64,000 bases of DNA from Haliotis rubra (Eukaryota): assembly GCF_003918875.1 (NCBI RefSeq), contig NW_025765869.1, positions 868,001-932,000 on the forward strand, given 5' to 3'. Made by a program: the position numbers and the translations under genes. This document shows positions 1 through 64,000 of this stretch, in pieces. The notes beneath the pieces are model-generated. The model was not told the origin of the DNA. It did no database searches and worked only from the letters and a program-made list of their open reading frames with translations. How positions within the stretch are numbered: position 1 is the stretch's first letter; each line of letters begins with the position of its first letter.

Positions 1-419
1 TTCCAAGCGGAACCGCGTCTTTTGGCACCTCGAGTTCCTTTCCGGTTCGCCATTGTCGTGTGTCTGTTTTTAATGGAAGCTAGACATCAACTGACAGATA
101 TGTGACCAATAAGGCGCGTAAAGTATACGCGGGAAACTACCAAAATAGCCATTATGAAATCGAGCGGGAAAAATACTCACCCTGAGTAAATTTGCTATGC
201 GTTTATACGACCAGATTTGCTTAGGGTAGCAAAAAATAAGCATTTACTCACCGGTAGTAAAACATTTGCACCTGGTCTAGGCCAGGAGTATTTTTGTTTG
301 GGGTAGTAAAATTTGTATATGTGTAATTGCGTTTATACGACCAAATATACTCCTGTAAGCAAATTTACACATATGCAAAAAATAAACACATGTGCAAATG
401 TCGCCGTATAAACAGGCCT
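1..419. mobile_element. Right end of a PIF/Harbinger-like non-autonomous element
   Basis: Terminus ...cgtataaacaggcct followed by TTA; internal repeats gcgtttatacgacca. Confidence 0.4.
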
Positions 420-981
420 TTAGTGACAGCAGTGACTGTTCTAATAGTGAAGAAGAACGTAACATCCTGTCAGGTCCTTTGATATAAATCAAAAGGGGGT
501 GACCGGGCCTCACAGGCCCACTTGGCGGTAATGGATATGAAGAAAGCTTGGTTGGATAAGGGTTAATAAACAAAACTCTGTTCTTATGTGTCACACGACC
601 GTAACAAACAACATAGAGCAAATCAGTCGGAACATCTGTTGAAACAAATCCCTTGTGAAAGGAACCCCACATACTCATTCCAAGTAGAAGTGCATTCATA
701 CGATGCTGTCGTCTGTCGCAAATGTAATTATGCTATCTGATAACGATGTGCAACGACTCCCTCAATGTGTCCTATCACATATTTTCAAGCACCTTGTGTA
801 CATTGCACTATGACTGCAAACCTCTGAAGGTTCATCAGGCCAGTGAGGTCCTTTTGGGTTTATCAAACCAGGGTATTTCAATCGTTAACTGTTGGCGTAT
901 TTTTTTATTTATGATAAATGATGATGATAAAAAAAAACACTACCAAGAGGTTTGGTTAAATCTATCGTTGTTATGAGAGAG

Positions 982-1268
982 TGAGTGAGTGAGTTATTAT
1001 TTAACGTCACATCGGCAATATTTCAGCCATATCGTGACGAGAACATATTTGATTTTGAAGTGGAATATATGTATAATATAAAAACCTGTCGACGAAGGAC
1101 AGTAAAACAACTAGAATATCACAATTAGAATTAAAACTAGCGTGGAAAGTTTAAAACTAATAGCACTATAGGGACAATACAATATAAAAACAGGCTATAG
1201 ATCGCCAACAACAGAAGGTAGATCACCATACTAGGGACCATGGGGACTTACAGTACCTTTGCTACCTG
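982..1268 (-). mobile_element. 5'-truncated retroposon with (ACTC)n tail (family D)
   Basis: 13-bp TSD tgttatgagagag at 969-981 and 1269-1281. Confidence 0.8.
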
Positions 1269-1341
1269 TGTTATGAGAGAGATACGCACATGAACATACG
1301 CATGAATGTGTACGAGAGAGACGCATCTACGTGTTATTAGG

Positions 1342-1604
1342 GTCCCTAGAGTGGTGGTCTACCTTCAGTTGTTGGCGATCCTCAGCCTTTTCTATATTGC
1401 ACTGTCCTAATATGAAATCCTATTTTGAGATATATGCTAGTTTTATTTCTTGATATTGTGATATTCTAGTCGGTTGTACTATCCTTCGATGACAGGTTTT
1501 TATAATTTACCATATATTACTATGTATAACAATTAAATGTTCTCGTCACGATATGGCTGAAATATTGCCGATGTGACGATAAATTATAACTCACTCACTC
1601 ACTC
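1342..1604 (+). mobile_element. Second family D copy, opposite orientation
   Basis: 13-bp TSD acgtgttattagg at 1329-1341 and 1605-1617; inverted homology to 982-1268. Confidence 0.8.
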
Positions 1605-3210
1605 ACGTGTTATTAGGATATGAGATGTATCATTGCCTGTAAGGGGAACATATCAGATATCTCACCTGTCATCTAAGCATACATTATTTGATATTGTATA
1701 CTTTATGTTTCTTGCGACGGCAGTAACGAAAATTATGTTCTCGAAATTTATGAAAGGGAACAGACTTCCTGCAAATGATGATGGATGCTTCGATGGAAGA
1801 AGACGATAATGTAAATGATCAAACGGTCAAATATTCGGTCAGGCGTAAGTAGGCACTCTATGTCAAGGTATGGGTGTCACCCTGGAGAGGGGTACGTCAC
1901 GCACAATGGTTTGGGGAACATTGTCGTCCCGGGACATATTACCACTATACAGTACTGGGACAAGTATTGACTCCAGTCCTTCTGCCATTCATTCTTCTAA
2001 GTGGTCCTGGACTGTCGTTTTATCATGACAAAGCTACTTCCCATGCTACAGTTCTGACGTCATCGAACATTAAGCACTATTTTACTAATAAAAGTACGCT
2101 ACCATACTACTGTCAAGATATTAATTTGGTTGAGTGTACCGTTTTCATTTCTCAAAATAATAAAACAATAACTAAAATTTGCATGATATGTGTCAAACAA
2201 GTCAGCGAGCCCGACCACCCGATCCCGTTAGTCACGTCTGACGACAAGCACCTCGTCACCTCGTCAGACCAATTCTAACCAGGATCTTCACGGGTTCTTC
2301 GTCTGATAACCTCTCAGCAAGGACATTCTACAGAATGTCTCCCTGAACCTGGAATATTCTAAAGAAAGTTACATGGTACCGGAGATATATAATCCATTAA
2401 GGGCACATTACTGTTATGTGCAATCAGTCGGACCTGTAATCTTCGTATTTGTTGCCCATAGTAAGCTGTTAAGCTGCACGATGCTTTTATGAATTAGACA
2501 CTCGGGTTTGGAACTATTTCACTCGCCCTCTTGTTCACATTTTCATCAAAAATCTCATGGGATAGTTTTTCCTTTAGTTTATGCAAACGGTTCTGGGGAT
2601 ACCAGAGATTTTTTCGAAGCTAGGCTCAAAACTTTTTGGGCACAGAAAATTGCATTTAGCACAGGAGATTACAAATCATCAAAGTTTAAAGAATTACTTG
2701 TATATCCCCTGTGAGTCCCATATCCTCTCAAACCGCATGCCGGGTTTCAAAGTGTGTACATGGTCGTAAATGCTAAACAACCTAGTTTCACACCTTTGCA
2801 TATGACCCCAGCGAATTTGCCGTCATCCACACTTACATTCAATGTGGGCCACCCTTCCTATCAACCACTATCAAAGTGTGTACACGAACGTCACTGCGAA
2901 TGCTGTCCCAGTTTCAGGCCTGTGCGTCTGACCCCAGCGTCAGCCACAATGACATTCAAGGCAGGTCACACAGACGGTGCTGGAAGCATTTGCTGATAAT
3001 TTACCGTTTACGAAAACTGCTGGCTGCATCGCTGCTTTCGCTCTTTGGACTAGTGGAGGGAGGGTACGATTTTTCTAAAAATCCACAAACACGCGATGAC
3101 CTAGCTATAGATTGAAGCTATAACAATAACACAATACAATAGATAGAGTCGATACGGCGATAGTAACACACGATACAGCGATGAAACGAAAGAAGAACAC
3201 GTAACAGCAA

Positions 3211-3362
3211 GAGTGAGTGAGTTTAGTTTTACGCCGCTTTTAGCAATATTTCAGCAATATCGCGGCGGAGGACACCACACATGGGCTTCACAGATTGTAC
3301 ACATGTGGGGAATCGAACCCGGGTCTTCGGCGTGACGAGTGAGCTCTTTAACCACTAGGCTA
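3211..3362 (-). mobile_element. tRNA-derived SINE, family A (copied to 10941-11092)
   Basis: A box tagcctagtggttaa, B box ggttcgattcc, (ACTC)n tail. Confidence 0.85.
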
Positions 3363-3904
3363 AAACGTTGAGGGGAAAATGTTCTTGACGTTCTTGAAGT
3401 ACAGAAAAATTTGCAACTTTACCAACGTACTGCGCGTTCACTCCACTGATGTTAAATACCGAAACGTGCACCTTTGTAAAACTTACCTGGGGTGCCCACC
3501 CTTTGTTACAGGTTCGTATAATGATACCAAATTCCTAACATAATAGAAGTTTGAAACAATTGTGTTTTCAAGCTGTTTGATACCGCTTTCTGTTTTGTGT
3601 ATCAACACTAGCAAATGCTTGCGAGCTGTTGCTTGTGACACACCCGTGTAAACCAAGAAATACAAATTATGACATATCACAGCCAACATGATGAAAATAT
3701 GAGCCGCAAACCTGACCAGGCGTAGAAGGCGACTTGAAGTAGCGTCGATATATGTGTGAGGCATACTGGGCGTTTTCAAATGGGAGGCACTCTCTTGTCA
3801 CAGCAACAGAGGCTCCCTTTCCGTATTCAGAATATGCAGATTATTCTGTACAATATTGTGAATAATAGCCTTCTGGCAGCTAACCTAATCTCAGTTGACA
3901 TTGA

Positions 3905-4079
3905 CTGACTGACTGATCTGAGTTTAGTTTTACGCCGCTTTTAGCAATATTCCAGCAACATCATGGCGGGTAACACCAGAAATGGGCTTCACACATTGTA
4001 CCCTTGTGGGGATTCGAACCCGGGTCTTCGGCGTGACGAGCCAACGCTTTAACCACTAGGCTACCCCACCGCCCCCCCC
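3905..4079 (-). mobile_element. SINE family A
   Basis: Full length, TSD cagttgacattga. Confidence 0.88.
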
Positions 4080-4139
4080 CAGTTGACATTGAGGGTAGGA
4101 GTAGTGGGTGTGCCGTGGCAGGGGTGAGGTAGTGAGAAT

Positions 4140-4556
4140 TAGTGGTGGTCCAATTAATTGAAATAATCGAAGATTGGTCGTAGTGACTAAACGACCAAGC
4201 AATCGATCATAATTTCTCATAATCGAACACAAACAATTCTGGAACACTTGTTTTATTAACAATATTTTTCACATGGTTGGTTTTGTCTGTTACATTTCAT
4301 AAGCACTACTAGCTCATTTCAAGTCATGATTGAGTTTATCTTAAAGATTCCAAGTAATTTATGTTCCTAACATACTAGTCATCCTTTAAAGATGTGAAAT
4401 TTTGACAAAAACACCCCAAAAGAACACCAATTTTTCCCCTTATTTTTATGTGCATTACCAAATTTCATATATAACGCTAACCAATTCTTTTCGATGATTG
4501 ATCGGTAGTAATGAACCAATCATCAATTATGAGATTTTATCCAATTCCCAACACTA
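4140..4556. mobile_element. hAT-type non-autonomous element
   Basis: TAGTG...CACTA termini, 8-bp TSD gtgagaat. Confidence 0.72.
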
Positions 4557-5453
4557 GTGAGAATCAACTGGTATGCCCTATAGATGGTGCACATGTACAT
4601 TCAAATGTGACATGCTCTGCTCATATTATTGAAGACGTATTTCTATTGAACCTGCAGTATGGGTAGTTTATGGTGCTTCTCTAATGCTATCACCAATCAG
4701 TGCTAATTACCCTGTGCCTTTCATTTCTCAAATGCTTATTACCAATCAGTGCAAATTTAATTCCTCGTTTCCATTTGTTCATTCGTACTTCCAGTCGTGG
4801 TTAATGACTACCTGGGGTTTTAAACAGGAATGTGAGAAATTATTTAGAATTTTACATTCACTATGGAAATACGAAAACAAAGGAGGATGACATTTCAAGA
4901 CGTACACGTATGTATGTGTGTATGTCTTAGGTGTATTTGCACTTGGCATAATTTAGTATGGTGTAGTGTGTTTTAGGTGCGCTGGCACTTCGTTTAGTTT
5001 TATAGGTGCGCTTGCACTTGGTTTACATTATGTGAGTTACTCGCCTTTGCACTTGGTTCTTCTTAGTAGTGCAGATTCACTTAAAATAGATAATACAAAC
5101 AAACGTACACCTAAGTCTCCCTATCTCGAACTTATCAGGCCACTCAAACACGAAATCGCTAGAAGTTTCTTTTGCCCTTGTTTGACTAGTTGAGATAGCG
5201 ATATCTTACATCATGTAAACAATGTCTCATTCTCGAGTTGTCAACGTTTGCTCTGTACAAAAACACACGAGAACGCCAAACCTCGCCTTCTTGCACTTTT
5301 GGCGTATTTAGCTCGTTTCCAGAGATTGAGATTGCGAGATCGCGAAAATCCCTTTCAGTATCCATAGTATAGAGATGACTTTGGTCAACTGTATATTTAC
5401 CCTAATACTGTTTTCACATATTACAGCAATGCGACATATCTTCACATGAGTAA

Positions 5454-5599
5454 GGGGCGGTGGGGTAGTCTAGTGGTTAAAGCGTTCGCTCGTCACGCCG
5501 AAGACCCAGGTTCGATTGCCCATATGGGCACGATGGTGTGAAGCCGATTTCTGGCGTCCCCCACCGCGATATTGCTGGAATAATGCGAAAAACGTAATC
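5454..5599 (+). mobile_element. SINE family A
   Basis: TSD tcacatgagtaa. Confidence 0.85.
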
Positions 5600-6087
5600 T
5601 CACATGAGTAAAAGTATCGGAGGTGAGAATAGCTCTACCCAGATATTTCACCGAAAATAGTAAAACAAGAAAAGAACCGATTTGGGACATCGAACATGGT
5701 TAATGAGTGGCACGCCATTGCGTAAACTACAGCCACATCACATCGAGACATATGTAGTCTAAATAATTCCAACAGTAAATAAAACCTAAACGATTCAAAT
5801 GTGCAATGTCACTTCACGAACAAGGACTTGTTTGTCAACTGGTACGATGCTTACACATGCACTATACATGTATGCACTGATAAACCCATATACATCAGTC
5901 TTGAAAAGGGATCCTTACAAAGCAGGATCACAAACAAACCTAAACCAACCCGAAACTACTGTGTATACAACCGTACTTATGGCTGGAGTGCACTCGAGGT
6001 CATCCCCCTACCCGACAACCAAGGCAAGACATTATTATGCACTCAACGCAGTCAAGCTGGCTCGTTCCCATTACGCCATATCTAGGA

Positions 6088-6135
6088 CACGTGATGTTTT
6101 GTTCGGTGATATAAGAGCCGTTTACTCGTTCAGTT
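6088..6135 (+). promoter_or_regulatory. Possible CYP core promoter: E-box, TATA-like, Inr-like
   Basis: CACGTG 6088-6093, TATAAGA 6110-6116, TCAGTT 6130-6135 just upstream of the ATG; TATA-Inr spacing is a little short. Confidence 0.3.
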
Positions 6136-6146
6136 GTCATATCGAC

Positions 6147-6220
6147 ATGGAGATCTTGGGGCTTGTGGACGTGCCGCTGTATCTCCTACTGTGCTTGGCG
6201 GCCACAGTGCTGATATACAT
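6147..6220 (+). CDS. CYP exon 1 (MEILGLVDVPLYLLLCLAATVLIY, membrane anchor)
   Basis: ATG 6147, hydrophobic anchor, donor gtgagt, phase 2. Confidence 0.88.
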
Positions 6221-6967
6221 GTGAGTAGGCAACTTTGTGCGTAGAAATGTTTTATCATTACGTCAGCATCTTTAACAGGCGACATTTAATAACAGAATGC
6301 ATGTAGGGAGAAAGATTAATCTCAAAACAATACTATTTCTAGAATGAATACATTTTGTAAAATCGTGCAAAATACATGACAGGTGATCGTTGTTCAGTTG
6401 ACGATATTACTAACGAGACGTTATTCAATAAAGTTTTAAATTATTGTTAAACGGTCACCCTGCTCGATCCAGCCAAACAAAATCGCTAAAATAAATTGCA
6501 CATAAGAAAAGAAACGCTGACGCAGTTAAAACTCGCATGATCATAGCCAAAAAAGCACAAAACAAATATCCCGGATATGTGTGCATGTACGTATTTTGTA
6601 ATTGGGTGTGTCCCCACGTGTGTATGTTTGCATGCATGCGTGTGTGTTCGTCTCTCTATCTTTTTCCTCTCTCTGTGTGTGTCCGTGTGTACCCGTGAAG
6701 GTCCGGGTTAGAATATTGATCTTCAGTAGCCCATGCTTGTCGTAAGAGGTGACTAATGGGATCGGGTGGTCAGGCTCGCTGACTTGAATGACACATGACT
6801 TCTGTTCCCAATTGCGCAGATCGATGCTCATGCTGTTGATCACTGGATTGTCTGGTCCAGACTCGATTATTTACAGACCGCCGCCTTATAGCTGGAATAT
6901 TGCTGAGTGCGGCGTAAAAATAAACTCACTCCAACACTGTGTCCGTGTGCATGCATTTGTGATGTGC

Positions 6968-7003
<36 letters not shown>

Positions 7004-10000
7004 ATGTGTATGCTCCTGTGTATGGGTGTGTTTTCTTGCATGCATGCATGTCTCTCTGTCCGTTTGTCTGTGTCAGTCACGTCAATGACGCATGCCATAC
7101 AAGATGAATTCCTATACAAGACGACCGCCTCCGTGGTGTAGTGGTTAGAGCGTCCGCCCGGAGAGCTGAAGGTCCGACAGCTTCATACCAACACACGTTA
7201 AAATATGGTACTTGTTGGTCCCTGTCTTGCGCTCGGCATTAATGACTGCAACAAGGACTTGTCGGCTCGAAGTCAGTATAATGTCGTCTGAGTGGGGTAT
7301 TCATGCATATCTGCGGCAAGGTATCTCAGTGGGCTAGCACTATAAAACCAGCTTAAGTCTGGGCTCGTACAGGCAGCCACACATACACACGCATGCACGT
7401 CGTCATATGAACGAAATAGTCTTCAGTACGTATTGTTATATGACAGGCATAATTACTGCAGAACAATATTCCATGTGTATATATATATATCGTATATATA
7501 TCATATTCACTTAGGGGGCAGTGAAGTTCTATATTTACATAAGGGGAGCTAACCCTTGACTCGCATGTCAGGTTATATCTCAAGCTATTGAAAGAGCAAC
7601 ATTGCGTGTGACGATCATTATACTGTGGATACTCTGCAAGGTTTCAAGTGGGATTACTGTTGCTGTTGTCTTTATTACTACTGCCACTTCGCTTGGTTTA
7701 TATCACCGCCTTTAGATCTGCACTGCCACTCCATTTCGTACTGCCATAGTGATGCCTTTCTAGCGATTTGTTATGATTTTAGAATACAACTATTAATTAG
7801 TGAACAATAGTTATTATTAATTGTTGTTTGTTAGTTTTCATGTATTTCTTATTTGTTCCCTTGCCTCTCACAACTATTTTCAGTACAACCCGTTTATTCA
7901 ACAAAAATAAAACAAACAATATATGTTTTCATGATATTTGGGAATAAGTTTCCAACATTTACTGAACTTGTCGGCGTGCTTAAAACGGTATAAAGCTCCC
8001 TTGTTTCCAACAAGGTGGTGACATACTGGGTTATGACAAATTCTGTGAAATTTCCTTTATTTGAACCTTTCCAAGTCAATACTTCAATCTTGATGATATC
8101 AGAGAACGCATAATAGAGGGACGGCCCTCCCCAACAGTTTATCACTAACCATCAGCGCTGCGGCCTGGCATGCAACTGATACACATCGACACCCTGCTGC
8201 TAACTTCCCGCTACCGGTACACATGCGCAACAGATGCGCAGACATTCGCAAATGAGCACTCTGGTAACCACGTAAACAATATTGCGTAATATCCGGGCCG
8301 AGAGTTAATTCCCTTAGCGGGCACACTAGAAGTGTCCGGCCTTGTCATTATATGTTGTACTGTGAAGCATTTCGAGTCGGGGTGTCATCTCAAAAACAAT
8401 ATTTTTAAAATCATGAATCCTCGGAAAGACACGAGGGCCTGTGACTGGCTGGTGTTTCACTAAATGACGCTATTATAGTCTCTGATTCTAATTTTATATT
8501 ATTTTGCATAATTTTTATAAAGTTTATAGTCCCAACACGATTTCACATTATCCAAGAGCGTTAATGTTTTTATAATGCCAGTTTGGGACTAGCAGTGATT
8601 ATGCTTTGGGCCGTAGCGCTGATGGTTTTGCGCATTGGCTCGAGGGCAGTCCCTCTATTATATGGTCTCTGATAATATTGAATGCTGGAGATAGAAGTAA
8701 ATAGTGTTGGCAGGGTACAGCTGTATGTGTAAACCTGTTCAATGTCTTTTATCTCATAAACACTCACGTGTTACTCAGAGAACCATGGCGGGATAGATAT
8801 TATTTCGTTTGAATACTGTAGCACCACATTGTGAAACAATCCCCAGACATTCAGTACTACATTAAAGTATGCTCTGATCTTTAAAATATTCATGTGCTTC
8901 TATCGTTTGCTAATTATCAGATCGTGTTTTACAGATATGGAACATGGAACTACAATTACTTCAAGAAGCAGGGCATCCCGGGGCCAGCACCAACGCCTTG
9001 TGTTGGAAACAATGTTGGTCAGGTAGGTTCCATAATACTCCTTAAAAAACGTACAGCACACCATAAGTGTCCGTTGGTAAAGCTGCGGGGATGGAAACAT
9101 CCATATTTCGGATTTAACAATAGCCTTGTCCCTTTTCTCTTTGTCTCACATCAGCGACCAACATAATGTTCTATTTATAGTCCTTCTCTGACTTGTATCC
9201 TGTGTTGCCGTGTTTTACGGTTAAACTTGACTCGACTTTGCATGTATTTGCGACAGGATATGTTCACCTTTTGGCTCACATCTGGTTACATCAATATTTG
9301 ATAGTTATCAGTAAACACATGATCCTGAAATAGAAGGAATCGCACAATGGGTTTTAGCAGTCTGAGAGATACCTTACCCATCCTAGCATCTCAGTTCTCA
9401 AGCTCTTTAACTAACATTAAAACAATACAAAGAAAATGATTCATTGATGCCACAGTATGGAGACTGTCCTTCGACAAACTGATGACTAGACTGAGGTGAG
9501 AACTGAATTCTGCTAAATGAACAACAGGCACTAACCTCTAATGAATGCCATGGAAGCCTATTGTGATATTACTATACTGACACACATTGAAAACGCAAAA
9601 CCAAATTCAAATGAGGAAAACTTAACAAACAACAATACTTGGATGAAAATTGTTCTACAGTTATGTTGAAAATTTCATTGTGCTTCATTTTCATAAAACA
9701 TGATTGCAAGAGTTCCGCCAATATGACTGACACGTCAAGCGTCACACACAGACCCCCCTTACGTCCGTCAGTAGCGAGGGTGACCTCCCTGAGCCTGTAG
9801 ACATGCACGGAGTCGACGTGGCATTGATTCGCACAAACGTCGAACAGGTGCTTGGGGGATGTTCTGCCACCCCTGTTGTAAAGCCAGGGTCAACTCAGCG
9901 ACGTTGTTTGGCTGACGTTGACGTTGACATTGATGAATCCGGCGACCAAGCTCATGTTCATGTTGCTGCCTGTAGACGCGTTGTCTGCCATCTGCAAATG

Positions 10001-13000
10001 ACACACAGAACCTGGACCCATTGAAAAACACCCACTGGATGGAGATTCATGGTGGTTGGAAGCTATGTTGCTGTGCAAACAGGAGTCTGTTGACTCGATG
10101 ACGTTGCGTAATGACGTTTCCCGATATGGCCCCTTAGTGTCACAGCCTGCAGACGTCAAATGATTGTCATGGCGCTGATGTAGCGTCCTTTACGTCCTAC
10201 GGTGTTTCGAGGTGAGTTTGCTGCTGTCTGAAAGCGGTTTCTTTGGTGAACTCGTCGGATGTACCGGTCTGGACGTGCCGTCGTGACAGGAGTTTGTCCT
10301 GGTAAGGGACGGTCACTGACGCTTCCAGTTTGCTGATGACGATTTTGGAGTCTGTTGATGGTGGATGGGCTCACTCCGAAGTGGTGGGTGACCTTCATTT
10401 TGTGATGTTCCCACCAACAGCATCCCGATAGCTTGTTCCCTCTGCTGTTCACTGAGCCGTGGCATTTTGTGACTGCTAGTGAAACGGTTGAACCATAGTG
10501 CCTTTTATGCGTCCAAAACCTGGCTTTGCATATGACCCCAGCGAATTTGCCGTCATCCACACTTACATTCAATGTGGGCCACCCTTCCTATCAACCACTA
10601 TCAAAGTGTGTACACGAACGTCACTGCGAATGCTGTCCCAGTTTCAGGCCTGTGCGTCTGACCCCAGCGTCAGCCACAATGACATTCAAGGCAGGTCACA
10701 CAGACGGTGCTGGAAGCATTTGCTGATAATTTACCGTTTACGAAAACTGCTGGCTGCATCGCTGCTTTCGCTCTTTGGACTAGTGGAGGGAGGGTACGAT
10801 TTTTCTAAAAATCCACAAACACGCGATGACCTAGCTATAGATTGAAGCTATAACAATAACACAATACAATAGATAGAGTCGATACGGCGATAGTAACACA
10901 CGATACAGCGATGAAACGAAAGAAGAACACGTAACAGCAAGAGTGAGTGAGTTTAGTTTTACGCCGCTTTTAGCAATATTTCAGCAATATCGCGGCGGAG
11001 GACACCACACATGGGCTTCACAGATTGTACACATGTGGGGAATCGAACCCGGGTCTTCGGCGTGACGAGTGAGCTCTTTAACCACTAGGCTAAAACGTTG
11101 AGGGGAAAATGTTCTTGACGTTCTTGAAGTACAGAAAAATTTGCAACTTTACCAACGTACTGCGCGTTCACTCCACTGATGTTAAATACCGAAACGTGCA
11201 CCTTTGTAAAACTTACCTGGGGTGCCCACCCTTTGTTACAGGTTCGTATAATGATACCAAATTCCTAACATAATAGAAGTTTGAAACAATTGTGTTTTCA
11301 AGCTGTTTGATACCGCTTTCTGTTTTGTGTATCAACACTAGCAAATGCTTGCGAGCTGTTGCTTGTGACACACCCGTGTAAACCAAGAAATACAAATTAT
11401 GACATATCACAGCCAACATGATGAAAATATGAGCCGCAAACCTGACCAGGCGTAGAAGGCGACTTGAAGCTCATGTTCATGTTGCTGCCTGTAGACGCGT
11501 TGTCTGCCATCTGCAAATGACACACAGAACCTGGACCCATTGAAAAACACCCACTGGATGGAGATTCATGGTGGTTGGAGGCTATGTTGCTGTGCAAACA
11601 GGAGTCTGTTGACTCGATGACGTTGCGTAATGACGTTTCCCGATATGGCCCCTTAGTGTCACAGCCTGCAGACGTCAAATGATTGTCATGGCGCTGATGT
11701 AGCGTCCTTTACGTCCTACGGTGTTTCGAGGTGAGTTTGCTGCTGTCTGAAAGCGGTTTCTTTGGTGAACTCGTCGGATGTACCGGTCTGGACGTGCCGT
11801 CGTGACAGGAGTTTGTCCTGGTAAGGGACGGTCACTGACGCTTCCAGTTTGCTGATGACGATTTTGGAGTCTGTTGATGGTGGATGGGCTCACTCCGAAG
11901 TGGTGGGTGACCTTCATTTTGTGATGTTCCCACCAACAGCATCCCGATAGCTTGTTCCCTCTGCTGTTCACTGAGCCGTGGCATTTTGTGACTGCTAGTG
12001 AAACGGTTGAACCATAGTGCCTTTTATGCGTCCAAAACCTGGCTTTGCATGTGTATGTCATGATAATCATGCACCCCAACAGGTCCAAGGAAATGCCAGA
12101 GTTGTGTTTTCATGAACTGTACCAATGCCAGAAACACGAAAAGGGTTCGAACCCAGATGTGCATATGGTTTTATTCGGCAACCTCACATAACTATATTTT
12201 CATGTGGTAAATGAAATTGCTTCACAAAACTTGTTAGAAATTGCCAAAATGGGTTTTACGTTTTCAATGCGTGTCAGTATATATCACACGCTTGTGTGTG
12301 AGCTAAATATATTCATGGCAATAATGGTTGTCACCCCTTCAAGTTTTTAATTGGAGAGGGGTGTGGGGTGGGGTGTGAAGTGTGTGTGGGTTGGGGTGGG
12401 GGGTGGTGACAACCATTATTGGCATGAGGATATTATGGTGCTTATATTGAAGTTTTAGCTTGATGTCGCTTGTGGTGACAGGTTTACCGATATATGATAG
12501 ATGAAGGCAATCTATTCCACTAAGTTGACAAACTTCTGACTTTTTAACAGCATGTCTGGAAAATGGGTTCAGGTTTCCTTCGGTGGGTAATTATTATAAT
12601 ATATAACTGATAATCATATGTAATTTTTGCATTTCCCAAATGTAACTCCTGATATATTACTTGTTGTGGATCTGTAATTACCAGCAAAAATTTCGTATTA
12701 GTATTACTCCATAACATATCTTTCTCACCGGTATATCAGTCTGGCATTGAGTTTCAGATAACATAAAGCTCTTGGTTTCGAAAATACCAGAAGTATGCGT
12801 ATACAATGCGTTCAGGAGCCTGGGCCTAGATTTTCGAAGCTCTCTTAGCGCTAAGATAGTCGTAAGTTAATGTTAATGTATGGCACTTACGACTATCTTA
12901 GCGCTAAGAGAGCTTCGAAAATCCAGGCCCAGGAGTCTTATAGGTCTGGAGTCTGTTTAACATTTGAAATGGTTCGATACGGAAACGTTATCCTTTCCAT

Positions 13001-16000
13001 ATTTTTACTTGTTTCACAGATTTCCACAGGACCATATTTGATTTGCTTTTGTATAGTTTATTCCTATGTTTGTGACGGCGCCAAGTGTGGGTAAGGATAC
13101 CCTCACCTTTTCTCAAACATCATCCTTGTTTGACTTGCTTAGGAATTGCAAAGTTGACTTTTTAGGGTGTTGGAAGTAATTGTACGTTATCTTTTTTAGT
13201 TTCAAATTCAGAATTGGTAACACTTTATACTTCGTGGAGAACAAGAGACTTCCGGGATCCGATTCCATTTAACGCCGTTTTACGTTTGCAGCATATATTT
13301 TATATTCCTTTGAAGTTATCTGTCATATGAAAATGGTTGTGGCAGATAGGTCCAGCGGAGAGTATTTCAACATAACATAAACATAAGAATGCCACGTGAA
13401 ATATTGCAGCAAGGTTTATTCACTTCACTTTTTGCAGAATTTCGGCCATAAAGTGTACGCATGGAGTAAGCTATATGGAGATGTTTTTGGGTATGTACAT
13501 ATGTATTTATATATAGATATATATACTGACATTATGCAAAATTAGTTGAGTTCGACTTGTAGTCAGACAAAGAGCAGCTTATAAGAATACGACGAGGAAG
13601 CACCTGTAAGTTAATAACCCGCGCTCGTTACCCATATGACGAGGAACATCAAAAAGCATAGTATTACGGATAAATGAAGTTTATTGTTTTTTAAAAAGAT
13701 ATTATTGTATTGCATTGTGTGAAACAAAACCGTGTGTATAACAGCACGCCTGAAAAGTATTTTGTTTGAACTTTTAACAGATATGAAGTGCCTTGTGATA
13801 TTTAACCATTTATGACGTTGTGTTTTTTGGCAGTGTCTTCCTTGGAAGGACACCCGCCTATGTTATCTCCGATCTTGAAGTTCTGAAACAGGTTATGGTC
13901 AAGAGTTTTGACAATTTCAGAAACCGGACGGTAAGCAATGTGTTTTATTTAGTTATAAAGGAGGCCCCTGAAAACAATAATATCGGCTTTGTGTGCTTTT
14001 AATCTGATTAATTATAGCAATAGTCACGTGGTGGGTGATGTTCATAGCAACTGCTATTAAAACAACCCAAATCTGGATCTTAGGTTCGGAGAAAAGGTTT
14101 TGTAACACACAAATGAAAGAAAGGTTCACCTTTAATTATTTTTACTGTTTCTGTCTGTTTACCTCTTCTGTTTTCGTGGCGGCGGGGTAGCCTAGTGATT
14201 GATGGAATATTGCTAAAAGCAGCGTAAACCCAACTCACTCACTATATTGAAAAGATACAAACTCGATATTTCATAACTGATGCTGTGATATCACAATATA
14301 CGATGACATTCCCTGTAACCTGGGGGGTTATCATTTTCTTTGTGGCAGTAAGGAAACATTTATTCACTTTAAAAAATGACAAGACTTCATTACATCATTA
14401 TTTCCATTGTAAATGTTGGTGGGGTAGTGGTTAAAGCATTCGCTCGCACACCAAAGGCCCCGCTGTGATATTGCTGGAATATTGCTAATAGCGGCGTAAA
14501 ACTAAACTCACTCACATTTCTGTTTTCAGGCATTGAAATTTCCCTTTCCCTTTAATTTATCATTGATAAACTTGGAAGACGCAGCGTGGAAGAGAGTGAG
14601 AAATACCATCAGTCCTACCTTCACTGGTGTCAAACTGAAGCAGGCAAGTGATTCTATTCGTCTTTATATCCCTATGGGTGAATGAATATGCGTTGAGTAG
14701 AATGAATATCAATTACAACTTGACGTATTCCATCCGTCTTTATGCTGCAAAAAATAAATACGCTTTGAGTAGGATGAAGACCAGAACATACCATTGTTGA
14801 AAAAAAGACCTGAACTTATAAGTAAAAAATTCCACACCGTGTACAATAAAAACTGTGGCCTATGAACTTGAGATGTCAAGAGGTTTGACGTCGAATTCAG
14901 TGTATGTAGAAAGGTGCATGCACGTCTCTGTGTCTGACTTCTTCCACGGGGCTGGTGTACGTTTTAGAGATAAGTAGTATCACAATGTTTGACTCTATAA
15001 GTATTGTAGAAAATATGGTTTTTCTCTTCTCTGTATTTAGATGTGTGGATCTATCAACGATTGTGGAAGGACTCTTACAACAAACTTCTCAAAGGTCATG
15101 GGGGAAAACCGTGGAATCAATGTAAAAGAGTGAGTGCATTGTTTGTTGTTTGAAGGTATATATATATATATATATATATTATTTTATTTTATTTATTTAT
15201 TTATTTTAAATCTTTTTATTTGTTCCCATAATATTGAGTACAAGCATATAAAGTAAAGCAATAAATGCATAAATACATGATCAAAGTTCATTGGGTTCAA
15301 CAAAAATGTTAGGTCAACTGATAGCATAGAGAGAATATACTCCAGTAAAATTATTCCCCTTTGATTAAAGATTACGTCAGAAATTAAATATTGAGAATAA
15401 AGGAAACCATTTGTCTGAAAATTTATCAGATTTATTGTTCCTTCTGGATATGAAATTTTCAACCGTATAAATGTCTTTCAAAATTTTTGAAATATTATTA
15501 ACTTTTGGAATCATTTTCCTCAAAGTGCAAGTATATATATATTTTTAGCAGATAAGAATATATGATTTAGTAATGGCTTATTACCCAAAATTCCAAACCA
15601 AAGCAAGGTCTTTGTTATTTCAAATTTCTGTATATTTTGGGTTATCCAGTTTTCAAGTTCCTTCCAGAAGGTTTGGGTTACAATACATTCCCAATATACA
15701 TGACATAAAGTTTCACTATCAACATTACAAAGGCTACATACTGCATTGTCAACCAGTTTCATTTTCATAAGTTCTTTTTTTGTATAAATAATTCTGTGCA
15801 AAAATTTAAATTGAAAGTCTAAAAGTTTTATATCTTTCACATTCCTTCTGCAAATATTAAAAATCATACGCCAATCAAAATCAATATCGTAAAATAAGTT
15901 TTCCCATTTGAGGCAAATGTGAGGTTTAATATTGTCAGATAAGAGTTTATCATAAAATAATCTTGAACCTTTTCTCAAATCCATAAAATCTTTATGAAGA

Positions 16001-19000
16001 AAGTTATCATCCAGATCATTGTTATGTATATTTCTGTATTGTTTTATGGTCAATTTCCATGATTCAGGTATGATATAGAAAACATATCGAAGATCCATAT
16101 ATGTACCTCTAAAATCAAATTTGAGCTTCAGATCTTCAAGAGACATAAAACCATCTTCATTACAAAGGTCCTTAATTGTTAAAATTCCATTTTTAGCCCA
16201 ATGCTTGATAAAGTGATTTGGGTTTTTGAAATTATCATTCAGCCATAAAGGTTGTGCTAAAATTCCTTTAATGTTGTCTGCTTCTATGGTATTCTTATTA
16301 CAGTATAATTTCCATGCCAATAATACATTTTTCCAAAAAGGATTATCAATTTCAACAATATTCTGAAAATTTGCTCCATATTTTAGTATATCATTTAATG
16401 GAAAATTGCATGGATTACTCATATTTGTTTTTCTAAAATAGAGTCTGAGTGAGAATAATTTCATGGCATGAACAAAGGTTTTAATATCTATCATGCGTAA
16501 ACCCCCTTCTGTATAATCCTTTCTCAAAGTGCTCCGTTTAATTTTATCATTTTTGTCGTTCCAAATGAATCTGAAAAATAGTCTCTCAAGGCAAGTGATA
16601 AATTCATCAGGTGGATTAGGTAAAGAATTGAAAATGTGAACCAGTTTTGAAAGAGCCAATGTTTTAATTACAGTGATTTTGCAAATCAGTGTGAGATGTA
16701 TTTTTCTCCATGTTGCCATTAATCTATTAATTTCTTCAAGTCGTTTTCTTGTGTTGATTACCCATAAGTCATTCAAATCAGGTGTGAATTTAATACCCAA
16801 AACTTCAAATTCCTTTCTTTGCCATTCTATATTCAAATCTTCACAAATCATATCTCTGCTACCTGCATTTGAGCCTATCCAGATTGCTTTAGTCTTATCG
16901 ATATTTATCCTTAACTCTGACATATTGTAAAAAGTATTAATGGTATCAATAGCAGCATACAAACTTTCATCTGAACCATCCAAAAATAATTCAGTATCAT
17001 CAGCATATTGTCCTAATTTATATTTCTGAACATCAATTACAATACTCTTTATATCATCATTTTGCCTTATCATACATCCAAGGATTTCAGCTACAAAAAG
17101 AAACAAATATGGCGATATTGGGTCACCTTGCCTGCAACCCCGCTCATTAGGGAAGAAATCGGAGAGATGTCCATTCTTAATAACACATGATGTTGTATCA
17201 TAAGTTAATAAATTAATCTAGCGTATAATCTGTGGCCCAAAACCAAATTTTAGTAAAACAGAGATGATAAAATCTTTAGAAACTGTGTCAAAAGCTTTTT
17301 CGAAAACAATTAAAATCAGCAGACCAGGAATATCTCTTTTCTTTGTTTCAAATATAAGATCATATAATAACCTTGTATTTTCACTAAGAGTTCTACCCGG
17401 TATGAATCCAGTCTGGTTATTATGTATCAAAGAGTCTAAGGTGATTTTTAACCGTTTAGAGATACATGCACTAATTATTTTATACAAAGCATTTAATAAA
17501 GTAATTGTTCTCCAGTTCTTTAATAAGGCCATATCTTTATTAGCTTTAGGTATACGAGTGATAACTCCTCTCTTCATGGTAAGAGACATCTTATTTCTTC
17601 TTGAAACATCATTGATAAATCTGACAATCCAAATTTTGAGTTCTTTCCAAAAATCTATAGGAAATTCATCAGTTCCAGGGCTTTTGTTATTCTTCATACT
17701 TTTTACTGCAAATGATATTTCATTCATATCTATTTCTTTTTCCAAATTGTCTCTAAATTGGTCACTCAAGATTGGAATTATTACATTGTCTAAGTGGTCA
17801 TCGTTTTTATAATTCTTGTCTGAAGAATGAAGTTTTTTATAAAATTCTTTCAGTTCATTTAATATTGATTTACTGTCAGTAATTTCCTCATTCTTATCTG
17901 TAATAACTCTATTTATTGCTTTGCTGACATAATTTCTATTTTCTAAATGGCAGAAGTATTTTGTTGCTGTTTCTCCTTCTTCATACCATAAGATTCTGTT
18001 TCTAGGTTGAATTCCTCTTATCTCTTCTTCTTTAATTTGTTGTAGTTCCAATTTTAATTTTGTAAGGTCAGATAGTAGGGATTCATTAATATTTTGGAAA
18101 TCTTTTCTAATATCATCTTCACAGTCTTTGATTATAATTTCCAATTCACTGGTCTTATTTATTGTTTTCTTTTTGAGGAAAGATGAAAAAGAGATTGATT
18201 TTCCTCTTACTTTCATCAGAAAAGTTTCCAAGAATGAGCTTTCATCAATCTTCAATTTAATATCCGAATCATCAACATTTTCACCATTATGTTCAGTATC
18301 TAAATATTCTTCAGTTGTATCCCTCAAGATTGATCTTACTAAATCAGCATATTCAGGATGTAAGAGTAAGGAAGTGTTAAATTTCCAATAACCCCTCCCT
18401 CTTTCTTGGTTGATAGTGTTTGAAAAAGTAAAGCTACTGGCTGAATGATCTGTTTTATAACCAGGTATGATATCAGTCAAATATTAAAGGTATATATAAG
18501 GTATATTTTGTTTCTTTATAATTTAATGTGGAGAGGTATATCATACAATTCCCAAAGATTAATCCTTGTGCGAAAAAGGGGTTCACGAACCTAGAGATAA
18601 AATTGAAAAGAAAATCCGTGGAACACACCCAGAGATTACACCCCCATGTATTGTTTTATTATTATTGCTGGATTATTGCTGAGAGCAACAAACGGATAGG
18701 TCAAACTGTGTAAATAATCAACTCCGGGAGAGACAATCCAGTAACTACGAGAACAGAATATGACAAATCTTCAGAATGACAAACCAGACATGGGAAAACA
18801 TAAACTTTAACTTCTAGTATAAAACTATTGAAATTTTGTTAAGGATCAGTACTTTCAAATGGTCTTCTTCACATTCTGTGCATCCTTTGAAATGGTGAGT
18901 GCGTCATTGAGTTAACATTGCTTTAAGACGCATCAGCATTGTTGCAGCTATTTGAAACATCCACGTTAAGTCGTGTTCTACTGTCTCAGTGACTGACTGA

Positions 19001-20035
19001 CTGAGTTTGGCTTTACGCCGCTTTAAGCAATATTCCAGCAACTTCACGGCGGGGGGCACAAGATATGGGCTTCACACGGTGTGCCCATGTGGGGATTCGA
19101 ACCCGGGTCTTCGGCGTGACGAGCCAAAGCTTTAACCACTAGACTACCCCACCGCCCCGTTCAACTGTATCACACCACTGCAGCAAACAGTATGAAACTA
19201 ATCAGTCGGAACATCCGTTTAAACAAATCCTTGTGATAGGAACCCCACATACCCAATCCAGGCAGAAGTGCATACACATCATGCTGTCGACTGTCGTGCA
19301 ATGATGTGATAATGATGTGCAACGACTCCCTCAATGTGTCCTATCACATATTTGCAAGGACCTTGTGTACATTGCGTTATGACTGCAAACCTCTGAAGGT
19401 TCATCAGGGCAGTGAGGTCCTTTGGGATTTATCAAACCAGGGTATTTTAATCATTAACTGTTGGAAGGTTGTTTTATTTCATCGAAACTTTGCAGCATAT
19501 ACTTTCAGTAGTATAATTAGAAATGTTTTTTCAGCTACTTTGGAGCTTTCTCTATGGATGTGATTTGCCAAACTGCCTTTGGGATTAAGGTTGATTCACA
19601 AACTGATTTCAACCACCCGTTTGTCGTTAATGCTAAGAGGTTATTCCAACCAACAAAACTAGCACAGGCTTTCTCGGTAGTGTCAGGTAAGTGAAAAGGA
19701 AACTGACCTAAAATACCAGTTAAAGTAACTTTATCTCCATGCTAAAACCCCTGTAACAGTAATAAACACTGTTTTTCTCTCTACTGTTTGTAAGTAGCTT
19801 TTCACAATATCACGGCGGGAACGCCAGAAATGGGCATCACGGTATACCTGGGCATTATATTTAAAGGTTCAAATGGAGGTTTATTTCTGTTTAAAGGTGC
19901 AGTTCCACCACTTGAACCGATCATCGCTAAGCTCGGCTTGGGAGTCTTTCCACGGGACACCATAGACTTCTTTGAGACGATCACCAGTGAACTGATGAAA
20001 CAGCGAGGAAATGATAAAACACACCACCAACAGGT

Positions 20036-20072
<37 letters not shown>

Positions 20073-22891
20073 CACCTATCATTTAACCATACAACATGTA
20101 AAATTGTATAGTTTGTGTTTCGTGCGACGGCACTAACAAACATGTTTTCTATATTTATAGGGAACAGACTTCCTGAAACTGATGATGGATGCTTCAATCG
20201 AGGGAAAAGATGACAACGCTAATGATCAAACGGTCAAACATTCAGTCAGGCGTAAGTAGGCACTTTATGTCATGGTTTTCGCCCTGGAAGGTATGGGTTT
20301 CGCACTGGGGTGCGTCACCTAAAAAGGTTTGGGGAACATTTCATTCCAGTGGTTGAGGTTGACTCAATTTCTTGTCGTCCCGGGACAGATTACCACTATA
20401 CAGTATTGGACAGGGAATGGGACTCCATTGCTTCTGCCATTCATTCTTCTGTCATTTTAAAACGACAAAGATACCTTCTGACGTCATCGCATTATTACTA
20501 ATAAAAATATGCTGCCATCTACTTTTCATCGTTTCTATGGTTACCTCGATAGCGTCAGCATGACACGCATCTATTTTTCGTAACTATGCACACACTTCCA
20601 TTGTGCAATGAGAGATGTATGATATTCATACAACGTAGGTGATGTGGCAGATGTTCATTAGACTTGTATGAAGTTCACATTTTGTTCTCTGTGCACAAAA
20701 ATACAATGTTGAAAAGGAATGACATAAGTTTCAACTTACAGATCTATCGAGGGATGAAGTAATTGCTCAGTCCATAACGTTTTTTATCGCTGGTTACGAA
20801 ACTACAGCGTCCACCCTTACCTTCATATCTCACTGCCTGGCCATGAACCCGGATGTACAAGAGAAGGCCTACAATGAAATCAAAGAAATGTTGGGAAATG
20901 TCAGTATCAATATGTACAAGTTGCCTTTGAGTTAAAGGTGTACAGTCATTTTCTATCTGTTGTTTTCAGTCTCGTTTATGGAGTTTGTTGGTCTTTGTAG
21001 TAGTTTCGATAATTTATTGATCAACTGTTTCATTGACTGACATTATGAAATATGAAGACACATTACTATTACAACTCAAACGTTATAATTACTCATCCAT
21101 ATACTGGATATTAACAGTCTGTGTTTGTTTGTTAGGAAGAACCAACCTATGAGAACATTGGGAAACTGAAGTATTTGGACAACGTGATCTCAGAGACGCT
21201 CAGACTCTACCCGCCAGGCTATTTGTAAGTGACAAATGTTTTACAATAGGAGTGTTAAGACAAGTTACATTACTGTCCAGTATTGTGCATCACGTTTATA
21301 GCATAAGGCCACTACAGTTTAGGGCGACCAGTTACAAGGTTAGGATTCCTGGTTAGAATGGTTCCCAGCAATCGTTGCTGGTCGTTAGAGATGACAATGA
21401 TGATCGTATGGACAGGCATGATCTTTGATCACAATAGTCAATATTTCCTTGCCTGTTCCAGGATCGATTATATACATATAGCTGGAATGTTGATTAGTGA
21501 ACTACACATATTTAACTGACTTTGTAAACAGAGTCAGCCATGATTAGTGTGAGTCTGTTTCGTCACACTGTAGTATACTAGTCTGAATACTATTCAAAAT
21601 GGCGTTAAACCCAACTCATTCACTGACATAACATGATTAATAGCTACCAACTGTAATGAACAGTACGATCTTGAACATTACTGATTGTATGATAATGCCC
21701 CGTAAATACATTTGCTAAAAAACTCATAAAATATCATCTTGAGGGTCAATGGACATTTTACAACATGCTCCAAGCTGATCCAGACTTCTTTTTTAGGATC
21801 ACCCGGTCTGTTTCTGAGACCATTGAGATCAAGGGCCTAACTTTCTCTAAGGGTCAAACTGTCTTCATTCCTGTGATGGCTATACACAGAAATCCTGAGC
21901 TCTACGAAGATCCTGATTCCTTCAAGCCAGAAAGGTATGGGGCTGACATTGGTAGTTGGTGATTTTAAAACATGCAAAACAAACAGTTCCCGAAAATATT
22001 GGTGAAAAAATATACGGCGTCAGTCGTAGGGGTGGGTATTGCAGAGAATTTTCATATTGCGATATATTGCGATGCGGAAGCATATATTGCGATTAGTCTC
22101 TCGTACAGACCCTGAAGCAAATATATCCAAGAAAGCCCACGCAAGTCTAGAAAATGTGGCAAGTCTAGATTTTCTCAATGAAGAAAGTCTCAGGGCTCCT
22201 TTTCATTATATTTTATTTTTTTTTACTATGAACTTTTTTCAGTAAAATATTTTCATTTCAGAGACTAGTTGTTAGTCTAATATTGCGATATGCATTGCAA
22301 TATATTGCAAGGATTATATTTTTAACAAAAACTAATTATAATCGAGTTAATGCTTGATTATAAGCAAAAACACAACAAAATCACTATGATTGATTAACCG
22401 TTTATAAAAAACTTTTAATCATGACAAAATAAAAATGTAATTAACATTTGGCACTAAGGAAACAGGGAAAAGAACAATTAAAAATACGGAAATATCCGAA
22501 GATTTCCGAGTGTTACGAAGTTTTCCGAATGCATGTCAAAATACCGGTTTTCGATCAGCGTATCGCAATACGTATCGTTTTCATGTCTGAACCGGTAAAT
22601 ACCGGTAAACCGGTTATATTGCGCAGCCCTAGTCAGTCGTATCTGAATCCGTTGCGCAGAGTTGGGTCGCTGAGCATGTTAGAGACCTATGATGGTAGGT
22701 TCAAATTTCGATCTGGAGGAGTTTCCGACATTCGTCAGCGCCATATAGCCATACTCGTGGGATTCACAACTTATATCATAGCAAACGTCTAAAACCTGCA
22801 TCCCTTGGAGCTTTCCTCCAGCATAAAGTTGGTACTCTCTGAGGAAACTGAAATACCTTTCAAAGCGGCGTTATACACCAAAGGAGAGTAA

Positions 22892-22958
<67 letters not shown>

Positions 22959-23965
22959 ACACACAGAGTGAGAGAGAGAGAGGTGCACAAGTCTTGTTCA
23001 TGTTCACTTTGCACAGGATCCTACATATTTTGATACGACTACTTTTGAGTATTTGTTATCTGCGCTTTAATATCGTACATGTGTTCTTAGCGTTGACTTA
23101 AATGTTATATTTGAGTAACTGCAGGAATCTGTACTTCAGGTTTGAAGATCAAGACAAAACTATGGCCTTCCAAGCTTTCGGGTATGGACCAAGGATCTGT
23201 ATTGGGATGCGGCTAGCCCTGACTGAAGTTAAAGTAGCCTTGATCAATGTTCTGAGGGCAGTGAAGTTTGAACGCGTGCCCGATACACCGGTAAGATTCC
23301 TCCATTAACATGTTTCACAAGCACATATTTTATCATCTTTTTATTATCCAACACGTGTGAAGAACAATAAAAAAATGACTTGTGTAAAAAATGAAACAGA
23401 TTTTTACACAGACCACATTATCATACAACGTCTTGGTTATCAAGCAAACGTCCGGATTTTCATGCGTCTGGGCTCTCGTGCAAAGTTCATGCTACGTTAG
23501 AGTTATGATCCAAACTACTGTTCTTCATGCAAGCGTACAGCGCCCCTTCAGTTTAACATAGTACATTGGCCAGTTTACCATACAGATTACGTCTTTGAAA
23601 GCATGCAAACCCACATTGGTTTTGACAGCACAAACTTGAACACATTCTGTGAACTGAATAATTAGAAAAAGCCCCAAACAAACTCAGTTCTCTTTTGGTT
23701 AGAAAAGAAATTTTGATTCCCAGCTTTCTAGCGAAATGCTGAAACGAAACGACTTTGTAATGGAAAAAAGGTTAGTTAGTTTCTGAAGGTAGTTCATAGA
23801 TAATTGCTTTCCCGTTTAGGTCATTGACAAAAACTATGACCTCCCATTCATGTTACAACTGCATATGTCTTGGTTTGTTCACAGGAAGTACTGACGTTTG
23901 GTCCGAACCCAAACGTTCTTCAAACAGACATTGACATCATACTGAAAGTGTCTCCAAGATGTTGA
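6147..23965 (+). CDS. Cytochrome P450, clan 3 (CYP3A-like), complete 14-exon gene, 503 aa
   Basis: Exons 6147-6220, 8935-9022, 13438-13490, 13834-13930, 14530-14643, 15041-15129, 19535-19686, 19897-20033, 20161-20251, 20742-20899, 21136-21224, 21797-21934, 23140-23290, 23885-23965 join in phase to 1512 nt. N-terminal TM anchor, PGP hinge, WKRVR C-helix, AGYETT I-helix, ETLR K-helix, PERF, heme motif FGYGPRICIG. Confidence 0.95.
6690..6931 (+). mobile_element. SINE family B (acccgtgaag...cttgtcgtaagagg.gactaa... core)
   Basis: Homologous to 2187-2295, 40631-40874, 50240-51001 and 60545-60787. Confidence 0.85.
6973..7001. repeat. (GT)n microsatellite
   Basis: Read directly. Confidence 0.95.
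7123..7425 (+). mobile_element. tRNA-derived SINE, family C
   Basis: A box gtggtgtagtggtta; homologous to 44363-44717. Confidence 0.78.
8935..9022 (+). CDS. CYP exon 2 (YGTWNYNYFKKQGIPGPAPTPCVGNNVGQ)
   Basis: ttttacag acceptor, gtaggt donor, proline hinge. Confidence 0.93.
9575..12279 (-). mobile_element. Tc1-like DNA transposon, internally deleted and rearranged, in CYP intron 2
   Basis: About 28-bp TIRs tactgacac.cattgaaaacg.aaaacc with TA flanks; transposase remnants MPRLSEQQREQAIGML...HFGVSPSTINRL...DRP (starts 11984 and 10465) and C-terminus ...SMPRRLRAC.QAQGGHPRY* (stop 9768). Confidence 0.9.
10524..11469 (+). repeat. 946-bp direct copy of 2794-3739 inserted between duplicated Tc1 segments (9948-10531 and 11467-12050)
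   Basis: Constant offsets of 7730 and 1519; apparently identical, with one mismatch seen in the 584-bp duplicate. Confidence 0.93.
12313..12427. repeat. Small inverted-repeat element with a G-rich loop
   Basis: 23-bp arms tcatggcaataatggttgtcacc / ggtgacaaccattattggcatga. Confidence 0.55.
12819..12933. mobile_element. Palindromic MITE of about 115 bp
   Basis: 49-bp near-perfect arms; a second copy lies at 46461-46574 and a degenerate relative at about 31730-31835. Confidence 0.8.
13438..13490 (+). CDS. CYP exon 3 (NFGHKVYAWSKLYGDVFG)
   Basis: tttgcag / gtatgt; 53 nt; phase fits both neighbours. Confidence 0.9.
13834..13930 (+). CDS. CYP exon 4 (VFLGRTPAYVISDLEVLKQVMVKSFDNFRNRT)
   Basis: ggcag / gtaagc; F.NR motif. 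Confidence 0.93.
14178..14515 (+). mobile_element. Two internally deleted SINE A copies flanking a unique spacer
   Basis: Heads at 14178 and 14414; tails at about 14240 and 14515. Confidence 0.7.
14530..14643 (+). CDS. CYP exon 5 (ALKFPFP...WKRVRNTISPTFTGVKLKQ), GC donor
   Basis: ttttcag acceptor; WxxxR motif; donor cag|gcaagt. Confidence 0.92.
15041..15129 (+). CDS. CYP exon 6 (MCGSINDCGRTLTTNFSKVMGENRGINVK)
   Basis: atttag / gtgagt; 89 nt. Confidence 0.9.
15165..18486 (-). mobile_element. 5'-truncated L1/Tx1-like non-LTR retrotransposon in CYP intron 6 (defective)
   Basis: ORFs 17218-18480 and 15520-17106: end of the endonuclease (TDH), GYWKFN, KSPG, QGDPISP, YADD, C-terminal CxxC..H...C knuckle; A/TA-rich tail; TSD aaggtatatata at 15153-15164 and 18487-18498. 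Confidence 0.93.
18989..19158 (-). mobile_element. SINE family A, (AGTC)n tail variant
   Basis: Matches the family consensus. Confidence 0.85.
19535..19686 (+). CDS. CYP exon 7 (YFGAFSMDVICQTAFG...)
   Basis: ttttcag / gtaagt; E-helix motif MDVI..TAFG. Confidence 0.93.
19897..20033 (+). CDS. CYP exon 8 (AVPPLEPII...NDKTHHQQ)
   Basis: ttaaag acceptor (an in-frame alternative lies 6 nt downstream); gtatga donor. Confidence 0.88.
20041..20070. repeat. (GA)15 microsatellite
   Basis: Read directly. Confidence 0.95.
20161..20251 (+). CDS. CYP exon 9 (GTDFLKLMMDAS...)
   Basis: ttatag / gtaagt; DFL.LM motif. Confidence 0.92.
20742..20899 (+). CDS. CYP exon 10 (I-helix AGYETT)
   Basis: ttacag / gtcagt. 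Confidence 0.95.
21136..21224 (+). CDS. CYP exon 11 (K-helix ETLRLYPP)
   Basis: gttag / gtaagt. Confidence 0.95.
21797..21934 (+). CDS. CYP exon 12 (ITRSVSE...DPDSFKPER)
   Basis: ttttag / gtatgg. Confidence 0.95.
22027..22631. mobile_element. hAT-type non-autonomous element in CYP intron 12
   Basis: TAGGG...CCCTA termini, 8-bp TSD gtcagtcg, subterminal atattgcgat and accgg repeats. Confidence 0.85.
22895..22981. repeat. (CA)n then (GA)n microsatellite
   Basis: Read directly. Confidence 0.95.
23140..23290 (+). CDS. CYP exon 13 (heme-binding FGYGPRICIG)
   Basis: cttcag / gtaaga. Confidence 0.96.
23885..23965 (+). CDS. CYP exon 14 (EVLTFGPNPNVLQTDIDIILKVSPRC*)
   Basis: ttcacag acceptor, TGA stop. 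Confidence 0.9.
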   Translation, partial: EVLTFGPNPNVLQTDIDIILKVSPRC

Positions 23966-24132
23966 AAACAGCAAAAATGCAACGACAGTTCCCAGGATGT
24001 ATCTGAGACTATGATACAAATTGTGTACATATTACGACCACCAAACCAATGAATATATACGCTGTACCACTTTACGTCAGTGGTCATTGATATTGAATCT
24101 TTTCATTCTTGAACTTTGATTGTTTTGTAATA

Positions 24133-24260
24133 CGTCACGCCGAAGACCCGGATTCGATTCCCCACATGGGTACAATGTATGAAGTCCATTTCTGATGTTA
24201 CCCGTCGCGATATTGCTTGAATATTGTTATAAGGGGCGTAAAACTAAATTGATTCATTCA
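24133..24260 (+). mobile_element. 5'-truncated SINE A in the CYP 3' UTR region
   Basis: B box and body match. Confidence 0.75.
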
Positions 24261-25035
24261 CTACTAGCGGGAAACGGGAAACATATTCAAGGAGAATGTT
24301 GGGACTCTCGACTTCAGAGTTTAGATGACTTTTCTTCCATTGACCCGGAATCAGTTAATGCCCGCATTCAAGTGTATACATTTCAGATACTCTCCTGCTT
24401 CCGTGACATACGGAAATGTCTACATCTCATTATAACTACTGAATACATTTTACCATTAGTTACTGTAATAATACATAGTAAAGACGATATTTAAACACAA
24501 GAGGGTGTTTAACACAAAAAGAGAACAAGGAATTTTAAATATTCATTTGTCTGTCAGGCAAAATCACGTATAATCACGACACTACCGCTGTCATAGAACA
24601 TATATTGTACATGGTTAATATCTTAATGTTTGCGCTGTGTGTATTCATACCAATACGCCGAACATATTCTATCAGCTTTTCAATGTTCAATTGTATACTG
24701 TATCAAATCAAGATGTCAACATAACCATGGGTCTACCGCCGACATGTAACGTATATTGTAGATCTATAATTGTATTTTAATGTTTGTGCTGCGTATATTC
24801 ATGTAAATGCATTGAACATATTCTAACTGCTTACACATTCAGTTGCACATTTGGTGTAGTATCTGTAGCTGGAAAGTCAAGCACGAAAATATAGTGGTAA
24901 TGCTTGTAATTCAGATGAACATGTATTCATACAGAATTCTCACGAATGAGTCTAATTTGCTTTCTTTACGTACTTTTAAAAGCTCTTAATGCTGCATGTT
25001 TGGTGTTCTTTATTTGCCTGTATTCATTTACACTG

Positions 25036-25041
25036 AATAAA
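25036..25041 (+). terminator. Candidate CYP polyadenylation signal
   Basis: AATAAA about 1.07 kb after the stop, followed by T/GT-rich sequence. Confidence 0.4.
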
Positions 25042-25099
25042 CTCAATAGAATGCTTTTCTGTTCATGATCCAAAGAAGTGTTTTCGTAGTACCACCACT

Positions 25100-25904
25100 A
25101 CATTGCTTGCTGGAGAAAAACGGTCCTATTCAACCGTGATACAGGGGGCAACGCAACAAAACGTGACAGCACGTAATAGGCCGTAAGAACACTTGTAGAC
25201 GGTCGGTACCAGCATCTCACGGTAATTTCAAGTTTTATCACGTTCGGCCACGTTTAGCCTTGCTGCCCGTTTTGTCCTGGTTCTCACGGAAAGCTATAGG
25301 TTGTATGGTAGCCGATTCGTCCCGTTCTATCACGACACATCCAAGCGTGTGACGGTTTACAGGGCCGGTGCTCTCTGGCATTCCCTATCTGCAGCTGAGG
25401 CTGGCCTTCGTGCTGAAGCAAGGACTCGATGTATCCCCAAGCAAACGTACAAACACAAAATCTTCTTATCTTGGGGGTTCTTGCTGCTCTTGTCTCGCGG
25501 ATACAATGGCTGCTATTGCTTGGGAGGACTTATTTGTGGGCACAGACAAAGCTGACCGGCATCCACGTTTCATCCGTAGAAAGTCCTGACAGAACGCGCA
25601 AAACGTGTCAAAACCTTGATCAAAACGTGAGGGAACCCACCAGAACGCGACATGCCCGGAGGAAACGTAATGGCATTCGTAATGGACTGCGGGCCGAGCC
25701 GTAGTGCGCCTTTGAGCTTCCGGGACTCAGCTGCCCGTTTATCTCAACGGACCGTCACGGATGCCGTGATAGACCGTCAGAAAACCTAGCAGGACCGAAG
25801 AAAACTTGACTTTGGAGGAACAAAATCGTCAAAATCCCACCTCGCACTACGTTTCGGGCAAACGGGTTTGTCGTGGCCGCCGGGAACACAGTGTAACCGT
25901 AGCA
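25100..25904. mobile_element. GC-rich Harbinger-like element remnant (only the right end is recognisable)
   Basis: Ends gtgtaaccgtagca followed by TAA; CpG-rich body; left boundary approximate. Confidence 0.4.
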
Positions 25905-26709
25905 TAAAGGAATACTGACCAAAGGGACGTTAGACGTTAGACACTCGCATGGAATGAGTTATAGCAAAGGTCTGTTATTAACACATTTAGAACACCTTGG
26001 TGGCCTGATAATAAATATCATACTACTCACACTTTGCTAAGGATCACAAACATTCATTCACAACTTAAGATAAACGGAGATTCATAATTTGAAATTGTAT
26101 CCATTTAGAACTGGATAAATAATAATATGGCAACTCCTCTCTAGGCAAACACTCACTTTAATGTAACCTTATGCACTTGATACATGAGTAACCACAAAAA
26201 TGGTTTTCATTGCACCAATCAACCATTTTGCAAATCATGGTACGAGTCACTGACAAGTACACAACACCTGTCAATAGCAGGTGTAGGCTCCACAAGATGA
26301 AATGACAATGAAACCTAGGATCCATGCTTTCAATGAGCTTAGATAACTATTTAAGTCCAATTTGACCCCACATCATAGTTTTCTGTTGAATGCATGATTT
26401 GATCCTTAGCAAAGTGTGAATAGTATACAACTTTATCGTCTGCGTTGCAATGGTCTCAATCCAAATTATCACCTCGAGCCCGACACGAAAAACTGCAAAT
26501 GTCATGCAGCAAAAAGTGTACAAGGCCGCAAGTGCGTAAACAAAGCCTGGTTTCAGACCCACTCGAGGAGTGACTGAGCAGTTTTCCAGTTACATTTAAC
26601 TGCTCTGTTTGTATTGAACACTGGCCTGGTTTATGTTGCACAGCTGAATGGCTGTGTTTTTTGTGTTTGACGAATTAAGAAAATATGTGCATGTCTGCAT
26701 GATTAAAAT

Positions 26710-26938
26710 CAGTGTATGAAATAAGCCTAAAACTCTAGCCAAACACCAGGGCTTGTAAGTTTAAAATGTTACCAGCCCAAAATGGATTTAAACAGTGCAA
26801 AATATGGTGAATTTACTCAGGTGTATTGAACATCTAAAATTTGTACCAGACCATCGGGCTGGCTAGCTGTAAATTTAGACCGTCCGTCAGAAATCTAGCC
26901 CGTCTCGGGCAGTCGGACAGGCCTTATTTCATACACTG
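26710..26938. mobile_element. hAT-like MITE
   Basis: TIR cagtgtatgaaataag; flanking direct repeat ttaaaat. Confidence 0.75.
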
Positions 26939-27469
26939 TTAAAATATAACATTAATTGAGAGGTCTTTGGTGTAATTATTATTCGTAAGTGTCTGATGGT
27001 TCACTGGGTTCACAAAAGCTGTTATGTTCTCACAATCCTGAAATTACCGCTACTGTGTACACCTTTACCGCAAATGGCGGGCGGTATTAAGTGTTCCTCT
27101 GCACAAGATTGCTCTTTTTACCTATCATTATGTTGATACCGGTACCCAAGTCTGGAGTTTGTGCTTTGGGACACGTGGAATAATGGCATTCTTTCGCAGC
27201 TGAAGGGTTGCAAACAAGCGTTTGTTGACCGTGGTTCTAACATTGTGTCACTGTCCAGTATTGGTATCCCCCCTATGGATACAATATGTGAAGGCCATAT
27301 CATGTATTCCCCGTTGTGGTAATCGTGTACTAATAGTGCAAAACGCAGCGTGCGAACCATATTCGAACTCACAGTGCCACTTAAAAGTATTGCTGCTACC
27401 ATATGACATCAAATGTATTTAGGGTCAGACTACAGGTCCATGAAGAAATAAATGTATATCTTTCCCAGT

Positions 27470-28432
27470 TGTTTCTTAAAAAATTGACAGAAAAATAGCA
27501 CCAATTCTTCTCTAAGGTTCCGAAATATGGGGAGTTAAGTATAATGATTCCATAAAACAAATTCACGCTTTGTCGCTTTTTTCAACATTTCTCAGGTGTT
27601 GGTAAATATGCCTCTAACAATTAGGAGAAACTGGTCGCACCAGTCTCTTTGTTTCATCACAGTTAAGGGCTGTCAAATATTGCATAAAGCTACTTCGTGT
27701 GAATTAAAATAGATTTACCGTTCAATGTTAGACGATGTCAAAAAGATTGGATGATAATGGGAAAGTTTCTTGTCTGATCTAAGAAATATACTTTTTATGT
27801 CTCTCTTTTTCCCATGCATGCATATCTCAAGATGCTGGAAATGAGGAGTTATTAACCTTTATCCTTAAGCAAAGATTAAATGACATATTTTCTCAAAACT
27901 GGCACTGTCAAATATCATCCTGTGTCATTATACAAATATAAAATCATTACTTGTTCCTGAAAAATATTTATCTGAACTATAGGATAGAACTTTAAGGAAA
28001 GCATTCTGTAAATAACGAATATCACTACACAATTTTAATGTTAAAAATCTTAGAAATACGTACGTGATAAAAATAATAGTTTATGTCACTTTTTGTAATG
28101 AAGGCTTTGTCGAGGATGAGTTTCATGTACTTTTCCTTTGTTGACATTATCAGTTTCTCAGAAACAGATACCTCGCCCTATGATCTCAAATGTGTACAAA
28201 GATGAACAACACATGAAAAACAGACTAAACTCAAGAAATATTAATATAATATTATTTGTTGAAATATTCCTAAAAAAAAAGATTTTGAAATTAGACGTTA
28301 ATATACGTTAATATATGTATGTATACTTATATTTCCACGTGACTGTGCAATGTAACTATATAACACCACCACAACTGTACTGTAGGTCATATGGCCTGAA
28401 ATATCAAACTTCTGTCTGTCTGTCTGTCTGTC
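27470..28432 (+). mobile_element. Degraded 3' end of a non-LTR retrotransposon (RTEX/CR1-group-like)
   Basis: Remnant peptides PILL*GSEIWG, LGETGR, CNEGFVEDEFHVLFLC; (TCTG)n tail. Confidence 0.7.
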
Positions 28433-28704
28433 AAATGCAAGCTTCGCGTATCGTGTATGTGATAATGTCTTTCCCGCATATACATCTGTATGTCAATACT
28501 GTCTATGTATGCCTTTCTCGTGTTTGGTGGAGGATCGTCTAATAGCTGGAATATAAAGGACCATTGAATTCGTGACTTGAGGTATTTCTTGCTCCACACA
28601 TATCACCTCAACACGGGCTAACAGTAGCTTAATCCTGCCTAACTGCAAATACATTGTACGATATGAACTTCTTCAGATGAACAGTTCAAAAGGCAATGTT
28701 TCAA

Positions 28705-28849
28705 CTGACTGACTGAGTATGGTTTTACGCTGTTTTTAGCAATATTCCAGCAATATCACGGCGGGGGACACCAGAAATGGGGTTCACAAATTGTACTCAT
28801 GTCGGCGTGACGAGTGAACGCTTTAACCACTAGGCTACCCCACCGCCCC
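28705..28849 (-). mobile_element. SINE family A
   Basis: TSD gcaatgtttcaa. Confidence 0.85.
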
Positions 28850-30292
28850 GCAATGTTTCAATTTCAGCAACATGTAATATACACACTGCATGGGAAATAT
28901 GAACGGAACTAATTCTTGAAAATATCCTAAGATTATTGTGATATACATGATTGTTCTGAACTTTCACTTTTATGTAGTGTTTTGTTTTAAACATATTAAT
29001 TGAATGTGAAATGACACCCCATTTGTAATTTGACAACATTCACTTTCAAAGACAAAGCTGCGATATATAATCACTGCTAACCCATCTTCCGAAGGCAACA
29101 GTGTTTTACTAATATATACCAAAGGCGTTTTTGGGTAAACGGTTGCTTCGAAAGATGTCATCTAAGACCTCTTTCTTTACATCGAATAAACTATTTCGTA
29201 AAAATCTATCTTCCACCGAAGTCCTTAGAACGTTCGTAATATTCAAAATCGACTTTCGGCTGAACAAAACTGTTCATGAATGTATTATGAAGGAGGAATT
29301 CATAGAAAGGTGATGGGCTCACGGGTTCAAACCAATGCACTATTTAAGCCTCCAAACGTTATCTCCCTTTACCTTCGAAAAACGTCGAGAGGACACGCAC
29401 GCATCCTTCTTTGTTGAAGCCATCTGATAAATATATTTGATCACTTCTAGTTTCTTCTACGCCTGTGGTCCGGTTCATGTAAGAGTGACGCTGATCTTTT
29501 GCGTTCACCACTTTTCTTAAAAACCCAAACGTGGGCACAGTGCCTGGAGACCAAGGCTCAGCCATCCAGTTGTTCGTGCTTTGTAAGGGATATCAGCGGG
29601 CGGACTGGTTGTTGCCTTTGTTATTGCTTTTTTTTTTAATCGTGTGAACCAGGATGATGACCCAGAATATTTGATTGGTTCGTGACCTCTGCTGCACCAC
29701 GCATAAGGGCAATCGATATTATTAGGGCGTATCCTCATATTGATCAACAAAGATTAAATAAAGTTTCGTCTTGGAATTAATTGGGAAATAGCCATCTTTG
29801 TATTCCCTTAATATTTCAGATATTTTACAAACCGGCTTCAAACTTTGCCCATCTAGCTTATAATGATAGCCCGATGTACAGAGACCCGCCAGACCCAGAA
29901 CGACATTGAAACGGACAAACCCGAAGTTCTTTCGAATTTCGATGCTTCTATAGTCTCCTAAATGAATATATTTTAGAGACAGCAGCACATTATAAAATTA
30001 AATCAATAAAATATGATGAAATGGAGACTATTCGCTATAAAAAAAATGCAGTAATCTAGGCTTGAAAATACCCTTGGCTTTATTGGATGCGTTTGTTTCA
30101 AGGTCAATATGACAGACTAAATCCCATCGTTCGAACCTCATCGAACCTTGAGTCTTGAAAGTTACATAAAATCGGTCTGTGGCCAGGATGAGTTGGGAAA
30201 ACGAGCCTTGGAATATACATCTGATAACCTAATGATACAAAATCGCATTAACTGTAACATAAATTGTGGTCACTTTAGGCTGTCGAAACCAC

Positions 30293-30514
30293 AGGCCCCC
30301 ACTGCGGGTCAGAAAATCGCATGTTATATAGTAGGGGTGTGGATACTAAACCGGGGCCTAGTTTATCGATTTTCTGACCGGCAGTGGGGGCCTATGCCCA
30401 CTGCATGTCAGAAAATTGACAGTAAACCGGGGCTTATACTATATAATAGTAAGGGGGCTGGATAGTAAACCGGGGCTTATAGTTGATCGATTTTCTGATC
30501 CGCAGTGGAGGCCT
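30293..30514. mobile_element. Tandem dimer of a small MITE
   Basis: Two consecutive inverted-repeat pairs (30293-30319 with 30367-30393; 30396-30419 with 30487-30514) sharing taaaccgggg. Confidence 0.65.
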
Positions 30515-31260
30515 AGGGTGGAAACTTTAAAAAAAATATGGAATTTGGGTTTTTGTTTTGTTTTTGTTTATTTATTTATTTATTTTTGTTGTTGAACATC
30601 GATCTGAGCAATATGAGAACCATATGACAATAGTCTGTAAAAGAAGTCAGGAACATAATCCAATGACAAACATCATGATGTCTTCATATTGGAGTGGAGA
30701 TGATGCAGGCCTTGATGTCACATAGTAACACGCAGTGGAACATGGTAGTGTTTCTTGTTTATGGCTTACACTGTCATATTCTATCGATACAATCGCAACC
30801 ATTAATTTACAGTTCAAGAATCTCAAGCATGGCAAATCGGGACTCGAACCCACAATGCTGAATTCTGGATTGCAGTGACAAAGACGACTTGGTCATCGGT
30901 ATCTTCAAATGATTATTACTTGACTCTGCACTAACAAATAGACACTGAAATGAAATACAAAGAACAAAAGAGATGAAGAAAAACAACAACTTGGCCATGT
31001 GTTTGAACAGGTTTACTGAATGTCCAAATATACATCGTTCACACATGTGCGGTGTCACGTGAAGTACACAAAGCAGCTGACGAGGGTGGAGTGAAAATTC
31101 TATATACAGTGCTTCTAATGACAACTTATTATACAGTGAGTAAGGCCACACGTGTGAAATAACTGCCATGTAAGGAATCAACACAGGAATGTTGCAAGGA
31201 ATTTGCATAACAACACTTATCACAACAACGCCACTGACACTTGCGAGAATAGGCCTTCAG

Positions 31261-31351
31261 TGGCCATCTTTATACAGGACGGAAATGAAGGGCCAATCAA
31301 CTGACGTCATTTTTCACTGAACGTCCAATCATTGGATTTGGGACGGATTGG
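31261..31351 (-). promoter_or_regulatory. Promoter-like motif cluster
   Basis: YY1-like GCCATCTT 31263, ETS-like CGGAAAT 31280, CCAAT/ATTGG x4, perfect CRE TGACGTCA 31302. Confidence 0.5.
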
Positions 31352-33832
31352 TTTGATACAGTTCATCTGGGACGGATAGACATAGGCTAAGGGCGTTCGC
31401 CTTGCTGTTACAAGGGAAATTGGATCGGTTTCGATAAGGTCACAAAATGTTGAAAAGAATTAAAAAGGCACTACATCACTGTCCCTAAATCTACAACAGT
31501 ATTTTGACACCAACACAAACTGACAACACTGTTATCTGTCCACTCCATTTCCATACATTCTGGAACATATTTCCATATTTAGGAATTCAGTACTTAGCAT
31601 TGTGTAATGTATTATTGCTCTTGGAGTGAGGTTTTTCAAGAAAATAATGAATGGTTTTGCTTAACTGAAACTGTGATCATACCATAAGCTTCCTGAAGAA
31701 ATGTCAACTCACACCACTCATGGTACATTAGCCCTGTGTGCCGTTGTACAGAGCGATCTTAGTGCTAAACTCCCATACCTTAACATAGACTTAAGGTAAT
31801 CTTAGCACTAAGGTTGTTTTGGCGGTATCCAGGTCACATGGCAAGCTTTCATCTACTCCCTGTGTTGATGGCATAAATAATACAAACTGACCGTGAAAAG
31901 AGCCTAAGTGACCCAAGTAATATTTAATTATTACCGAAAGAAATATGTTTTCCTTTGATGTTGTGATTATATATATGTCGAAAAGGGACAAAATTCCTTA
32001 GACATTCTAAATTTGTTTTATTACGAACATTTTACTTCAAAAACGGGTTACATAACACATCATGATGCGTGTTTCATAACGCCTTTCTGTAATTTGATTG
32101 GCTGAGGCTGAAATCATAAAGCTTGACCTTGAGAGGACTAGTTTCATTCACACAAGTTTTTCTTTAAAATTACCTTCATTTATTGCTTCCCAATACAAGA
32201 TTACTTTACTTGAGAATTATTTGCCGTTCTGTTATTGCTGAAATATATACTTGTTAATTAATAAAAGTGCAAAACGGACCGATATATCCCAAACTCTTTA
32301 CATACAGTACGGGAAACAAACTTAATCAATGCGGACATATTCCTTCTGATTTCAAAAACTATATTCAACATAAGACTGAGGTGTTGATTTCCAAAGCTTG
32401 AGTGATATGTGATGAAATGCATGTGGACCAATAACACAGGATAAATGTGTAAGCTTTGTATATGCAATATAACACACACACACGTTCATTTCATATGTAC
32501 ATATATATATTTACAATTGTAAGTAATATTGGGCCAACAGGTCTTATATCTGACAAGGCAGATAAAAATATAATTTGCAAAATAACATCTTTTATACATT
32601 TGCTTTTCTCTGACAATATAATTGAAATTGAAATATTAGATAATTAGGAATCAATTTTCATGCCAGTGTAAAGTAAGTCACCTTGATTGATAATTTTATT
32701 AGTTTAATTTTTGAAAAAATTGAGACAAAATTATTGAAAGATTTGTTTTCAATTATTTGTAAAACGGTATCTGATAAACATGAGATAACGAAACGGTTAA
32801 TGTGAGAGTAGAAACTGCATGAAAGATCTTAAAGTGCACATAACAGGTTGAAATTCATAAAAAAGTGTTCTTGATTCATTTTGCAAAATGGTATAAATAT
32901 AGATTACTAATGCACAACACAAGTACAACAGCTTGATTGTATGATACAAGGTGGAATGTATGCGAGGCATGTACTGAAGTAAATATATATTGATATATAG
33001 GTATGTACACATCAATCACATTCACATCGATATCACAGATAATACAAGAGATACGTCTCTCTTCATTCAATCAAAGGTAGCATCAGTAACAGCACTTAGG
33101 CAATATTGAATTTTAGATTAAAAAATATTACAGTCAAGTATATTTTTGCATATACAATAAATTTATTGTGATTTGAAACTAATAAAAGAATATCAATATT
33201 CATTCCAGAAATATAAAAAGTAATTATTCCAAATATACTTTAGTATAAAATAGAAGTTTTTGGAGGGAAAACATTAAAAAGAAGAATGATATTGATTATC
33301 GTATACCCTTTCATAATAGTTATGATTATGCATGATGGCAGGCAATAAAATATTTCTGTCTTGAAGAAACACAATTCATAACATAGGGAGGTACCATAGT
33401 AACTCTCGTGCAGAAATTCAGAAACAGCTAAGACTGAGTGTTTATTTAACAATGTCAAGCACAAATTTAAAAATCAGTTTTCAGATAAACAAGGCAAATC
33501 ATTTAGCTCTGAGGATCGGATGATATTTCTCATTTCAGGCCATATTCTCAATACCTCCCCTAAAATAAGATTATTGTCATCATGTACAGATGAAAAATAT
33601 TAACACTACTATTGCAGGTGCTCTGTCTGTGCTTATTGTAAAACATCTGTAAGCAATAAAGTTATCTTTTGTAAGTGTTTCACTAATAATGAAGGACCTA
33701 TAAACAAAGATGTTCAGCCTAGACATGGATCTGTAAAAAAACACTGAAAAATATATTTCCAAATGAAACAATGATTTCCAAATAAATTATGAGTTTGAAT
33801 TACAAAAGAGATTTTGAACATCACTTTATCAT

Positions 33833-34033
33833 TTATTTCTTCTTTTTCCCTGCAGGACTTTTCTTTCCTTTAGCACTCTTCCTTCCTTTTGGAGATTTGG
33901 CTTCTTGCTCTGCCCTGGAGGCTGCTTCTTGAGCTGCCAACTCCTCAAGGCGCTTGCGTTCTGCTTCCAAGTACTTCTGTCGGAACACTTCCCGTGGAGC
34001 GTTCACTGCATCTCTTGCTGCATCAAGTGCCGC
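33833..34033 (-). CDS. ADGB: ADGB last exon (AALDAARDAVNAPREVFRQKYLEAERK...KSPAGKKKK*)
   Basis: cccaaag acceptor, TAA stop. Confidence 0.92.
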   Translation of the reverse strand, partial: AALDAARDAVNAPREVFRQKYLEAERKRLEELAAQEAASRAEQEAKSPKGRKSAKGKKSPAGKKKK

Positions 34034-37000
34034 CTTTGGGAGGAAATAAAGAGGAGGGGAAGGGTGAGAGAAGAGGCAGATTGGGGTCGGGAGAGCTGGG
34101 AGGGGTACAGTCATGCAATATGGAGGAAAGGGGGAAGGGGCACAGTAATGAATGTTAGTCTCTATGGAATGTAATATTACAACTTAGTGACACCTTGGGA
34201 GAGGGTATTTGGAAAAGTAGTCCCATAAAACCAGTTGTAGAGTCTTCATGTATGTTTGTATTCAACTTCCACAAGGAACACATGTAAATTGATCATTTTG
34301 TTGATTTAATGACCCAGAAATACAAATCGTAATACAATGAATGAACTTAGCATAAATATTCACGGTAGTTGACATTCATATGCTGGGAATTAGACCCAGT
34401 ATAAGTCGCACATGTGGTCTATGGATATTTTGGTAAAGGAAACATTATTTTAATGATATTTTATATTTTTAACACACACTGTTCAAACCACACAAGGTGA
34501 AGAAAAATCACAACAACTTTCCATGCACAGGTTCACTTTTGCATCCAACAGCCAAGTGGGGTGACACAAAACTAGGAATGACTAATGTGGACATGGATCA
34601 AATGTTCAGGTGGAACTAGTCTATGAACTCGAGCTCAGAATCATGAATCGACTGAACTGAACCACTGCCGAAATCACTAAGCAAGGCCTGCATGGCCAGA
34701 CACTTTCTACGGTGGTTTTCTATAGCAATACGATACGCTTCCCTCGCACTATCCAAGGCAGCCTTTATAAAAACAATTCATCCACATCATTAAGAAGCCA
34801 GTACCTTTCTCCTGATAAGCAACATGTTATGGGGGCAAATGGTCAAACACAACAAAGTACAGATAGCCTTTAACTGACAAAAGACTTGCATTCTAATACA
34901 AGGGTAACAATACTTAATTCAAAGTTCACAATATACTACTCAGAATTTGGTGAGGCCCAAAGTAGTCATCTTTGATCAAATATTAAGTAGTACATAATCT
35001 AATGATTTATAAATAAATACGTGTCATGTATTCTGCAAGGAGACGGTAATTAAACATCCTCTTGACCATAAAACACAAAGATACCAATACATGAGACATG
35101 TGGTGCAGGTGTTATATCGTGCTGGTGATGATTTTCCTCAGTCCATACATTGTTTTATGCCATGAATGTTTACAAGTTTTCAGTTTACTTTACTTTTTAA
35201 CATTTGAAATATTATTCCATTGTCCATCTCACCTGTAGCTCCTCGGCCTGATCAAGCTGCCGGATTTTTGTCAAGTTGCGACTTTGGCGATCTTCCTCTC
35301 TCCATTTCTCGACACATTCACGGAACTGCTTGTATTCCAAGATCTCCTTCTGTCTCTCTTCCAGACGTCGCTGCATCTCATTCTCATCCAAATACTGAGG
35401 ACTGTCCGTCGTTTTCCTGGTAAAAAATAACTCTTGAATGACATTGTGTATTCATATCAAATAAAAAAAATGCCTGTAGTAATTCGATTAAAAAATTACA
35501 ATTTCTGTTGGATTCTTTGCATCTTTGGTGTGTGGCAAGAGATGTGCTATAAAATGGAAGGTGTGTCATCAAGAAATACATCAACAAAAGACGATAATGC
35601 ATTGGAATATGAATTGAAATCAGATTTATAAGGTTTAAAGTACTGCATCATCAAATGCTTACTTTATGAATGGGGTTAGATCTAGCGGCTGCAGGATTTC
35701 TTTCGGTGTGGGTGGGGGTGGTGGCTCCAGAGACAACTCCCCCTCCGGCTGGTCCAGGAAGGAGATGGGGGTTTCACGGGATGTGAGTGGGGCCTCCTCC
35801 CCTGGCTGACCCTCCTCTGTGGATGGGCTCTCCTCCTTGGCTTCATCCCCACCCTCTGGCTGTACTCGGATCATGTGGGTGCTGAGATACTTCAGGCGGG
35901 ACTGCATGGCCTGGTAGTGGACAGGAACATGAGTGAGTGAGTGAGTTTTGTTTTAAGCCGCTTTTAGCAATATTCTAGCAATATCACAGCGGGAGACACC
36001 AGAAATGGGCTTCACACATTATACCCATGTAGGGAATCGAACCGGGTCTCTGGCGTGACGAGCGAACGCTTAAACCACTAGGCTACCCCACCGCTCCACA
36101 GCAACATGAGGTCAGCAATGGAAAGAGTGTGTGAGCGAGTTCAGCCCCATGCCGCTTTTAGCAATAGTCCAGCAATATCACGGCGGGGGACATCAGAAAT
36201 GGGCTTCACACATTGTACCCATGTGGGTAATCAAACCCAGGTCTTTGGTGTGCGAGCGAATGCTTTAACCACTACCCCACCGACCTTTACAATGGAAATA
36301 ATGATGTAATAAAGTCTTGTCATTTTTAAAGTGAATAAATGTTTCCTTACAGCCACAAATAAAATGATAACCCCCCAGCTTACAGGGAATGTCATCGTTT
36401 ATTGTGATATCACAGCATCAGTTATGAAATATCGAGTTTAACCACTAGGCTACCCCACCGCTCCACAGAAAATCAGCAATGGAAAGAGTGTGTTGGGTTC
36501 AGCCCCATGCTTTTTAGCAATAGTCCAACAATAAAACCAGAAATGGGCTTCACACATTGTACCCATCTGGGGAATGGAACCCGGGCCTTCGGCGTGACGA
36601 GCAAATGCTTTAACCACCAGGCTACCCAACAGCCCCTCTTTTCATTTGAAGGCATGGGTTGCTGCAGACCAGTTGAGGCATAGCTTACAATGCAGAATGT
36701 TATTGAATTCTTGATACTGTGGGCTTATCTGACACAAGTATCTTGCAATATTACTTCAATATTGACACAAGGAATCATCATGGCAGTCAAAATAGCGGCA
36801 GCAGCGGCAGATGAAGACAGGCTCTTACCTTGACAGCTCTACCGGGCTCTGCATCTTCCCATGCCTTCTTCAACGCTCGGATCTCATCCGCCCTCTCTGT
36901 GTCCTTTCTTGTCTCTATGTCCTCCTGGAAATAAAGTCACACTATGAAACAGTCATCAGGTATGGATGAGGTAAAGTGGCTTTTAACATTGTGTTCTGGA

Positions 37001-40000
37001 TCACTGCACTAATACAGCGGCAACATGGATGTGCGGTTGTGTAGCTGCATATGCTAGTTGTACTTATGTCAGTTGTTATAATGCCAGCTTACTCTGATTC
37101 CATGATGCATGGACAACACACTCTGGCACTATATATACTGACTCGGCAAACCTTTAAATGCAGAGCTATGGGTAAAAATAAGTACCAAATTTTAATGTCT
37201 ATTGGTGTTATACAACCACCGGGATTGAATCGCGACCCGTTGTCTCTGCAGGCAGATGCTCTACCCACTAGGCTGCTAATGAGTGAGTGACTATTATTTT
37301 ACACCACAATATTCCAGCAATATCACGGCAGGGGACACCAGAAATGGGCTTCACACATTATGCTCATGCAGGGAATCAAACCCGGGTCTTCAGTGTGACA
37401 AGAAGAGGCTTAAACCATCAGGCATACCGACGCCCCAAACCACTAATGGTTCTCCTGGAAACATGATCATGCCCACTGAAACAGTCATCAGGGCAGAGTG
37501 ATCTTCCTGGCCCTATGATACTCAGAGAAATGTCAGTATGTACACATGAAGCTACACCATGCATGTTGATTCTCTCAGTTCCACTCAGCTAAACATTAAC
37601 AGATAGTTCCTGCAAGATAAGACAGCTCCAGCAAGGCAGACATATGTTTACATCTGTTTATACATGTCCACATGCACCAGAGAAGTTCCAGGTTAGAATT
37701 GGTTGTCAGTAACCCCTGCATTTCCAAAGAGGCGACTGACGGGATTGGCAGTCAGACTCGCTGACTTGGCTGGTACATGTCGTGCAGATCTGTGCAGATC
37801 GATGCTCATGATATCAAGCACTGGATAGTCTGCTCCAGATTCTATATTTTACAGACTGACTGACTGACTGAGTTTGGTTTTATGCCGCTTTTAGCAATAT
37901 TCCAGCAACATCACGGCGGGCAACACCAGAAAATGGGCTTCACACATAGTACCCATGTGGGGATTTGAACCCGGGTCTTCGGCATGACGAACCAACGCTT
38001 TAACCACTAGGCTACCCCACCGCCCCTTTTTACAGACCGAGATAATACAGCTGGAACACTATGGAGTGTGGAGTTAAACAACAACTACACAAAACAAACA
38101 AACAAACATGTGTTCATGCTTACAGCTGCGCTGGCATCACTGACAATCCTGAATGTCCAGAACGGCTTGGTCATGTCGAACTGCTGTGACGGAGGTCGTG
38201 ACCCCTTGTTGTCCTTGTCCTTCTCCTTGCTGCCCTTGTCAGCCTTGCTCCCCTTGCTCTGCTTGCCCTTCTGGGTGGCAGCTGCAGGGGCCTTTTCCTT
38301 GGGGGGTGAGGGGGGACGCTCCTTGTAGGACACTGCAGAATATTGGTCAGCAATTGGTGATGCACCTAGCATTTACTTCACAAGCCAACTGACCAACAAA
38401 TAATTGCATCCAAACTGCATTAGAATATCAACACAACATGTAGCCTGATATGTCTTTGAAACAGCACACCCACATTACTAAATGCACATGGTTGTATTTA
38501 TCTGAGATATGCATTACTCGTACATGCATGATCTGTGACATGTCCATGGTAAATGTGACTAAGCTAAGATCAATAGCCAGGAACTGGTATTACAAAGGAG
38601 ATTAGTGGTGAGATCATCTAGATATAATTTTAATAGACGATCTCATCAAAGAGAAGTAAGTTGATGTTTTTCTTACAAGAGCTACTGAGAGCACGCACCT
38701 TTCAGTTCATTCTTCTCCTGTTCCTTGAGAGTCTGCACAAAGCCCCACTCCCCTCTCCGTCAGGGGCCAGCTGTTCTTCAGCACTGTGGCCTGGACTATG
38801 TACTTGTGAGGCTGGCATAAACAGAAAATGTTCATTTCCTTTCAAATATAACAAATATCTTAGCAGACCTCACTTATCAATAAATGTTACAAGTCAAAGA
38901 CAGTCATGATGGGTTGATTTCACAAAGAGATGAAGCCTGCAGAGATAAACAGGATGGTACTGTCAGTGGGTTTTGTTTGTTGGGCCAGATTTGTTTTTCT
39001 GATATGCACTCAGAAGACAATTTTCTTCACAATTTGCTGAAACAGTTTCATGTTTTAAAATCATAATGACCTTATCTAGTAATTGTAATGTCACAAGAAG
39101 TACCAGAGTCCCTTCTACGCAATGACAGATACTTTCACCAACATATTCAGACAGTTCTGTGATGATGACCCTGTGTGATGATGACCCTCCTGTATGACTC
39201 TCACCTTCGTGTCCTTTTCTTCTGGCTCCAAATCACTGATTCCAGCTTCAGAATGCTGACTGCTTCTCTGGAAATAGGTAGGCAATTGATGGATAAAATG
39301 TGTGAATCCTTTTAATTCACATCAGCAGTTGTTTGACCACTGGACATTTCTACTCACTTGTGGACAAGATTTGGATTGAACAATTCACATTTTAAAAAAG
39401 AACTGTTATGAACAACGTTACATTCTGCAACAGTCATCTAAGCACTTACCGAGTTCCTCCCATCAGCACTCCGGGCTGACTCTCCTCGCTTCCCCTTCCC
39501 GGCCATGTTTTGTGTGCTGGTTCCTCCCTTACCGCCACGGTTAGCTGCAACAACCATCACAAGGCTCATCACAATGATCTAGTTAAGTCCCTTGCAATAA
39601 ACCCTTAATTTCAATTGTTAAACCCAAAAGGTTTAAGACGTGAAACAGAAACGCACAACAGTGGGTGAGCAAGATTTTTGCTTTCTTGTGCAATGTTTCG
39701 GTTGTAAAAGGGGTATTCATGGTTAAGCTGCTGGCTAACAAAGGATCCTAATTGGTTTGAGATCTGGACCCCAAAGCCACGGCCAGACCATGTAGAGTAG
39801 TCTATTAAATTGGCAAACTGAAATCAAGGGCAGGTAATTTGAAATTGTGAGGACCACAGGAATAGATCCAGGTGTAACACAAGCCTTGGAGTGAGTGAGT
39901 ATGGTTTTACGCTGCTTTTAGCAGTATTCCAGCAATATCACGGCCGGGGACACCAGAAATGGGCTTCACACATTGTACCCATGTGGGGAATCGAACCTGG

Positions 40001-43000
40001 GTCTTCAGCTCGACGAGCGGATGCTTTAACCACTAGGCTACCCCACCGCCCTCTCACAAGCCTTGGAGGAATAGAGGATGCATAGGATCACAGCCCACTT
40101 GAAAGATGCAGATCCTGAACAGTGAAATGTGGGCCTTAGACAACTTATCCACCTGCTGAATACACACAAGAGATGACTGAGCCTGTATACTCACAGCTTC
40201 GAGAGCTGGACCTCTTAGCTTCTTGTTCCTCAGGGTTGTAGTCCTTCTGGAAGATGTACGCTGGGATGACGATGTGACCTTTGCCCACTGCGCTGATGAC
40301 CTCTTCTGTGTGGTCAAGGACTGACAGCTTGATATAGACATCAAGTTTGGAAGTGTTGACCTGTAGGCTGCCCAGATGGTCCTCTGTCACCTTTACAGTG
40401 TACCTGGAACACATACACGATACAGTGAGTTAATGGATGCAGTTGAACAGTGCTGTACCCAGCAATACTTCATATTCATCATGGAAGCCTCCACAACAGC
40501 AGCCGCTAGAGGAAAACATGTAGAAACATAAGCCAGAAGATGAAGATGGTTGCAACAGTGTTTTTATCCTAATGGGTACATGTGCATCCATGTTTAAAAA
40601 AACTTGGACCAAATTGATAGCAGAAGCCAAGAGTGAGTGAGTGTATTTTTACGCCACACTCAGCAATATTCCAGCTATATGGCGACGGTCTGTAAATAAT
40701 CGCGTCTGGTCCAGACAATCCAGTGATCAACAGCATGAGCATCGATCTGCACAATTGGGAACCGATGACATATGCCAACCAAGTCAGCCAGCCTGACCAC
40801 CCAATCCCGTTAGTCACCTCTTACGACAAGCATGGGTTGCTGAAGACACATTCTGACCCGGACCTTCACGGGTACAGTAGCCAAGAAAACTCCTTATTAT
40901 CAAATGACATGTTCCACAAGTAGCAGGGCAAGCAATAGGGCATCATTATTTATTTTGTTGTTAGCATATTTATTTTTAGTATAAAAGCAAACACTTTAAT
41001 TATTCCAATAGCAAAAATTATGATACTCATTATGATTAAAAGAAGCATGTACCTGAATATGGTATGTTTGGCATTTGGCAGGTAGTAGTCGCGGATTTCT
41101 TTAACAGTGAAGGAGCTGTTGACCTCCTGGTTGCGGGGGGAAGGGAGGGGACTGAGGGAACCGATCAGACGCATCCTCCAGCTCCCACTCATCATCCCCT
41201 GGTCCAGAGTCCGGGCCTCAGCTACGAATGTGTAGCCCTTCTGTTGACAGTAAGTATGGTGTTGTGTTAACTGAGACCATCTTATTGCACAACTACAAAC
41301 AGATTTACTTGACATGCGATCACTTGGTCTTCCTTTCCTCTTTTCTCAGATAAAGCCTCCATTAACAGATTTTCATTTTCTTGGAAACAAGTTCTATTGT
41401 TCTCCATTGCCAGTTCAATATTGTGAATCTACCATTACACAGTAATGTATAAACAGAAATTAGTTCATCTTGCAAGAACCTATCAACTTTTTATTTCTCA
41501 AATGTTGACACTTACTGAACTAGGGTAGATGATACCAAAGGAAGACATACTAGCATTCTAATCACACATAAAACCCTGAGAATACCAGAAACCACTACGA
41601 GATCATGTATACATGATGTGATTTATCCACCATTGTGATTGCCAACTCAGCAGAGATTACCCCAATTCACGAGTCTACATTCCATGGAGTCTCTACCAAC
41701 TGCTGCTGCTAAAGTTTCCTCCCTCTCTTACCCTGTTTTTCTTGTAGACGTACGGTGCCACCTTCTGGAAGACTCGAGGTATCTCCTCCCCGGTGTCATT
41801 GTTGACGACCCTCAGCATACACGTGTTGATGGGGACATACAGCTTGGGAACAGCCAACATCTCTTCCCTCACGTAAAACACTTCCCTGTTCATAACAAAG
41901 CACTTTTTACAGTTTCCTCTGACAAACGGTAAAGGCAATATTTGAGACAAGAATAAATGATATCTGAAGACACCGTTCAGCATACACGTGTTGATGGGGA
42001 CATACAGCTTGGGAACAGCCAACATCTCTTCCCTCACGTAAAACACTTCCCTGTTCATAACAAAGCACTTTTTACAGTTTCCTCTGACAAACGGTAAAGG
42101 CAACATTTGAGACAAGAATAAATGATATCTGAAGACACCGTTCATACAAATTTTAGCAAGCAGAAATAGGTAGGCAACGGGCATCAGTCTCACCACTGAA
42201 GAGTCTGATCTAAAAGAAATAATGGCCAAACAAAGTACGTATTTTAACCACAGTGTTACCTGACCACCCAGACAGCTGTAGGATTTATTGGTTTTGTCTG
42301 TTTCTTGTTTAATGTCAAACTCAGCAACATTCCAGCTATATGCTGAAGTGTTCAGACCATCCAATGACTAACATCATGACCACTGATCTACACAAGTGGC
42401 TGCAAGAATGAGACATGAGACTTGGAACTAACCTGAAGACTGTGAACCAGGTGTTGGGAGGCTGGTCAGGGTACACCCCCCTGTAATCAGCATAGGATAT
42501 CTTGTTCCACTCGTCCTTGTAGAACGGATATTTGGGCATGATGTCTGGGTCCCTCTTGAACATCTCCCTGTGTGAACGCATCAAGACAGAATATGTTCAT
42601 CACAAACACTGATTACATGTCCATTACAGTAATCTCAAGAAACCTCAAGCTCATTGCTGAAAAGATTTTAAAACATACACCATAAATCTCTGACATGTAC
42701 CTGAACAGATAAAGTCCATTGTCTTCGGCATTGGACTCCAAGATTGACCAGGATTTCTGAAGATCTTCGATAGCTTTCAAGTTCTCGTCAGTTCCTACAA
42801 AACAGTATCAGATTGAACTCAAAACATATCTTCAACCACAGCATTGAAGGTTCTAGAAAGGAATTAAAATGATCAAATGATGACAAATGTCAGAAGTTAG
42901 GAGTCTCAAACAAGAGGGAAACCTCGTTTTCTTAAATAGTCTCATCCCCGAAATGCTCAATTAATTCACAATCAGTTCGTATACTTCTTTTAAAAAATAG

Positions 43001-46000
43001 TTCTCTGGGTAAAAAGTATTGTGTGGCTACACTTTACTGAGTCAATGTCATTATCCAATTCAAAAAATTTCTCAAGGGAAACTTGAGAAGGATTAAGTAA
43101 TTGACAGCAGCACAGCCTGTGAAGATACCTGGTGTGCGAGCAGCCTTCATCTTGCGGACCCAGGCACCTCGGTGAGCCTTCTGAAGCTTCACTGCTGCCA
43201 CATGTTCATCGGGGGTTGGCTCTCTGTCAAACACGCAACATGGACTTGAATATTGACAAACGTAAAACTTGACAATTGAAACATCCAAATCAGAACAATT
43301 GGGGGTAACTTTTGACTTGCTGGAAAACTTAAGTTACAGAAAACTTTGAAATATTGTCATCAATTACCACAGATGTTAAAGCAGATGACATCTAGCCAGT
43401 TTCTTACACACGCAAGTTTTGGACTTCTGACATGATCAAGTTCATAAGAATGAATAAACTTATTGAAAAAGGCTGATTCGAATTCAAATACAATTTCAAC
43501 TAATCTTTAGTCAAGGAATTGCTTGTGATATTGCCTGTGTTTATCTACATTTCTTACAATCAACTCTTGTCAATGACTGGCTCATGTTTAAACATTACAT
43601 AAACACATCTATAAAACCATTATTCTGACATATTTTAGCACAACCCACACAATATAACATTCTTAGAAGTCAAAAACAAACTGTCTTTCATACGAACATA
43701 TCATTCTGATAACTAGTTTTAAAATACTAACTTAACTAGACTTAACATTATGCAGAGTTTGAGGGATAAGGAGGGCATATATTAAAATGAGAAGCATATT
43801 TTCTAGCATCTCTGTCAAGGAAGGTGAAACTAGATGAACAAACTCACCTGTTAGCCCACGTGTTCTCCACTTTCTCTGGTTCACCTACACAAGAAAGACA
43901 GAAACACCTGAACACTAGTACATGGTACATCACAGATGTATCAAACTAAAATATCACGATCAAAGTAATACCACATGCATCTCTCTCAGCTGACAAGCAC
44001 AGAATCACAACTTTCATTTCAGACAATCCCATCATATAGCATACAGTCACACCTTGTTTCAGAAGCACATGAATACATTGTACACCACAGATGGAAGAAA
44101 CTGAAACATCGCATTCAAAATACTAGCAGATGCATTTCTCAGCTGACAAGCATCTATTCACCAGTTTCATTTCAAACAATCCAATAAAAATGGAACATCG
44201 TTAATGTGGATAGTTTAAATCCACAAATCCCAGATACTAGAAAATTATTGTTTTAAACGTCGGTCTCAACTGGAGGGATAGGGGTTTATCTGGAACTGCT
44301 TTGGAAGAAATTAAGTCTCCAATGTACAGCAAATATCAGTAACATTCTCAACTTGGATAATGGTGAGGTGAGGTGAAAGTGGGTTTTACGTCGTTCTTGA
44401 GAATATTTCGCTCATATGACGACGTGCATGCATGTGTATGTGTATGTGCGCCTGCTTGTACTAGCCCAGACTTAGGCTGGTTTTATAGTGCTAGCCCACT
44501 GAGATACCATGCCGCAGTGAAGCATGAATACCCCACTCAGACACATTATACGGACTCCGAGCCGACCAGTCCTTGTTGTACCCATTAATGCCGAGCGCAA
44601 GACAGGGACCAACAAGTACCATATTTTAACGTCTTTTGGTATGACGCGGTCGGGGATCGAACCCGCGACCTTCCGCTCTCTGGGCGGACGCTCTAACCAC
44701 TACACCACGAAGGCGGTCTGGATAATGGTAACATACAGTCAAATCCCGATGAGTCGAATCGCTGGGGACCAAGTAATAAATTCGACTTATCGATGTATTC
44801 GAGACATAGATATGTCTATGAGGGTAGAAAAAAAGATGATCCAGTCCTAATTCCTCCACCTAAGCATTTGTTTACCAAATGATTTCCCTATCACTAATAG
44901 GGGCACCTTATCAGTTCCAGTCTGATTAGCACAGACAGTGATTTCCGTAAATCACTAATCTGCCTTTTTGAACTCATCCGTCAATGGCGGAAAGGTGTGA
45001 GCCGCGCTGGTTTGTTAATTGGATCAGTTTGCTACACCAATCAACTTCTCATTGACTGACTTTGGCTTATGTATACAAGATTACTGTTGTTTGAATCTCA
45101 TGGGACCAGATCTCCTTCTCGAGTCATCGTGTGTATTTATGAGACGACTTCGTGTAACCGGAAATCAAATGATGACAACTATAACAGGGAATGGTTGAGA
45201 CCGACAGGTACTTCGAGTTATGGATAATATTCGAGACACTGGCATTCGACTCATCGGGATTTGACTGTAGTTGAAACATATCTCACATATACACAGGTGA
45301 GGTGTAGTTTACTGATGCCAGGATCAATAACAAGGAAGGGGCATTATTGTATTGGTTACAATGTAATATTCAAAATTAGGACATAAAACATTCCACATTT
45401 TCAAATTACCTATTTCCTTGAAAATGCCTGCCAAGGGCACATAATTTGGAATCCTAGAAAAATTTCTTAGCTGTGTACAAATGATTTGTGTATAGGGCAA
45501 CTCATTAATCTGACTAATTGCAACAAGAAATGGTCCCTTCCAGATTGAAAATGTTTCATTTTAAGACTTCTGTTTGTCAGTGCTCCCACTGTTGGACATA
45601 TAGACACATTGTATCAGCATGTGAGGAAACAAACCCAGGGTCTGCCTAACTTCATACCAGATTCTAAATTTGTAATTCAGGTTACTTGGAAGATCATGAA
45701 CTATCTTCTTTTCAAAAAAGTATAACTGTATAACTATATTTAGCATCAGCTGGTTTTACTGACATTCTAAGTCGGTGACACATAAACAGCAAGGTGATAA
45801 TGTGTGCAATAGTTGTAACTCTGTGGCATGTGTTTATATTGTTGGATATGACCACTTATAAAACATGTAAGAAGCCTGAGTGAATTAAGAAAGACTGAAT
45901 TGCTTAACAGAATGTATGTATTGCCAAACAATAATCTCCATTCTATAAGACTGATATCCTCTGGTCTAAGGCAATATAAAGATTAGAAACATTTCATGTC

Positions 46001-49000
46001 TGCTTAACATTGTAGCATTTAAAGCCCTCCCCAAACTGAACCGTACAATGATACATATTAAAATTACACATCCATATATTATTACCCTTCCTTCCGTAAT
46101 ACACGCAGAAAATCATATCTGACTACGAGAGATTAATATGCTACGGTTGCAAACATTTCAGCTATATCTCAGTGTTTTTGGTGCTTGGGGTAGATCACAA
46201 TTCAAAATTTGTCAATTAAAAATCCTAATGACATAGGTATAAAATAACATGTCATCCTATGAACAATACATATTCACATAAATCATTTGTACAACCATAA
46301 GCTGCTCAGAACTTCAACCATAACCACAGCAGTCAGAGTTTGGTGCATATGGCAGAATCACAGTGACAGGAGTTGAAGATGATATCAAGTCAGATATGAG
46401 ATTAGATGGTATATACAAACATAAGGTCTTAACTTGGTCAAACCAAGGATTAAAAACACACCAGGGCCTAGATTTTCTGAGCTCTCTTAGCGCTAAGATA
46501 GTCGTAAGTGCCATACATTAACATTAACTTACGACTATCTTAGCGCTAAGAGAGTTTCGAAAATCTAGGCCCAGATCCTTGTACCTAAGGGACACAACTC
46601 TGCACGGCAAGGCAATGTGTTTGAAAGTGTGTGTGAATCTACATGATCAATCTTCATACAATAACAAAGGTAGATGATAAAACAGAATAACATACCCTCC
46701 GGAGGGGCCTCTATATGGTAGCATGTGTAGAAGAGAAAACTCATGATTAATACAGAGGTCAGATCACATCAAAGTACCAGATTATTCAAGATGTAGGCTG
46801 TCATATGGAAAATGATTCAGGAGATATTATGCTTGGTCAATTCAACATCTGAATCTGCATTGAATTATAGGAATAAAATATTTTAGACAGGGCACATTAC
46901 TCTCATAAAATCATTTTCCCATCAGTCATTAAAATTCTGAGAGTTTGCACCTTTTGAAAAGCAGAAAGTAGAAATTAGCATCACAAATATCAGCAATACC
47001 TGATTTAACAATTATTTTCATTAAGCTTACATGTTTTTATTTCGTGATGAAAGAATTTGCTTCATTATTTAAACTATAAAGTTTGTGAAATAATAACATT
47101 CATGATGTATATGTATATATATATTTGTTATGTATTATTTCACATATATAAAAACCAAAAAGTCTACTTTGCCCGTTCCACTATTAAACTAAGGTGAAAG
47201 CATGCAAAATAATATGTGGGTTTGGGTGAAAAACAGAAAATAATGTTTTTAGTAATACATATTATTTGTGCTCGGCATATTCATGATGTGCAGAGTGTAT
47301 TTTTTTAATGAAAATCTGACAGTGTGTAGTGTGAGTGAGTTTAGTTTTACACCGCTTTTAGCAATATTCCAGCAATATCACGAAGGGGGACACCAGAAAA
47401 GGGCCTCACATATTGTATCCATGAGGGGAATCGAACCCGGGTCTTCGGTGTGACAAGCGAACACTTTAACCACTGGGCTTCCCCAAAGCCCCTGACAGTG
47501 TGTTATGAAATACATCTTCATTAATTTTTGAGAACTAGTTTGATCTGGTCACTCAGGCACCACTTTTTTCAAGTGCTGGTTTACGAACCTTACATTCTTT
47601 GTAAAGAAAAGTGGGAAAAAATCATTATCTAAACAAATGCAAACATGTGTTGATCTGCCAAAATGTCTGCAAAAATATTACAATACACATGGTGTTAAGT
47701 ATGATAAAAAACCAGTTTCTTGAAGAAAATGTGTTCAACAAATTTTTCATACACCCAGATGATGTATCAGTATATGTATGCATGTGTTAGCAGTGGGGTG
47801 AGGCCGGGTAGGGCGGGGTGGATTCAGGGTGGGGATGGTCTTCATGAAGCAAGGCTTTACTGATTTGATTCTATCTAACTAATACCTGTATTTTATGCAA
47901 AAAAATGCAGTAAAACTAATAGAATGTAGCTCATGTAAAGGATTATTGAAAAGTAGAATAAATATCATATACACTGAGAGTTTTATAGAGTCTTGACGCC
48001 ATCCACAAACCATCCTCGAGCTTGGCATCTGTTTGTGGAACTAATTAGGAATATATTCTAACAGAGCCCTGTGTCAGTTCAAGGTTATCATATACCGATA
48101 ACTGCATCTGATCTTGTGTGAAAGCAGGTAAGCATGTAGAGCCTGTCACCATTCTTGGAATTGCAGCGGAACAATTTAAAACACACCACCACCACCACAC
48201 AATACAAACCTCCACCGGGACCACAGTTGTGTGTACAACAAACTCAATGAAATAAATTTATTGCAAGAAACAATATAAATTAATGGAAATATCAAGCCAA
48301 AATTAAGCAAAAACACTTCTATGACAAAAAGATCCCCCAAATTTTTATCAACAAATTTTGGCTCGACCAATTTGTGGTATATATTGGTTCGAAAATATTT
48401 ATGCAAAATATCATACAATGGTAATAGTGTTACCACTGACATTATGAATTATAGTGAGTAATACTGTAGTATGGGATAGAACTGTGCGTTGAGAAAATAC
48501 TGGTTAAAACCCCAATTATTCTGTGTTTCAGTTCACAGTTGAATTCCAAATCCACGTAATTGTAACAATAACTAAGAATTTTGTTTCACAAAATCAGAAT
48601 GAGTTTGTTGGTACACACAGTGACACATGTGCAAGTGACAACAACGCAATGTACGTGAAATTGACAACCCGCAACCACACACAACATACAGAATCAAAGC
48701 TGTTAGTCTAAGTGTATTTCAGCAACTTACGCTTTCCCTTATTTCCGGGTTTTGCTGAACCCCGGTGACTAGTCGTACCAGTGGCTGAAATTTGATTGGT
48801 CAACTACCAGTCACGTGACTACGTTTGCAACAAAACATAAGACATCTATGATTCAGCGAAAGCCTGCAAGCTACAACTCTGCCAAACCAAACTGTAAAAG
48901 AAAGTTAACTTGTGGGTGGTCCATCTAATGTGTAAAGAAAACTGAGCCCGAACATCTAGAGTGAAAAATCTTGGTATTTCTAGACAAAATTTGCATTTAA

Positions 49001-52000
49001 TTCGTTAATAGAATCTTTAATCACAAGAAAAGGCTGTGTTTCTGATCGACAAAAAACTCACAACTATGTTTCATAAACATTACATAAAAATAATACCAGT
49101 TGGATTGCTTTAATGTCAATTAACTCATTTATGACTATTATCCTTCCCTCAACTAATAATAAACATTCTAGAAATGACACATTTTTGTAAAACAGCAAAT
49201 TTTGCTAGAAATTGATGAAGCACACAACGAAATTTTCTACTTCATTGATTGAAAAAAATGCATACGTTTCAAGGTTGTGTTGGGAACCAGTTCTTCAGAG
49301 GCACCTAGAAAATGTTGTCAGTTTTTGAGATAACTCTCATAATTTCAAAATAACACAAGCTCTAAAGTCTGATGAAAAAGCCAAATGGAGATGCAAGTTT
49401 GACAGCAGGAAAAAGTCGTCGCATTGCTTTGTTATTGTCAAAAATGTTTTAACGTATTGTACCAAGCCTAATTCAGTTTCATAAGTCACATGTACAACAA
49501 TTATTATTACCGAGTCCAATCTTGTATAATTTGATGATATTTCAGGCACCAACAGGTTTGACAGAAGATCCAACTTTGTGAGTCTAGTTTCGAAGCCAAA
49601 TATAAAGTACTGATCAAGCTTAATGCTCATAGTAATACCTGAGGAATTAAGAAGATGGATTGGAGTCGGACTGAATCAGATTCTGATAATATCAATCCAA
49701 CAAAGTATTTTTCTTTGATGCTAGTCTGTTTAACGGCTTTAATGTTGATGTGACATTAAATATTAACTGGCTCTTTCACAAAAAGAAATTTGAGTCACAA
49801 ATTACAGATTTTGAAAAAATGAAAATCATAAATGGTTGCCTTATGAATATAAATAGTTACTTTTCCTCAAGATGAGGCATGCATTCAGGGCAGAAAACAA
49901 AACTCATGTCACAATGTCAAAGGTCAAATGTCATGAGAGGTCAAGTGTCACATGAGGTCAAGAGTCAAGACAGTTGTTCACATGTCATGAGGCATGTTGA
50001 GTTCAGCCACCAACCTGGTCGACTTCCCACGGTAAGACCCAGGATGTTGGGAGATGTGGCATCATAATTGAGAACCCTCCACGCAAATGCCATATCAGAG
50101 GAGATAACGTCTTTCAGTGCTCTCTTCAGCATGCTGTATAGAGACTCATTAAACACCTGAAATAGGAAACAATCATACAATCAGAGCTAATCATAGTGCT
50201 ATACTGACCCAATTGCCATAAACATTTCAACTTGAGTTTGTTGGTTGGTTAGTTGTTTTACTCCACACTAAGCAGTATTGCAGCTATATGGCATCCTCGA
50301 TAATCTCCAGGGCATACGTTACTCTAACTCTCCACTATACCCTGGTTGCATCCACGGCTTGGGGCGATGATTTTATTACCTCCCTTGGCTGGCTTTTTGT
50401 CCAATCAGGTGCCTACGCTGGAAATTGAGCGAACCAATCACAACTCACTTTCGCTACTCAAATTATCGAACCGTTTAAACTTGGCAACACAATTGATGCA
50501 GAGGTACTCTGAAAGAAGTAGAAGGAGTTCTTTCATATAGTTTTTAAAGTTTCACATCTGAGAATTTGTCTTTATTATTTCCCCAAAAATCTGTGTGGCA
50601 CTGCGAACAAACTTTCGCGACTGCGACTGCTATCTTTGTTGACACTGGCAACCTCAGCTGTAACGGCGGCTTAGCTGATTGGCTACTGTGAGAATGCGGA
50701 GCCAGCCAAGGGAGGTAATAAACTCATCGCCCCAAGCCGTGGATGCATCCAGGGTATAGTGGAGAGTGATCGTAACGTATACCCTGGAGATTATCGAGGA
50801 TGCTATATGGCAGTGGTCTGTAATACTTGAGTCTGGACCAGATAATCCAGAGATCAACAGCATGAGCATGGACCTCACGCAACTGGGATACGATGACATA
50901 TTTCAGCCATGACAGCGAGCCTGACCACCTGATCTCGGTAGTCGCCTTTTACGACAATCATGGGTTGCTGAACACCAATTCTAGCCCGAATCTTCAAGGG
51001 TACTAGAATATGTAATTAATGTGTAACAATTCCTACCAGGGCATGGACAAAGGTTAAGTTAATTACAACAATTCTGACTGAGTATTGTCACTTTTGGTTT
51101 CATGCTGTTTGGCAAGTTAGTTCCAATTGCACCAATGAGGCACAAGGCATTATGATGTCACATGAAATCATTGTAGCAAATAACTGAAGATTATGTTGTC
51201 CGTTGTACATGTTTCATAATGATCTTATTGTACTATCAATAAGCCATTGGAGCTGCCTTACCTGGACATCAGGAAATGCACAATTTCCATAGTTCCTATG
51301 AAAAATATCTAAGATAAGAATAACCTGTTCGCAACACAGATTTAAGAAATACTTGAAGCTCATGAATTAATGTATTATTTTGGCATGAGTAAGAAGTCAG
51401 TGCCTCATGAAGCAAAATTCCACAAGAGACATGGTGTCTCAAGAAGAATAAAATTCTGCAAGAAGAATATTGCGTCAGGAAGTTTAATGCCTCAAGAAGC
51501 ATATTGACTCAGGAAGTGTAATTCCTCAAGAAGAAAAGTGCCTCTGGAAGTATAATTCTTCAAGAACACCTACCTGGAAGTGGCGAGTCTTTGACAGGAG
51601 CTTGTCGTTGCGGTACGGACAGTGACTGCTGACAAGCTCCTCCCATGCCTGTCGGAACATCTCCGTGTCACCCAGGTTGTTGATGCATTTGCCAAGATTT
51701 GTGATTACTTGTACTGCGTTGTCACGGAAACGACAACTTTCCTGAAATGTTTTTTGTCAAATACATGAGTTTAAGAATTTGCCAAATGAAATGGCAGAGA
51801 AACTGCATGATTTCTATGAATTTAAAGAAAAATTATTACCTAGAAATAATTATATGCTTTATGACTCTTACTGGTAGTAAAACAGATAAGGAAAGATGCC
51901 AAAACAAAATATGACATTAGCTCCTTTCACCTTTAGCTTCAATGACTTGATAGGTTAACGAGGTTAAAAGAATTAAAGCAGGTGAAACAAAGGATGAAGA

Positions 52001-55000
52001 TTTTGAAAAGTATTTCTTCAGTTCATGATTAAAATTAACGACAAATATTTAACAATGTCATGCCACATGGATTACAAAAAGACTGTGTCTGTTTGCTTAC
52101 GTTGGTGAGCTGTGACATCACTGTCTCCTCGTCTCCAAACACAAACTGTGTGGCGGAACATAAGTGGACATGGTAGCCTAGTGGTCCGGTCATCATAAAG
52201 CGTAGAACGTGACGCCTGAGAAACAGAAACAACAAGTTACACACACGTTCATGCCTCACACACTCACACACACATTTCTGGGAAACAGAAACAAGTTACA
52301 CACACATACATGCCTCACACACTCACACACACATTTCTGGGAAACAGAAACAAGTTACACACACATACATGCCTCACACACACATTTCTGGGAAACAGAA
52401 ACAAGTTACACACACATACATGCCTCACACACTCACACACATTTCTGGGAAAGAGAAACAAGTTACACACACATACATGCCTCACACACTCACACACTCA
52501 CACACACATTTCTGGGAAACAGAAACAAGTTACACACACATACATGCCTCACACACTGCACACACATTTCTGGGAAACAGAAACAAGTTACACACACATA
52601 CATGCCTCACACACTCACACACATTTCTGGGAAAGAGAAACAAGTTACACACACATACATGCCTCACACACTCATACACACATTTCTGGGAAACAGAAAC
52701 AAGTTACACACACATACATGCCTCACACTCATACACACATTTCTGGGAAACAGAAACAAGTTATACACACATGCATGCCTCACACTCACACACACATTTC
52801 TGGGAAACAGAAACAAGTTACACACACGTTCATGCCTCACACACTCACACACACATTTCTGGGAAACAGAAACAAGTTACACACACATACATGCCTCACA
52901 CACTCACACACACATTTCAAGATGTATCGGTACCCATTTCCACAATCTTGTGATGGTCAAGGTCTGGTTACCAAGTGGCCATAGCTATAGGACTACCACA
53001 AGCATGCATGTGATAGTATGTGTAACATACAGAAGTCACCACAATACTGGTGATGTGATTTCTTTGTGAACTGGGGCCAGTTACAATGTACAATGTGACA
53101 CAGATCAGTGACAGAATGAGCATCAATTCGTGGTGACAGTGTTACGTAATAGCATGACCTGATCCTAATTTTAGTCAGCTCCTACAAAACGTAGGCAGTC
53201 CTTGGGACTATTCCAACCAATAATCCCAAAAGGAATGGCGTTAAATGGAAGTCTCAGTGTTTGATGCTGATGAAGCATAAGTGGTCCATAGCATACTGAA
53301 AGATCTACCAGACAGTTGATTCTTTTAGTGGTTTTCACAAGAAAGAGTTTAAATGGTATTACTTTACAAACTCAGCCTTTATGCAATGGCAGAAATAGAA
53401 GACAAGGAAATGCTGGTGTATTTGTCTGCAACAGAGCAACTTTTTACCTTTTTGCAGAGTGTGTGAGTTTAATGAATATGATAAGTTTGAAAGTTTAGAG
53501 TCAATCTGCCACTGTTTTCAAAAGCCACACTACCTTAAATCACAATATTTGTCACCAAAATACTACTGGACCACCATTTCATCTTATTCCATTTTATTTG
53601 TCCTTAAGGACATACAACAGACCAGGGTTATAACCAGAGTCAAACACCAATGGAATACCAAACCCAGCTAATGCTGGCGAGACCAACACAACATATGTCC
53701 CAGTATTGACAGACAAAACTGGACAAATGACCAGTTCCTGACCACACTTGTTACTGACCCAGCTGGAAGACTCAGCACTGCTGCTCGGCTGGCAGTCGTC
53801 CGGAGTCTCAGAATCGGTTGCCCAGTAACCAGACTCTTCCAGGAATATGGTTCTGCGACCAGGGTACCAGGATGAACTGGAACTGGTGAGGATGGCTTCT
53901 CCGGACTGATTGACCCTACAGAATGTCCATGAAATATTCATTATGATCAATACATCAGAAAGGTTTGTCTTGTCAATTTTGACAATTTCAAGAATTGATA
54001 TATTATTCTCATGAATTTTTTCTTTACATCAAAACCGTTTCATTTGGACAATGATAACAGAATTAATGAATCCTGCTTTGAGAGTTATATTGGTACAAAT
54101 ACTTTGACCAAGTATGAACATGACATCAACATGACATAGACATGAGAAGTGTGTGTATCTACCATGATGCAGCATGATATTGACATGAAAAGTGTGTGTA
54201 TCTACCATGAAGCAACATGATATTGACATGAGAAGTGTGTGTATCTACCATGAAGCAACATGATATTGACATGAGAAGTGTGTGTATCTACCATGAAGCA
54301 ACATGATATTGACATGAGAAGTGTGTGTATCTTCCATGAAGCAGCATGACATTGACATGATATAGACGTGATTTCTGTGTGTATATACCATTAAGAAACA
54401 TATGATACTGTGATACATGAGAAGTGTGTGTATATTTACCATCAAGTATGCTACTGCTGGTGAGACCCGTGGGCTCTTTCTCCATGTCCCGGTCTTTCCC
54501 TCCCTTCACGCTAGTGTGGGACTTCTTTTCATCCATGGGGGGTAGTGGGGGATCAAACCACCGGGGCAGGGCCGAGAATGACACCACTATATCTGTGGCC
54601 TCCAAATTGTCAACAACTTCACAAAGTTAAGGACACATTAGTGATCTCAGGAAGTAAATCCAGCAGTAAAACATACAAAATCAATTTCAGAAAGTAAAAC
54701 CACTCAATTAAACAAACAGCTATAAGACTGTTTCCTGCCTGAAAAAACATCAACAGAAAGCAGTTTTCATTATCTTATTATGAAACAAAAATCACCTTTG
54801 ACCCCTTGACACTGGTAAATATGACTGCCTTTAAACTTGACTAGACATAATCGTCTGTCTACAAGCCAATTTTCACTTAAATCAATTATTCCAGTTCAAT
54901 AACCAATCTTAGCCAGTATCACTTGACTACATAATATCAAATGACTCCATTTCAGAATAGTTTGACAGATTCATTTCTTCACTTATCGGAAAAACAATTA

Positions 55001-58000
55001 AGATTATGAATTTCATACCACTTGCAATAATAAGGCCAGTCACTTTACTGGACATTTTCCTAAAGCCAGGTTGGAGGGGAAGGTAAAGATTTCAGATAAT
55101 TTAACAAGAGTTAAACAAACGATTGATAACTCAGTAAGCCAATTCCTCTTCCATCAGATATCGTCAGCTAAATATCTATTTCATAAAAACAGAAAACGAC
55201 AGCAATTTATGGAAGGATACACAAGTAGTGAGGTGACCGGTCATCAGGGCTGGATGTCTGAAACACAGCATGAAGAAATAAACGCATGTCAATAGCCCAT
55301 GTACATTTCAGCTTGTACATATCTGTCAGTCACTACTCTACATCACACAGTGAAATAGACATGATTACATGTTGGAAGTCAGATTGGCAATTACTTTGTT
55401 AAAAATCAGTAAGGAATTAATATTTTATAATATCTAAAAGTAACAGAATGATGATTACAATTATTAATTTATTGATATGAGAGTTATAACACATCTACTT
55501 CTGTAGGTATTATTAACATGAGTGTCAATATATCCTTCAATGAAAATCTACAATCAGCCAACACAAATCTAGAAATATCAGTATCTATTTTACAAATATT
55601 CTGTTTGTAACAAAGCAGTTATTTGTATCTATGGATCTAACTAGTGGAGGATCTATCATCCATGTGTTAAAGATACACAAATGAGAACATAATGGAAAGT
55701 TTGTCCTGCCAAACCAATTGTCTCTTGTGTAGAGGATGTGTGTGCCCTAAAATTTATCAAATGTTAAATACAAAAATTTACCTGCTTCACTTTATTAAAA
55801 GGTGCTGAGGTTGGCATGTTTTACATCTTTTATTATGGCAGATGTTATTTTCAAGTACAACTTCAAACCATCCCTGTATCAAATATACTACACAACATTT
55901 GATAAGGATATATATGTATACAGTAACTATGGTTATAATGAACATGGAGGGACCGCTGATGTTAGTTTGTAATAAATGTAGGTCATTATCCTCATTGGGA
56001 CTAAAATATACTAGACATCAGGAAGAAAATAACAGTTTGTCATATCCATCAGTTTGTTATCAGCGTGTTCATTATAAACACAGTCGACTGAATTTCATAT
56101 TGTGATGTAAAGTAACACCAACAACTTACATATTTATTGAACTGTGAATTTATGTTGCGAGGACTTCAGATGAAACTGCACGTGTTGAACACTATTTGTG
56201 TTCAGGTCCCACATGGAGAGAGAGAGTGAGTGAGTTTGGTTTTACGTCACTTCTAGCAATATTCCAGCATTATCAAGGTGGGGACACCAGAAATGGACTC
56301 CAGATATTGTACCCATGTGGGGAATCGAACCTGGGTCTTCAGTGTGACAAGCAGATGCTTCAACCACTAGACTAACCCAATGCCCTGCCCCACATGGATA
56401 TTCCCATCCCTATCAAAAGTTGAGTAGTATAAATAAATGTTTCTTGGCATATATCACAATAAATCCTCCACAAGACAACACCTTGGTTTGGCCTTACTAC
56501 TTGTAATTTATAACAAAACCAAAACCATTAAGAAAGAGAAATATAAATTATTCACGTTAGTTAAAAAATCACTCATTGTAACTACAACATCAAGATATTA
56601 AAAACAGTGAATGACAGCTTGGTTAAAACTACTTAGTTGGGTCAAGGTATTAACAATTAATAAATTTTGAACTAAAGATTTCTAACTGAGGAGAACTGAT
56701 TAGAACCGAGAAAGGAAGACATAAATTAGAATTATAGGGGGAAAATCCACCAAATCTTGAGTAAAATCTTACCACAACACCAAAAGCACCTAATGTGTCA
56801 CTGCAGGTATTGCTTGCATAATTACAATGCTATTAATCATACGTCCTTATAATAATCAACAAATATTTTCAAATCCAAGAAAACTAGCATTCCAAACTTT
56901 CCCTCGATTTCAAAATAAGGTAGGTTCAGAATGTTTTGTCTAAAATATAAGTCTGTGAATTTATTTTCATTTGGTAAAATTATTTGATTGATTAAACTCC
57001 AACCAACCAACTCCATATTAGTGCAAATGCATAAAACAGCTGTAACGGCAAACCATCAAATTGCAAGTTAATAAATCTACAAAATTGCCATAAAACATGC
57101 GACATGGCAAAATTTTCACCATCAAATCATAAATTTCACACAAATTTTCAAATCTTCAAAAACACAAGGCAACAGAGCTCCCTACGCCAGTTCATGCAAA
57201 TGACGTGAAATCAACAATGTCTATTTACATGCATATTTCATCTTGTTTATTTCATTTCATTATCTGAAATGCTTGACTCGGATGTTATGTACAAGTTATC
57301 TGGTATGTTGAAAGAACTTATGTGTTTTATAAAAGACATTGAACACTGCCAGTATTTAAACTATTTCGGAAGTCAAGATGAAATATGCTTGTGTATTTAA
57401 TGATGGCAGCAATATACTCCAAACAAATCTTTAAAGTCTGAATTGGATTTCTTTTCTTTTGGCTATTCAAAATTAAAAAGAAAAACAGTGCACAAAAACA
57501 TCAATCATTATCTTTTGTCAGAAGTATATTGTGCTAACAGAACTGTATTGTAATTTTTACAAGTACCAAGTAAAATTTTTGTTGTTGATTTGGTACCAAA
57601 AATGGTTACAAGTATTGCCATAATTTTCAACATATTTTCAGAGACAGCAATCTGCTTTTACAAAATGTTTTAAACATGTCAAAACTCAAAAATGATTTTT
57701 GTTTTTGTTTGTCAAACAACTCTTCAATACAATCCTGTTCACCGAAAACACAAAAATTTGATAAGCATCCACTATCAGGGCAAGCAAAATAAACAGCAAT
57801 TCCCGAATATGGATATGTTATCAAACTGGTAACAACACCCACAGCACAAGTGTCTGGCACATGCAAGTAGAGCTCTGTCGCCTGGCTGTAGATAAAAGCC
57901 TGCAGTGAACTGGTATACTCACTCCCTGAGCATTAGTGGGGGAGGGTGCATTTTGGGTGTGGGTGGGAGTTTGAGAGGTCTTGGAGGCGGAGGGATTTAC

Positions 58001-61000
58001 CCCGGCGGCAGCAGGGGCAGGTTTCTTGTCGGCTTTGCCCCCAGTAGTTGGAGCACCCTGGGGAGACACATTCTGAAATAGGAGTATCACAATTAGCAGG
58101 AATCTATGATTATTGTGATAATAAAAATTAATCAAGATATCTTGGGATGATCCATATGCTTATCAAACTGATGAAATAAATGGCTGAAACCTCTGTAGTG
58201 TTGAAAGTCTGGGAGTTTCTTGTCCCAAACACTTTCATAATACATTTCTTTCATTAGTGTTGAAAGTATGGGAGTTTCTTGTCCCAAACACTTTCATAAT
58301 ACATTTCTTTCATTAGTGTTGAAAGTCTGGGAGTTTCTTGTCCCAAACACTTTCATAATACATTTCTTTCATTAGTGTTGAAAGTCTGGGAGTTTCTTGT
58401 CCCAAACACTTTCATAATACATTTCTTTCATTAGTGTTGAAAGTATGGGAGTTTCTTGTCCCAAACACTTTCATAATACATTTCTTTCATTAGTGTTGAA
58501 AGACTGGGAGTTTCTTGTCAATCAAGTCATGGAGTGTGACCACCTAATCTGTTACATCACGCAACTATCACAGGTTGTTAGAGACCAATTCAAACTAGGT
58601 AACCCCATGAAGTAAAAACAAAATACTTTACAACAAATCAGTTTCTAGAATTCTTCAAATTGTCAACACAAAGACCCAGACTTATCTGAAGCATAATGTA
58701 CATTCATTCTGCAATCTTAGAGAACCCTACTTGTCATACCCAATATTGCAATGATATCTTTCAAATTCTGACAAGAATAAACATGTAATTTTTAGATTAA
58801 AATTGATATTTTATACTTATCCTGACTCATGCTTAATTGCTTGTCTACAACGACTGCAAGATTTCATCAAAAATCACCATGATGAAAACACATGTCAACA
58901 ACGTGAACAAATACAGATAATTTTGATCAAATTTCAAACCATATTGTTGGTATATCATTATCAATCCCAGAACCTTATACAGCTAATTTAGTAGCAAGGC
59001 CTAAAAGTTTAAAGGATATAACACCGTATAGGGGACTCAGGCGCTCTCACAACCATCCTCAAAGGCGAAGAAGGAGAGAGTGAGGGGCATGTCCAAACAC
59101 GTGACGTGGTTTCCCACCTAAAGAGGCACAAGGGAGATAACACTGGGTGAGTGATTTTACGTCCGCTTTTTTTAAGGGAGCTTCAAAAGGGGATTCAAGT
59201 GTTCCACTATCATTCACAAGAAGAAAGAGACAAGCAATTAAGCATGAGTCAGGATAAGGACAAATATAAAATTATGGAATAAAAGACATGAGTATAACCT
59301 AACAACATTTACTGTCAAGTCCAAGAGACCCATGCAACAGCAAGTGTAGTATACAGCATAATAATCTTACAATAGATAAGTTAATAAAAGTTCTGGCACA
59401 AGTGTTCGTTACCTTGGGAATTATCACAAGTCTTTGAGATGATATTTGCCGAGCCTTAGGTTGATATTTCCCAAATCAAACAACACTTGTGAAGATTTCT
59501 ATTTACCATTCTCATATTACTCTTTTCTTTTTATGAAATAAATGCATTCATATTAACATAAAAAAATTGTCCAAATGTCATGTACTAAAAAACAACCTAT
59601 TAACTCCTTTTTGGCATATTCATTCAGTGAGAAAACATATCCTCAGATCATTTAATAAAATACTTGACATTTGCACAATAGCTGAAACATCAATAACGGC
59701 AACAACAACATTGATTCTGTGTCATTTGATCATATCTCTGGTGTAATTTCACTGGTGAAAAAAGTCCCACTTCCCATTATCAAATTTTCACATCTAATTT
59801 GCATACTTATGTCATTGGGGTATGAAGTATCTGGTACACGTTCTTATGTCACATGCTTGTGTCGTGGATAAAAGCTTAAGTTAAATAAAAATACAACATA
59901 CCACACTACAGTGTAAAAGAGTAACACCATGCATAATTTTTCGCTTTTCATATCTATAACATATATACTGAGAGAAACAAATAAAGGATTACAGGAAAAT
60001 TCAAGCGTTCCTTTATTATTTTCCAGTTTTTATCAACACAGCGCTATTCAAAGCTGGTGATTAAAACAGGAAAATACTAAAGGAACGCGTGAATGTTCCT
60101 GTGATTCTTTTATTTGTTTCTCTCAGTATATAATAATCCTACCAATGTAGCATGCAGTAGGAAAATATACATGTGCTTCACACAGACAAAATATATTCAC
60201 ACATTATTTATCAGATACCTAAAGGGGTCCACATTCCTTATTTTAATATAATAAATACAAGTGTGAAACAAAACATGCCCTGTGTTTATGAATGATCATT
60301 AATGATTGGGTTGATACACATTACATCATATGAGCTAGAGGACACAGTGGTTGTAATGACAGTGTTAGGTTGAACTTGCTGAGACAGCCAACTGAGCTAA
60401 AATTAACCTTGGTACTGCTTTGAGGGGGGCAGTGGGGAATCAAAACAGTGGCATGAGAAATCTTTGACCACAAGGTGCCCAAACCTCAGCCTTCTCCCAC
60501 CTTGCATTTTATGTGAGTGAGTGAACTGAACCACTTCGGAGAGGTACCCGTGAAGATCCATGTTAGAGTTGGTCTTCAGTAACCCATGTTTGTCGCAAGA
60601 GGCGACTAATGGGATTGGGTGGTCAGGCTCGCTGACTTGGTTGACACGTGTTAATGTATACCAGTTGTGTAGATTGATGCTCATGCTGTTGATCACTGGA
60701 CTGTCTGGTCCAGACTGGATTATTTACAGACCACCGCCATATAGCTGGAATATTGCTGAGTGTGGCGTTAAACAACAAACCAACCAGCCACTTCGCACAG
60801 TGTTCCAGTTATGTCACTTCCAGTGACCTTCATGTAGGGGGACACAACTCTGAAGAACCCTGGACAACTGGGTCACCCCAATGCCCCACCTCATTAAGGT
60901 TAAACTACATCAAACCAGCACTTCTTGTTGGGGGCCTTCAGGGCAGATAGAATAAATTGGCAGCTGTGATTGGATGATTTTGTGTAGTTCTGTAATTTTT

Positions 61001-63970
61001 GTTAAATGTAATCCATTCAGTAATTAAACTGACCAAGTTCTTCAATTGTTAAACATGATGGTTTATGCTGCATGTGATCACAAATATTTTCAAGGAGGTG
61101 ACATTTTGTGCGGAACTGGCCTGGAGTACATACAAATATATAATTTTGCTACAGAAGTGAGAAAATATTTGGTTTTGTGTAAGCTCAAGTGTGGAACATG
61201 TACACTAATACTGTAAAGACACAATCTACCAACCTGAGCGGCAACATAGGCCTCCAGTCTCTGATAGCATGGATATCACAAAAACATCAGCTATAGGTTA
61301 ACTAGTCACAATAACATACAAACAAAGGGGCTACATTCTAAAAGACACTTAAAACTTTCAAATAGCTAGCTACAAGGATGATTCTCTAAAGGCTCAAGGT
61401 CCAACAAACTGGAAATACAAAGTTGGAAAGCATGGACAAAAAGCCATTTGACACCTTCCTTATAACTTGGTTTAGACCTACTTTATCAACAACTTACCTC
61501 TCATTCAGTACTAACTAGTTTCTGCTGTTCTTTGATTAACAGACAATATTGGAAGAAACGTTTTTTCAAGGTAAATATTTCAAATTTGTGAAAATTCTGA
61601 GATAAGTAACCCTAGTTATATGAAGGACATCCCTTAGTTGGTAAAATATCCATTACAAACATGAATAATACTTAGCTTAACATATGATCGAAACTAGTCT
61701 GACTATATTCTGTGAAACATGAAATTTCTATTTAAGAAGCATGTAACACACTTACCTTTAAGTCGGAATACTTTTGATTGCATGGATATGTATTTGGCTT
61801 GTGATAAATGTACAATGTTCTGAAAGATAATAAGAGAACTTTTCATCACTTTTGATAAGACAAACATCTGTAGTTCATTGGTGTGAGTTTTGTACAATAC
61901 TAAATGCAGCACCCCAATAAAGACAAGCTGAGAGACGCCAAGGGAGATAACTCTTCAAGTAATGCTTGCAAGGTGTATATATATGCAATGCACAAGCTGA
62001 AGCATTTCTGCAATGAGGGTAAAAGTACTTGAGTGAGTGAGTAATTTCAGTTACATTATGGTGTATTAGTTTATTATCTATAGAGATCTATAATCGTAAA
62101 CTATGTATTGATAAAGTATTCATAAATATTGGAGCAAAACTGCTACAAAAGTCTGAAAGAAATCACCATATATCACATAACAGGTGGGTGGTGACATCTT
62201 TATGCTTTGATTACTGACAGAACAGCATTCTCAACATAAATTCAAATAGACTTCAGTTTGTGTATTGTCTGTGTATATAAATCTATACTTCATCTCAACA
62301 GTTCAAGAAAGTTTAACACAACATAATTTGCATATTGATAATCTCAAAAAAATTTTTCCCGTGGGCATATTGATAATCTCAAACAATTTTTCCCGTGGAC
62401 GATATTTCCGACTATCAAGTTTTTTAGCCTGCCCAAGATATAAATGCCACCAGCATGTGCAGTATTGTCTCCATTAGGAAAATGTTACCTCCCACAGCCA
62501 TACAGCTGTGTCTGTTATAAGTGTTTGTCTACTTACTTGAAGCATCTGCAGAACTGGTCAAAGTCCACCCACAGCTTCTTGGGTTTCGGGGCACTGTCCT
62601 CAGACCCGATGTCCGTCAACTCCACCTCCACCATCTGCTCCTCCCCTGCTTCCAGCCCCACCGATTCCTCCAATGCCTGTTCTCCGGTCACCGAATCCTG
62701 CTGCTGGGTTGGAGCTTTGGCTGGTGGTGCCGGCGTTTGAGCTGGTTTCACCTCAGATGGTACTGCTGAACAAATATGACAGCATGTCAAATTCGGAACA
62801 CTTGTCACCAAGCTGTCTTATCATTACTGCCATTTGTCCTGGTGTCTCCACTTTATCCATCCTCGATAATCTCCAGGGTATACGTTACGATCACTCTCCA
62901 CTATACCCTGGATGCATCCACGGCTTGGCCCGATGATTATATTACCTCCCTTTGCTGGCTCCGCATTCTCACAGTAGCCAATCAGCTAAGCCGCTGTTAC
63001 ATCCGAGCTTGCCAGTGTCAGCAAAGATACCGGTCGCAGTCGCGAAGGATTGTTCGCAGAGTCACTCAGATTTTTAGGAAATATTACAGACAAATTGACA
63101 GATCTGAAACTTTCAAAAATATATAAAAGAACTCTTTCCACCTCTTTCAGAGTACCTCTGCATCAATTGTGTTGCCAAGTTTAAACGGTTAGATCATTTA
63201 AGAAGCGAAAGTGAGTTGTGATTGGCTCGCTCAACTTCCCAGTGTAGACACCTGATTGGATAAAAAGCCAGCCAAGGGAGGCAATAAAATGAAGCTGTGG
63301 ATGCATCCAGGTATAGTGGAGAGTGATCGTAACGTATACCCTGGAGATTATCGAGGATGTACTTTATCCTATTTCAGCGTTGAATTTTACCACAACAAGC
63401 ATATCTCCAGGAGTCAAAACACTGCCTCGGCAAGACACAAACAGGACCAACAATCCTTGAAAATTAAACATACAACTTTATGGATGACAACTTCTTATTT
63501 ATTGCATAAAGCGATGTTTTGATGTAGATTCTTACATCGAAATCAAGCTAAAAGTGTAACGATGTAAGAATCTACATCGAAACGTCGCTTTATGCAATAA
63601 ATATGTTGTATGTTGTATGTATGTTTAATTTTTGAGTCACCAAATTCTAGAATGCCCATCAAACAATCAACAATCCTTGACATTACGGTTACATGAAACG
63701 CTTAACGCTTTCAGGAAAGTCACACTGCCATCTCCTCTTAAAACATGACTAAACTATTTTAGTTCATATTTCCAGTGTCAACGTGTTTGACAAATTAGTT
63801 TTTTAACTTCTGTCCAACTAGGCCCTACCTTTGTCTTTCTTCTTTCCTTCCTCATCTACATCTTTCCTGGACTGGCGGGAGTCAGAGCGAGATGCACTCT
63901 TAGCCCTCTCTGGCTTTCCAGATACGTTGGACGATCTACTGCCCTTCCTGTCCAATAGCTTGGGAGATTG
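33833..63970 (-). CDS. ADGB: Androglobin, 3' 27 exons; the 5' calpain-like part lies beyond the window end
   Basis: Exons join in phase (except the frameshift at about 38750). Recognisable ADGB blocks: LWVDFDQFCRCFKTLYIYHKP, YLFVDNL...FSALPRW, globin E-H helices, IQ motif LQKAHRGAWVRK, globin A-C helices, KDTERADEIRALKKAWE..EPGRA, C-terminal EAERKRLEELAAQEAA...KKKK. Confidence 0.93.
34616..34762 (-). CDS. ADGB: Candidate alternative (proximal) ADGB last exon AALDSAREAYRIAIENHRRKCLAMQ...DSELEFID*
   Basis: ttttataaag acceptor, phase 0, 48-aa open frame paralogous to the distal last exon. Confidence 0.65.
   Translation of the reverse strand, partial: AALDSAREAYRIAIENHRRKCLAMQALLSDFGSGSVQSIHDSELEFID
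35233..35416 (-). CDS. ADGB: ADGB penultimate exon (KTTDSPQYLDE...EELQ, coiled coil)
   Basis: taccag / gtgaga; ends in phase 0. Confidence 0.9.
35663..35910 (-). CDS. ADGB: ADGB exon (AMQSRLKYL...PLDLTPFIK)
   Basis: taccag / gtaagc. Confidence 0.9.
35930..36636 (-). mobile_element. Cluster of SINE A copies (35930-36097, 36135-36285, 36440-36466, 36493-36636)
   Basis: Match the family consensus; local tandem duplication. Confidence 0.85.
36829..36924 (-). CDS. ADGB: ADGB exon (EDIETRKDTERADEIRALKKAWEDAEPGRAVK)
   Basis: ttccag / gtaaga. Confidence 0.94.
37280..37437 (-). mobile_element. SINE family A
   Basis: Diverged consensus match. Confidence 0.75.
37680..38105 (+). mobile_element. SINE family B interrupted by a SINE A copy (37855-38026, minus strand)
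   Basis: Family B body on both sides; tttacagac duplicated around the nested copy. Confidence 0.78.
38124..38332 (-). CDS. ADGB: ADGB exon (SYKERPPSPP...KPFWTFRIVSDASAA)
   Basis: ctgcag / gtaagc. Confidence 0.9.
38699..38811 (-). CDS. ADGB: ADGB exon (PHKYIVQATVLKNSWPLTE.../EWGFVQTLKEQEKNELK) with a +1 frameshift
   Basis: 113 nt where the flanking phases require 112; extra base in the C4 run at 38750-38753. Confidence 0.85.
39205..39267 (-). CDS. ADGB: ADGB exon (RSSQHSEAGISDLEPEEKDTK)
   Basis: ttccag / gtgaga. Confidence 0.82.
39450..39544 (-). CDS. ADGB: ADGB exon (NRGGKGG...DGRNS)
   Basis: ttgcag / gtaagt. Confidence 0.82.
39892..40052 (-). mobile_element. SINE family A
   Basis: TSD cacaagccttggag. 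Confidence 0.88.
40195..40403 (-). CDS. ADGB: ADGB exon (YTVKVTEDH...GKGHIVIPAYIF...)
   Basis: ttccag / gtgagt. Confidence 0.92.
40631..40874 (-). mobile_element. SINE family B
   Basis: Consensus match; flanking repeat agccaaga. Confidence 0.85.
41053..41240 (-). CDS. ADGB: ADGB exon (KGYTFVAEA...EIRDYYLPN...IFR)
   Basis: caacag / gtacat. Confidence 0.93.
41732..41885 (-). CDS. ADGB: ADGB exon (EVFYVREEMLAVPK...PYVYKKNR); duplicated acceptor at 42050
   Basis: gaacag / gtaaga. Confidence 0.9.
41812..42144. repeat. 165-bp tandem duplication spanning an ADGB acceptor site
   Basis: 41812-41976 and 41977-42141, one mismatch, tca microhomology. Confidence 0.93.
42433..42567 (-). CDS. ADGB: ADGB exon (EMFKRDPDIMPKYPFYKDE...WFTVFR)
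   Basis: cacacag / gttagt. Confidence 0.92.
42701..42794 (-). CDS. ADGB: ADGB exon, globin helices A-B (TDENLKAIEDLQKSWSILESNAEDNGLYLFR)
   Basis: ttgtag / gtacat. Confidence 0.92.
43129..43223 (-). CDS. ADGB: ADGB IQ-motif exon (EPTPDEHVAAVKLQKAHRGAWVRKMKAARTPG)
   Basis: ttgacag / gtatct; [IL]QxxxRGxxxR. Confidence 0.93.
43848..43884 (-). CDS. ADGB: ADGB exon (EPEKVENTWANR)
   Basis: gtgtag / gtgagt. Confidence 0.85.
44363..44717 (-). mobile_element. tRNA-derived SINE, family C, full length
   Basis: A and B boxes (ggttcgatccc), (CCTCA)n tail. Confidence 0.82.
44736..45267. mobile_element. Tc1/pogo-type MITE
   Basis: TIR cagtcaaatcccgatgagtcgaat, TA TSD. Confidence 0.85.
46461..46574. mobile_element. 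Palindromic MITE, same family as 12819-12933, inverted
   Basis: Same arms, reverse-complemented loop. Confidence 0.8.
46696..46710 (-). CDS. ADGB: Probable 15-nt ADGB microexon (xAPPEG)
   Basis: pyrimidine tract, atatag / gtatgt; symmetric phase 1-1; GC-rich island in an AT-rich intron. Confidence 0.55.
47331..47491 (-). mobile_element. SINE family A
   Basis: TSD ctgacagtgtgt. Confidence 0.85.
48731..48784 (-). CDS. ADGB: ADGB linker exon (TGTTSHRGSAKPGNKGK)
   Basis: atttcag / gtaagt; symmetric phase 1-1. Confidence 0.78.
50015..50156 (-). CDS. ADGB: ADGB exon, globin helices G-H (VFNESLYSMLKRAL...AFAWRVL)
   Basis: atttcag / gttggt. Confidence 0.92.
50240..51001 (-). mobile_element. SINE family B split by a MITE
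   Basis: Tail 50240-50291, body 50803-51001. Confidence 0.8.
50292..50802. mobile_element. MITE of about 510 bp with long TIRs, nested in a SINE
   Basis: TIR catcctcgataatctccaggg...; 8-bp TSD ctatatgg. Confidence 0.85.
51574..51741 (-). CDS. ADGB: ADGB exon, globin helices E-F (ESCRFRDNAVQV...LVSSHCPY...HFQ)
   Basis: atttcag / gtaggt; proximal His codon 51622-51624. Confidence 0.92.
52101..52215 (-). CDS. ADGB: ADGB exon (RHVLRFMMTGPLGYHVHLCS...FGDEETVM)
   Basis: ttctcag / gtaagc. Confidence 0.92.
52216..52918. repeat. Minisatellite, 12 units of about 58 bp, starting at an ADGB acceptor
   Basis: Unit ctgggaaacagaaacaagttacacacacatacatgcctcacacactcacacacacattt. Confidence 0.95.
53759..53915 (-). 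CDS. ADGB: ADGB exon (...PGTLVAEPYSWKSLVTGQPILRLRTTASRAAVLSLPAG)
   Basis: ctgtag / gtcagt; the correct frame differs from the ORF-track frame. Confidence 0.9.
54118..54442. repeat. Minisatellite, about 7 units of 43 bp, starting at an ADGB donor
   Basis: Unit starts at 54161, 54204, 54247, 54290 and 54333. Confidence 0.9.
54440..54616 (-). CDS. ADGB: ADGB exon (FVDNLEATDIVVSFSALPRW...)
   Basis: U12 acceptor; donor gtaaat. Confidence 0.9.
54617..55220 (-). other. U12-type (minor spliceosome) GT-AG intron in ADGB
   Basis: 5' site GTATCCTT (55220-55213); branch site TCCTTAAC (54633-54626) 9 nt before the exon; no pyrimidine tract. Confidence 0.9.
55221..55257 (-). CDS. ADGB: ADGB 37-nt exon (TSSPDDRSPHYL) ending at a U12 donor
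   Basis: gtttcag / gtatcctt. Confidence 0.88.
56224..56385 (-). mobile_element. SINE family A
   Basis: Flanking repeat cccacatgga. Confidence 0.82.
57923..58072 (-). CDS. ADGB: ADGB exon (NVSPQGAP...TNAQG, low complexity)
   Basis: atttcag / gtgagt; phase 0-0. Confidence 0.82.
58196..58519. repeat. Minisatellite, 5.5 units of 59 bp, with an internal hairpin
   Basis: Unit starts at 58196, 58255, 58314, 58373, 58432 and 58491. Confidence 0.93.
58816..59258. mobile_element. Non-autonomous element with 31-bp perfect TIRs
   Basis: cttatcctgactcatgcttaattgcttgtct at 58816-58846 and inverted at 59228-59258. Confidence 0.7.
59962..60132. mobile_element. Foldback MITE of about 170 bp
   Basis: Arms of about 75 bp starting tatatactgagagaaacaaataaa; TA flanks. 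Confidence 0.75.
60545..60787 (+). mobile_element. SINE family B with (CCAA)-type tail
   Basis: Consensus match. Confidence 0.85.
61756..61819 (-). CDS. ADGB: ADGB exon (TLYIYHKPNTYPCNQKYSDLK)
   Basis: ctttcag / gtaagt. Confidence 0.9.
62537..62765 (-). CDS. ADGB: ADGB exon (...KKLWVDFDQFCRCFK)
   Basis: NAGNAG acceptor ttcagcag; donor gtaagt. Confidence 0.9.
62858..63359. mobile_element. Second copy of the same MITE, inverted
   Basis: Same TIRs; flanking repeat actttatc. Confidence 0.85.
63461..63667. mobile_element. Inverted-duplicated insertion, possibly a Penelope-like terminal remnant
   Basis: Internal palindrome about 63460-63632; 13-bp flanking direct repeat caacaatccttga. Confidence 0.45.
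63829..63970 (-). CDS. ADGB: ADGB exon (QSPKLLDRKGS...KKKDK)
   Basis: ctcgacag / gtaggg; phase 0-1. Confidence 0.8.
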
Positions 63971-64000
63971 CTGTCGAGAGAAAAATGCACGTTGTCTTTG

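What the first reader, a model, noticed from the sequence alone, without database searches (positions are those of the whole stretch)
33833..34762. Androglobin appears to have two paralogous alternative last exons giving a basic or an acidic tail
Seen: inside the last intron, 34762-34616 (-) has a phase-0 acceptor (ttttataaag|GCT) and a stop-free 48-aa frame AALDSAREAYRIAIENHRRKCLAMQALLSDFGSGSVQSIHDSELEFID*. It is homologous at the start to the distal last exon AALDAARDAVNAPREVFRQKYLEAE.... The shared residues use different codons (gct gcc ttg vs gcg gca ctt), which points to an old duplication conserved at protein level. A possible ATTAAA lies at 34454-34449. Established (from memory): vertebrate ADGB ends in the Lys-rich tail matching the distal exon. 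Inference: alternative last-exon choice swaps an NLS- or microtubule-binding-like basic tail (KSPKGRKSAKGKKSPAGKKKK) for a short acidic one. I know of no such isoform switch described for androglobin. The exon is too short for the ORF track.
Basis: partly seen in the sequence, partly recalled or inferred. Interest (0 to 1): 0.78.

Follow-up and report, generated by a model that had tools for sequence, protein, structure and literature searches.

The report
Conserved alternative tail exon of androglobin
Inside the last intron of an abalone androglobin gene sits an old second copy of the last exon that has stayed protein-coding in abalones, a deep-sea snail and a limpet, so the protein very probably exists with either a basic or an acidic end, although the abalone RNA I could read showed only the basic form.

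Summary
At 34762-34616 (-), directly behind an AG, a 48-codon frame ends in TAG. It is homologous to the start of the true last exon (34033-33833): its score of 42 beat the best score (29) from 1000 randomised introns. The gene is androglobin of an abalone (Haliotis rubra or a near relative).

The exon is not a decaying relic. In H. asinina it is 146/147 nt identical, against 93-97% for neighbouring exons and 70-90% for the intron. The same exon lies in the last androglobin intron of Gigantopelta aegis and Patella caerulea: same phase, AG acceptor, 48-50 codons, TAG stop, and a conserved end motif SIHxSELxFI(D/E). Changes there concentrate at third codon positions.

Oysters carry an exon at the same position and phase. 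RefSeq models of Crassostrea virginica (X11) and Ostrea edulis (X9) splice it to the upstream exon.

Direct use in abalone was not seen. Spliced contigs of four RNA runs (three abalone organisms) all join 35233 to 34033, and contigs covering the proximal exon run unspliced through its acceptor. No abalone, limpet or Gigantopelta model I saw has this tail. The proposed ATTAAA is not conserved.

Verdict: a real, ancient alternative C-terminal exon, likely minor or tissue-specific. It is a new member of a known kind.

The parts
35663..35910 (-). constitutive androglobin exon, third from the end
   Evidence: Spliced RNA contigs in 4 runs show joint 35415|35662 (cut +1). Borders were read.
35233..35416 (-). 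constitutive exon upstream of both tail exons (…KIRQLDQAEELQ); it ends in phase 0 with donor GTGAGA
   Evidence: Joints. 100% protein identity to H. rubra XP_046565422.1.
34034..35232 (-). last annotated intron (1199 nt), which contains the proximal exon
   Evidence: Joint 34032|35232 (cut +1, CT..AC) in one spliced contig in each of 4 RNA runs.
34763..34800 (-). acceptor region of the proximal exon (…gaattgtttttataaAG); weak pyrimidine tract (0.5 against 0.9 for the distal acceptor)
   Evidence: The AG is conserved in H. asinina, Gigantopelta and Patella.
34616..34762 (-). proximal alternative tail exon, coding part: 48 codons plus TAG, acidic end SVQSIHDSELEFID
   Evidence: 146/147 nt identical in H. 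asinina. Orthologues at L002:83924-84067 and L003:43962-44111. Coding pattern of substitutions.
34470..34615 (-). conserved flank after the stop (96-98% identical to H. asinina); presumed 3'UTR or regulatory sequence of the proximal exon
   Evidence: No Rfam match and no unusual fold.
34449..34454 (-). ATTAAA hexamer proposed as the poly(A) signal; not conserved
   Evidence: Position. It is ATTAAG in H. asinina. RNA contig X26 record 8 runs on to 34352 and beyond.
33833..34033 (-). distal (canonical) last exon, coding part: 66 codons plus TAA, Lys-rich tail KSPKGRKSAKGKKSPAGKKKK
   Evidence: Used in all spliced contigs. This tail type is conserved from molluscs to vertebrates.

Best explanation
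The 147-nt element at 34762-34616 (-) is a functional, ancient alternative C-terminal coding exon of androglobin. It arose as a tandem duplicate of the 5' part of the last exon.

When the phase-0 donor at 35233 is joined to the acceptor at 34762 instead of 34033, the protein keeps the first roughly 22 residues of the terminal helix in diverged form (A-LD--RE-Y--A---RRK-L). It loses the coiled-coil stretch and the Lys-rich tail (net charge +10 over the last 20 residues). It ends instead in a short acidic peptide, …SVQSIHDSELEFID (net -5).

Shown: homology of the two exons; conservation of acceptor, phase, length, stop and amino-acid sequence across three deep gastropod lineages; use of the positional counterpart in oyster gene models.

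Inferred: that abalones splice it, probably at a low level or in particular tissues or stages (its acceptor has a weak pyrimidine tract); that it ends the transcript; and that swapping a basic for an acidic tail changes partners or localisation.
For: - Register-locked similarity to the distal exon: score 42, against a maximum of 29 in 1000 random introns.
- H. asinina: 48/48 aa and 146/147 nt identical, the one change synonymous. Neighbouring exons are 93-97% and the intron 70-90% identical.
- Gigantopelta aegis L002:83924-84067 (tblastn E 2.6e-14) and Patella caerulea L003:43962-44111 (E 3.9e-9) both lie inside the last ADGB intron. Each sits behind an AG with a pyrimidine tract, in phase 0, with 48 or 50 codons and a TAG stop.
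- Differences by codon position are 12/12/28 and 18/15/32. pN is 0.26-0.37, against a saturated pS of 0.74-0.78.
- Oyster Saccostrea L006:29928 has an AG-preceded phase-0 frame, DFLDQARQAIAQAYQSIRAKH…, in the last intron (0 of 500 random introns reach its score).
- RefSeq isoforms XP_078322765.1 (C. virginica X11) and XP_056013791.1 (O. edulis X9) continue from …CEELQ into exactly this exon.
Against: - In four RNA runs (abalone organisms A, B and H), the only joint from 35233 goes to 34033, at depths 5.6-33.
- Contigs covering the proximal exon (X26 record 8, 34352-34799; X5 record 20, 34589-34947; depths 3-5) run colinear with the genome through the acceptor, that is, unspliced.
- None of the roughly 25 abalone, Gigantopelta and Patella protein models seen carries this tail.
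- Two word searches for short protein fragments with the tail or the junction found nothing.
- No conserved canonical poly(A) hexamer follows the stop.
- Contigs drop rare variants, the tissues of the runs are unknown to me, and the runs were chosen for holding the stretch.
Confidence: 0.8

Rival explanations
1. The exon codes the same alternative tail but is not terminal. It is a stop-containing cassette exon spliced on to the distal exon, which then serves as 3'UTR. This gives either a truncated-tail protein or a transcript marked for decay (a regulatory 'poison' exon).
For: No conserved AATAAA or ATTAAA lies within the conserved flank, and ATTAAA at 34454 is ATTAAG in H. asinina. Synonymous sites and 150 nt after the stop are unusually conserved within Haliotis: dS is 0.033, against 0.18-0.21 in neighbouring exons. 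That pattern is typical of regulated exons.
Against: I saw no strong conserved donor after the stop (reading). Contig X26 record 8 reads through every candidate donor to 34352. Amino-acid-level conservation over very deep splits argues that the peptide itself matters, not just a stop codon.
Confidence: 0.22
2. It is a conserved non-coding element (splicing or polyadenylation regulator, enhancer, intronic RNA) whose open frame is incidental.
For: The nucleotide-level conservation in Haliotis exceeds that of real exons and extends about 150 nt beyond the stop. RNA contigs cover it unspliced.
Against: Between Haliotis, Gigantopelta and Patella the DNA is saturated at third positions while the protein, the frame length and the stop are kept. 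There is no Rfam family, no stable fold (z +1.59) and no long inverted repeats. Oyster models translate the counterpart.
Confidence: 0.06
3. It is a dead relic of a tandem exon duplication, or a chance open frame.
For: The frame beyond the homologous 22 codons is only 26 codons long, which alone is not surprising.
Against: Chance is excluded. Neutral decay is excluded by 146/147 nt identity where the intron is 70-90% identical, and by an intact 48-50-codon frame in four species of three deep gastropod lineages.
Confidence: 0.02

Closest known systems
Alternative last exons (alternative 3'-terminal exons that give C-terminal protein isoforms)
   Same: One donor (35233) has a choice of two acceptors (34762 or 34033). 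Each exon has its own stop codon, and the two tails have different charge.
   Different: A separate poly(A) site for the proximal exon is not shown. In abalone RNA contigs only the distal choice was seen.
Alternative exons born by tandem exon duplication (Kondrashov and Koonin 2001; Letunic et al. 2002; cited from memory)
   Same: The two exons are adjacent, start in the same phase and are homologous over their first 22 codons.
   Different: Only the 5' part is homologous. The proximal copy acquired an unrelated, conserved acidic end and a stop, so this is an alternative-terminus pair rather than a mutually exclusive internal pair.
RefSeq androglobin-like isoform X11 of Crassostrea virginica (XP_078322765.1) and X9 of Ostrea edulis (XP_056013791.1)
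   Same: The upstream exon …CEELQ is joined in phase 0 to an exon inside the last intron. That exon begins D-LD--R------AYQ-IRA-H and replaces the Lys-rich tail.
   Different: The second half of the oyster exon (…LVEGSGLTPSGVP, …QVNGPPTTQSGVLEQPT) is unrelated to the gastropod SIHDSELEFID end and is not acidic. Gastropod and oyster proximal exons are each closer to the canonical exon than to each other, so shared origin and parallel duplication cannot be told apart.
Canonical androglobin C-terminus (vertebrates to molluscs)
   Same: The distal exon encodes it: LD-AR--V--PREAFRQKYLEAE… followed by a KSPKGRKSAKGKK-type end. It was present in nearly all full-length androglobins fetched.
   Different: The proximal tail lacks the PRE motif, the coiled-coil stretch and the Lys-rich end. 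The papers read call the C-terminal region uncharacterised and mention no alternative tail.

Membership tests
Androglobin (ADGB) gene | Androglobin-specific domains IV and V | tested here: met
   Pfam PF22069 scores 43.8 bits and PF22070 scores 44.9 bits (cut-off 27) on exon translations at 40953-41345 and 40148-40429.
Androglobin (ADGB) gene | Orthology to annotated androglobins | tested here: met
   The last two exons are 100% identical in protein to H. rubra XP_046565422.1 and 98-100% to H. asinina. 140 representatives were found with one exon.
Androglobin (ADGB) gene | Permuted globin domain with embedded IQ motif | tested here: inconclusive
   Pfam Globin scores 20.1 bits on 51529-51756, below the cut-off of 22. 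An IQ-like stretch (AVKLQKAHRGAWVRKMK, 43037-43333) was seen by eye only.
Alternative last exon | Usable 3' splice site in the phase of the upstream donor | tested here: met
   An AG directly precedes the frame in Haliotis (two species), Gigantopelta, Patella and Saccostrea. The upstream exon ends in phase 0 in all of them.
Alternative last exon | RNA molecules that join the upstream exon to it | tested here: inconclusive
   Not found in contigs of four abalone RNA runs, where all joints go to 34033. Present in oyster RefSeq protein models. Contigs cannot show absence.
Alternative last exon | Own conserved stop codon and protein-level constraint | tested here: met
   TAG after 48-50 codons in four species. 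pN is 0.26-0.37, against a saturated pS. Third-position excess of substitutions.
Alternative last exon | Own cleavage and polyadenylation site | tested here: inconclusive
   The only hexamer within 300 nt (ATTAAA, 34454) is not conserved in H. asinina. One contig reads through it. Transcript ends cannot be seen in contigs.
Tandem-duplicated exon pair | Sequence homology beyond chance, same phase, adjacency | tested here: met
   Score 42, against a maximum of 29 in 1000 random introns. Both exons start behind aaAG|GC in phase 0, 729 nt apart.

The most novel reading that the evidence does not exclude
Molluscan androglobin has carried a two-tail switch since before gastropods and bivalves split. 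A basic Lys-rich end and a non-basic end (acidic SIHDSELEFID in gastropods) would direct this cilia- and sperm-associated chimeric globin to different partners or compartments. This would be an isoform layer that vertebrate-centred work on androglobin has not seen.
Probability: 0.3. Interest if true: 0.65.

Novelty: new member of a known kind. Interest (0 to 1): 0.52.

Why it matters
The roughly 700-residue C-terminal region of androglobin is still called uncharacterised. An alternative C-terminus that has been kept for the whole history of gastropods points to two functionally distinct ends of the protein. It also yields a short, conserved, testable motif (S-x-S-V/C-Q/H-S-I-H-x-S-E-L-x-F-I-D/E).

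The exon appears to be missing from the abalone, limpet and Gigantopelta gene models I saw, so those annotations are probably incomplete.

More generally, it is a clean example of a tandemly duplicated terminal exon turned into an alternative protein end. Its evolutionary age can be read from intron sequence alone.

Tried and rejected
- **RNA contigs of four runs.** They showed only the distal junction. The table of differences was cut, so substitutions in the proximal exon of organisms A, B and H could not be read.
- **Genomic DNA of other species.** DNA for H. rufescens, H. cracherodii and Solemya could not be fetched because the gene range exceeds 100 kb. The products of Patella P0005, Mizuhopecten and Nucella were not on record.
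- **Word search with the alignment of three proximal peptides** (candidates of 29-92 aa): nothing.
- **Word search with the upstream exon** for short junction-spanning fragments: nothing.
- **Aplysia and Lingula last introns.** No homologue was found (best profile scores 3.3 and 1.7 bits; register-locked scores within the random range).
- **Non-coding RNA reading.** No Rfam hit, fold z +1.59, no meaningful inverted repeats.
- **Pfam on both tails:** nothing.
- **Orthology of the oyster and gastropod proximal exons.** This could not be settled from 22 residues.
- **Motif resemblances** (FFAT-like, LIR, PDZ ligand). I considered them from memory for the acidic end and dropped them as unsupported.

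Full report
**What is in the sequence.** On the minus strand the androglobin exon ...KIRQLDQAEELQ ends at 35233, followed by GTGAGA. Inside the following 1199-nt intron, directly behind ttttataaAG, a frame opens at 34762 and runs 48 codons to TAG at 34618-34616. A stop lies only five codons upstream of the AG, so the frame can only be entered by splicing. The canonical last exon starts at 34033 behind cccaaAG and encodes 66 residues ending in KSPKGRKSAKGKKSPAGKKKK. ATTAAA is at 34454-34449.

**Gene and organism.** Exon translations hit Pfam Androglobin_IV (43.8 bits) and Androglobin_V (44.9 bits; cut-off 27). The last two exons are 100% identical in protein to Haliotis rubra XP_046565422.1, 98-100% to H. 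asinina and 90-95% to H. rufescens and H. cracherodii. The window is therefore from an abalone, H. rubra or something very close to it.

**Is the similarity more than chance?** BLASTP gives 11/22 identities, E 0.002. Scored without gaps and in register with the exon start, the site at 34762 scores 42. The next best position in the intron scores 6. In 1000 introns resampled with the same dinucleotide make-up, the mean of the maxima was 6.2 (sd 4.6) and the highest value was 29. The two exons are homologous.

**RNA.** Two run searches found transcriptome-sized runs of several abalone organisms. I laid contigs of four of them (organisms A, B twice, H) on 33300-36100.
- Each run has one spliced contig with joints 35415|35662 and 34032|35232 (GT..AG on the minus strand), at depths 5.6, 9.9, 31.9 and 33.1. 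These are RNA runs, and the distal exon is the one used.
- No joint to 34762 was listed.
- The contigs that cover the proximal exon run colinear with the genome across its acceptor: X26 record 8 (34352-34799, depth 4.8) and X5 record 20 (34589-34947, depth 3.1). X29 record 14 covers only 34474-34608.
- These look like unspliced precursor RNA. Because the runs were selected for holding this stretch, the fact that they cover it means nothing.
- Contigs drop rare variants, so this shows that the proximal junction is at best rare in these samples. It does not show that the junction is absent.

**Conservation, the decisive evidence.** The genomic locus of H. asinina (L001) carries the exon at L001:62483-62626 with 48/48 identical residues.
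- At DNA level the exon is 146/147 identical, and the single change is synonymous (ATT to ATA).
- The three neighbouring real exons are 93.2%, 96.7% and 96.0% identical. The rest of the intron is 70-90%. The 150 nt after the stop are 96-98%.
- Synonymous divergence is 0.033 in the proximal exon, against 0.175 and 0.208 in its neighbours.

The exon is also present far outside abalones, inside the last androglobin intron.
- Gigantopelta aegis, L002:83924-84067: AALDQYREEYNAAVAKYRRNCITVQDFLNDFESNSVQSIHSSELLFID.
- Patella caerulea, L003:43962-44111: AILDKSRENYNQAMKKYRRKHLHLAAIIKDLISESDSCHSIHDSELAFIE.
- Each lies behind an AG with a good pyrimidine tract, in phase 0, with 48 or 50 codons and a TAG stop.
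- Differences fall 12/12/28 and 18/15/32 on codon positions 1/2/3. pN is 0.26-0.37 while pS is saturated at 0.74-0.78. The upstream constitutive exon has pN 0.21-0.23.

This is the signature of a translated exon kept by selection through the deepest splits of gastropods. Those splits are hundreds of millions of years old by general knowledge; I did not date them here. A neutral relic or a purely non-coding element cannot produce this pattern.

**Oysters.** The last intron of Saccostrea cucullata (L006) has an AG-preceded phase-0 frame at 29928: DFLDQARQAIAQAYQSIRAKHQDNKASMEVSEPAT, then a stop. Its register-locked score against the gastropod proximal exons is 22.7, reached by 0 of 500 random introns.

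Among 137 further RefSeq isoforms listed from ten clusters, two end in exactly this kind of tail:
- C. virginica X11 (XP_078322765.1): ...CEELQ|DRLDQHRHLVALAYQSIRAKHLVEGSGLTPSGVP.
- O. edulis X9 (XP_056013791.1): ...CEELQ|DCLDKDRHLISLAYQTIRANHQVNGPPTTQSGVLEQPT.

Their tails align to L006:29928 from the first residue after the upstream exon. So in oysters the choice between a proximal and a distal tail exon is already in public gene models.

Whether the oyster and gastropod proximal exons share one origin is open. Over the 22 comparable residues each is closer to the slowly evolving canonical exon than to the other. Both a single old duplication with fast-evolving copies and two parallel duplications predict this. 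The last introns of Aplysia and Lingula hold no recognisable copy.

**Annotation and literature.**
- All abalone isoforms I could see end in the Lys-rich tail: 15 of the 23 members of the H. rufescens/H. cracherodii cluster, four H. asinina and one H. rubra. So do both Gigantopelta models, three Patella caerulea models and the Lottia model.
- None of the 402 fetched proteins matches the gastropod proximal profile outside the canonical tail position.
- Two paper searches, a globin review and a 2026 preprint mention no alternative C-terminus. They describe the C-terminal region as uncharacterised.

**How it most likely works.** The donor at 35233 can pair with either acceptor. The proximal acceptor in abalone has a poor pyrimidine tract (0.5, against 0.9 for the distal one). 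That fits a minor or regulated choice. Extra conservation of synonymous sites and of the flank after the stop is also commonly seen around regulated exons (general knowledge).

The product keeps a diverged copy of the first helix turns (A-LD--RE-Y--A---RRK-L). It drops the EAERKRLEELAAQEAA coiled-coil stretch and the Lys-rich end (+10 over the last 20 residues). It ends in an acidic, Ser-rich peptide (-5) whose last 12 residues are nearly invariant from limpet to abalone. What the two ends bind is not known.

**What remains open.**
- Whether the exon is truly terminal. No canonical hexamer lies in the conserved flank. One RNA contig reads at least 260 nt past the stop. A stop-containing cassette exon is therefore a live variant.
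- The non-coding readings gained no support: no Rfam match, fold z +1.59 and no long inverted repeats.

**Verdict.** The finding is a real, ancient, apparently unannotated (in gastropod models) alternative tail exon. It belongs to a well-known class, alternative terminal exons born by tandem exon duplication. A counterpart is already modelled in oysters. Interest is moderate.

Noticed in passing
window 35930-36094: A very abundant short interspersed repeat lies in the intron above exon 35663-35910. Summed RNA contig depth there reaches 1e5-9e5, with many 'goes back' joints. The same frame (...GSLVVKA-ARHAEDPGSIPHMGT-CEAHFW...) recurs more than ten times across the window.
   Followed up: no
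L002:84131-84200 (Gigantopelta aegis): A partial second copy of the C-terminal half of the proximal exon (SNDFKSYSIQPIHFSEL, 17.6 bits) lies about 60 nt after the stop of the first copy. It looks like a small local re-duplication.
   Followed up: partly
window 34790 and 35183: Two RNA contigs of organism A (X1 records 3 and 4) leave the window sequence at these points and continue for 351 and 162 nt unlike the stretch. Neither point has splice signals. An insertion polymorphism or a chimeric contig is possible; the cause is unexplained.
   Followed up: no
L001:60359-63203 (H. asinina) against window 34034-35232: The last intron is 2845 nt in H. asinina and 1199 nt here. All the extra DNA lies between the donor and the proximal exon. 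The distance from the proximal stop to the distal exon is nearly the same (574 against 582 nt).
   Followed up: partly
window 33737-33832 and below: The 3'UTR of the canonical transcript is long. Spliced contigs of organisms B and H continue 446-2218 nt beyond the point (33737-33739) where they stop matching the window. Identity to H. asinina falls to 66-72% right after the TAA.
   Followed up: no
P0177 (Mizuhopecten yessoensis 'Androglobin', 1846 aa): This model reads on past the Lys-rich tail (...KSPGGGGRKSELTVHMKRHDSKWKLDNYDT). It is probably a gene-model run-on rather than a third kind of tail.
   Followed up: no
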